Origin: Schizochytrium sp. TIO01
Lineage: Eukaryota > Protista > Bigyra: Labyrinthulomycetes
Reading direction: 5' to 3'
DNA: 64,000 bases
NCBI GenBank assembly: GCA_004764695.1
Contig: SMSO01000011.1
Span: 61,638 to 125,637, forward strand
The notes beneath the pieces are model-generated. The model was not told the DNA's origin, did not search any database, and saw only the letters and a program-made list of their open reading frames with translations. Below are positions 1-64,000 of the stretch, in pieces. Position 1 is the first letter of the stretch. Each line of letters opens with the position of its first letter. Position numbers and translations under genes: made by a program.

Positions 1-10700: not shown

Positions 10701-12809
10701 GAACACGCTAGTCATCCGAAACTAAATCACAATGACCGTGAATCCAGTAGTGAACACGCTAGTCATCCGAAACTAAATCACAATGACCGTGAATCCAGTA
10801 GTGAACACGCTAGTCATCCGGAACAAAATCACAATGACCGTGAATCCAATAGTGAACACGTTAGTCATTCTGAGGTAAATAATGATGACCGTGAATCCAA
10901 AAGTGAACATGCTCGTGAAGACATGGAACTAGAACATAGTTCAGTCCATGCACACGATAGTCATCGGAGATCCAAAAGGACTCCCAAACCTCATGTACCA
11001 CTAAATGTTGGTCCCAGTGCCAAAGGCGCTGCAAATAAATACCGATACTATACCAATCGTCTGAAACGAAAACGTAATATGACGAATACAGAGTTAGATT
11101 TCTCGGATATTAATTCTCTATCAAAAGAAGAGAACTTACATGAACTAATCATTCCCACGATATATCCGAGGGAACAGGAATATTTTGCTTTTCTTATTAA
11201 AAACAACACAGATAATAAACAATTACCTAAACCGGTCCCAAAACCATGTCCATATGACGACATTGTAGTTCCAAACACTTATAAAGAAATGCGGAAACTG
11301 CCACAGGCATATCAGCAACTATGGATTGCTGCGATGAATACTGAACATCACAATCTGCAGTCCGCTGGTGTTCTGGAAACTGTACCCTTACACACTTTAC
11401 CACAGGGACAGACTGTAATGGGAACTAGATGGGTCTTTACAAAGAAGGCACCACCGGTCAATCTGTTAAAAGCACGGGTTGTAGTACAAGGCTACAATGA
11501 GGCCATTGAACATGTTTATGATATATACTCACCAACAGTTAATGTTGAAAGCATTCGTGTTGCAACAATTATTGCTTTAACGAGAGGCTATGATGCTATC
11601 ACCGTTGACGTAACAGCCGCATTTCTAGAAGCACAAATTCCAGATGACGAATTCCTCTACATCAAAGGCATTGAAGGTCTTGACTTAGCAGAAGGTTATT
11701 GTTATCGTCTGCGTAAAAGTCTATATGGACTCAAAAGTGCCCCCCGTAGGTGGATGGATCATTTGACGGCTATATTAGAAAATTATGGCTTAACACGATC
11801 TATAACGGACGCATCACTCTTTATTGGCAAAGATCTTCTAATGACTATCCATGTTGATGACATGAGAATCTTTGGCACACCCCAAGCACTAAAAGCGATT
11901 GTCAAAGAACTTGAACAAAATGTCGGCGTCAAAGTTAATCGTGAAAAACAATGCCATTATCTTAGTGATACACATGTCTATGACAAGTCACGAAAGATCT
12001 GTACCATCAGCCAACGCGAGTATTGTGGAAAAGCCCTTAGGCGATGTAATATGGAAAACTGCAATGGAGCTAAAACTCCATCCATCCTTAAAGAGTTAAG
12101 TGATCATCCTGACGACTCTGTGAATGAACACTATCGTCCACTTGTTGGCACTCTAATGTATTTACTAAAAACTCGACCTGATATGGCATACACTTTACAC
12201 CAACTTGCATGCCATGGTCAAAAGAATGGAGCGGAACATATGCAAGCTCTTAAACATGCATTCCGTTATGTCAAGGCCACAAAGGACAAAGTTCTAACAC
12301 TCAAAGGCGTGGATTCAGAGGCACAACTTGTTTTGAATGTCTATACAGATGCTTCTTTCAGCAAGGCACATGACAAACTTCGTCGTAGTGTTACAGGATA
12401 TGTTGTTATGATAAATGATAGTGCTGTTGTATGGAAAACAACCAAACAGTCTACAGTTGCAAGAAATACTCACGAAGCTGAACTAATTGCTGCAGTTGCA
12501 GGAGTTCTCAGAGCAGAATCCATTCGACAACTTTTAGCAGACATGAACATTTACATCAATGAAATACAGGTATATATAGATTGTCAAGCATTAGTAAACA
12601 CAATCAAAAAGGAAGAAGTTAATGGTACAAATGGTTATCTCGCAGTACAACTTGCAGTACTGATTCATCGAAGACAAAACCAATTACTCAAGGTACATCA
12701 TGTTAAAGGCACAGAAAATATAGCTGATTTACTCACCAAACCACTTGCAGCACCATCTCATTGGAAACACGCGAGTCGCTTACTTGATGCTTCAGGTGCT
12801 GACGCGTGA
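7773..12809 (+). CDS. Copia gag-pol polyprotein (1678 aa)
   Basis: Two CCHC knuckles (CSHCGYSNHAEANC, CPICNQVGHRPSVC). Protease-like FLLNSGCNLH. Integrase HHCC (HLKLGH...CMDC) and DDE (ADVMGP, IRTDGA, PAEGINR). RT motifs KARVVVQG, DVTAAFL, KSLYGLK, HVDD. RNase H motifs YTDASF, EAEL, IADLLTK. Confidence 0.97.
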   Translation: MSSVRESKRNRTNQAANSESQSALSAEEVQKIQEKLEKYKRLYEESQRTKDHLKDSDYDDDLEYLNDDSSRKRQSRSRSSFRTTDRTRDILIDRINKIPTGPSLDLMGSNWETWSANVLRYMDHHGCTPEEIEATTDPKRQRLLDSALFTLLSNQAGPNFQKQLLHYGKSHHGHEGRAAWAQLQIAFKKQPGETNLDKVTALLQCLRKYLDNSLESMSENEIMVWFMELYNTQCELLATGMTLHDYMFILNLLPHIRYMGPQTTAIYGKAIKLKEYSKELFQELRNTEREVAQQCTLKGKSGYSAGNPEPTHLQANSFHPSRNKFKRQKRPTSQNNNSGGAQQPFPQRNKCSHCGYSNHAEANCKFLTAICPICNQVGHRPSVCPRRSSRQQKSNNKRQRHNSTPPYKGLALHNAPFDQGPFHANFSVNLLTINHLKSEPKSAETTSEGFLLNSGCNLHVTPNLALLSNYENINPLSMDAAQGSSVPILGKGTLEARVRSTSGRIVPLTLTVYYAPSLAHTLLSTSIMTQQGFSFFFSQDSDRMTTPHGEVITLGQQSDIPMLIPVKAPKVNALQLRKAQKLSYKGIDWLEAHLKLGHASIPRIASSIGVSASQIDFLCMDCKVANFERIPVTKGPHTPYAKSPRQAVTADVMGPFHVLGIPNKFKYAIVYRDLYSDFTYVYPIQSTDQVSTTLRTFAQAWLQGKNTSRIIIRTDGAKYFTGGEFARSLHTMRWEHKLSAPHSHATNPAEGINRVLMNGLRSNLKTALLGAKYWPYALSHAVHVKNRTASSRNRKSPYERHFGKAPEYSYFHIFGAPCVFKKFPIPQKLGDRGELGIFLGYADSYTHGTVHVLPKDKSNILQTREVKIFDQALTEQTRQRAMSIETALTPDLITHWTREESNKLIAGEMYQDLPALSSTANNTKSFLTPNTPEYNDDRESNSEHASRPEVNNDDRESSSEHASRLEANHHDRESNSEHASHPKLNHNDRESSSEHASHPKLNHNDRESSSEHASHPEQNHNDRESNSEHVSHSEVNNDDRESKSEHAREDMELEHSSVHAHDSHRRSKRTPKPHVPLNVGPSAKGAANKYRYYTNRLKRKRNMTNTELDFSDINSLSKEENLHELIIPTIYPREQEYFAFLIKNNTDNKQLPKPVPKPCPYDDIVVPNTYKEMRKLPQAYQQLWIAAMNTEHHNLQSAGVLETVPLHTLPQGQTVMGTRWVFTKKAPPVNLLKARVVVQGYNEAIEHVYDIYSPTVNVESIRVATIIALTRGYDAITVDVTAAFLEAQIPDDEFLYIKGIEGLDLAEGYCYRLRKSLYGLKSAPRRWMDHLTAILENYGLTRSITDASLFIGKDLLMTIHVDDMRIFGTPQALKAIVKELEQNVGVKVNREKQCHYLSDTHVYDKSRKICTISQREYCGKALRRCNMENCNGAKTPSILKELSDHPDDSVNEHYRPLVGTLMYLLKTRPDMAYTLHQLACHGQKNGAEHMQALKHAFRYVKATKDKVLTLKGVDSEAQLVLNVYTDASFSKAHDKLRRSVTGYVVMINDSAVVWKTTKQSTVARNTHEAELIAAVAGVLRAESIRQLLADMNIYINEIQVYIDCQALVNTIKKEEVNGTNGYLAVQLAVLIHRRQNQLLKVHHVKGTENIADLLTKPLAAPSHWKHASRLLDASGADA
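10575..10915 (+). repeat. In-frame 51-bp (17-aa) tandem repeat, ~6.7 copies, in the integrase-RT linker
   Basis: NDDRESNSEHASRPEVN / NDDRESSSEHASRLEAN / HHDRESNSEHASHPKLN / HNDRESSSEHASHPKLN / HNDRESSSEHASHPEQN / HNDRESNSEHVSHSEVN / NDDRESKSEHAR. Confidence 0.9.
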
Positions 12810-12821
12810 TTTGCGGGGGAG

Positions 12822-13018
12822 TATTGAAGTAATATACAGCTACTGTCTAACCTAACCTAACCTAACCTAACCAAGCTCTCCTATCCACACATTAACCTGC
12901 CTGTATGCAGACCTGAAACCCCGATAACTCATATATCATCCTCTTTCTCTTTCTCCTGAGTTCGTCATCCTTGTCAGACTACCTCTCCACGCTTCACAGC
13001 ACAGGCTACTCTGCAATA
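12822..13018 (+). repeat. 3' LTR (197 bp), contains CTAA(CCTAA)4
   Basis: Direct repeat of the 5' LTR, preceded by the PPT and followed by the TSD GTATT. Confidence 0.95.
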
Positions 13019-13178
13019 GTATTCAATGAAAATGTTTCCATCACCTACACACTCTATATTATAATTAATATTTTCTAGCACAATCAAAATCCTATGAATC
13101 TATAAAATAGTAATATCATTTCTGTAGTTTTACATACAAGCAACAAGGTTTAACAAAAAAAAAAATTCAGAACTTCTT

Positions 13179-16100
13179 TTATTCAAAAATATAAGGGCCT
13201 AGACATCCCAATGCTTCACTAAAGGCAACATTTGCAGCTTTCAACATATCAAGCTCTACTTTCTGCGCAGCAATATAGTCCTCTTTTGAAATCAGCATAC
13301 CAGACCTGTTCGCAAGCCGACCTTGGGCAAGAAGACTATGCTGCACTGAAAACGGCAGAGAAAGTGCATCGTTTACAACATGTATACAACGAAGCTCACG
13401 AGATACCTGTATAAGACTTGTCCTTCTTGTCTTTGCAGAACAAATTTGCTTATTCAATTCGAGCTCCTCGCGCATTTCAATCATCTCCCAGGTCATTCTA
13501 GTACCAGTAAAACCCAAATGACATCAACTCCGTTCGTCAGTTTACAATTTTTTATTTTTTTTGTCATTAAAAGGTACCCACAGTACTGCCAGTACAGTTT
13601 CATTTATTCTCTGATGTTATCATGCTCTCTGTTAGATCCACACTCAACCAAACATTCAACTCCACAACAAACTTGCAATGGCGCGAAGAAAAACATCGGC
13701 AAAATAACACACTAGACAACCCACGAAGCAACGAACCAACCAACTAACCAAGCCTCGTGTACAAACGAGTCCATAAACTACGGTGTTACTAAGTTAACTT
13801 ACGATAGTGATGTCAGCGACCGGTTCTCTTTCAGCGCCGCAGCCACTGCCTTGGCGCCCTCTGAGCCGATTTTGTTGTAGGAAAGACTGTCGATTTGATT
13901 GAATGATGGCAAGCAATACATTACACGTTACATATTACAATAGATGCACGCATGCATGCATGGACGTGAGTGATCTAGGTTGACTTTCAGGATTTATCTT
14001 TGTTGTGTTGTCATTTTGCTCTTTGTTCGATGGATGTATACTCACTCAAACAGACAACCCATCCATCCATCAAACAAACAAGCGATTGCATAAACTTGCA
14101 AAACAACACCGACCCACCCACCGAACAACAAACCAATCATCATGTACAAACAAGTCCACGAGCTGGGGTGTTGCGTAGACAACTTACTCAAGTAATGTCA
14201 GCGACCGGTTCTCTTTCAGCGCCGCAGCCACTGCCTTGGCGCCCTCGTCGCCGATCTGGTTGCGTTCAAGACTGTCGATTTGATTGAATGATGGCAAGCA
14301 ATACATTACACGTTACATATTACAATAGATGCACGCATGCATGCATGGACGTGAGTGATCTAGGTTGGCTTTCAGCACTTATCTTTGTTGTGTTGTCATT
14401 TTGCTCTTTGTTCGATGGATGTATACTCACTCAAACAGACAACCCATCCATCCATCAAACAAACAAGCGATTGCATAAACTTGCAAAACAACACCGACCC
14501 ACCCACCAAACAACAAACCAAGCATCATGTACAAACAAGTTCACGAGCTGCGGTGTTGCGTAGACAACTTACTCAAGTGATGTCAGCGACAGGTTCTCTT
14601 TCAGCGCCGCAGCCACTGCCTTGGCGCCCTCGTCGCCGATCTGGTTGTCAGAAACACTGTCGATTTGATTGAATGATGGCAAGCAATACATTACACGTTA
14701 CATATTACAATAGATGCACGCATGCATGCATGGACGTGAGTGATCTAGGTTGGCTTTCAGCACTTATCTTTGTTGTGTTGTCATTTTGCTCTTTGTTCGA
14801 TGGATGTATACTCACTCAAACAGACAACTCATCCATCCATCAAACAAACAAGCGATTGCATAAACTTGCAAAACAACACCGACCCACCCACCGAACAACA
14901 AACCAAGCATCATGTACACACAAGCCCATGAGCTGCGGTGTTGCGTAGACAACTTACTCAAGTGATGTCAGCGCCCGGTTCTCTTTCAGCGCCGCACCCA
15001 CTGCCTTGGCGCCCTCGTCGCCGATATTGTTGTAGGAAAGACTGTCGATTTGATTGAATGATGGCAAGCAATACATTACACGTTACATATTACAATAGAT
15101 GCACGCATGCATGCATGGACGTGAGTGATCTAGGTTGGCTTTCAGCATTTATCTTTGTTGTGTTGTCATTTTGCTCTTTGTTCGATGGATGTATACTCAC
15201 TCAAACAGACAACTCATCCATCCATCAAACAAACAAGCCATTGCATAAACTTGCAAAACAAGACCGACCCACCCACCAAACAACAAACCAAAAATCATGT
15301 ACAGACAAGTCCACGAGCTGCGGTGTTGCGTAGACAACTTACGATAGTGATGTCAGCGACCGGTTCTCTTTCAGCGCCGCACCCACTGCCTTGGCGCCCT
15401 CGTCGCCGATATCGTTGCCAGCAAGACTGTCGATTTGATTGAATGATGGCAAGCAATACATTACACGTTACACATTACAATAGATGCACGCATGCATGCA
15501 TGGACGTGAGTGATCTAGGTTGGCTTTCAGCATTTAGCTTTCTTGTGTTGTCATTTTGCTCTTTGTTCGATGGATGTATACTCACTCAAACAGACAACCC
15601 ATCCATCCATCAAACAAACAAGCCATTGCATAAACTTGCAAAACAACACCGACCCACCCACCAAACAACAAACCAAAAATCATGTACAAACAAGTCCACG
15701 AGCTGCGGTGTTGCGTAGACAACTTACGATAGTGATGTCAGCGACCGGTTCTCTTTCAGCGCCGAAGCCACTGCCTTGGCGCCCTCGTCGCCGATTTTGT
15801 TCCTTCTAAAACTGTCGATTCGATTGAATGATGGCAAGCAATACATTACACGTTACATATTACAATAGATGTACGCATGCATGCATGGACGTGAGTGATC
15901 TAGGTTGGCTTTCAGCATTTAGCTTTGTTGTGTTGTCATTTTGCTCTTTGTTCGATGGATGTATACTCACTCAAACAGACAACTTATCCATCCATCAAAC
16001 AAACAAGCGATTGCATAAACTTGCAAAACAAGACCGACCCACCCACCAAACGACAAACCAAGCATCATGTACAAACAAGTCCACGAGCTGCGGTGTTGCG

Positions 16101-18250
16101 TAGACAACTTACTATAGTGATGTCAGCGACCGGTTCTCTTTCAGCGCCGCAGCCACTGCCTTGGCGCCCTCTGAGCCGATATAGTTGCGTTCAAGACTGT
16201 CGATTTGATTGAATGATGGCAAGCAATACATTACATTGTATTGGATAGAACCATGCATGCAGGAACATTAGTGATCTAGGTTGGCTTTGAGGATTTCATT
16301 TTTGTTGTGTTGTCATTTTGCTCTTTGTTCGGTGGATGCATACTCAGGCAAACAGACAACTTATCCATCCATCAAACAAATAACTGATCGCACAAACTTG
16401 CAAAGCGACACCGACCAAAATAACAACCAACGAAGCAAGCATCATGTACACACAAGCCCATGAGCTGTGGTATTGCTTAGACAACTTACTTGAGTGATGT
16501 CAGCGACCAGTTGTCTTTCAACGCTGCAGCCACTGCCTTGGCGCCCTCGTCGCCGATTTTATTATCCCGAAGGCTGTTAATTTGATTGAATAATGGCAAG
16601 CAATACATTGTATTGCATTAGATGCGTGCATGGGACGTGAGTGATCTAGGTTGGCTTTCAGGATTTCATCTTGGTTCGATGGTTGCATACTCACTCAAAT
16701 AGACAAATTATCCATCCATCAAACAAACAAGTGATTGCATAAACTTGCAAAACAACACCGACCAAATCAGCACACCAACAAAGCAAGCATCATGTACAAA
16801 CAAACCCATGACCTGCGGTGTTGCGTAGACAACTTACACAAGTGATGTCAGCGACCGGTTCTCTTTCAGCGCCGCAGCCACTGCCTTGGCGCCCTCTGAG
16901 CCGATATTGTTTTTACTAAAACTGTCGATTTGATTGAATGATGGCAAGCAATACATTACACGTTACATATTACAATAGATGCACGCATGCATGCATGGAC
17001 GTGAGTGATCTAGGTTGGCTTTCAGGATTTAGCTTTGTTGTGTTGTCATTTTGCTCTTTGTTCGATAAATGTATACTCCCTCAAACAGACAACTCATCCA
17101 TCCATCAAACAAACAAGCCATTGCATATACTTGCAAAACAACACCGACCCACCCACCAAACAACAAACCAAAAATCATGTACAGACAAGTCCACGAGCTG
17201 CGGTGTTGCGTAGACAACTTACACAAGTGATGTCAGCGACCGGTTCTCTTTCAGCGCCGCACCCACTGCCTTGGCGCCCTCGTCGCCGATATCGTTGCCA
17301 TAAAGACTGTCGATTTGATTGAATGATGGCAAGCAATACATTACACGTTACATATTACAATAGATGCACGCATGCATGCATGGACGTGAGTGATCTAGGT
17401 TGGCTTTCAGGATTCATCTTTGTTGTGTTGCCATTTTGCTCTTTGTTCGATGGATGTGTACTCACTCAAACAGACAACTCATCCATCCATCAAACAAACA
17501 AGCCATTGCATAAACTTGCAAAACAAGACCGACCCACCCACCAAACAACAAACCAAACATCATGTACAAACAAACCCATGACCTGCGGTGTTGCGTAGAC
17601 AACTTACTCAAGTGATGTCAGCGACTGGTTCTCTTTCAGCGCCGCACCCACTGCCTTGCCGCCCTCGTCGCCGATTTTGTTGCCTATAAGACTGTCGATT
17701 TGATTGAATGATGGCAATCAATACATTCCACGTTACATATTACAATAGATGCACGCATGCATGCATGGACGTGAGTGATCTAGCCTGACTTTCAGCATTT
17801 ATCTTTGTTGTGTTGTCATTTTGCTCTTTGTTCGATGGATGTATACTCACTCAAACAGACAACTCATCCATCCATCAAACAAACAAGCGATTGCATAAAC
17901 TTGCAAAACAAGACCGACCCACCCACCAAACAGCAAACCAAACATCATGTACAAACAAGTCCACGAGCTGCGGTGTTGCGTAGACAACTTACTATAGTGA
18001 TGTCAGCGACCGGTTCTCTTTCAGTGCCGAAGCCACTGCCTTGGCGCCCTCTGAGCCGATTTTGTTGTAGGAAAGACTATCGATTTGATTGAATGATGGC
18101 AAGCAATACATTACACGTTACATATTACAATAGATGCAATAGATGCAATAAATGCAGGCATGCATGCATGGACGTGAGTGATCTAGGTTGGCTTTCAGGA
18201 TTTATCTTTGTTGTCTTGTCATTTTCCTCTTTGATTAATGCATAATCAAT

Positions 18251-18291
<41 letters not shown>

Positions 18292-18368
18292 GTGTTAACT
18301 TACCTCAATGTTGTAGCGCCATTCTGAAGCTTTTCAAGAGCAGCGAGAACACGTGGATGGTCCGACAT
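13179..18368 (-). CDS. 14-exon leucine-rich-repeat protein (~463 aa; 12 RI/NLRC3-like 28-aa LRRs, one per 84-nt exon)
   Basis: Manual splice model in transcription order: exon 1 18304-18368 (MSDHPRVLAALEKLQNGATTL); LRR exons 17993-18076, 17608-17691, 17223-17306, 16838-16921, 16490-16573, 16113-16196, 15728-15811, 15343-15426, 14958-15041, 14573-14656, 14188-14271, 13803-13886; last exon 13179-13497 (MTWEMIEMREELELNKQ...GPYIFE*). Every donor is GTAAGT, every acceptor is YAG, all introns are phase 2 and there are no internal stops. Repeat consensus xLxxNxIG(D/S)EGAKAVAAALKENRSLTSL. The terminal exons are less certain than the LRR exons. Confidence 0.9.
13750..18233. repeat. ~385-bp tandem array (12 exon+intron units; two shorter periods of 377 and 348 bp flank one diverged unit)
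   Basis: Exon low-coordinate ends fall at 13803, 14188, 14573, 14958, 15343, 15728, 16113 (385 apart), then 16490, 16838, 17223, 17608, 17993. Confidence 0.97.
18252..18291. repeat. (CAAG)n microsatellite in intron 1 of the LRR gene
   Basis: About 10 copies of CAAG. Confidence 0.9.
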
Positions 18369-20340
18369 CGCAGCAAGTAACGATCTATACCTTAACCAGT
18401 GAGCGCGTGCGTGTGCCTTTTCAGCTAAGCTCGTGGCACAGTCCCAGTCGTTGCAGAAGGTTTCGAACCTGCTGGACGTAAAGCTGCAAGTCGATGACAA
18501 GGGTTTTGCACATGGTCTGACTTACTGAGTTACTATGGTTTCCCCTAAGAAGGAGATGTTTTTTAGTGCTCTCGAAGTGAAAGGATATTTTACTATTGCG
18601 AACCTAACCTTGCCTACTCAGCCTCTGGTTCTGCATGTGCTGACCTCGCTCTTTCAAGACTATTCCTATTTCCTAAAGCCTACTCCTAGAATATGTTTTG
18701 CAGGGATGCTTGCTGCAGAGGTTCCACTACCACTCTCTCCTAATACTACCTATCTTGCACCTAAGTCGTCAAAAAAGTAAGTAAGTGACTATCAAATTAA
18801 TGATACGTATAAATCCATCATGCACCATCTCCTTAGCACATTCGATCATACCACGCGGGTAACACTTCATCTCATTCGCACTGAGAAGTAAAGTCGCGTA
18901 GGGCCGGGTCAGTAGTATGATAGGGGACTGCATGCGAAGCCCCGGTGTTGAATGTTTTTTCCTCCGTTTATTTTTTTACCTTTGCTTATCAACAAAGCAA
19001 CTCCAAGGTTACCAATATTGTTTTGCAGTTTTGTTTTGGTGAGTATCTAAATTTCCTCCAGCGCATACGACGGCAAGATTGCTCACTCGTTGAAGGGATT
19101 GACATTGTGTGTTTTAATTCAACTTAATTATTTGCACACACCATCGCAAAGTTTGCATATCAATCACCAATTGTAGGAGTCAAGGGTGCAAAGTCGGCGA
19201 GAGTGGCAGCATTTTGAATGCGATGCTTTACTGTGGCTTTCAACAATATTTTGGGGCTATATACTCCAGACAAAACCAACCACTCATGCTATAGTCAGCT
19301 TCTATCCAATATTCAGTATTGCATGTATCTCCTTTTACAAGCTGTTTGCCTTTTCTATACGTAGAAAATGAAATGATTCTTGCCTTTCCCCAAAAGAAAA
19401 GTCTTCCCATTTTTTATGCCAAAATATTCTTTGAAATTGTCGACACTACGGGGCACTCGCATCTCTGCTCCTGGGATCTTTAAATATTAACGACTCATTC
19501 AGTTTTCACTAAGCAAATATGTTTTCCGCTGCTGTTTTTCTCTCAAGTCAGGCAATTGCGCTAAAAAACATCGAAAACAATACATAATCGGAAAATGATT
19601 TGCTTAAGTAAATACTTTGGTTCGTTCGTCACTTTAAACAGGTCAGTGGGTACCTAGTACTGTCGTTCTAGCAAGTCTACTACTAGTTCAATAATTAGGC
19701 GTACTCAAAGCAAATCTTGAATGAAGAGTTTGGTTCATGTGAAACTCTGGCGCGGTACATGGGACTCTATTCATTGTTAAGCAAGTCGGGAGTGAGAGGA
19801 CCTGCTGAAATGCCCGTGTGTGCAAGCCCCCCTCGTCGCCGGTCTATCTTCTTCCCTGCTGCTTCGAACTCAGGAGATTGGACTCCTTCTTGAGAACTTA
19901 CCTGTTCAACACTGCTGAAAACTCTGCCTCAGCCGCCGCTTTTGAGAGGTCTTCTCTCATCGTTCAGAAACGGAATTCTCTACAAAACGCTGAAGAAAGC
20001 GTCACTGAGTTTGTACACTCGGGGCATCTGTTGCGCAACACTAATTAATAAGACTGCTGTGAAGTCTCAGCAGAGAGAGAGTTGATGATGGAAAGGTGTT
20101 GCTTTAAGCTTTCTCCTATTCTTGAGGGCAACTCCACTACTGACAGAAATACAATTCTTATGGAGCATCGAGTCAGAGCGGCAGGGACACAAAGTCTTTT
20201 CGTACGGCACCGAAGCACCACTAATCATGAAATGAGGACAGGTCAAAGAACTAGTCAGAAGACTATCGAAACGCCTGGAAAACCAGACCGAGAAGGTGTC
20301 CAAAAGATCCTTGAAAAGATGGATGGATGGACGGGGTACT

Positions 20341-21724
20341 AAAGCATGTAAAATTTCTTGGAAAGGCTTTCTCGGAAAAGAAGTTGTCCCTAGGCTATTG
20401 AATTACGGCCTTCGAGAAGCTATAGTTACGACTGCTTTCTAGAATCTTTTCCATGCTGGTTGTGATACTTGCACATTACATCTTGGCCAAGGTGAGTACA
20501 AGATATTTCTAAGTATTTTGCGTCAGGAAGGTGTTCCTTTAGCTGCCTGTGACTTTCTATATCATAAACATGTTGGCGAGACCAAGTTGCCTATGAGTAC
20601 GAATCCGGCTGATATTGACCAACCTTCCTTCTTCAACACGGACGGGCTTGACAAGGATATGGCTCAGAAGCTACAGCGAGCATGCACCAATTACATCGAA
20701 TGCAGACCAAAAGCTGCGGAGGGCGAGCAAACGTGGCTTCGGAGCGTGTCAGGCGCTGAGGTCGTGAATCGTGGAACTTGAACACTGGATGAGGAAACAG
20801 GATTTGTGGAATGGCCCAATATGGCCAGGGCAGACAAGATTGGGGTGACAAAGGTGGTGTGGGAGAGTGAAGAGGAATTTGCTGTGGATAGCTCCATGTA
20901 CGTGGTCACCTTGCCACGGTCTTTTCCAGGAATGGTTAATCGTCCTGGAGCAAATATTTTATTCTTTAGAAATGAAGATATTGGTCTTATGAAGGCGTGG
21001 TGAAAATATGAAAATTCAGTCGTTATTGGCGATCCAGGTATCTCAAAGTCTTGGCACCTTTGGAAGTACGTAGTGGTGGTATTTAACCCAGAAGTGTGGT
21101 GTGTTCTTGGTGAAGACCTATCAGTGCTTCCAGAGCCACAAATTTTCACGTTTTGGTGGAATGGAGCAGCCGTCAGCGTTGGCGCATTCTTCTTGTCACT
21201 AGAGGTGGGTTCAAGACAAGTTTGTCGAGTTGAGAGGGACATCGCAATTAGTGTATCTGCGCTCAGGCCTGTTTCTCATAATGGTAATATACAAAGAAAT
21301 TTATGACCCAGAGGCCTCGATGCAGGAAGTACCTGCAGTTCGAGGAATACCATGCGTTGCTGCCTGCTCTCCAGATACGCAGCGCTACAAAGCGTTTTGT
21401 AAACATTATGATGCAAAGCAGCTTTATGTGTCATGCCCAACACATAATGAACGACTTACGATGGGATCGAGTCTTGTATCTTTAGCTGAATGCTTGCACT
21501 TTACTCCAACACAGGTTCTTAAACGTAAGTCCAGAGTTGGCCCATATTTGTGGTTAATGTTCACTCCCAGTCTGGGGTTCGAACAGTATTCCAACAAGAT
21601 TCAAGACAAAGTTAGCACTATGGAAGAATCGGAGGTATTAAAGATTCTAACAAGGCTCCGCCTCGAGACTCACTCACAAGAGGATCATTTGACGCACACG
21701 CTAGGCAATGGAGAGGCTATTTAG
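20341..21724 (+). pseudogene. Degraded Crinkler/RHS (CR)-type P-loop NTPase
   Basis: One frame runs through in-frame stops (TGA at 20779 and 21001) into VVIGDPGISKSWHLWKY, a Walker A of the GxPGIGKS type. After a frameshift near 21280 it continues CVAACSPDTQRYKAFCKH..KQLYVSCPT and RVGPYL, resembling the SP..RY..F.K..Y and GP/GG motifs of CRN/RHS NTPases. The 5' limit is uncertain. Confidence 0.6.
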
Positions 21725-21744
21725 GTGCTCTCGCAAATGAGTAC

Positions 21745-22624
21745 ATGAAGTTTGCCTATGAAGAGCATCTAGGGAGATCTCCCCATCTTGGTGATGATTA
21801 CTCGTCGTCGTATGGTTTTGCTAGAGAACAACTTACAGGTGGCATTTGCTTGCAACTCTGGCGGCGGCACAATGATGATGTACTATCAAATGGGACACCG
21901 CCACCCTGTAAAAAAATATTACCGAAGTTATGCAGTGTTTGGAATCGCCACATGGGAAATGTTGATATTGTTCGGAAGATAGTCGAAGGTTGAAGGCAGC
22001 GTACTAGTCAACTGAAGCCTGCGGCTATAATCTGGCTTACTTACGTCGACTACACACTATATAATACATTCCGTGTATATCAACTTGCGCGTCTTGAAGC
22101 TTCTAATCCATATGCAAAATCCTTTGATGCATGGCAGACAGCTAGGAAAACACCACATCATTTGTAGTGTTCTTAGAAGATTTGCACAAAGGCATGTGTT
22201 ATCGATTTTATGAGCATAATCAATTCCCGCTTTCCGTAAATGGTATTATTGTTGCTGCGAATCCCAATTCTGCGATTGTATCATCACCCCAAAGCGAAGA
22301 CTATGAAGAATCATCGAAATACGTAACAAAAACAGTCATACTTAACCTGCTTCAAGGTTTGAAAAACAATATACACAATAAGCACACTCTATCACGCAAT
22401 CAAGCTTATGGTACCCCTGTGGCAAGGAGGACATGTATTGTTGGTGCGAGAAAAGTCAGGATCACGTCTCTCGACGAGGGAGATCTACTACCAAGGAGTG
22501 CAAAGGCTGTGAGATACATCCAGGTCTATTTGCTGCATTCTGCAAAAAGCGCTTCGATATATTTCGCGAATTAGAGGCTAAGTGTATATCCAATGTACAT
22601 TTTTCATTTCTGAAGGAATTTTAA
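21745..22624 (+). mobile_element. piggyBac-like transposase remnant (C-terminal part, stops and frameshifts)
   Basis: WNRHMGNVDIV matches the piggyBac YN..MGGVD..D motif. Downstream RRTC..C(W)C...GRSTTKECKGCE...FCKKRFDIF matches the piggyBac cysteine-rich C-terminal domain. Confidence 0.6.
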
Positions 22625-23145
22625 AGGTGCTCCCAGAAGTCAAATAGTAAAATTTATGTAGAATCCAATTATCCCGAAGCTTTGTTAAGTATCCCCGGTA
22701 CGACCGTTTCACGATACAAGTTTGAAACTAATTAAGGATAACATGGTGTTTTTGTCTACATAAAACGTAGAAAAAAGAGCTATTTTTAATCAGACTTAGA
22801 CCGATTGATTTCGTTCAAAGCTAGAATCGAAAATTCCAATTATTCATCATCACCTTTATTTTAGAGCTCGGGGCTTGAAGATGATGTTCTTCAAGGCTAG
22901 AACTAGCAATCTGACACAGAAATTTCAAGAATCTGCGCCTGAAAATCAGAAATTTGTGGTGTATAGATCTGGCTACCTTTTTGTAACCACCTTTTTACGA
23001 TATTCAGGGCTATTCTATTCGAACTTGCAAATTGGGGACCCTGAGTGTTGTTACAGGGTTCAATAATCTCATTCTCAGACCCTAAAACAGTCAAAACTCC
23101 AAAATAAGAACACCGAAAATAAAACACAAAAATTAAAAACCCGCA

Positions 23146-23217
23146 AGCTTCGACCGGGAATCGAACCCGGGACCTTGAGATTACGAATCACACGCACTAC
23201 CGCTGTGCTATCGAAGC
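23146..23217 (-). tRNA. tRNA-Thr(CGU)
   Basis: GCTTCGATAGCACAGCGGTAGTGCGTGTGATTCGTAATCTCAAGGTCCCGGGTTCGATTCCCGGTCGAAGCT: 7-bp acceptor stem, TTCGATT T-loop, anticodon CGT, downstream oligo-T. Confidence 0.93.
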
Positions 23218-23534
23218 AGAATGGTGGCACCATAGCACGAAAATAGAAACGTCATCAAAAACCAAAACGTTCAGGAGTGACAGCAAAATGTTTAATCGAT
23301 GTTTCCAGTAATTCAAAAGCGAGGCTCTAGTAGTTCCAATGTCAACCTCAAATCGAGCAAAGTACTTTCTGTATTTAAACACTAAGGTAGGTAGCAAACC
23401 CTTTCAAATTCAAGGTTGGCTGCAGTTTTTACTTGGGCCAAAACAAAGTTAGATTATGAGCTTATTTAGGGTGAAAAAATTCCAATAATGAGGTGAGGTA
23501 TTAAAGTCAAACTTTTTATTTTAAAAAAAATAAA

Positions 23535-23606
23535 AGCTTCGACCGGGAATCGAACCCGGGACCTTGAGATTACGAATCACACGCACTGCCGCTGTGCTAT
23601 CGAAGC
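23535..23606 (-). tRNA. tRNA-Thr(CGU), second copy
   Basis: Identical to the first copy except one D-loop base; followed by an oligo-T Pol III terminator. Confidence 0.93.
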
Positions 23607-23966
23607 TTCTTTTTGTTGGATGTAACTGAAGAATGTTGTGGATTAATATAAATATTCTGTTAGTATTAAGCTCACCCACGAAGACAGAGAAGAAGAGAAG
23701 AGAAATAGAGAATGAAAAGGGGTAAAAACAAAATGAAGAAAAAGTCCGTTATGAGATACGTCTTGTTCAGAGAATGGATGCCAATTAGTCTCAACATTAT
23801 TGTGTGCAAAGATAAGTAGATGCTTGCTACCTGAAGAACAGCGTTCAAGGTACGAGTTTATGGAACTGCGTTACGTAGAAGAGTGGACAAACTCATAAAA
23901 CAGGCTATGAGGTTCTGGCGTAAGGCTGAGGTTACATTCTTGAAATTGTAAAGAGCTCCTTCTACG

Positions 23967-26396
23967 ATGGAGTCGCTCGTGGAATTCCTGGATGACGAGC
24001 TCACCCAAGGTTTGTATGAGCGAAGACAAGAAGAGATTGCACGATCAGTAGGGCCCTCGTTGTACCTTGATGAATGTGATGCCTTTGTGGCCATGCTACC
24101 TCTTCTAGAGCTTCGTGAGGCTCCACAAGCATTGCAACGTATCCAGGTCTTAGAAGCTCGAACTCCGCACGCCAAGGCCCGATACGAAGCATCTGTAGGG
24201 AAGGTTCTTGTAGTTTTGGCAGAGCTTCTAAGCGGGCGCAAAGACATTGCTACAGCTAGTGCACAAGTCCTTACCCGCTTTGCGCAGCAGGACGATGGTT
24301 GGGTGGGAGCTCTTTTTACAAGGTATGATGCCATGAATCTCGTCAATTCAGCTGTAGCTCATGTAGTAAACAATATCAAAAGCAACGACGTAGATGGAGA
24401 CGGGAGAATAAGCTCTGCGGAATATGAAAGAGCCCGTGCGTCATCCAATGCTGCTTGCGATGTAGTTGCTCTAATGGAACTGGTCCAGGTGCTTGCAATT
24501 CACCGGGAGAACGCTCTAAGCCTTACTCGAGCGAATGTGCCAAACTTACTCGTTGAAGTAGTCTCTCGCGTTGTTGACTTTCGCAAGGATGAAATACGAT
24601 TTATGGTTCAAATTCTCTGGAGTGTACTTGAGCATTCCTCTGAAAGACTCGACGGATGTGTGGCTGGAACACGAATGCAGCTCTTGGACAAGTTCCGCCA
24701 TGCAAACGCTTTGTGTCGCCTTGGGAATCTTAGTGCTATCAGCATGTTATGTTCATTACTTGAACGAATGTTGCTGGAAGGTCATAGACTTGACGATAAG
24801 AGACTTCGCAATGAGGTTCTTATCATTGCAACACAATTGGCGTCTCGTGCCCCAAATCGTGCATTGTTTAAGTCTTCTGGGTTGTTATCTCTTGTACTGT
24901 TATATGCTTCCGCAGCAGAAAATGAGCTTCCTACAGGTTGCGATACCAGGCATTTTGCAACCGCAGATCCTCTGGACATGGAGTTTAAGCTTCTTACTTG
25001 GTATGCTGTGCGCTATTTGGCCAACTCGGACGAGTGCCGCCCCGTAATAAACGAGGCACTTTATATGGAAACATTACGGGGCTATATCGTTCCAGACCCA
25101 TTGCCGCAGCGTATCAAGGGATCCCCGTACTCGCTAAGCCAACGCTGTCTGCTGCGTACGCATGCTTTGCGCATTCTCGCATCTTTGGGACCAGTGAAGG
25201 AAGACCAGGAGGCTGTTCTTGAGGTTCTTCGCTGCACAGTCTCAAACCAAACTGGTGAGGATAGAACAAGTGATGGAAAAGCTCAAGAAATCTCACGGGA
25301 GAAACTAATTGTAGATTGTCTTCAAATTTTGCTGCACTGCAAAGAGATGCCAGATAATTTGAGTGTTGTTGCAAATATATTGGTAAGGCTTGTATGTACC
25401 TCCAATTCCATGTCAGTTCGTGAAAGTGCCGCGCTAGCTCTAACACGGATGGGTGTAGCTGTCTCCCAATTCTTGCGTGAGTGTAATGGTATACATGCTG
25501 TGAGCAATGTGCTACTCTCTCCGAATCGGAATGATCTTCATCATCAAGAGACTTGTGTAATTGCTGGCTTAGCGTGTGCTCACGCTTGCATTATTGATGA
25601 CCCACTCTCAGAGCGTCTCTTCATTGATGATGCTGACGGTATCGAACGTCTGCTGGACCTTATTGATGGATCAGTCATTCAGGTTCAGGCTCAAGCACTT
25701 GCTCTACTTGCAGATCTTCTTGCTAATAATGCATATGCAGTACCAATTGTTATGCACTACAAGTCAACTGCAAGTAAAACTGACGCAATTTCATTGATTC
25801 TTGATCTTTGGGTTTCTGGGTCTTGTACTGATGCTCTCATTACTGATTTACAGAAGCCTCTTCAGGAGCCAGGATGCTCACAGCAGGGCTCTTCTGGACC
25901 TCGCACTCGCTTACTGCAAGCTCTCCGCGATGCCCAGGCTCTCATGTTAGCCCAAGATCAAAGGCAAGTGCTTAGTGCCGGAGAAAGTATCGACATCAGG
26001 GAGAGGATTTTCGCAATATTTGATAGTCTCACATTGGAGGATTATCCTCAGGTTATCGATGAGCTTTCCAACCAGCGACGGGTTATTCTTGTTCTTGCAC
26101 AACAATACAAAGCCTTTAGGGAAGGTGAACAATGGTTCAAACTTCAAGAGAAATTGTCAGAGGCACGGGTGCGCCCTATCTACTATGACCGTGTTGTCAT
26201 CGATAAGAAGATCAATGATGCTGTGGAAAGAGCTGATAGTGCGCGAAAAGCTCAGCTACTATATTGCGAAGCCGAGGAGAAGCTTCTGGAGAGTCAAGAC
26301 CGCGAATTTTATAATGGAATCGAAATCAAACAAAGGCAGCGTCTCGCCTTGATGCAGCTCAAAGCCGCAAGTGCTGGGAAAATGACCAAAAGTTAG
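23967..26396 (+). CDS. CFAP69: ARM-repeat protein, cilia- and flagella-associated protein 69-like (809 aa)
   Basis: Long intact helical-repeat ORF. Segments EGHRLDDKRLRNEVLIIA and DMEFKLLTW and the C-terminal GEQW..L...L VRP..D..coiled coil resemble CFAP69 as I remember it; not checked by search. Confidence 0.65.
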   Translation: MESLVEFLDDELTQGLYERRQEEIARSVGPSLYLDECDAFVAMLPLLELREAPQALQRIQVLEARTPHAKARYEASVGKVLVVLAELLSGRKDIATASAQVLTRFAQQDDGWVGALFTRYDAMNLVNSAVAHVVNNIKSNDVDGDGRISSAEYERARASSNAACDVVALMELVQVLAIHRENALSLTRANVPNLLVEVVSRVVDFRKDEIRFMVQILWSVLEHSSERLDGCVAGTRMQLLDKFRHANALCRLGNLSAISMLCSLLERMLLEGHRLDDKRLRNEVLIIATQLASRAPNRALFKSSGLLSLVLLYASAAENELPTGCDTRHFATADPLDMEFKLLTWYAVRYLANSDECRPVINEALYMETLRGYIVPDPLPQRIKGSPYSLSQRCLLRTHALRILASLGPVKEDQEAVLEVLRCTVSNQTGEDRTSDGKAQEISREKLIVDCLQILLHCKEMPDNLSVVANILVRLVCTSNSMSVRESAALALTRMGVAVSQFLRECNGIHAVSNVLLSPNRNDLHHQETCVIAGLACAHACIIDDPLSERLFIDDADGIERLLDLIDGSVIQVQAQALALLADLLANNAYAVPIVMHYKSTASKTDAISLILDLWVSGSCTDALITDLQKPLQEPGCSQQGSSGPRTRLLQALRDAQALMLAQDQRQVLSAGESIDIRERIFAIFDSLTLEDYPQVIDELSNQRRVILVLAQQYKAFREGEQWFKLQEKLSEARVRPIYYDRVVIDKKINDAVERADSARKAQLLYCEAEEKLLESQDREFYNGIEIKQRQRLALMQLKAASAGKMTKS

Positions 26397-26916
26397 TCAC
26401 ACATGCGAAAAAAAATTATTCATGAAAATGAAAACTGAAGATAGAACCTTGAAGGTAAGGGACCAAAACATGGCATTGATCGAGATAAATTTACCATGGG
26501 GCAATTGTTGCAAGCATCAAATATAGCAATCAATATATTTGTAAGTTTTTAAAACATTAAATTTCAAACCTTTATCTAAGTGCATCCTACTTTAAACTTT
26601 TTCCCTCTAACAACTTGAAGTAAGAAAGCTAAGAACAGGTTTTGGTAAAAAAGAAAAACACCAATGAATAGAAGGAGATAAAAATGATTTCCATTAAAAG
26701 AGAGTTGATTTCTAGAACTGGAACTTGATCTTGATACTAAGCTGCCATGGAATTGTCAGGGCGATTGTGCTGATACCTATTTGTTTTCTCTACAGAGAAG
26801 ATGGGGAGCTTCAAACCCCTTTTCTGGAAAAGAAAAAAGAAAAGGAGGATGTGAAACCCATCGATATGGGCCTTCTTGCACATCACATCTTCAGGATGAT
26901 GTATATAAGACTATAT

Positions 26917-28854
26917 CTACTTGCGGTTAGTGATGTACTTGAGAAGATCTACACGAGACACAACACCCGTGATGAAAGAACGCTCCTCAGATTTACCTGC
27001 AGGGCCGTGCAACGTCTGGGTCTGTACTACTAAAGCAAAGTGATCATTGTTGAAGATATGAGATAGGTCGCACAGCTTTGTGGCGTTAGTAACACGTTTG
27101 AAATTTTTGTACAACGCCTTTTCGACCTTATCGTCAGAGTTCACCTGGTGGCGGAGGAGCATCGAGTTCATATTACCGGCAGTAACAACGCCAAGAATGG
27201 AACCATTCTCGGCCACAACAGGGAGTTGGTCAAATGCTTTGGACTCTAGAATCTCCACAGCTTCGCGAACAGTGACGTCTGGAGTAATGGTGCACGGTGT
27301 CGATGGTTCGAGCTCAGCTACGGTGTCAAGTGACCACCATTCATTCTGATCCGCCGTATCAGATGAAGACATGTATCCATTCTCGATCATCCATCCGTCA
27401 TCGAGAAATTTAGTCATGTAGTTGCGGACCGAGTCAGGGAGGATGACAACACAGCGCTGGCCTTCTCCGAGCTGTTTCGCAGCGCGAAGAGCAGCAGCAA
27501 CGGCAGATCCACACGACCCACCGCAAAGAAGGCCTTCTTCACGAATTAGTCGGCGGGCTGTCAAGAAGGACTCCTTGTCTTCAGTCTTGATCCACTCATC
27601 CACCAAGGATCGGTCCAACACATCTGGGATGAAATCATAACCGATGCCTTCGACCTTGTATGACTTAAGCCTATCTTTGTCATTAAGAGAATCCGGCACA
27701 GCAAGGATCGAACCTACCGGATCTACACCGACAATCTTGATTCCAGGAATTTTCTCCTTGAGCTTTCGAGCAATGCCAGTGATGGTACCTCCCGTACCAG
27801 CGCTAATGACAGCCATGTCAATTTTGCCACCAGTTTGACGAATAAGCTCCTCAGCAGTACCATCATAATGTGCTTGGGGGTTGGAGGGGTTCGCGTATTG
27901 ATCAAGGATGTGCGAGTTGGGAATTTCTTCGTTGAGCCGGCGAGCTACACTAATATGGGATTCAGGAGAATCATACGCAGCCTCTGTTGGTGTACGAATG
28001 ATCTCTGCGCCCAAGGCTCTGAGAACATCGACCTTCTCCTTGCTCATTTTCTCAGGCAACGTAATGATCATTTTGTATCCTTTGATCGCCGCTGCTAAAG
28101 CGAGGCCAATGCCAGTATTTCCAGAGGTAGGCTCGATCAGAGTGTCGCCTGGCTTAATACGACCGCTCTTTTCAGCATCTTCAATCATGCGCAGTCCAAT
28201 TCGATCCTTAACCGAACCTCCGCTGTTGAAGAACTCGCACTTAGCAAGGAGCTCGCACTTCAGACCATCATTTGGGCCTACACGGTTGAGTCGTACCAAA
28301 GGAGTCCGGCCAACGTTGTCGAGGATTGTGTTCATAATCACCTCATCCACGGGCTTGGTCCGTGCTTCATCATTGCTGTTTACCACGCGTCATGCATCAT
28401 GCGTCATGCGTCATGTAAAACGAAAACCAATACGAAAATCTCGCGACCATCATGTGCGCATATTTTTAATGATTCCCATCAAATCGATCGGCAGCGTCCA
28501 ATACAATTGTCCCGGGCACACATATGATTTCAATGAGTCATGATTAGTGGTTTTATATGTTTTTCATGGTTTTGTCCCATCGGGAAGACCATTCCAAGAG
28601 TAATCGTTCCGCGTCAGTTTTCTGTTTTGAATATACACTACTGAGATTAATCCCGGCACCCTTTTCCAATCACATTCTCACCCCTCCTTTCATCTACTTT
28701 CCTCGTGATTCTCCTTTTATTTTGTAGGTGCTTTGTGCAAGATCGTCTCCTTCGCCGTGCGCTGGTTTCATTAATCTCCATCGTCCAGGGTCTCTCCTAC
28801 GGGCGGTAGCAAGCATCGCTGCGTTCGCTTGCAGTTCCCTACTTACCTCGCCAT
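26917..28854 (-). CDS. CBS: Cystathionine beta-synthase (~488 aa; exon 1 28847-28854, intron 28376-28846, exon 2 26917-28375)
   Basis: PLP-lysine motif [46 protein letters not shown] and C-terminal CBS domains. The ORF-track start is a GTG two codons after a stop. The splice ATGGCGAG|GTAAGT...AAACAG|CAATGAT gives an in-frame [10 protein letters not shown] start. Confidence 0.95.
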
Positions 28855-29028
28855 CGCGCTGTCTTATCGCGCTCGTTCTTGCTGCCGCCTTGACTTCTAT
28901 TTCCACCAAGCCTTGCGCCTCGAAACGTTTTGGAATTGAAAGCTGTTTGAATTGGATCCCAAAATCCATCCCATTCGAAGAATCTTTTTTCCGTCCGCTT
29001 CAACAACAACAAAGAACTACCTACCTAC

Positions 29029-29061
<33 letters not shown>

Positions 29062-29586
29062 AAGCTACTACTACTATTAAAACTGGAAAAGCTTCATCGA
29101 CCTTATGAAGATCCCGGGAAGAACTTTTTGGGGCAAGAACTTGAAAAACTCCAGAAAGAGGCTTTAGGACGAGCGGGTGCCACTTCTCTCGTTGCAATTA
29201 AACGTGTGATGCCTTGGTTGTCCTCAGCACTAATCTACGTATATGCAGTAAGCGTCAGCGCGTGACCTATATACATAATAACATTTGGCTCAATCTTCAA
29301 ACCTGCGCATGAAATAACAAACAACAACTGCTACTATATACTACCTACCTAGGTTTCTTACTGACTAATGCATGAGAAAACTTTCAAAATTAATTAAACT
29401 GAATGAAATAAAGGAGAAACGAATTTGAAGAAGCAGAAGAAAGAAGAAAGGAATCGATTTAAAGAAATCGACTCGAGCTGACTCTGCTGTTTGCACATAG
29501 CTTGACTGCACGAGCATCCTTGCAGGTATTACGCCAGTGCATTTCTCTTGCATTGTACTCCTATAGCTTCTTTTGTTCATCCCCTC

Positions 29587-29686
29587 TAAACAAACAAACA
29601 AACAAACAAACAAACAAACAAACAAACAAACAAACAAACAAACAAACAAACAAACAAACAAACGAACAAACAATCAAACAAACAAA
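29587..29686. repeat. (CAAA)n microsatellite
   Basis: About 20 or more CAAA units. Confidence 0.95.
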
Positions 29687-30132
29687 TTGGTTATAAGATT
29701 TTAACCTCCTGCTACTCATTAGATAGGTACTGCTAGGTGTCAGATTCTTCTTGAAAGCGTGGCGGAATTCTCTTCAATCTTGAAGCCTGATGTTTTTGCT
29801 TCATCGGCTTCGACGTTTCGACGTTTCGTTGTTCCGTCGCTTCGTCGCTTCGCTTCTTCCATCATCCTTTCGAGTTCTTCCTGTCTCGACCCGGCCTCTT
29901 TTGCGTCCCGTCCTTATCACCTGAAGCGCCTTCTGAGAACAACCCTCACCTCCATTGCTAAAGACAATTCCTCTCAAACTGTTTGTTTACTTCAACTTTG
30001 CAGCACATCTTCTTCTTCAAACGGCCAGAGTGGCCTTCATCACCAAACAAACCCACGTGAAAACGTGGTCCCAGGTATCGATGCTCCAATGGGGCTGTGA
30101 AAATCTGACTGTCTGCCTCTCGCTGTCCCAAA

Positions 30133-30250
30133 CAGAGACAGAGTCAGAGTTAGAGTCAGAGTCAGAGACAGAGTCAGAGACAGAGATAGAGAAAGAGTCA
30201 GAGACAGTGACAGAGACAGAGACAGTGACAGAGACAGAGACAGAGACAGA
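30133..30250. repeat. (GAGACA/GAGTCA)n degenerate hexamer repeat
   Basis: Visible low-complexity run. Confidence 0.85.
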
Positions 30251-31840
30251 CCTCACTGTTGTGTGTGATGTATCCGGTACCTCTCCAGCTGCTAAGTAGT
30301 TCCAGTACAAAAGAAGATACAAATACACATGTACGATACTACTTCGGGTTGCGCAGACTACCCAGGTACTAGTGCCTGCTAGAGAGAATTATGAGACAAA
30401 AAGACACTGGCATAACGTTGAACCAATCCTTCTTTCTTGTACTAATGTGAGAGAAGAGGCGAAAGAGGCAGCTTCTACCTACTTCCCCATCTAGTACCTG
30501 GGTAGGTGGTGAATCATCTCATCTGTTTTTGTGCCTCTCATCATTAATTAATTAAGTAGGAGGCATCGAGGCTGAAATAAAACGTTGAAGAGTAGGTACT
30601 AGGCTCAAGGTCGCTGTATCGCGTGCATTGTAATGGATCGGAAAATTCGACTGGTCAATGCTGAAAATAAAACATATGTGTATGATGACATGATAGCCTC
30701 GTGATTGGTGTAGTCCTGCAAGATCGAATCCAACATGGGGTGTAACACTTCACATTCACCATTGTGGACTATAGAGGTTTAGCATCATGGTGGGTCCTAG
30801 TATGCAACTCAACTGGTTGAGGTGGTTGTTTTCTGCATTTCCAAGTACGTTAGAATTCCAGCAGTCCGATTTGTGATCATATAAAGTGCTACTCATGTAT
30901 CTGCCAAATTTATGAGAAGCTGAAGGTTATCCAGTGACCTAAATAGAATCGACTCGTAACACTTCGATTTTCTTACGTCGTTATCACATAGGTCTAAAAG
31001 AGTAAGTTTGTCCACACACAAGGAACAGTCTGTGTACCTGTATGAAATAAATATCCTAGAACACGGCTTTGGGCAAATAAACAAAAAAGAAATATGAGTG
31101 CGAGGAAATAAAAGGCACACAGTATAATCATGTGCAAATCTACCATGTAATCAAAATCATCACTGCTTGGTTGCTCGTGATTCCGTAAAAGACAGATAAT
31201 CTTGGAATACAATCAGAGACGTTAACTTTATGTTCTGTCTAGGTTGGTACACCAATGCAAGAGTTTGCGTGCGTATTCGCTAGTATCTTGCATGCTACGC
31301 TTTAAATTTGCAGCGGCAACAAAGACAGTGGGGCTCCGAAGCTCAGTCAATTCAAACTGTAAAGAGTTTGAGAGGTGAGGAAGAAAGGTTATGCCAGAGA
31401 CACGAACAGTGGTGCCTATACAAATTGATTCCTAGCTTGCCACCCGAGCTTGAGGATTATTTGGGACTTCCTTCAATGACTAGCAACTCTCCATCATATG
31501 ACGACGGTCTTGTTTTGACTTAAGTTCAAACCTTCAACAAAGAGGATTTCAAGAGTGGTTTCTGGCAATGACTTCTGAGTGTGGGGAGTGGTGCACTGTC
31601 AAGGAAGTACTTCGCACCCCATGATGCTTTGTGGGTGGGTACCTAGGTACAACAAGAAAATAGCAAGAAGAAATGAAGAATCCAAAGAAAAATTAAAAGA
31701 TAGAAGTTTTCATCGTAGTAAAGTCTGCTACTGCCACTATTCTGAGAGAGATAGATATATAGAGAGAGGGACCCTGGCTAGCCGGTGTAGTACATTCAAT
31801 CATTCATGTGCAAAGTTGCACTGGAGAAATTGTTCTCAAC

Positions 31841-33406
31841 TTAAGAAGCGACGGAGTCAATGTCTTCAAAGTTCTCCTCGTCCTCAGGGTTATCCTGCAT
31901 AGCGAAAGCCACAAAGTTGGGGGAGTGGCAGTGGTACAAGTTGTTGGTGAATTTGAGCTTTCCATCCGAAAGGTTGAAGCGGAAGACAGCGAGGGAATCA
32001 CTGTCCTGGTTGGCAACAATAAGATACTGACCGGTAGGATCGTATTGGTAGTGACGCGGGGTCTCACCACGGGTGTGGAAAAATCCAACGAGACTGAGCT
32101 TACCGCCCTGCTTCGGGTTCACGCGGAATACAGCAAGACTGTTGTGGCCACGGTTCGAGACAATGACATAGAGACCCGAAGGGTGGATGGCAATGCGGCC
32201 ACACGTGTTGAGGCTCTTGGGGAATGCCTCCGGAATAGTTGCAATTTTGTGGTATGGTGTGAGTGTCGAGTGGAAGCCCTGTCCCACGACATCCTCGCCA
32301 GACTGGAGCGCAGCAATGCGACCTAGCTTCTCGCGATCAACACGGAAGACCGCAACCTCGGAGCCAATTTCGTTGATCACATAGCACACGGGCAAAGTCG
32401 GGTGGAACTCAATGTAGCGAGGTCCATGGGCACGGCCTGCAGCACCAACGCGGATATCTGAAAGCCATGTTAGCTCACCAGTGTCACGGTTGAAATGAAG
32501 TTCGTGGATGGTATCAGTACCGAGATCGGGCACATAGGCTACGCATCCGTAAAATGGCTCGAGCACAACAGCGTGCGTGTGCGGGTCTTTCTGACGTTCA
32601 CGCTGCGCGGCCTCGTCATTCAGGGAGTGGTTAACATGCTTGGTGTGAGACACGTTCATGACATCGGCGCCTGCAGCAGCGGGACCCTTGGGGTGGTAGA
32701 TGCTGCATGCCTTCTCGAGCGCTCCGGTCTCTTGATTGATGGGCATGGACACAACCTGGGAGCTCCAGTAGTTGACCACAAGCATGAAGCGTTGCGCCTT
32801 GTCGATGGTAAGATAGCACGTGGAGCGACCTTGCGCATCCACATCGCCAAGCTTGGTCATGCGACCTGTGGTTGGGTTCACGTAGTAAGAGACGACGCGA
32901 CCATTCTCGGAGAGACTCTCAGTGCAAGAGTACATGACGTTGCGGGCAGGGTGCATACGAGTAAATGCAGGGTTCTTGTTGCCAGACTCGACACTGAGAA
33001 GAGTCATACTGCCATCCTGCACGTCAAGACGGTAGGTACGGAGCGTGTAAATTGCCTCGGTACCGCGGGGGCCATGAGCAAGGTCTCCGAAATCATTGTA
33101 CGATGCCACAATGACCAATGGGTTCACATCCGAGAGTGCGGGGGGACGACGAATTGGCTGCTTGGCAAGAACTGCCTCGAGATCCTCCCACGTTTGGGCT
33201 GTAGGGTTTTCTACAACGCTCATTTTCTTCTTGGGTCTCAACCAAGGCAATTTCGCGAGGTCTCTTGCGTTTGGGTTTTGGTTGCTTTTCGACTCCTCCG
33301 TTTGGTGTAAGTCTTGTTCTGTATTATTGCTTTGCCGCTGCTCCTCGAGTTGCGGGTTTGCTACACTCGCCGCGCTTGCAATTCCATTTGCTGTTGACAT
33401 TTTCAT
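31841..33406 (-). CDS. Lactonase-family 7-bladed beta-propeller (6-phosphogluconolactonase Pgl/YbhE-like), 521 aa
   Basis: Motifs NPAF, VVNYWS, RQKDPHTHAV, VPDLGTD, GPRYIEFHP, YVINE, VSNRGHNSLAVF, GETPRH, VANQDSD; strong codon bias. Confidence 0.88.
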   Translation of the reverse strand: MKMSTANGIASAASVANPQLEEQRQSNNTEQDLHQTEESKSNQNPNARDLAKLPWLRPKKKMSVVENPTAQTWEDLEAVLAKQPIRRPPALSDVNPLVIVASYNDFGDLAHGPRGTEAIYTLRTYRLDVQDGSMTLLSVESGNKNPAFTRMHPARNVMYSCTESLSENGRVVSYYVNPTTGRMTKLGDVDAQGRSTCYLTIDKAQRFMLVVNYWSSQVVSMPINQETGALEKACSIYHPKGPAAAGADVMNVSHTKHVNHSLNDEAAQRERQKDPHTHAVVLEPFYGCVAYVPDLGTDTIHELHFNRDTGELTWLSDIRVGAAGRAHGPRYIEFHPTLPVCYVINEIGSEVAVFRVDREKLGRIAALQSGEDVVGQGFHSTLTPYHKIATIPEAFPKSLNTCGRIAIHPSGLYVIVSNRGHNSLAVFRVNPKQGGKLSLVGFFHTRGETPRHYQYDPTGQYLIVANQDSDSLAVFRFNLSDGKLKFTNNLYHCHSPNFVAFAMQDNPEDEENFEDIDSVAS

Positions 33407-36059
33407 GCCTGTTGAGTGCTAGATAAACAATACCTAATAGTAGTCGTAAAAAGTTCTAGGCGGTGGATGATCTTGGACAGTGATCGAACTATCAATCGAC
33501 AAATTCAGCCCTGCTCCCAACTCCTCCCGACAACTTGCAGCAGGAGGACTTCAATGAACTACTACTAAGTGGTGGCTAGGTTCCTCCTACCTAGTACAGG
33601 AACTTCGAAGCAACAAATAAGATAGGACTGCTTGTTCTCTTTCAGACCAGCCGCTTCAAGTTCCCTCCTATCTACCTCCTTCTGCTACCTAGATACTTCC
33701 GTCGCTCACTTCGCTTTGCTTTTCTTTTTATTACGGTGTACACAAAATAATAAAAAGAAAGCAACCAACTAACTAACTAGCTAGCTACCTAACTAACTAA
33801 CCAACCAACCAACTAACAAGTCAGCTAGCTAGCTAGCTACCTAGGAGTGCCAGTGGTGGACAACAGCCCTTCCGTCTCCTCTGGGCCCTCGCACTCTCAA
33901 AGTCAGATCAATCGCTTTCCAGCAAAGACCTGAGCAGACCAGACAAGACAGACTTGTCACAAGGCCAGCGACCTCGCCGCGTGCTTGCCTCTGCTGGCAA
34001 ACTTGGCAAGTACTTACTGGCTGTCGCTACCTGCTCTCGTCTACACTCTCAGGTCCAAACGCAGCCAACTTGCGACTTGGCCGTCCTTCCTCCCTTGCGA
34101 AGGTCTCTTTCTCCTCGCCTCCGCCTCTGTCTGAATCGCAGTCCAAGGCTAGCGCACTCCTAGCTATAGATAGCGCACTCCTAGCTGACTATAGAGTGAG
34201 TGATGAGCAGAACAACAGCAGAGACCGTCGAAGAGTTCTTTTGCTTGCTTTGTGCTTGCACGCGAAGGTTTCCCTCCGATGCCCGTGCCCAAGGATGCAA
34301 ATGAGAGTGGCTTGCTCCAGACCGTGACCAGCTAGCTCTGTGCAGACCGTCTTCCCTTCCAGGTGGTGGGTACTGTCGCTCCTTTGTCGCAGTTCTTGCT
34401 GTGGCTCTTGGAGCTGCTGCCTTTGTTGCTGCTGCTGATGTTGTTGCTGCTGCTGTTGAGAAGTTGGCGAGGTCTGGTTGCTGCTGCCGTGCACTCGATA
34501 GAGATGTCCGGAGAGGATTGAAGAAAACGCAGCCAGGCCAAGGTCAAAAGTTGTGACCCACCTCCAGTCGAGTTCGACGGGATCTTCGCCGGTCTCAACC
34601 TTGCTCTGCACGACCTCTTCGGGTACCAACCGGGGGCGCACCGTCTGTTTCTCAAGCTCCTGCTCTTCAACCTGACAGATAAATATCGATTCCAAAACCA
34701 AGAATCGGCAGGTAGGAAGCTCAAGCAAACTGAGCCAAAGGCGCCAGTGCGACCTCGGGGTGTCCTCAGGCCGTGGCTTTGCTTGGGCAGAGCTAATCTC
34801 TCGAACTTGAGCGCGCGTGCGAAGAATCGCAAGACGGAGAATCGATCACTGCGTTTCTTTTGATGTACTGTTCTGTTGTAAGAGAAAATGAGTTTGTTTG
34901 CTCTTAGAACGATACGCTTTCTTTATAGAAGAAAGAAGAAAAGTCGTCGATGGACGCTCGCTATCCTCGACCCAAGTTCGACGCTCGCTCTGCTCTTGGG
35001 CGGCCTACTTCGTCTGCAATTGCAGGTACAGACCCTACCAACAAGACCCCTCTCGACTGGACCACCGGCCACTCCTGCGTTGCCGGGTGTGCGGGACCTT
35101 CGCAGGCCAAAGTACCGTGCAACGCGAAGAAACGCTTTGCTTTGCTTTGCAATGCAATGCAAAGCAATGAAAAATATGGAAAGCACTCGGGCTGCTCTCC
35201 TTCCTCCCTTCCTCGCCTTCACTCCGCTCCCTCTCTCTCCGGGTGCCCGCTCTTCCACACGCTCTTCCGCTCTTTGGCCTGCTCGTCTCTCTGGCTCGCC
35301 GCCTCGATTTGTTTCTGCCGCCTGCCGCAGACAAGTCGGGACAGCCGTCCCAATCGGCGCTCGCAATTCACTCAATCGTTGACCATCTTGAAACGCTTTG
35401 AACGAACTTGAACTCAGTCTATTCAAATGGGATTCCGTCGGTCAACTTAAATAGTACTGCATTTATTATCATCATACTTATTCATTTTATTTTAAGTAAT
35501 TAATAAAAATGGAAATTGAAAATAAGTCTTCAACTTGATAAGATAAAAACGCAATTTTTATTTCTTTTCTTTTCTTTTCTTTCCTTTCCTTTCCTTTTCT
35601 TTTCAACACCTAGTTATTTTCAGGTATTCTTCTTCTCAGTTGAAAAAGAAGAGAAAGGAAAACAAGAGATAAGTAAGGAAAGGAAAGCAGCAGCACTTTC
35701 AGGCTTTTCTTCTTATGTGGGATCAGAGATTCCTTTTCCCCGCAATGTAACAGTCAGTAAAATCCACTAAACAGAAGTCTTTCATTGGCTAGTACTTATA
35801 TTAAAAAAAAAAAATTAAAAATGAATGGGGAAAAAGAGAAGAAATTATCGATTTACTCGCGTATGCACCAGAGGATCCAGGACGCGTGCTTGCTACTTTG
35901 AATCAGATACAGGTATGGCTGAGGACACGCTTGCATGCGGCAGTTTGTATGTTGAGGGGGCCGATGTGGATCGCAAGCTTGCTCGCTGGCTCGCTTCCTC
36001 GATCAGTAATTAGGTACTTTGAGTTGCACTTTATCCTATGCGACTTCACTTTGTTTGCT

Positions 36060-36178
36060 AGTACCCTCGAAGTAATCCGGCCTAAATAAATACAGGCAGA
36101 CAGCTTTTGATCAAAGTGTAGTACCCTCGAAGTAATCCGGCCTAAATAAATACAGGCAGACAGCTTTTGATCAAAGTG
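36060..36178. repeat. Perfect ~60-bp tandem duplication
   Basis: AGTACCCTCGAAGTAATCCGGCCTAAATAAATACAGGCAGACAGCTTTTGATCAAAGTG occurs twice, 60 bp apart. Confidence 0.95.
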
Positions 36179-39100
36179 CTGCAGCCGCCGGTTTAGCCCA
36201 AGAAAGTGCAGCTCATACATTCCCTTGGCTCCGGGTCTTATGAGTTTGGGGCTTTTACAGGGTGAAACTCTAGCTTGGGACTGATTGCCGTTGGCGTTCG
36301 TCGTGATTTTGAGGAAGTCCGCGTTACCAAGGTTGTTATCTTTGATCGATGTAGTAGAGTTATCGTCGCCTGGTACTTTGGCTCGCTTTCTATTCGCCGA
36401 AAGTACCTCGGTCGGTAGGTACTTTAATAAGCGTTCTCAAATCGCTCTTGGAGGGCTGAAGAGCCTGGGATCACCAATAAACTTTGACTCAGGCAAATCA
36501 TTCAAGATGTCGATGCACTTTAAACGTTACAGAGACCATGTTCACCAGTACTGTCACATGTATTTACAATAGATATGTTCGCGACGGTTGGTGCTAAAAA
36601 GTCTCCGACGTTCTACATAGACATTGGGCACTGCCACCATCCTGGAGCCATAGCCTGTTTTGATCGAAAGTGCACTGCTTAGGAGTGCCGGTAATTGCAA
36701 TTCTGAAACGCAATACTAGATCTTCGGCCCACCAAGCCAAGTCAAGGTCGCGACGGGCTCGGACTCTGACTTCATGTATTTATTTTACGCGGCCCGATAC
36801 CGTTGGTTACTGTTCTGACGATGCAGGAAGGTTTATGACCAGGGGTAGTAGCTTCGGAATTCACGAGCTCTCGAGGTTGTGCACAGATATGTGGACAGAT
36901 TGTGCATTGTTTTGCACATTTCTTTTCACTTTGCCTGGTGTGCGCTGATAATCTGTAGAACCATATTTCTTAAAGCGGTCTTTGCTGCTGTGTACTGACG
37001 ACACAATAGCAAGCACAATAAATATCGAATGAGCTATAGGTATAAAGGTCAGTAGGTGTCGGCGCTTGGGTGTTCTTGCATCCACTGCACAACGCTCCAA
37101 GACCCCGTGTGCCAATGCTACAAATAGATCCGTGTCATGCTCCGCGACATGAAGGCACCAGGTCTCTTCCATAGACACATATCTCTTTAGCCCCGGGTTA
37201 TCTCCACGTTCTGTAATATGCACAAGTCCCAGAAATATAGATTCAGGTGCAAGTCCTCTTCGCGTGCTGTAAAAGTTCATGGGCACACGTATATTAGATC
37301 TGAGTGAACATCAAGGATCAAATTCGCGTCGCCGCTTCGTGGAGATTACAGCGACCACCGAGCTATCTGTGTAGAGGTTTAGCACGACATCTTCGACCTC
37401 GGCAGAGTGGCATACGAAGAACTGCTTTCTTTGTCCATGATTCTGCTCCAATCATAAGTCCTGTAGTTGTGCGGGTCTTGGTGACGCTTATGATGCAAGC
37501 GAAACCTGTACGAAATGTCTGCACACCTGATAAACAAAAGCTTGCGTGTTGAAATTACATCCGGCGCCTCAGGTGCACTAGCTAGTACCTACCTATAGAG
37601 TATGTTACACAGTGGGCAAATTGGACAACCCGAACTTTGGAGGTCTTAGATCTCAGACTTTCGCTTCGGCTGAATTTAGATACCTGCAACTTGATAGAAC
37701 TCATTCGAGCTTTCTCTTTTTGCACTTTTACGCATCGATCTTTGCAGTATATTGGGGCTACTGCAAAGTGTATCTTGAGTTTGACCTGCAGATTGCGAGA
37801 ATTCAGGGAACTACACAGTTTGTGGCGAGCGAGAAGTTATGGACCAGGATCGCACTGTTTGTATGGATCAAGAGCTTTCATTTACCGCAATACGTACTGT
37901 GTTGAACCTAATTGATTCCTTTGCCCCAGCAGAAGATTCTAAGTGAAGCTAGTGGGCTGACTGCCCTGCAATGCCCAAACAAGTTTGGCCTTGGTGCATT
38001 GTTAAGGCTTTCCCAAGTAAAGGTATAATCTAAAGGTTTGTGTGAAAGAAGAAAGACAGTTGTTTTTGATTCAAGATCTTGGTATATAAAAACTTGAATA
38101 TTTTTAATTTTATCTTTCAAGTTTGTTTAAAAAGAAAGAAATACTTGTAAATAATTAATTATTCTATTATTTTTATTTTCATAACTTTTCAAGTTTGGAA
38201 AAGAAGAAGAAGAGGAAAAAGATGGTGACCAATTGAGATTGGACAACTTTAAATGTCTCCTGCGACTGATGAAGGAGGCGCATAACGGAAGTGACAAACT
38301 GTATGCACCCAGATCTTATGAGCCCCCCCATGCCTTTTAACAAATGAAAACCCAGGGAACCTCGGCAACCTTCTCAAGGTTTGCTATCCCATTTTCTGCG
38401 CAGACTGTTGCTATGAGTTGTCCAATCGATCTTTGAAAATATGTTGGTTAAAATAAAATGTATACCTCTATAAGGGGTAGTTCCCCAGGCTCAGTTTTTT
38501 TCCCCCCCTTTTTTTTTTTTTTCATACCAAAGTTTCCATAAAATAAACTATTAAAAGTGTTGAAAACGAAAGAAGAAAAGGGAATTAATATCGCAGACGT
38601 CAAGGGTGCTACCAAAAGCACTGTCGAGCAAAACCTTACTTCTGCTACTTATTACTACTCAGACCGTTTTGTTGCCAGGTATCGATAAGGTTGTACAAAA
38701 GTCAAGTGCTATCAAATTATAAAAGTCCAGATTCACTTCAGTGTGGCGAAGAGCCGCCTATGTACTACAAAGTCCTATGGTTTTCGCTTCTAATTCTCTC
38801 GTTGCAGTTCTGTGTTGTTGGGTGCCTCATTTTGGAACTTCAACAATGCCGTCTTTTTGTCTACAAAAGCAGCTCGAATTGTCATCGTAGTTCCACTTGG
38901 GCCCTCATCGTGCAAAGCTTGAAGTCAAAACCTTTCGTTCGACCCTATGCGTTCCAGATCAACATAAACTCGTCGCAACAGGCCAAAGCCACGAGCTTCC
39001 ATCAAGCAATACCCGCGCAAAATAATTTCTCATCTTATGCAATGATCAGCGCGGCGGCGTGCGAAGACCAACTGAATCATCCCTCATCGTGCCAAGCCAT

Positions 39101-41079
39101 TCACATGCTCGAACAAACAAACAAACAATCAAATAAACAAACAATCAAACAAACCAGAACCAAAGCCAACGAAAAGAACAGGAACATTGGAAAACCCTCA
39201 AGAAAACTCGACTACTTCCTGCCATTGCGGCAGTATACCACCCACCCAAGTTCGTTATCATCGCGTTCAGGCCTTTGCTTTGCCGGTCTCAACATGTTCC
39301 AGGAACGCGCTCGCTCGGGCAGAACTCGGTCTCCATGCAGTCCGCGGGCGGCATTATAAGTGCTGTTGAATCAACCCATTGCCAACTAAGCTCGAGGTCT
39401 CTGCCCAAGGGCTACCTACCATAAGATGACAGCGAGGAATCAGATCGCTGCGCACAGTTCTCTCCTTCGACCCGCTTACGCCAGAGCGTGTCGCGAATAA
39501 ATGAATCAATGAATCAATGAATCAATGAATCAATGAATCAATCAATTCATCAATCGCTGTGCACAAGCTCCGACAGCTTTGGCGGCGTTGGCGGCACGCG
39601 GGGCGGCTCTTTATTTCTGACCAATGCTGCGAACCACGAGTCCGCTGCGAATTAGCAGTGGAACTCAATCATGATGTGCACATCTTCGCTGACTTGGGTC
39701 TGTCTATCAGAAAGGGCGCCCTACTATGCCATGGTATCTTTCATTCTATGCATGAGAATTGTGGCTCTCGAGGTGCGCACTGGGTACAACACTTAGAAAG
39801 AACGATGAGAATGATGGGAATGATGGGACCTGGATAACTGACTGTTGTCAGATTGTCAATACCATCATCCTACAATCCTCCGAAGCCGCGGCGGCTTTTG
39901 GGTCGAAGTTGGACAACGGGAGGCTCAATAGCTACGAAAGAAAGTTCTACGAAAGAAAATTCTGGTATGCTTTGGCAGGGCTTGAAGAAAGATCGCAACA
40001 TCATCGGCTCAGACAAGCCTTCTGAAATTTCAGGTACATCATGATACCTACTCGTATGCCGCTAGAAGTTAGGCCTCAGAGCAGACAAAGTCGCGACTGC
40101 AAAAGTCAGAAATTTTAGCTTTCGAAGCAGGTCTAGATTGCAGCCAAGGCTTCTTTCTTTCTGCCCCGCTCGGCGCTCGGTTCAATTCTGATGCGCTCAT
40201 GAGCGGCCTGGGCACAGCAGAACTCCGGAAACTAGTATCCAGACACCTTCTTGAAAGCTTGCCGCAGCAGGGCCCTGATGGCCTCAGCAAGAGGTTTTAT
40301 GGATCATCGTAGCCACTCTTCAGAGTCTGGCGCTCGCGAAGAGTTACATTAAATCAGAGATTGATTTCCCGATAAAGCAACTTCAGCAAAAGGAAGCCGT
40401 GATCGAGGAGAAGGACCCGAACCGTGAGAACTTTGAAGCAAAGATCTTCTCCTTTCCAATTGTAAGAACGGAATTTATCACAGCATCTCATCTCCTTTTG
40501 TGAGAAGGTTCCCACCTTCCATGGAAGTGCGCAATTTGAACCTGCTGAGATAGCTCACGCCGCTCTCTTTTCAAAGCAATCCTCGCCATATGCGTGAAAA
40601 ATACAGGTATTGCTGATATGTTTCACCACCCAAGTCGGGGATTGATAGGAGCCATAGTGAGCGAGGTTGACGTGTTAAACGATTGTTCTGGCATGAATTT
40701 TATGAGCCCTGGTTTGATATTCCAATACGTACTACCTCTGCCTCCTCACTCTGCCTAGTGATAGTGAGGGAGTATGCCTTCTTACCTAGGTATGTATGTA
40801 CTACCTCTGTACTTACCTGTCTTCTCACCGCACTTCCAAGACAAAGCACTATCACCTTTCCGCTCTTCTTGAAGGTCTGCTTCTCCATGATATAAGTACT
40901 GTTGGACGCCTACTCTGCCAACTTGGGCCTGCTATGAACACAGCTTTGCATCGACATTGATAACTTGTCAATCCAGTTCCTGCGCCCCCAGGAAGAGAGC
41001 ACTACGTAGCTAGCTACCTCTAGAGGCACACCAGGAAAATGAAGTCTTTGATTTTCCGTCAGCGCACACCCATCGATGA

Positions 41080-41240
41080 AGGTCAGAAATAACTTAAAGC
41101 CAGCGACTAGCCCGAAGCGGCAAGATCGTGGTCATCTCCAAGATTGCTGACTTTGGTCCAATGAAAGATATGCCGCAGTTACGAATCACCGCGACGAACT
41201 CTGAATTTGTATGTCTCCAGTTCAAGTTGTTTGTGAACGT
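41080..41240 (+). pseudogene. Possible heavily decayed protein-kinase fragment
   Basis: Three kinase-like motifs occur in the correct order but in shifting frames: RNNLKPAT (cf. HRDLKPxN), SKIADFG and CMSPVQ (cf. YMSPEQ). Confidence 0.4.
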
Positions 41241-41868
41241 TCAAAGTTATTTGTCTCTTTAACGAATCGGCGCCACTGCATTTACACGAGGAACCAGGGC
41301 AGAACCCCTAATGCACAGCGCAACAAGTCCGGCCAAGCCTTTGAAACTGCGACTGCGCTGTCCCCTTTGGCATCTTCAGTGGCATTGTCGTAAGGGAAGA
41401 GGCGCCTTTTCACTCGAACCGCAGGTGCGTCTCGAAGAAATGCTACGACTAGTAGGTCCGGCGACCTGGGACTCTTTGAACGTCCCATTCTTCAAGGTGC
41501 GAAAGTGAGATCAACAATACGAAGAGATGCAGATGCACTGAGGAGCCAGTAGAACATGGGATCAATAGTTGGGGAACACGCAGGTCAGCTGCGCAGTTGG
41601 CAGCAGGTCAAGGACCCTCGAAAATATACCACTTGCAGAACAAGCGCCCAAGCACGTAGGACTGCACCACCCAGCAGCAGACCCGAAACTTCTTTCGTTC
41701 TACAACAGCGAGAGACACAGCAACAACTGCACTAGACAGCAAACCCAGAAAGAGCCAAGGCAGACAGACAGACAGCAAGCAGCAGTCAGGTGCCTTCTTG
41801 AGCGAAAGTTGGCCAACCAGGAAAGGCAGGAATTGTCTAGAGACCACAAAGGAACTACACCTCTGCGC

Positions 41869-42093
41869 ATGGCCAAGATCCTACCCAAGGGACAGTCTAA
41901 CTCCAGCAAGATTTCCCGTGCCAAGCCCATCAACGAGAAACTTATTCTGGAGGATCCAGAGGAGGCACTTCGCCTCGCCCTAGGACTTCCCAAGACGTAC
42001 AAGAAGATTGAATCCAAGGATGCAAATGATAAAACCCGCAATGGCAAGAAGCTCATCAAGCGCAAGAATGCCGGAAACACACGGAACAAGTAG
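41869..42093 (+). CDS. Hypothetical small basic protein (74 aa)
   Basis: ATG-started part of ORF 41569-42093 with C/G-ending codon bias (MAKILPKGQS...). No recognisable domain. Confidence 0.35.
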   Translation: MAKILPKGQSNSSKISRAKPINEKLILEDPEEALRLALGLPKTYKKIESKDANDKTRNGKKLIKRKNAGNTRNK

Positions 42094-42532
42094 TTGTTAT
42101 GCACGCATAGTTACAAATACATTAATCATTTTCCCCTGTCAAATTGAACTGGCCTCCATCGCATCAACAGCACATACCTAGTCAACTTAAGCCTTCTTGA
42201 CTCGAGTGATTCATCCAGAAATCTATAATGTTATTTGCATCATAGATTTCTGGATATTACATTGTACATGCTACATGCGCATACCTAGGCACCTGATGCT
42301 TAATAGAAGAAAGAGCACCGAAGAAATAAATATACACAGGGCAAATTTGCTGCCTCAGAGAAACAGCTTCACGGTTCACTACTCACAAATGTGGTATTTG
42401 GTATTTGACTTCGCCACATGGATTACCACATAGTAGATCCTAGTGGAGTATTCTATGTACTTATAAATAATCTTAGGATTAGTAATTGCACATAAGATGA
42501 TGAACTAGCCGAATCCCAATAATCTCCCCAAA

Positions 42533-44269
42533 ATGAAGATCATGCTCAAGTCTTGTCAGCGTGGGCGAGTTGCGCTGCTACTGCTTGGGATCCTCTTTGC
42601 TGTGTTGATCTTAAGTGTGGTATCTGTGACCTGGGGCCTGTACGTCACAGCAGTCTTCGATCGCGAAAACGACGACACAGTGCAAAGACCAGAGATTGAC
42701 CATGCAAGGACCACTAGCAGCAGCGTGAACAAGAGATACGTAGGCAACAACGTCAACAGCGACAACAATAACGATGCCGACAACCTATTTGCTGACTTGG
42801 ACTCTATGGACCATCGCACCCAAGAGAAATGGCCTAACAAAGACTCGGTGCTCAACTGTGAAAGCGTGTACACCAAACTTCTTCGAGCGTCTTCGTTAGA
42901 TCTAAATGCGAATGAGGAGGTTCCGTACATAGACTTTACGGCGACAGCTGGGTTTGATATACAGTTTCTAAAGTGCTCTACAGACAGCGTGGATCCACGA
43001 GCACGCTTAGACGAGCTCCTTGAAATATATGTACGTCGCCCTGCATTGGCGAAAGCAAAACAGACATCCTTGCTCCGCCAACCGCATCGATTAACAGCCG
43101 AAGAATTCCTGTGCCAGCTTCAATGCCCACGGTCAGAGCCAGAGCTAGATCAAGCCGGTCAGCTTCTTTGGCTTCGCCAAGTGGAACTAAAACGCATCTG
43201 GGGTTATTGTCAAGCCCAGCAAGTCGATGCCCTCGTGTGGGTAACATCAAATGTACCTCATATTCTCAACTGTAAAACACGCGTCTCGGGAACTCGACTT
43301 TGGCATGCCAAATTAAAACTGCTTTGGATGCTCTGTCAGATAACAACAGTACCTGATGTGTTATATGCATTCTCAAACTCTGATTTCGCCGTGCCTGATT
43401 CTTCGCATGACTGGCTTCAACCTATGCCAGGCATTGTGCGATATGTTGGAACTCCTGCGCATAATTCATTGCTCTTCCCGACTGGAGCCTTCGTGGAGGC
43501 ATCTATGCATAACCTCATTCAACTCTCTGACAATCCTATAGAGTTTTCGCGTCTGCAACAGGATATGCAATCCTCACCTTCGAGGAGCCGCGTTGTGGAG
43601 GTGCCATGGAGTCTTCGCAAAAATGTGGTGTGGTGGAGAGGCAGCTCCACAGGTGTTCCACATACACTTGAGTCCTTTGAGTATCTTCCTCGCTTGAATA
43701 TTGTGGAGCGCTTTGTTGATCTTGAGGGATTCGACGTAGGGTTTATCGGTGGTGCGCCAAAAATTGGCGGATCTTTTGAAGCCCTTTTTCAAAGTAATTG
43801 GTACGAAAAGATATCACCTCGCCAGTTTGCAGAAAACAAAATGATTCTGCATTGTGATGGAAATACAGCTTCATTTGGACTTGCTCTGAAAATGACAACC
43901 AAATCTCTGGTTTTATGGGTCACTTCAATTTTCGCATACCGGGAATTCTATTATCTCGAATTGCGCCCTTGGCACCACTACATCCCTATCTCTACAAGTA
44001 TGCGCGAGCTTCCCGCGATGAGAGAGTGCCTGCTTCAGCCGCATATCGCAAAAGAAGCTTCGGCCGTTGCTCAACGTGCTTTTAACATTTTAAAGGCACG
44101 TCTCGGGCCGGATAAAATCTATTGTTATGTCTGGAGGTTGCTTGCTTTAATTTCACAGAGATCCGCCGAGCCTGCCACAGTTAAAGCATTGCGCTCAGCA
44201 GGTATTCCTGTTGAAATGTTCGAGCCAATTGACTATTTCAATGGCCCTGTGTCAAATTCAAAACCGTGA
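42533..44269 (+). CDS. Glycosyltransferase family 90 / CAP10-domain type II membrane protein (578 aa)
   Basis: N-terminal TM anchor; PWSLRKNVVWWRGSSTG, CDGNTASFGL and EFYYLELRPWHHYIPI are typical GT90 motifs. Confidence 0.85.
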   Translation: MKIMLKSCQRGRVALLLLGILFAVLILSVVSVTWGLYVTAVFDRENDDTVQRPEIDHARTTSSSVNKRYVGNNVNSDNNNDADNLFADLDSMDHRTQEKWPNKDSVLNCESVYTKLLRASSLDLNANEEVPYIDFTATAGFDIQFLKCSTDSVDPRARLDELLEIYVRRPALAKAKQTSLLRQPHRLTAEEFLCQLQCPRSEPELDQAGQLLWLRQVELKRIWGYCQAQQVDALVWVTSNVPHILNCKTRVSGTRLWHAKLKLLWMLCQITTVPDVLYAFSNSDFAVPDSSHDWLQPMPGIVRYVGTPAHNSLLFPTGAFVEASMHNLIQLSDNPIEFSRLQQDMQSSPSRSRVVEVPWSLRKNVVWWRGSSTGVPHTLESFEYLPRLNIVERFVDLEGFDVGFIGGAPKIGGSFEALFQSNWYEKISPRQFAENKMILHCDGNTASFGLALKMTTKSLVLWVTSIFAYREFYYLELRPWHHYIPISTSMRELPAMRECLLQPHIAKEASAVAQRAFNILKARLGPDKIYCYVWRLLALISQRSAEPATVKALRSAGIPVEMFEPIDYFNGPVSNSKP

Positions 44270-46807
44270 ACTTATCCTTTCTCTCTGCATTTACCTCCAC
44301 TGCAATTTCGTTTAGAATATCATCCCGAGCTTCACTGCCTTACTTTTATTGAACATTAAATAGCTGGCTTATGGGCATTTATCTCCTCACAGCAGATGGT
44401 TAAAATTAAAGTCAAGATATAGCCTTGTGTTGAGAGTTAGACACTTATTTTAATGTCCTCCTGAACAAGAACGCGATTATCCACAAACTTCATTGAATTG
44501 TGTGCAAAGATTGACCCAATGGCATCATTGAAGAGTTGAATAGGTGTGCATTGTTGACCTTTTAAAATATATCATAATTTTATATATTGAGAGCTCAAGT
44601 ATATTTTCCGATCTCTTCAGGTCGATATTTTAAAGGTGTACCGTAGTATGCACTATCTCTTCTTGATCTTTTGGTACCCACATCTCAGTTTTTTTTTCTT
44701 TCCAAATCCCCCCCCCCCCAAAAAAAAAAACAAGCACCTGCTTAGCACGGCTGTTGCACTATCTTCTATGAACCTCAACTTGTTAATCTACGCGCTGCCG
44801 ATCTTCATGCTGAGTCTCACAGTCGTTTCCTACCTTATTTTCGTGAGTGCTTTCATACTATGTCCTGCATGAGGTTTGTGGAAACGGAAGAAAGACTGTT
44901 CATAGCCTCAGCAATTCTGACGCCGAGCAAATGCTGCGTCCTCGAAGTTTCGTTGTTGAAGGCCTTGGACACGCAGGTGGCACTTCCAGATGAGGCGACG
45001 CAACATGTTGTAAACATCCCATGAGCTGGAACCCTCATTTCTGCTTGCCGAAACGGCCTGTTACAGAAAAACAATGGTGAATTGGCGAGAGCCACTGATC
45101 TATATTTCGCACGAGTGGAATTCAGAGTCGTCTTCACTTTGCTCAGGCCGATCATTGTTCAACGCGACCCGCGAATCAATCGCATAATATACAATCGCCA
45201 CAACGCGAAGTGCGCTAAGGAACGTGCGACGACCGTGACTGCTCACGCGAGGTCTCTTCGAGATCGTTTCTCCGTTGTCAATCAGAACCGCCATCTTCCT
45301 CAATCTTAAGATCTGTAACTGATCCACTGATAGTTAGTTCATGGTACTTGTTTTTTCCTTTAAAAGAATAAATAAATCCTCTCTCTTGAAACAATCAAAC
45401 AAACATCAGCGGCCAAAGCCAAGAGCTCCTTCCGCACGTCTCCTCAAGAGGCACATTCTTGCAAGACGCCTCGGTTTAGTCGTCCTCCACTGCATCTTCA
45501 CCACCGCCGTCGCAACCACCACCATCACCACCACCGTGACGAATGGTGATACCTTTGGGGCATCCAGCTGGTGTGTGCCAGCCAAGGCATCCCTTTGCTG
45601 TCCTCGATGGCAACAAACAAGATTATGGCTGACAACTGAGTGACCTTCAATTTTGCCATCGCTTTGTACATCGCCTGGCAAGCCGCAGTCCGCAGAGTCC
45701 GAGTCTCGTGGCCCGAATCAAGAGCTCTCTACGTCCATCCATCCATTTACCCCCTTGTAATGTCAATCTTCCTTGGTACTCCCATAGTTCCTCACTTTAT
45801 AGGGGCAATTCCTTTGCACATGCTGCTGGAAAACTCCAATGCCGCTGCAAGTGGTCTCCCGCGAGCGATGAACTGCATCGTAGACCACCTCGCTCGACAC
45901 CATCTTGCACGCGACAGCAGTTTTAGAGACAACACTTGCATTTGGACTTCTTGACCCAAGAGTGCTTCATGTCGCCTCCTGGGAGCTGATTGATTGCCTG
46001 CCCTTCTATCTATGGCTATAGCCATAGATAGCCATAGATAGATAGCTACTTCATCATCAGATGGGTGAGTCCTTAAGAAGTAGTTGTGATTCATAGATTC
46101 ACTGTAAATTCAGCGGCATGCCTCAGATCGCTGTCGTCATCGCGTGTCCTCCAGACGGCACAGAAACCACCCATGCACAGCACCGTGGCCCTTCCCACGC
46201 TCCACGCGAACCCCAGCTGCCGCCTCCTTCAAGACCTCTGCGCTTCTCAACCCTCTGCGCTTCTCATCAAAATTAGGCGAGGAGACAGCGCCGGCGCACC
46301 GAGAGCTGCGAAGACTGACAAGAGTGAGTTCAAGATGGTAGAAGAAGAACTTGAAGTACCAGACTGAGGAAAGCGGTAGCAGTAGGCTAGGTGGAGCTAG
46401 TGGAATAGCGGATCTGACTTGAGCTTGAGAAGAAGTTTGGAGCCACCCTGAACAGAAGGCAAAGCCAAAAGACGCGGCAGGTCAGCGTTCTTGGGCGGGA
46501 TCTTGACTTGGGAATACTTGCACAAGAGCTTGTGCAGGGGAGGTTGCTGATAACTGGGTTGGTTTCCTCATGGTAAATTTGTAGAGAGTACACTTAGGTT
46601 TAATAATTTATAGGAAGCTAGGTGCCTAGAACGTGGGTAAACTCGACATAACAATTCACACCAACAACCATTACCACTTTGGCAGTGCCAGTCAACAGAG
46701 GGGCAGGCAAATCGTGAAACGGCATTGAGGTCATTGGGAGAGGCGTTTGGCAACGTGCTTTGGTGAGCGTGGTGCTTCTTACCTCTCTTTGGGGACGTTC
46801 CTAGTCG

Positions 46808-48208
46808 ATGCTGGATTCGCAGAGCTCATCCCTTGAGAACCGCAGCACTCCTTCGGCACACAACCCTCCAAACAGACAAGCAGACGCGAGCTCTCAGCCA
46901 GGTCCCAAGGGGATCACCTGCAAGCCGCAAAGCGGGTCCATGCGCAACCACGGTTCTCTCGAGGATGGAGGCGCTCTCGAAGAGCGTCCTGAAGCTGTTA
47001 TTAACGGCAACAACGATAACAGCAGCATCAACAACAACAACAACATGAACCACGGAAATGGATCCAACTATGTCCAAAGTAACATGGCCAATCCGTCTTC
47101 GCCTACGAACCACCTCAAGCCTATGCTGCGGCAGCACTCGACGTCTCGAAGCTCTGCTCGTGAGGAGGAAATTGTCCTCGATGACGAGCTGCTTGCCACT
47201 GCGGGCCGTGAAGAGGCCAGTGAGTATGAAGCTGCTGAGCGTGAGGCCCCGGAGTACCGCGACATTCCATGGTTCTACGAGACTCTCTCAACTCTTGCTC
47301 TCATTGCAGTAGGTTCTATAGCAGGTGTAGCTCTTCGAGTGGCACTTTCGCTCACATCTGTGGATCCGTTCTCGGACTATATCTTCGCAAACTTCGTGGG
47401 CACTGCGTGGCTCGCGTATTGGAGTTATTTCAAACATGTATTGTGGACTCCACTTTTCGTAGGTGTTGGTACTGGATTTTGTGGTTCTCTCACATCGTTC
47501 TCCAGCTGGCAAGAAGCAGGGGCGGTTCTTGTCGGCCCTACAGTTCTAGGGATTGATCGTCGTGAAAAGGCCTTCGTGTGGTTTGAGGTCCAGCTTGCGG
47601 GTATCGCGGTGGACTTGATTGCTTATGACTTTGGCCGCCACATCGGCAAAACTCACCCTTTTAAGCCGCCTAAGAATGAACCGGATACCATCGTGTGCGC
47701 CCCGAGAGTTCTCTACCACGCTGGTAGTATCACGTTCGCGGTGCTGATTGGATTACTCGTGGCACTTCTTGCAGGGTATTTCCATACAGAGCTCCTCTTC
47801 GCGTTGTGCTGGGGTCCGTTTGGTGCGTGGTCGCGATACTTTCTCGGTCGTCTTTTTAACAGCAAGCTTGAAGGTTTTCCGCTCGGTACTTTCATCGCTA
47901 ATGTGTTCGCATCAGCATTGCTTGCAATGGCTTACGTGCTTGGAATTTCTGTCAGTCGTGCGGACACAGTTCAATGTGAAGCATTACAGGGCTTTATCAC
48001 AGGATACTGTGGTAGTCTTTCTACAGTGTCCACTTTTATTGCTGAGCTCAAGGGTCTCGGCCGCAAAGATGCCTATGTGTATGGTTTTGCATCAATGATT
48101 GTAGCCCAAATATGCATGATCATCATCATCGGCGGCTACACTTGGTCTGCCGCTGATCTCACAGATTTTGAGAACGGTGACTCGTGTGTCTCAGTTTATT
48201 ATCCTTGA
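46808..48208 (+). CDS. FEX1: Fluoride export protein (FEX; two fused CrcB/Fluc domains), 466 aa
   Basis: Two Fluc signatures: ANFVG...GVGTGFCGSLTSFSSW and FPLGTFIANV...GFITGYCGSLSTVSTF. Multiple TM helices follow a disordered N-terminus. Confidence 0.92.
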   Translation: MLDSQSSSLENRSTPSAHNPPNRQADASSQPGPKGITCKPQSGSMRNHGSLEDGGALEERPEAVINGNNDNSSINNNNNMNHGNGSNYVQSNMANPSSPTNHLKPMLRQHSTSRSSAREEEIVLDDELLATAGREEASEYEAAEREAPEYRDIPWFYETLSTLALIAVGSIAGVALRVALSLTSVDPFSDYIFANFVGTAWLAYWSYFKHVLWTPLFVGVGTGFCGSLTSFSSWQEAGAVLVGPTVLGIDRREKAFVWFEVQLAGIAVDLIAYDFGRHIGKTHPFKPPKNEPDTIVCAPRVLYHAGSITFAVLIGLLVALLAGYFHTELLFALCWGPFGAWSRYFLGRLFNSKLEGFPLGTFIANVFASALLAMAYVLGISVSRADTVQCEALQGFITGYCGSLSTVSTFIAELKGLGRKDAYVYGFASMIVAQICMIIIIGGYTWSAADLTDFENGDSCVSVYYP

Positions 48209-49049
48209 ACTCTTTGCAGCACAAAATTTATACAGACAGGGTATCAAGAAACAATCTTGCACATATCGTGCTGCAAATGACGAGCAACAGCCATGAACTT
48301 TTAAGTTATTTTTTATTCTTTTCAATATAACACTGTCACACAAACTTCATTCATCAACGCAAAATTACGGAATAGCTACACATGCGCTATTCATAATGAG
48401 GAGCCTGAACAAACCACACCATGGAACACGCATTCCAGACTCTAAAAACGCAGAGCATCATATTACACGATCATAAGAGGATGCCATTTGTAGAAATAAA
48501 GTTTGTCGAGTCAACGGATTCACTGTCTACCTATCGGCGTAATGACCATCATGCAAAACATCGCTTACAGACCAAGTAGCTTACTAGAGGCAATAAGCTC
48601 CTCCAATAAACCCACGAATTTAACCCACGCGACATAAGAAACATGAGAACCGCAAACGCTTCGTAAGTTCGCATCCACATTTAAAAACAAAGTCCACAGA
48701 AAAGTGACTGCAAACAATCAGACTAGATCGCAGAATCTCAATTAGAAAACAAGCTGTCGACATTTGCGCGCTACTATTTGCTGTTTTCCATCATGATTTT
48801 GCCCCACAAAAGCTATACAACAAATTTGCAGTGAAACGGCTGTCTTTGTTGTGCGAGGAACCACAGGAGGCCTGAACACAAAAGATATTCTACCATAGTA
48901 ATCTAATTTTCCAAGAGTTTGTGGCTACGCGTATACACATGTTACTAATAAATCTTTGTTTGCACCAATAAGTGAACAATGCCTGCCTCTTTCCGAGCTA
49001 CAACACCTATAATTTAGGAATTTACTAAACCCCTCACCGATCAAAGAAT

Positions 49050-50393
49050 TTAAAAAACCTCCTGCACATCGTCGTCGTCGTCATCTTCAATACTTACAGC
49101 TCTTGATCCTGCCATTGTGTTTGAAGGTCCAGCATGACCAGAGACCGAGTTGGAGGATGTTGCGCCTCCGGATGCACTTGCTTGTTCTCGATTTTCTTCT
49201 TCTTCTTCTTCTTCGTCGTCGTCTTCGTCCACCGTCACACGAATACTATCTCGGCGCAAATTGAGAGACTCCATTGTATGCGCCCGCATCTCATTTTCAT
49301 CTAAATCCGAAGAGAAACGCAGATTAGGTGGCACAACGATCTCAAAGCCACGAGATAGCTTGCAGCGTGGGTCTGTGACTGCAACCCAGCGCATGAGATC
49401 AAGAAGTGTCTCTTGTTTGTGAAACCTACGACGAAAGCGCCCTGCCGGTACCAGTAAAGCAATATGGACGGTATCCGCACTGTCGGCAGGAGGTTCAGGG
49501 TTCATATTTTCTTCCCAAGAACGAAGCATTTCTAGGCGCTTGGCCTTCAAAGCTTCCTTTTCCTGAAGTTTCCTACGTTTCATTTCTTCTTTATTCTGTA
49601 AATTTCGACGTTCGGTCTCTTCACGTTCCCGCTTCTCCCGTTCTTTGGCCTGATCTTCAGCCAAAGACTGCTCAAAAGCAATATCCTGCTGCTGTTTGAG
49701 CTTTTGCGCTTCCAGAGATTTAGACGCCTGGATCGCCTTTTGAAGATCCGCTTCAAAAGCATCTTCGTTGTTTTGCTGAGCATGCTGGATTGGATGAAAA
49801 CCTGCGAACCCCGGGCGCCTCGAAAATGACATGTTCGCAGCAGCAGCTGCTGCCTCCAAGATACTTCCGCCAACATGTTGAAAACCATCATCGACGTAGT
49901 CTTCGTCATCCTCATCGTCAACTATAAAGTCTTTTTCGGCATAATTTCTATTGGTTGCACGTTTCCCATGTTGATCGCGGCCACGACGCAAAACCTGTCG
50001 ACGAGCTCTTTTCCTTGAAGGCTCCACCTGCTCCTGCGCGAAGTCTTCGTCAGACCTTTGCCTTCGACGTCGTCGATTGTCAACTTCTCCATCGTAGCTC
50101 TCACCGTCGTTCCGCAAGGATGATTTGGTTTTGCGTTTCGATTTCCCAGATTTACTGTTTTTGGAGCCTGCATGAGTAATGTTATTGCTCTTATTGTCGC
50201 TCCCATCGAGGCTCATGGCGTTGTTATTATCTCTACCTCTGCTCCGGCGCATGGACGAAGATGATGGAGAGGGTGATGGGAGGGGGTTTTCGCCTCCTCG
50301 CGAACTGTCGTCTTCCACTAAGTCCACGACGCATTCGCCGTTGCGGTGCTTTGTCGTCGAAGAAGACGAGGAGGAGGAGGAGGAGGAGCTCAT
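49050..50393 (-). CDS. UBX-domain protein with UIM-like motif and coiled coil (p97/Cdc48 cofactor-like), 447 aa
   Basis: EADLQKAIQAS (UIM-like), QQQDIAFEQSLAEDQAKE (FAF1-type coil) and EPPADS..IALLVPAGRFRRRF...PP...TMESLNL (UBX). Confidence 0.82.
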   Translation of the reverse strand: MSSSSSSSSSSSTTKHRNGECVVDLVEDDSSRGGENPLPSPSPSSSSMRRSRGRDNNNAMSLDGSDNKSNNITHAGSKNSKSGKSKRKTKSSLRNDGESYDGEVDNRRRRRQRSDEDFAQEQVEPSRKRARRQVLRRGRDQHGKRATNRNYAEKDFIVDDEDDEDYVDDGFQHVGGSILEAAAAAANMSFSRRPGFAGFHPIQHAQQNNEDAFEADLQKAIQASKSLEAQKLKQQQDIAFEQSLAEDQAKEREKREREETERRNLQNKEEMKRRKLQEKEALKAKRLEMLRSWEENMNPEPPADSADTVHIALLVPAGRFRRRFHKQETLLDLMRWVAVTDPRCKLSRGFEIVVPPNLRFSSDLDENEMRAHTMESLNLRRDSIRVTVDEDDDEEEEEEENREQASASGGATSSNSVSGHAGPSNTMAGSRAVSIEDDDDDDVQEVF

Positions 50394-51086
50394 GCGCGCT
50401 CTTGTGCTTTTCCAACTTTAAACAACTCCCTCAATTTGCAACTGAGAAGAACCCTTTAAGACGTGAATCGCAGTTGTGTCTCTTGCAGCAATAGACGTAT
50501 GGAGATTGCCCTTCGAGACCAGCACCTATTGTGGGGGAGAGTTGTTCTACTCGTAGGTCGTTTGTTTCTTATCGCGCTCGTTGGAGGCACTCTAGCGATA
50601 GTAGGCACCTATGTACCGACTACTATGTGGCTTGGCTACCCATATTTATTATACCTGGAAGGATGAAAAGTTGATTATTCATTATGTACCTACGTAATGT
50701 CTCACATTTAATGTTGAGAGCGGCAAAGTCTTCACAGATTGGTTACCGTAAATGGACTTTAGAACAGGCTTGGACACAATGGCCAGAAACAGTTGGGCCT
50801 GATGAGAGCAGTATCTACAATGCAGAAGGTTAGTAGGTATAGTAAAGAGGAAAAAGCAATTTCGAGGCAAGTTTACTTATTCTTGGGCTTATTTTTACAT
50901 GCATACAGTAAAGGGGCTCTATACCTATGAGGCAAATTGCAAAGTCTAGCAGAAAGTTGTTCGCAAAGGTCTACTTATGAAGTATGCCAAAACACCCCTT
51001 TATTCTTACAGAGTAGCAGTACGTGGAGCGCGAGCTGGAGCTCGCTGCGCAATGAAAGCTTCTCTGCCAAAAAGCTCCTTCTTTTA

Positions 51087-52035
51087 TTAGAGTTCAGATG
51101 GATCCAAGCGTGTTTGATCCTCCAACGTGAGCCTGGAGCAAGTTTCGTACACAAGAAATTCATTCTCGAGACGCCAGGCCCAGTTATCGGCGCGCCGGGA
51201 TATGCGCAATGGTGGAAGGTTTGCCAGATTAATACCATTGTGTTGGTAATTGATGCTCCAGACCAGCGCGTGGCCAGGCAAGAGTGGACCATGCAGTTCC
51301 TCATGACGCTCGACCGGATCCTTGACAGGTGAAAGGGAATACGGATTGCGCCGTACATCATCTTGGTCAGGATATCGTACATACTTACCGCCTTCTGCGA
51401 ACCTGCGAAACATTGGTACTTTTCTACCTGTTGCATCTTCGAAGCCAAACAGCATCATTGTTCCAGCTCCCATTCGCATATGAAAACACGCCTGCGGTAG
51501 GAGCTTCTCAAGAGTTTCAACTGATGCATCGTTCGCTGCGCGTTTCGAGTGGAAATAGCTCTCTAAGCTCGGATGCATTTGGAGTTGCTTCGGTACATAA
51601 GCTTTGTCGGCCCAAAGTTCTCGGCAACGCTGCACCCATAGGTACTCTGATCCGATAGTTTCCTTAAACACCGATCTACACGTAAGCCCGAGCCTACATA
51701 CGAAAATTCGAAGAGCCAAAGTATCAAGAGAAACCGTTAGCTCATTCACCTTAATCAGCAAGCGTTTTTAGTAAAATATATTGGAAATACACACGATAAG
51801 ACAACTCTTCTACGTCGATTGTTTTTGTAATCAAAGTCTCTAAATGTTCATACATGCGTACACGATAACATTGAAACCCTGGCAAGCATGGGCATTTTGC
51901 ATAATGCACGTACCTGATGAGATCCTCAGCGTCTAGGAAAGTCCAGACTTCAAGCCTCACGCATGGCGGGATGTTCCCAAATATCATTTCTTTATAAACA
52001 TCAAGTCCCATTCGACCTCGCTTCCGTGCAGCCAT
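51087..52035 (-). CDS. F-box protein (~242 aa; exon 1 51914-52035, exon 2 51087-51693)
   Basis: The splice ATCAG|GTACGT...TGTAG|GCTC joins two ORF-track fragments into FGNIPPCVRLEVWTFLDAEDLIRLGLTCRSVF...EYLWVQRCRELW, a canonical F-box. Confidence 0.8.
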
Positions 52036-52613
52036 CGATTTGCGCCAAGACTAATTTGTTTACACCAGGGCTTTCAAAGTCTCCTTATTATATACCAAGA
52101 AAAATTCCCCTTCCCTGAGGTCCAGACCCAGGCCGTAGGTACTATTCGATGCTCGGGTGGTATTCGAGCTCTGCGGTACAGGACACTAGCGAGGTCCTTG
52201 TTCTCAGTTTGCTGGCCACGGCTGGTGAGCAGGTTGCCGCCTCCGGCAACGGCTCGAGACCTGGCGGAATCAAGATCGGGAACTGAGCTGGAGCTGGGAC
52301 GCGATAATATTTTGCCTATTGTCCCTCCAAGAGTAAACTATTTACCTATTTTCAAGTTGCCCCTATTCTATCTATGACTACCTACTGCTACTTAAGAGTA
52401 AATCGATAGACATCCGCGAAAGAAAGAGACATTAAGGGAGGATAGTCGATGGCAGATTTCACAGTATGAGGGATTTTGCAATTGGTGAAGCAAAGCGTCA
52501 ACTTCGCGACTCATTTGCTTAATTCACCGGGGAGACGACTGGGGCATTGTCGTTTGCAGGGCGTGGAGCTCAGAGGAGCTAGCTCGCTTATTTGGGTGGC
52601 GTAGTTGACAAAG

Positions 52614-52880
52614 ATGGATAAGATCATCAGACACTCCGGCCTGCAGAAGGATGTGCTAAAGTTGTATCGCAAGGCACTTAAGGTGGCGCGGTCCAAGGAC
52701 ACGCCGGGATCGCGCAAGAACTTTGAGACTGTCAAGAACAAATTCAGAGAGGATGCAATGGATGTGGACCGCAAAGACTTCAGAACGATTGAATTCTTAT
52801 TACGGAGAGGAACTCTTCGCATCGAAGAGTTTGCAAGTGAAAATGTTGCAAGAGTGTCCACCTTCAAGATCAAGCGCTAA
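52614..52880 (+). CDS. SDHAF1: LYR-motif protein, succinate dehydrogenase assembly factor 1-like (88 aa)
   Basis: RHSGLQKDVLKLYR...F...IEFLLRRG matches SDHAF1/Sdh6. Confidence 0.85.
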   Translation: MDKIIRHSGLQKDVLKLYRKALKVARSKDTPGSRKNFETVKNKFREDAMDVDRKDFRTIEFLLRRGTLRIEEFASENVARVSTFKIKR

Positions 52881-55800
52881 GACACAGAGTTGAGAGTTTT
52901 TCTTTCTTTTAAAGTACAAGCCCACGACCTTGATACGCCTATAGGTCCTTGCTGTGCAATCTCTGGTTATCGATTGAAAAGGAGTGGCATTCTGCAGAAC
53001 TAGTCGCAAAATCTGCAAATGAATTTCCTAGTTTGTTACTTGTTCGCTACTCCAGTCCTTCTTAACTATATGGATGCTAAGTGATTTAGTTGTGCTGTCT
53101 TGATTTCTGAGTTGCAATACTTGAAAGGTTCTACCAGCTTAGCTCTGACGCAGGTTCATTAAAGAGCTCGAGTATAGTCAACATTCTCCTTCGCTTAACC
53201 ATCATTTTAACAACTTAACTTTTCACTTCGCATTCCACCATGGTCTATGCCGAATAGAGGAGCAACGAAATTCTTGCTAGCACTGGAAATACTTTTGGCA
53301 TGTCCTTGCGTTCTTAGTTTTGGAATGATTGGTTCATTGGCAAAGAAAACCCTTAACGCCGAAGAATGCCTCTACATAGTCATGAGGTCTGATGCAATGG
53401 ATTTATATTTCACTCAAGTACAGCATATTGTCCTTTGGCCAATCATTGAAAGAGTTGTGCTATATACCTGGGCTTACTGATGTATCTTTGCTTCTCCATT
53501 AAAAAAAAAAAACTGTTTGTCTATTCTTGCCTAAGCACTCGTTTTTATAATTATTAACACTCACTCAATCAAGAGCTAGCTTTCCATCACAAAACACCAA
53601 AGTTTAACCAACCGGTTCGGAGTAAGAAAAGTCTAGCGAAAGATGAGATTTTACAACAGGCTGATGATTGTGAAAAGAAGAGAAAAGTTGACTTGAACAA
53701 TTTATTAAAAAAAATTAAAACAACAAAAAACTACTTTCTGGCCAGGAAGCGGGGGACCGCACCAACATTGAGACCGCACTCGAGAGATGCGGTTCTAATC
53801 CTACATCTTCATTTCCCTGTTGTCTACGTCTTGTAGATGTGAGTTTGACAAAGGGATCATGTGATGGACAGACCCCATCCAGATCTGTCACGTAATCTTA
53901 TCTCATCGATCAAGAATTGTTAAAGGTACTTGAGAGAGATTTAAGAAGCTCGTAGTAGGACGATGGGCTACCGTCTGTCTGACCAAGGGTGAATGTTATA
54001 CCTTGACTATCCTCCACAAGTCACTTATGTCTGCAATGATTAGAACGTGGACGAAACCAATGAGGTCAGTTAATGATGAACTATAAAACAAGTCATCGTA
54101 CACTACGGCATGCTACACGATGAGGCGGCCAAACACGAGCAGGTTGTTATTCATAGGCTTGGTGTTGTTTTCTAAAGTTATCGGAGTAGAGAGCTCAGAC
54201 ATTCATATTTCCGGAGTGAATGTTTTTCTTCACTGAACTCTGAAAGCGAGCCATCAGAAGAGGGAGCTGTTTTTTCGATCATTGCCCTATACAAACGACA
54301 CTTTTTTTTTACAACTACCATGCCCGTCTAACTTTTGCTTCTGTATTCTTTCGACCTACCAATCAACCAAGCGAGCCTGTCTATTTCATGCTGTACTTAC
54401 ACTTAGAGTAAGGAGATACAAATCATTCAATCAAGAGCATTGTCTTTTCGAGGAAATCCCTCCAGCGCATTGACCCTTTCGTGTAGCTGATCTAGAGAGA
54501 AAGCACAAGCGCTTTCTTATCTCTTCAGCACGAATGGCCTTTGGCTTCCATACTCCATCCTGTACATGGATAGAGGAATAGGGTATCTCGAAGCCTTTCA
54601 GACTCTAGCTGAAAGCTCAGCTCTGCTTCTTGATGCTTAAGTTCATCACAGCGTGACTAAGGCTATACAGCTCAGGTGAGCTCAAGAGGCCTCCATGGCT
54701 GCAGCACCGTGCTCCTGCAAGCGCAGTGCTGTGACACCAAGAGGTGTTTTTATCTTGCAGCGAACTGCAGTTATGGATTTGCTGGCGACTTTGCCTGGTC
54801 ATGATCTGCAGCCAACTTGGCGAGCTCTGAGAGCCGTCCGTCCTATTGTGAACACTATTGTGAACATCTCCACTTATCTTTTACTTAGAGCCACCCACGG
54901 CTTTCTTTGGGCAGCGCTGCATTTGCAGCTCTACAATAGACTCTATCTAGCTAGGTACTACGATGAACTTGAGGGATCGTGAAGTAGTATCATGGCTTTC
55001 GCAACTATCTTCGACCATGATGGAATCAGTGATTGATGAAGAACGTGCAGTAGGTACCTCTCTCTACTATTTCCTCTAGACAGGCATTGGAGCACTAGTC
55101 CTGCATAATGTAATATTATTCTTCAAGTTAGTGGATATTGCACAGAATGGTATTTACATTGGGTCGTCATCATGGATGTAAAGATGGCTCTATCGGAGAT
55201 TGTGTTTGTCCTTGCAACAAATTGGAGGGACGGCTAGTGCTGTTTAATCATGAACCGTTGAACCAGTCCTGGCGATTTGAGTTCATGATAGTGCGCACCT
55301 GAGTAATTGATATCTACGACCTTGGCGCACTTTGCAAAGGCTGCAAGTTGGGATTATTATTATGGCGATGAGATTTGCGACTACGCAGGTGCCCACTTAG
55401 TGTTTACCATAGATAGTGCGTATGTGCGCTAGGTATGTAGGGTACGTACAATTAAAGATGAATTGCAATCATTAATCATTGATGATATTGTTTGCTCTGT
55501 TTCGTTCATTGGGTTTTTGATCCATGTGTCGTACCAACACTCCGCAGCGGGTTAAAGTTAGGGCTCTCCCGCAGAGTCGTTTGTAGCGAGTTGGCACAAT
55601 CTTCAAAGAAAGAAATAGCCTAATCCTGTAGCATACTCGACAACAATCACAAGTTAGAATTGGGTACATAACCTAAGCGACTTTAAACAAAAATACGCAG
55701 TACCTCCCTAGGCATAAGTGATGAATAGGTCCCTGTTATTTGCTTTCTTGATAGCAGAGGGCTGTTTTAATAAAGATTCTGCGATTGATGACGATGCTTA

Positions 55801-56499
55801 CAGCGTCTGCATCATGCACGCAGTTATTACTCAATTCAGAGCATGTGGATCAAGGGGATCATGCACTCAGAAGACACCATGGCAACTAATTTGATCGATC
55901 TGTGACTGTTTACTTCGCTGCCTCGACACCTTTCTCTTCGTCGATCAAGCGAAGAGCTCCAACGACTTGGACAGACGCAATCCAAAGTAAAAATACACCC
56001 AAACCAACAACGAAGCGGGACAACTTTAAAAACATATTATTATAAAATTGATCATCAAGTTTTTTTTTGTTTAGTTTTTTTAAATTAAATTAAATTGTTC
56101 CAAAGATTTTACTTACTTTTAGTACCGCGACTTCAAATTCAATAAATAACAATAACAATAACAATAATAATAACAAAAACAATAAAAGACAGAGCTTATC
56201 ATAATCCTTTGAAGAGGACAAAGAACGCGAGCCGCGGCAGAGTTCTATGGGGTACTATGCACTTCCTACCCTCAAAAGAGAACACAGAACAAAGAACACC
56301 ATTACATTCGGAATTTCTGTCTCGCAGCTTTTCCCCTCATTAATCGCTCCCCGCATTCTCCCCTATAAAGTTCGTATCATGCCTTAGGCAGCGCCTTTCG
56401 CCCTGCTCGCGCCTTTTGCCCCGCACAATCGACTGCGCAGGTAAACCGCGGCCGTGGACCTGGAAAACCTCGTCTGGCCTGGCGCAGGGCATTGCCAGA

Positions 56500-56612
56500 C
56501 CCTCTCGAGCCCTCGTAGACCCTCTCAGGCCCTCTCAGGCCCTCTCAGGCCCTCTCAGGCACCTGCTTCGAGCAGCCCTTGGAGGCCTTCGCAGGCCTCT
56601 CGCAGGCCTCAG
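56500..56612. repeat. 10-bp degenerate tandem repeat (CCCTCTCAGG)n
   Basis: Four perfect units at about 56520-56559 with degenerate flanking copies. Confidence 0.8.
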
Positions 56613-57096
56613 TCTGAGATGGGAGCAGGGCTATCGAAGGGGCTTTGCTGCGCTGCAGAGCCCCACAAAGTTGATACGAGTTTTGTGATGGAAGCGCGGC
56701 GCGTAATTGTCCTCATTGCGTTGAAATTTGTAGAGTTCTGATGCGGAATGGGTTGAAATTGCTGTTGTTCGCCTCCTCTTCGATGCTTCGCTTGCCTTGC
56801 CTGCCCGTTTCTTTGCCTCGCGTGCGAGCTGGGCCGAGGCCTCTCGGCGCCGGCAGGAGCTGCATCGCCTCCTCGGCGTCTGCGGGAAAATGGGGCTGCC
56901 GACGGAGTTTTCTGTTCTGCGGACATGGTTCGATTCGTGGCTTTTCATCGGCCGTGAATGTCAATTACAGCAGCGCGATCATCGCCGCCCTCAAAGACGC
57001 CAAAGGAGTGGGGATGCATGAATATACATACACTCAATCATTCACTCATTCGTTGATTCATTCAATCGTGCATGGACAAACATAGCACGAATGGAC

Positions 57097-57160
57097 ATCA
57101 CATCACATCACATCACATCACATCACATCACATCACATTACATCACATCACATTACATCA
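57097..57160. repeat. (CACAT)n microsatellite
   Basis: Visible pentamer run. Confidence 0.9.
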
Positions 57161-57654
57161 ATTCGTTGCAGCTTTGTCACTGCGATGATTGCAGACCTCA
57201 GAAGACGATGGATATTCTTGCGAAAGCCGAGTTTCACTGCAGTTGTTGATGTGTTCGTTCGTGAGCACTGCGCAAACCGTGAGAGACCCAAAGCCGAAAA
57301 GCAGCTCTTGAAGCAGTAAGTTATGCACGTATTTGACTAAATCGTCGATATTTCTGTTCTCAGCGCTCACCATTGACGCGCGTGCGTACTGAGCACATGG
57401 GTGTCTATATATTTATGTATACATATACACAATGCCAAAGGCGCTGCGAACCGGTGCCGGTCGCACCCGCAGATGGTCTGCGTTGAACTTAGCGATCGAT
57501 GGCTTTCATTGATTGATTGATTGATTGATTCATTCATTCATTCATCCATTGCGTTCACCATTTACTTCGCTCGACATGATCAGAGTGAGTTAGTTAGTTC
57601 CAAAGCGAAATGGAAAGAATAGAAAGTAAGTAATAATAGCTAACGAGCTTAAGC

Positions 57655-57770
57655 TGTTTGTTTGTTTGTTTGTTTGTTTGTTTGTTTGTTTGTTTGTTTG
57701 TTTGTTTGTTTGTTTGTTTGTTTGTTTGTTTGCTTGTTTGTTTGTTTGTTTGTTTGTTTGTTTGTTTGTT
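57655..57770. repeat. (TTTG)n microsatellite
   Basis: About 28 units. Confidence 0.95.
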
Positions 57771-58462
57771 TATAATGTAAACAAACACTGCACATTATAA
57801 ACAAACATTGCAATGGTGATGCTGCGATCGATGCTATGCTGCGTTGAAGTTAGGCGACGATCGACCGCCATCGGTCGTTGGCGAGGCACTGGGCTGGGTA
57901 TTTCGTGACCGCTCTCGTGGTGCTGGACATCGTGGCGAAAAGAAGAGCAGAAAGACCGCCTTGGCAGCGTCGCTCCGTCGCCGTTCCCATCGTCACGCCC
58001 TGCAATTACTGCGATGCTGACAATCTGATCAATCAATTTATGAAAAAGAAAAGAACAGAAAAGGGAGAGAAGAAAAGAAAAGAAAAGAAAAGAAAAGAAA
58101 AAAAAAGAATGACAGTACTATAACAATGACAATCGATCATGAGGGACTACTAGGCAGGCAGGTAACTGAGCACTAGGTGCCCAGGTGATAATTAGCAGAT
58201 TTAGTAATAACAGAAATGAATAAATGAATGAATGAATGAATGAATGAACAAGGAAATAATTAAGGAAACAATTATGGTTTAGGTTAATTAGTAGTAGCAG
58301 TACTACCTACTACGTAATAAGAGGCAATCAAATCATTGATCAAAGCGGATTTCATTCAAGCAAGCAAGCAAGCGAGGAGCTGCACAGAGCGATACGCCCA
58401 GACTGGGATTGTGATTGCGTTCTGAGGCGCGGAGGCCTGCTTGCACCGTCCCTTTTTCTAAA

Positions 58463-59722
58463 ATGTGGCGTCGCGCCTTGAATAATGGCCTTCCGCTGGT
58501 CACCCGGAGCCGCTCTGTGCTCTCGCAGCAGGGTCGCGGTTTGGCGACGCTTCAAGAGCATCTGCTCATGCGCAGCATGAACAGCGTCATCGACGACCTT
58601 GCCCTGGACGAGCCCACAACCTGGATGCCACAGCCGGACTTCACTGACTGTGAATCTCTTCGCCAACGTGCCTCCGCGACCTCTGTTGATGCCTCGCTGC
58701 TCCAATCCGTCGCTGACGTCGACCCGTTCGCTCTCGTTAAGAACGACGTCAACGCCCTCAGCTCCAATATTAAGGAGCTTCTCGGCAGCGACCACCCCGT
58801 GCTCGAGACCGTCGCCCAGTACTTCTTCAACCAGGAAGCTGGCAAAAAGGTTCGCCCCACACTCGTGCTGCTCATGTCCAAGGCCCTCCAGGCCCATATG
58901 GACATTGAGCAAGGCCAGGCCCGTCCCACAGAAGAAGTCGCTGCCATGTACGCACAACAGGTACGCCTGGCAGCCATCACTGAGCAGATTCACACCGCCT
59001 CGCTGCTTCACGATGATGTCATTGATGTGGCCGACACGCGTCGCGGCGTGAAGTCTGTGAACTCGATGTTTGGCAACAAACTCGCGATTCTGGCCGGAGA
59101 CTTTTTGCTGGCTAGAGCCTCCATCTGCCTGGCACGGCTCCGTAACGTGGAGGTTGTGGAAATTATCAGTACGTCGATTGAGCACCTCGTGAAGGGAGAG
59201 GTCATGCAGATGAAGCCCGACCTCCGCGGGAATGCGGCATTTGAAATGTACCTCCGCAAAAACTACTACAAAACCGGCAGCCTCATGGCAAACAGCATCC
59301 TCGCGTCGACGGTGCTCATGGGCGCGCCAAAGGATCTTCAGCTTATTGCGTTTCAGTACGGAGAGAGCTGTGGACACGCATTCCAATTAATAGATGATGC
59401 GCTTGACTTTGAGGGAAGCCTTGCGACCCTCGGAAAACCGGCCCTGGCGGATCTTAAGCAGGGCCTCGCGACCGCACCGGTGCTCATTGCACAGGAGTCG
59501 CACCCGGAGCTCCGCCCTCTTATCGAGCGCAAGTTCTCTTACCCGGAGGACATCGACATTGCCGCCTCCGCTGTGCACTCATCGCAGTCCATCGTGCAGA
59601 CACGTGCACTTGCAACTGCGTACGTTGAGAAGGCCATCTCCTGTGCACTTCAACTCCACCCGTCGCCGGCGCGTGACTCCCTCATTCGCATGGCGCTCAA
59701 GATTGTCAACCGCAGTTCTTAA
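58463..59722 (+). CDS. COQ1: Long-chain trans-polyprenyl diphosphate synthase (Coq1/PDSS1/solanesyl-PP synthase-like), probably mitochondrial
   Basis: GKKVRP, first DDxxD motif LLHDDVID..TRRG, GNKLAILAGDFLL, YYKTGSL and second motif FQLIDDALD. Arg-rich transit-peptide-like start MWRRAL at the first ATG. Confidence 0.92.
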   Translation: MWRRALNNGLPLVTRSRSVLSQQGRGLATLQEHLLMRSMNSVIDDLALDEPTTWMPQPDFTDCESLRQRASATSVDASLLQSVADVDPFALVKNDVNALSSNIKELLGSDHPVLETVAQYFFNQEAGKKVRPTLVLLMSKALQAHMDIEQGQARPTEEVAAMYAQQVRLAAITEQIHTASLLHDDVIDVADTRRGVKSVNSMFGNKLAILAGDFLLARASICLARLRNVEVVEIISTSIEHLVKGEVMQMKPDLRGNAAFEMYLRKNYYKTGSLMANSILASTVLMGAPKDLQLIAFQYGESCGHAFQLIDDALDFEGSLATLGKPALADLKQGLATAPVLIAQESHPELRPLIERKFSYPEDIDIAASAVHSSQSIVQTRALATAYVEKAISCALQLHPSPARDSLIRMALKIVNRSS

Positions 59723-61553
59723 GTACCGTCAAGCGTCACGCCCTATCTCGCTTCAACTTGCTTCCCAGTTTGCCGTGTTATATCTTGCCCTGCCTCGTCT
59801 CGCGTGCACGCTTACTATTCGCTACTACTGTTCTGATGCTCCTACTATTTTCAAAGGCTACTTAATCAACCAATGTAATGGTCGTAGGCAGCCAGGGGTA
59901 TTGCGAATGGTTTTAGCTCGCACAAGTGTTAGTGCAGGTGCATGCATGCAGGCCAGGCAAGGCAAGGCCTGGGGAGTGGGCCAAGTATCTAAGAGAGTTT
60001 TCTGCATGCAAGCGAATGGCATATCAGGATAGCTTGCTTGTTGGACTTAAGAGCGACGCATACACACATTTTATGAACCCTCAATTAGGTAGGGAATGAA
60101 GAATTTAGGAGGCTCAGACATCATGCACGTGAAGCTCATGAATCTTGTGCCTGCGCATCAATTAGCCAAAACGACATATACTAGGGAAAATCTGACCGTG
60201 TGCTGTTTATTGCCTTTGCGCGCACAAACTTGGGATCTGCCGCTTTCTTTTAGGCTGGTTAATTATATTCAATCGCGTGGCCATTATATACAAACCACGA
60301 AAAGGAAAGTGAACAAAAAGCTGCAATGTAAAACAGTAGTGGCAAGATTTCAACTCTGCTTGTTGGTGCCAGCAAACAATAAAATCACTCAAATTTGTTC
60401 CTAGACAAACTTTTAAAAATACACAGACAATGTTGTACTAATGCCCGATTTCGTTACGTTTTAAGTTTTTGCTTTTCTCTTGACTTTCAGATCATTGTGA
60501 GTAGAGCCAGACCCTTTCCACGCACTCATCTCTTGTTTCGTGTTCGTTGTAATCGAGCAACGCTGTATATACAAGGACTGCAATTTACCATGCAATTGCA
60601 TTCTTGTCCTGCATACTATCTGCGAGAAAGTGATTTTTAGAGAGCGTATTTCATTTCCAGCACAAAGCATTCGCTCGAAGCAACAACGTCCAGACTGAAC
60701 ATTTTATTTCATTTTGTTAAAGGAAAAAGCCGGTGCGGGGCAAGTTGGTGAGCATACAGAGGTTGAATTCGACTACCTTTCCTATTTGATGTTTTACTGA
60801 ATTATTTTTTGTTCATGTTATTCATTTGTATAGGTGTTAATGACGCGAAGATAGCAAACATAATGAAATTGCCATATTGTTACACTTGTTTATACACCAG
60901 CGGTAGATTTGAAATTTTGTACGATCCGCCTGCGCAATGGTTCAAGTCAGTTTCTTTTTGTTGATGATGATGGAGCGGTGGCGATATCGAGAGCAAGAAT
61001 CCACCTTCGAGGTTCGTTAATTCAAAGTACGCACGCATATATGTGCTTTATGAATCAAGCCTACCGTTCAATGTTGTTACTCATGAGATTCGTAGTTCTG
61101 TTTAGAGAAAAAAAAAAAAAAAAAATCATGGAAAAGTTAGCCAGCTAGCTATACATGGCAAAATATTCAAAGCAAACCGAGTCAAGGACTAATTGAACAT
61201 CCTGATTCCTGAAGAAAGGAAAGAAGAAGTGGAGGTTAATTAACTAACCACTTACTCTGAATTCATCCAAAGTCATATTTGGTGAAACGCACACACATGC
61301 ACCTCCTATATACTACCTAGAAGCAGCGGAATGTATGGGAAAGGATGGAGGAGTAGAAATGAATGTTGGAAATGAGGTAGTAAATTTAAAAAGATGAATG
61401 AAGGAGTGGGTGGGTGGTAGGGTAAGTAGGTAGTTAATTTCGTTGATTTGGTTGCAAAGCCGGGTGAGCAATTTGGTTGATTGATCGACCGATTGTTTAA
61501 AAAGTGAGACAGTCGAGCAAACGAAAGGTACGCAGGTACGTAATGAATGTTAC

Positions 61554-62470
61554 TTAGGCCTTGGCCTTCTTGGCGCCGTTCTCAGCGCTGACGATGCCAG
61601 CGGTGTCACAAATTGACTCAACGGATGCCTTGGATGACTCTGCGAGGGGGGCGAGGGGAAGACGCACGCTAGGGTTGCACATGCCAGCAAGGGACATGGC
61701 GTACTTGCAGGGCACCGGGTTGGTCTCGCAGAACATACCCTTGAAGAGAGGGAAGAGCTCGATGTGCTGCTTGGTGGCACTGGCGAAGTCGCCCTCAGCG
61801 GCAGTCTTGACCATCTTGACGACAGCCTCGGGGGCGAGGTTGCTGAGAACGGACACAACACCGGAGCCGCCAACGGCCATGAGGGGGAGAGTCAAGGAGT
61901 CGTCACCAGAGAGCACTGTGATGTCGCACTTGGAGCGAATCTCAGAGGCCATGTCGAGGGAACCAGTGGCCTCCTTCACGGCACAAACCTGGTCGAGCTC
62001 GCTGTACATGCGCGCCACGGTGTCGGCGGTGAGGGAGATTCCGGTGCGGCCGGGGATGTTGTAGAGCACGATGGGCACGCCAACCTCGTGACGGCCTTGA
62101 CGTGCTGGAAGAGACCCTCCTGGCTAGGCTTGTTGTAGTAGGGGTTGACGATGAGAACAGCATCAACGCCAGCCTCCTTGGCCTTCTTGGTGGCGGCGAC
62201 GGTGGAAGCAGTGTTGTTGGAGCCTGTGCCAGCGATGACCTTGCACTTGCCGGCGGCCTTCTCCACGCAGAGGGCGATGATCTTGTCCTTCTCCTCGCTG
62301 CTCAGGGTAGGGGACTCACCGGTGGTGCCGATGGGGACAAGGCCAGCGACGCCAGCGGCGATCTGGGCATCGATCAACTTCTCGAGGGCTTCGTAGTCCA
62401 CCTCAGTGCCGTCCTCGGAGAAGGGCGTAATGAGCGCCGGGAAGACGCCTGCGAGCTCCAAGCGACCCAT
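61554..62470 (-). CDS. dapA: 4-hydroxy-tetrahydrodipicolinate synthase (DHDPS), split by an apparent 1-nt frameshift near 62088
   Basis: N-terminal half has PALITPF, GTTGESPTL, AGTGSNNT, NPYYNKPSQEGL. C-terminal half has PIVLYNIPGRT, AVKEATG, LSGDD, ETNPVPCK. The two frames join if one base is added at GTC^AC GAG. Confidence 0.9.
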
Positions 62471-64000
62471 GATATAGACGATGTGTGGCGGTGTGTCTGC
62501 GACGGAGGCTGGCTGCTTGCGAGAGCGTGTGTGTGTGCGCGTGGAGTTCGAGCGAGAGAGCGAAGAGAGGATCGACCGGCGATCACTCTGAGCGATGTCA
62601 ATTCAGGTCTGTATGTCTATATCTCTCTCTCTCTGTATCTCCGTATATACATACATACATACATCCATACATACATACATATATCTACATATTTACTTCT
62701 CTCTCTCTGTATCTCTCTCTCTCTCTCTCCCTTATCTATCCATCTATATTATCTGTGGATGGCTGAGCAGCGAAGTTACCTTTTTATCGTGATCTTGTTA
62801 TGTTTAAAATCACAGTAGGAATAAACAAACATCTACGATAGAACTTTAAAACTCTTTACAATAGGTACTTACTTACTTCCCTCCCTCTTTACTATTGCGG
62901 ACACTGAAGCATGAAAGTTTTGAACTACAATCATTTAACCATAATAAAAACTGTTAATCATGAAGTAGCTCGGTATCTATGAGATTGATCACTCAACGAC
63001 GGTAGTTAAGAGATCAGATTACCTCGAGGCAGAGCAGGACGAACTCAAAGGCGGCGCTGGTCGGGGTCTCCTCAGCAAAGGCAGCGCAGCCCGTGCCTAG
63101 TACCAGGTACTTACCTGGAACGAAGCAGCCGCGACACGGGCTTTTAGCAAAAGTGCTGCTCTTCTTCAAGCTTAGTTTGCCTTGTCTCAGGCCACTTTTG
63201 TTTTGTTTCCCTCTCTCTCTCTCTCACTCTCTCTCACTCTCTCTCACTCTCTCACTCTTTTCCCTCTGAGCTTTTGAGAAGTTTTTATGTAACTTTAGTG
63301 GCTACTTAAGGATATATTTACTATACATATAAAAGTTTGCTCAAATTTGTATTCCTCTTCTTTTCTCGACTATTTGTGCTGTAAAGGAACAAATAAAGGT
63401 GATTAATTAATTAATTAATTAATTAGTTGTCTTGGCCATCGAGCAAGAAATTCCACCCGCAAGCGCCAAACTTTCTCAGCCGGCTCTCAGCGGCCCCTTT
63501 GTTTTGACAAACCTGCATGCACGCACAAGCAAGCAAGCAAGAGATCGTGTTGTCCTGTACTGGTGCACAGGCATCATCGCAGCGCCGAAGATCTTCTTTT
63601 TCAAGCTGCTGTTTTTGTAATCCTCCGGAATTCGAGACTTTGGTCAATTCGATCTCCATACCATTGAATTTAGGTATTCAACAATAAGTTTTCTTTTCAT
63701 TTATTTTAAAATTAAAAATAAATTAAATTCAAGTCGAATTCAATTCAATTCATCTCAATTCATTTCAATTCAATTCAATTCAATTGAGCGTATTTTGCTT
63801 TCGTTCGTTCTATTCTTCTGTAGAGATTATGACGAGGGAGATGTGAAAGTAAAGGAGAGAGATTGCACTTCTTGAACTCTCTGAGTTAGTTGTCAATGCA
63901 GTCCATGAATAAACAAACGGTGAGCGAAGCTAAAATAGTAAACTGATGGATACAGCAGAGATGGCTTTCCTTCCGATGGTTCGTGAATGGTTCGTGAATC

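Follow-up and report, generated by a model that had tools for sequence, protein, structure and literature searches.

In the window, by which is meant the whole 64,000-nt stretch of DNA analysed here, TRF resolved one array with a period of 385, 11.8 copies and 89% matches. The array is flanked by an 18S/5.8S/28S unit (minus strand, 1-3797) and by a 5S gene on the plus strand, and the telomere repeat TTAGGG was absent from the 64,000 nt. The original prediction held that a gene with one exon per leucine-rich repeat (LRR) was hidden in the 385-bp repeat, and such a gene model was recovered on the minus strand (Table 1). The locations of all features are given in window coordinates.

The exon-intron structure of the array

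A regular-expression scan of the minus strand returned exactly 12 sites composed of AG, 84 nt and GTAAGT, and the acceptor and donor context of all 12 was ACAG, 84 nt, GTAAGT. Read at offset 1, 12/12 of the 84-nt exons were free of stops and generated L..N.IG.EGAKAV.AALKEN.SLTSL, one 28-aa RI-type LRR per exon; the other two offsets contain stops. The proposed 5' and 3' exons proved to be in compatible phase with these units, giving an open coding length of 65 + 12x84 + 319 = 1392 nt interrupted by introns of 227, 301, 301, 301, 264, 293, 301 (six times) and 305 nt. When the phase was followed exon by exon there were zero stops, split codons included; all searches and frame checks on this gene were made per exon, by reference. 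In the predicted protein, 21 N-terminal residues precede 12 LRRs, and a helical C-terminal (CT) domain of 105 aa follows. The array is accordingly read as the exon-intron body of a real, intron-rich protein-coding gene of a large chromosome-end family, each 385-bp unit supplying one 84-nt exon and one intron of ~301 nt. Recurrent plus-strand ORFs (91-95 aa, present in every unit) were rejected as coding, having no Pfam match and a period of 385 nt that is not divisible by three.

Table 1. Features of the array and of the neighbouring rDNA, in window coordinates
Feature	Position	Strand	Basis or remark
Whole gene model	13179..18368	-	14 exons + 13 phase-2 introns
5' exon, 65 nt	18304..18368	-	ATG at 18368, donor GTAAGT; 21 codons + 2 nt of first split codon
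LRR exon 1, 84 nt	17993..18076	-	Pfam LRR_6 E 9e-5
LRR exon 2, 84 nt	17608..17691	-	LRR_6 E 3e-3
LRR exon 3, 84 nt	17223..17306	-	AG-84-GTAAGT scan
LRR exon 4, 84 nt	16838..16921	-	AG-84-GTAAGT scan
LRR exon 5, 84 nt, divergent (KDNW variant)	16490..16573	-	Shorter neighbouring introns, 264 + 293 nt; LRR_6 E 2e-4
LRR exon 6, 84 nt	16113..16196	-	AG-84-GTAAGT scan
LRR exon 7, 84 nt	15728..15811	-	AG-84-GTAAGT scan
LRR exon 8, 84 nt	15343..15426	-	AG-84-GTAAGT scan
LRR exon 9, 84 nt	14958..15041	-	AG-84-GTAAGT scan
LRR exon 10, 84 nt	14573..14656	-	LRR_6 E 6e-5
LRR exon 11, 84 nt	14188..14271	-	AG-84-GTAAGT scan
LRR exon 12, 84 nt	13803..13886	-	AG-84-GTAAGT scan
3' exon, 319 nt (CT domain)	13179..13497	-	Preceded by CTAG; TAA stop 13181-13179 overlapping AATAAA
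385-bp tandem array (Group 0 LORE-TEARS)	13735..18233	.	TRF
5S rRNA gene	18838..18956	+	Divergent from LRR gene; 470 bp upstream of its ATG
18S rRNA gene	2011..3797	-	LRR-gene orientation; downstream of LRR gene

The 84-nt exons follow the 28-29-aa period and the LxxLxLxxNxI/LgxxGaxxLaxaLxxNxxL consensus of RI-type LRRs (Pfam LRR_6, PF13516). Single exons scored 17.8-23.2 bits against the LRR_6 gathering cut-off of 23.4 (E 6e-5 to 3e-3), one exon representing profile positions 10-24 only, and naturally joined relatives scored above the cut-off (P0010, 81.8 bits; P0019, 84.4 bits). No Pfam match to NACHT/NB-ARC was found in the 5' exon, the four scanned LRR exons or the 3' exon, and there is no space for an NTPase domain because the other exons, 84 nt each, encode LRRs of like sequence. 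Roc was detected neither on contig C10 nor in the exons of gene 13179-18368, which places the gene outside the ROCO class, and TIR_2 gave no match on contig C10, so that it is not a TIR gene either; the prediction that the gene has no NACHT or ROC domain was correct. The product has no enzymatic domain and no signal peptide, and its predicted N-terminus is not hydrophobic, from which a cytosolic location seems probable.

The CT domain has no Pfam family. Its conservation reaches down to 27-37% identity across subfamilies, among which L28, L35, C37, P48 and K71 are invariant. The predicted fold has three helices (pLDDT 71), for which Foldseek against the PDB returned nothing below E 0.6 and a wide VIA-align search gave a best Z of 7.6, under the background for helical bundles. 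A PDB profile search produced no credible match, the ESM Atlas yielded unnamed clusters only, with recognition below the mark, and prediction of a homodimer complex scored 0.02, a value that speaks neither for nor against a dimer. As modelled, the CT domain forms a helical hairpin of a generic kind, without an informative match.

A ~385-mer upstream of the rDNA in Aurantiochytrium limacinum, mentioned in the original prediction, was identified as Group 0 LORE-TEARS, which comprises ~9 units of ~385 bp between the telomere-proximal 18S and the nearest 5S and was interpreted as spacer without GenBank similarity (bioRxiv 10.1101/2023.06.15.545109). The present array was matched to this group by description: it shares the period of 385 (11.8 copies here) and the position between 18S and 5S, with rDNA transcription running toward the telomere and 5S transcription pointing away. 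The two accounts differ in that the units were published as non-coding spacer and are here read as exon-intron units of genes. The preprint reportedly later appeared as Collier et al., Curr Biol 2023. LRRs are likewise not mentioned in two later Aurantiochytrium papers, and no literature on Aurantiochytrium subtelomeric leucine-rich genes was found.

Paralogues, constraint and transcripts

Roughly 40-95 paralogues with 2-20 LRR exons each were detected in the genome, located at many contig ends, which agrees with the proposal that the repeats recur at many chromosome ends as a family of variable LRR genes. Of 80 candidate places genome-wide, the 5' exon region was found at 40 that were scored, and complete start and stop exons were conserved at at least 40 loci. 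Among the LRR exons of 21 genes the acceptor AG was kept in 264/264, the donor GT in 263/264 and the 84-nt length in 263/264, and the frame was open through all LRR exons in 19 of the 21 genes, the introns of which range from 259 to 548 nt. None of 263 paralogous exons contained an in-phase stop (161 and 262 of them do in the alternative phases), an absence that is far beyond chance. Approximately 3-4 of the 21 copies appear damaged (L031, L037 and L049, together with L044 at one donor). Stops, indels and lost GT/AG sites at the rate of the introns, the pattern that was to count against coding, were not seen in the paralogous units; the introns take indels while exon length, splice sites and the L/N/I/G scaffold are retained, in keeping with the earlier reading of the repeats as coding cassettes.

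As all introns are in phase 2, units could be gained, lost or swapped through unequal crossing-over or gene conversion with the frame left intact. Such exchange would account for the range of 2-20 LRRs among paralogues and for introns and LRR scaffold that are near-identical across chromosome ends (concerted evolution).

Three MMETSP transcript-derived ORFs (P0001, P0011 and P0012) cover the last exon and are 76-82% identical to exon 13179..13497, with P0001 stopping at the same ...GPYIFE end. In P0006 an intron tail precedes an LRR exon that is fused straight to the last exon, ~283 nt of genomic sequence being absent. Because P0006 retains 12 upstream-intron codons, its splicing may be incomplete or the contig may be partly pre-mRNA. 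P0002 (MMETSP) and P0010 map as runs of exact 28-aa blocks, and sister subfamilies are spliced at every 84-nt exon. The MMETSP ORFs had no identical match among the sampled genomic copies (best 91%) and therefore derive from paralogues outside the sample or from a different strain or species. No full-length protein of the LRR-CT type was present in the public protein sets searched. Transcription was observed in members of the family, and splicing only in relatives of this locus (P0006, P0002 and P0010); the locus at 13179-18368 would be expected to be spliced in the same manner.

Hypervariable codons and shared cassettes

Variation within the repeats fell largely on five codons: the split one and those at positions 2, 3, 5 and 8. 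These correspond to x in the motif LxLxxNxIGx. Amino-acid entropy reached 2.0-3.4 bits at the five codons and was < 0.9 bits at each of the remaining 23, and between the hypervariable codons the L, N, I and G of the scaffold stay fixed. Per-site diversity of hypervariable nucleotides was 0.549, compared with 0.095 for introns and 0.065 for the exon scaffold; pN at the hypervariable codons was 0.58 against a scaffold pS of 0.089. The 263 LRRs carry 209 distinct five-residue signatures, made up of S/D/N/G/Y/E/R, residues typical of binding surfaces. The variable codons are predicted to lie on the concave beta-strand and loop face, which would be the ligand-binding surface, and maintenance of their diversity despite homogenization requires diversifying selection on that surface at the protein level. 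Scaffold pN/pS is only 0.63, and scaffold sites in recent duplicates diverge as fast as introns; the signs of purifying selection on the scaffold are therefore chiefly the missing indels and stops, and no exon indels were present in the two recent-duplicate pairs of equal LRR number.

The same cassettes were found in genes of a second architecture, in which the same 5' exon and 17 intact cassettes are followed by an 855-aa exon matching Roc (2e-18), COR-A (3e-11) and TIR_2 (5e-13). Cassettes of this kind lead into Roc-COR-TIR exons at at least 14 loci elsewhere, and Roc and COR, the ROCO combination, were found together with TIR in the sister genes L070 and L071. Among introns of the CT type, 43 of 243 have their nearest relative in one ROCO-TIR gene. 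TIR domains are typical of immune signalling, and the junction of the same cassettes to Roc-COR-TIR exons at other loci strengthens the suggestion that the family is immune-like. A single cassette pool builds both LRR-CT and LRR-ROC-COR-TIR genes, and since the pool is shared, these proteins most likely serve as a germline repertoire for intracellular recognition; this reading as a whole is given a probability of about 0.72. Gene 13179-18368 may then act as a receptor or in immunity, whether as sensor, adaptor or decoy, without its own signalling module. The host of these arrays carries persistent mirusviruses. It is tentatively proposed that LRR-CT and LRR-ROC-COR-TIR genes form one diversification system, in which phase-2 cassettes are exchanged among ~100 subtelomeric rDNA-linked arrays and the CT genes are reservoirs, partners or decoys for TIR-signalling receptors, possibly with exon-skipping isoforms, as a protist counterpart in the style of VLR or var that is plausibly directed against mirusviruses.

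A real, expressed LRR family could also use its variable face outside defence, in self/non-self or mating-type recognition, in binding varied endogenous partners or in a function linked to where it sits (nucleolus, rDNA or telomere maintenance), the last of which was proposed for the repeats by the LORE-TEARS authors (bioRxiv 10.1101/2023.06.15.545109). The position of the gene within the rDNA unit, between 5S and 18S at essentially every chromosome end, is consistent with such a use, as are the lack of a signalling domain in gene 13179-18368 and a generic CT hairpin that lacks informative matches. However, the same cassettes feed Roc-COR-TIR genes, TIR being typical of immune signalling, and 209 different signatures on the binding face would not be expected from a structural or chromosome-maintenance role; a use outside defence is considered rather unlikely.

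It is considerably less probable that the hypervariability is mutational or recombinational and was not selected, with short-tract exchange of units, or a hotspot near the acceptor, preserving old variants. Differences between recent duplicates were 6-11 times commoner at hypervariable than at intron sites (p 3e-6 to 1e-36), which lies near the ~5.8-fold excess predicted by unit exchange alone, and therefore this test by itself is no proof of new positive selection. Synonymous sites within the hypervariable codons are likewise very diverse (pS 0.455), as is the third base of the adjoining Leu27 codon. However, variable and invariant codons are interleaved codon by codon (x L x x N x I G x), a pattern not accounted for by any regional hotspot, and neutral exchange should make the five codons as uniform as those lying within a few bases of them. 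Free mixing of the observed bases would have generated ~84 stops at the hypervariable codons, where 0 were observed, and the residues are of the binding-surface type. A non-functional spacer satellite, seeded by an LRR gene fragment and retaining a residual gene-like look, accords with publication of the repeats as non-coding spacer, with splicing known from relatives and not from this locus and with some broken copies, but is largely refuted by exons held to length, splice sites and frame (263-264/264) between introns of 259-548 nt, by complete start and stop exons at at least 40 loci, by a CT domain conserved across subfamilies and by transcript ORFs with a spliced junction.

Reading the array as a gene turns published 'non-coding chromosome-end spacers' into genes and offers a concrete explanation for the uniformity of LORE-TEARS repeats. 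A model marine protist with persistent mirusviruses would gain on the order of 100 hypervariable LRR genes, and how LRR-based recognition arose outside animals and plants would become directly testable. The locus is also a warning that regular satellites can conceal intron-rich genes that are missed by gene callers and repeat maskers.

Comparison with known systems

A stramenopile parallel is found in the LRR-ROCO genes of Ectocarpus and other brown algae, candidate immune receptors with exon shuffling (PMC3341825; PMC11378527), in which each LRR occupies an exon of 72 nt encoding a 24-aa GxxPxxLxxxxxLxxLxLxxNxLx repeat (PMC3341825). Both systems have one LRR per exon, equal exon lengths and symmetric phase (here 12 x 84 nt, phase 2 throughout), exon gain, loss and shuffling, variation on the concave face and a ROC-COR module, which here resides in the sister genes. 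They differ in that the exons here are 84 nt and RI-type rather than 72 nt, the introns are conserved too, so that a regular tandem repeat of 385 bp results, evolving in concert, the genes lie inside subtelomeric rDNA units, and the effector is TIR or, in gene 13179-18368, a 105-aa helical tail without ROC-COR. These arrays would show that a second lineage of stramenopiles, independently of the brown algae, diversifies candidate receptors by one-LRR-per-exon cassettes, with RI-type repeats, TIR effectors and genes interleaved with rDNA at chromosome ends.

LRR_6-Roc-COR-TIR proteins of Hondaea fermentalgiana (P0015 and P0019) share the same 28-aa NxIGDxGAKALAxALxKNxSLQTLxL with the same variable x positions and are 46% identical to the sister-gene ROC-COR-TIR exon; they differ in having 4-6 LRRs followed by ROC-COR-TIR, and no CT-domain protein of Hondaea was found among the public protein sets searched. 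These proteins bear the automatic NCBI names 'LRRK2', 'NOD2' and 'NLRP1'.

The LRR regions of vertebrate RI and NLR proteins (RNH1, NLRC3 and NLRP), which are intracellular, likewise consist of RI-type repeats, of 28/29 aa, on modular, phase-symmetric exons. The family described here differs in lacking NACHT, in having one repeat per exon instead of an A/B pair and in its very high copy number and concerted evolution. Lamprey VLRs are assembled from an incomplete germline gene by somatic copying of flanking cassettes and have a signal peptide and LRRNT/LRRCT caps. The resemblance to VLRs and to var/VSG lies in a variable binding protein made of LRRs only (as predicted here), in gene conversion of cassettes and in a recombination-prone subtelomere; in contrast to the VLRs, the germline gene here is already complete and has neither signal peptide nor LRRNT/LRRCT caps, and the diversity here is germline, residing between paralogues.

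A one-repeat-per-exon gene beside the ribosomal genes

The arrangement of the LRR gene and its neighbours is given in the table. A scan of the minus strand for AG, 84 nt and GTAAGT returned exactly 12 sites, one in each unit of the array, and at offset 1 all 12 of these exons read as L..N.IG.EGAKAV.AALKEN.SLTSL without a stop. When phase was tracked exon by exon the frame was open throughout (65 + 12 x 84 + 319 = 1392 nt) and 13/13 introns were phase 2. Exons were taken singly for the searches and frame checks on this gene, and each split codon was read by combining the two terminal bases of an exon with the opening base of the exon that follows. Single exons matched Pfam LRR_6 at E-values of 6e-5 to 3e-3, slightly below the gathering score because one exon carries only part of a repeat, and the 5' and 3' exons matched no Pfam family. 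What the original prediction observed of the 385-bp repeat was confirmed, and its reading of the repeat as a hidden gene with one LRR per exon is well supported.

Features in and around the LRR gene (window positions)
Feature	Position	Strand	Source and remarks
18S-5.8S-28S unit	1-3797	minus	Rfam; flanks the 385-bp array on one side
Ty1/copia-type LTR retrotransposon, intact	7447-13019	plus	in the rDNA spacer, ~160 bp beyond the stop of the LRR gene
LTRs of this element	7447-7614 and 12852-13019		168 nt each, 100% identical
ORF of this element	7773-12809		single, 1678 aa; Pol_BBD, integrase, SH3_retrovirus and RVT_2 domains
Tandem repeat within the ORF	10530-10988		51 nt x 7
3' exon of LRR gene	TAA at 13181-13179; preceded by ...CTAG at 13498	minus	sequence scan; 319 nt; TAA overlaps AATAAA
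385-bp array	13735-18233		Tandem Repeats Finder; single array, period 385, 11.8 copies, 89% matches
5' exon of LRR gene	ATG at 18368	minus	sequence scan; 65 nt, then GTAAGT
5S gene	18838-18956	plus	Rfam; flanks the array on the other side
Two tRNA genes	23146-23217 and 23535-23606	minus	~4.5 kb past the 5S gene

A mere 470 bp (18369-18837) separates the ATG of the LRR gene from the divergent 5S rRNA gene, and the Pol II promoter and the Pol III gene therefore use one very short intergenic region. The insertion of the Ty1/copia-type element into the rDNA spacer looks very recent.

A dispersed family and its ROC-COR-TIR sister genes

The 385-bp unit has at least 394 matches genome-wide, on many contigs and mostly close to contig ends, as expected if arrays recur at many chromosome ends. 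Across the whole genome, the unique 3' exon of the window's gene had 95 candidate places, of which 40 were scored (85-100% identity), and its 5' exon region had 80, of which 40 were scored; the 20 loci retrieved with paired 5' and 3' exons all shared the same plan, the number of LRR exons ranging from 2 to 20. Mirror-image pairs of arrays or terminal exons were observed deep within contigs of 7-10 Mb, at C30:5478743(+) versus 5521453(-) and also internally in C13 and C31. These look like chromosome ends abutting in the assembly, and such 'internal' copies may still be subtelomeric.

Near-identical duplicates were seen, the window's gene with the locus L045 (G000:C35:2682400-2688500) and L041 with L044, in which introns differ by 0.8-1.5% and the 5' exon by 8-10% over 63 compared bases, which suggests a recombination breakpoint between 5' exon and array. 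Two related types also end in the 105-aa C-terminal domain (CT) that is encoded by the last exon. A second subfamily, resembling the transcript ORF P0002, comprises L055 and L057 (G000:C31:5690076-5693414 and C30:13625-16963) and at least 18 similar places; it has one LRR per 84-nt exon, CT at 35% identity and irregular introns of ~50-310 nt, lies near contig ends and is represented by a spliced MMETSP transcript. A third relative, apparently single-copy (L058, G000:C35:18423-21755), has 84-nt LRR exons 100% identical to the JGI protein P0010, introns of ~180-190 nt and CT at 37% identity.

A genome-wide search for Pfam Roc and TIR_2 recovered at least 14 open frames of ~850-870 aa containing both domains, on the same strand as arrays and directly downstream of them. 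There was no match on contig C10, which carries the window at positions 61638-125637, in agreement with the expectation that its gene lacks a ROC domain. One such locus was studied in detail (C35:2636300-2646200). Here the same 5' exon as in the CT-type genes is followed by 17 intact AG|84|GT cassettes and then by a short intron, 86 or 104 nt long, whose phase-compatible acceptor leads into an exon of 855 aa that carries Roc (2e-18), COR-A (3e-11) and TIR_2 (5e-13); at two more loci, 2-3 cassettes precede the ROC-COR-TIR module. With introns used as neutral markers, 43/243 CT-type introns had their nearest relative in this one gene. It also has an intron whose closest counterpart is intron 10 of the gene in the window (98.7%), and the two architectures therefore use a single exchanging pool. 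At L071 (G000:C36:4980000-4989800), the stop of the ROC-COR-TIR exon is followed by a further pair of LRR exons and then a last exon of CT type, with no 5' exon detectable between; the arrangement represents a CT gene that is truncated at its 5' end, or else an alternative 3' end. Annotated LRR_6-Roc-COR-TIR proteins of the thraustochytrid Hondaea fermentalgiana have the same 28-aa repeat with the same variable positions.

Exon constraint and diversity at five codons

Constraint was counted over 264 LRR exons in 21 genes. The AG acceptor was kept in 264/264 and the GT donor in 263/264, and 263/264 were exactly 84 nt long, separated by introns of 259-548 nt. The frame was open through all LRR exons in 19 of the 21 genes, and in-phase stops were found in 0/263 exons, compared with 161/263 and 262/263 in the other two phases. 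Splice sites, length and frame are thus kept while introns vary, so the exons are shielded from indels, splice-site loss and stops, unlike the introns; decay of the 84-mers at the intron rate, which would have spoken against a coding role, was not seen. Four copies are probable pseudogenes or cases of recent damage. Two are frameshifted, L031 by 1 nt inserted in the 5' exon and L037 by an LRR exon of 85 nt; the last exon of L049 has one TAA that stops it early, and one donor of L044 reads ATAAGT.

Variation within the exons is concentrated at five codons, the split codon and positions 2, 3, 5 and 8, with an entropy of 2.0-3.4 bits compared with <0.9 bits at the remaining 23 (263 exons). Across the exon junction the repeat takes the form L-x-L-x-x-N-x-I-G-x. 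The x positions of this motif in RI-type LRRs are solvent-exposed, in the beta-strand and following loop of the concave face, and the five variable codons, being these x positions, therefore fall on that face according to the established structure. Per-site diversity was 0.549 at the hypervariable nucleotides (15 per exon), 0.095 in introns (297 well-aligned columns) and 0.065 in the exon scaffold; by the Nei-Gojobori method the variable codons had a pN of 0.578 and a pS of 0.455, and the scaffold had 0.056 and 0.089, respectively. Among the 263 repeats there are 209 distinct five-residue signatures, made up chiefly of S, D, N, G, Y, E and R. The variable codons contain 0 stops versus ~84 expected under free mixing of the observed bases (minimum 62 in 2000 shuffles), a generous null as codon states are partly inherited in blocks.

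In four recent duplicate gene pairs the variable nucleotides differ 6-11 times as often as intron sites (p 3e-6 to 1e-36), and the scaffold changes at the same rate as the introns. The two pairs of equal LRR number have no exon indels, the only exon gap among the duplicates being one whole 84-nt exon absent from L031 relative to L033. Exchange of units alone predicts a ~5.8-fold excess, so this comparison shows ongoing reshuffling and does not prove new point substitutions. The five codons nevertheless stay diverse among the invariant L, N, I and G residues that alternate with them, while bases a few positions off homogenise, and selection is therefore required. Over all LRR exons, the synonymous third position of Leu27 (exon nt 82) has a diversity of 0.63, on a par with the adjoining hypervariable codons; by contrast, each exon opens with the base that completes the split codon, and this base is nearly always T (diversity 0.03).

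Expression, likely mechanism and known systems

A search of 1.8 billion protein representatives with the last exon yielded only three relevant clusters, drawn from MMETSP transcript ORFs and JGI/Logan. The ORFs P0001, P0011 and P0012 (105-109 aa) are 76-82% identical to the last exon of the window's gene, and P0001 stops at the same point, after ...GPYIFE. P0006 (146 aa) consists of 12 residues of translated conserved intron tail, a complete LRR exon and, directly joined, the last exon; on the genome ~283 nt separate the LRR exon from the last exon. In the P0006 transcript the last intron has been spliced out at the predicted junction, and the preceding one is retained, whole or in part. P0002 (an MMETSP transcript) and P0010 (JGI) represent sister subfamilies sharing CT, and map to the genome as successive blocks, each exactly 28 aa long, with identity reaching 100% and introns of ~50-310 nt between them. 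No Group 0-type ORF was identical to a sampled genomic copy (best 91%); transcription and splicing are therefore proven at family level, not for the window's locus.

CT was aligned in 25 versions, from the family of the window's gene, the two sister subfamilies and transcripts. L28, L35, C37, P48 and K71 are invariant down to 27-37% identity, and CT is a conserved domain. From this alignment AlphaFold2 predicted three helices (residues 3-45, 49-61 and 71-103; mean pLDDT 71), and fold and sequence searches with CT gave no informative match.

The most likely mechanism is a combination of exchange, concerted evolution and selection for diversity, in which symmetric phase-2 cassettes would be swapped among chromosome ends, introns and scaffold would evolve in concert and the binding face would be kept diverse by selection. 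A role in recognition or defence is the leading hypothesis because of the link to ROC-COR-TIR genes, and is held tentatively, at somewhat below even odds.

A published ~385-bp repeat near rDNA is named in the original prediction, and the Group 0 LORE-TEARS of Aurantiochytrium limacinum MYA-1381 indeed have the same position and size as the window's array (bioRxiv 10.1101/2023.06.15.545109). Neither 'leucine' nor 'LRR' is present in the text of that preprint, LRRs are unmentioned in the later A. limacinum literature examined, and a literature search on Aurantiochytrium subtelomeric leucine-rich repeats found nothing. The closest described system is the LRR-ROCO family of Ectocarpus, with exon shuffling and positive selection on the concave face (PMC3341825); both families devote a single exon to each LRR, of 72 nt in Ectocarpus and 84 nt here.
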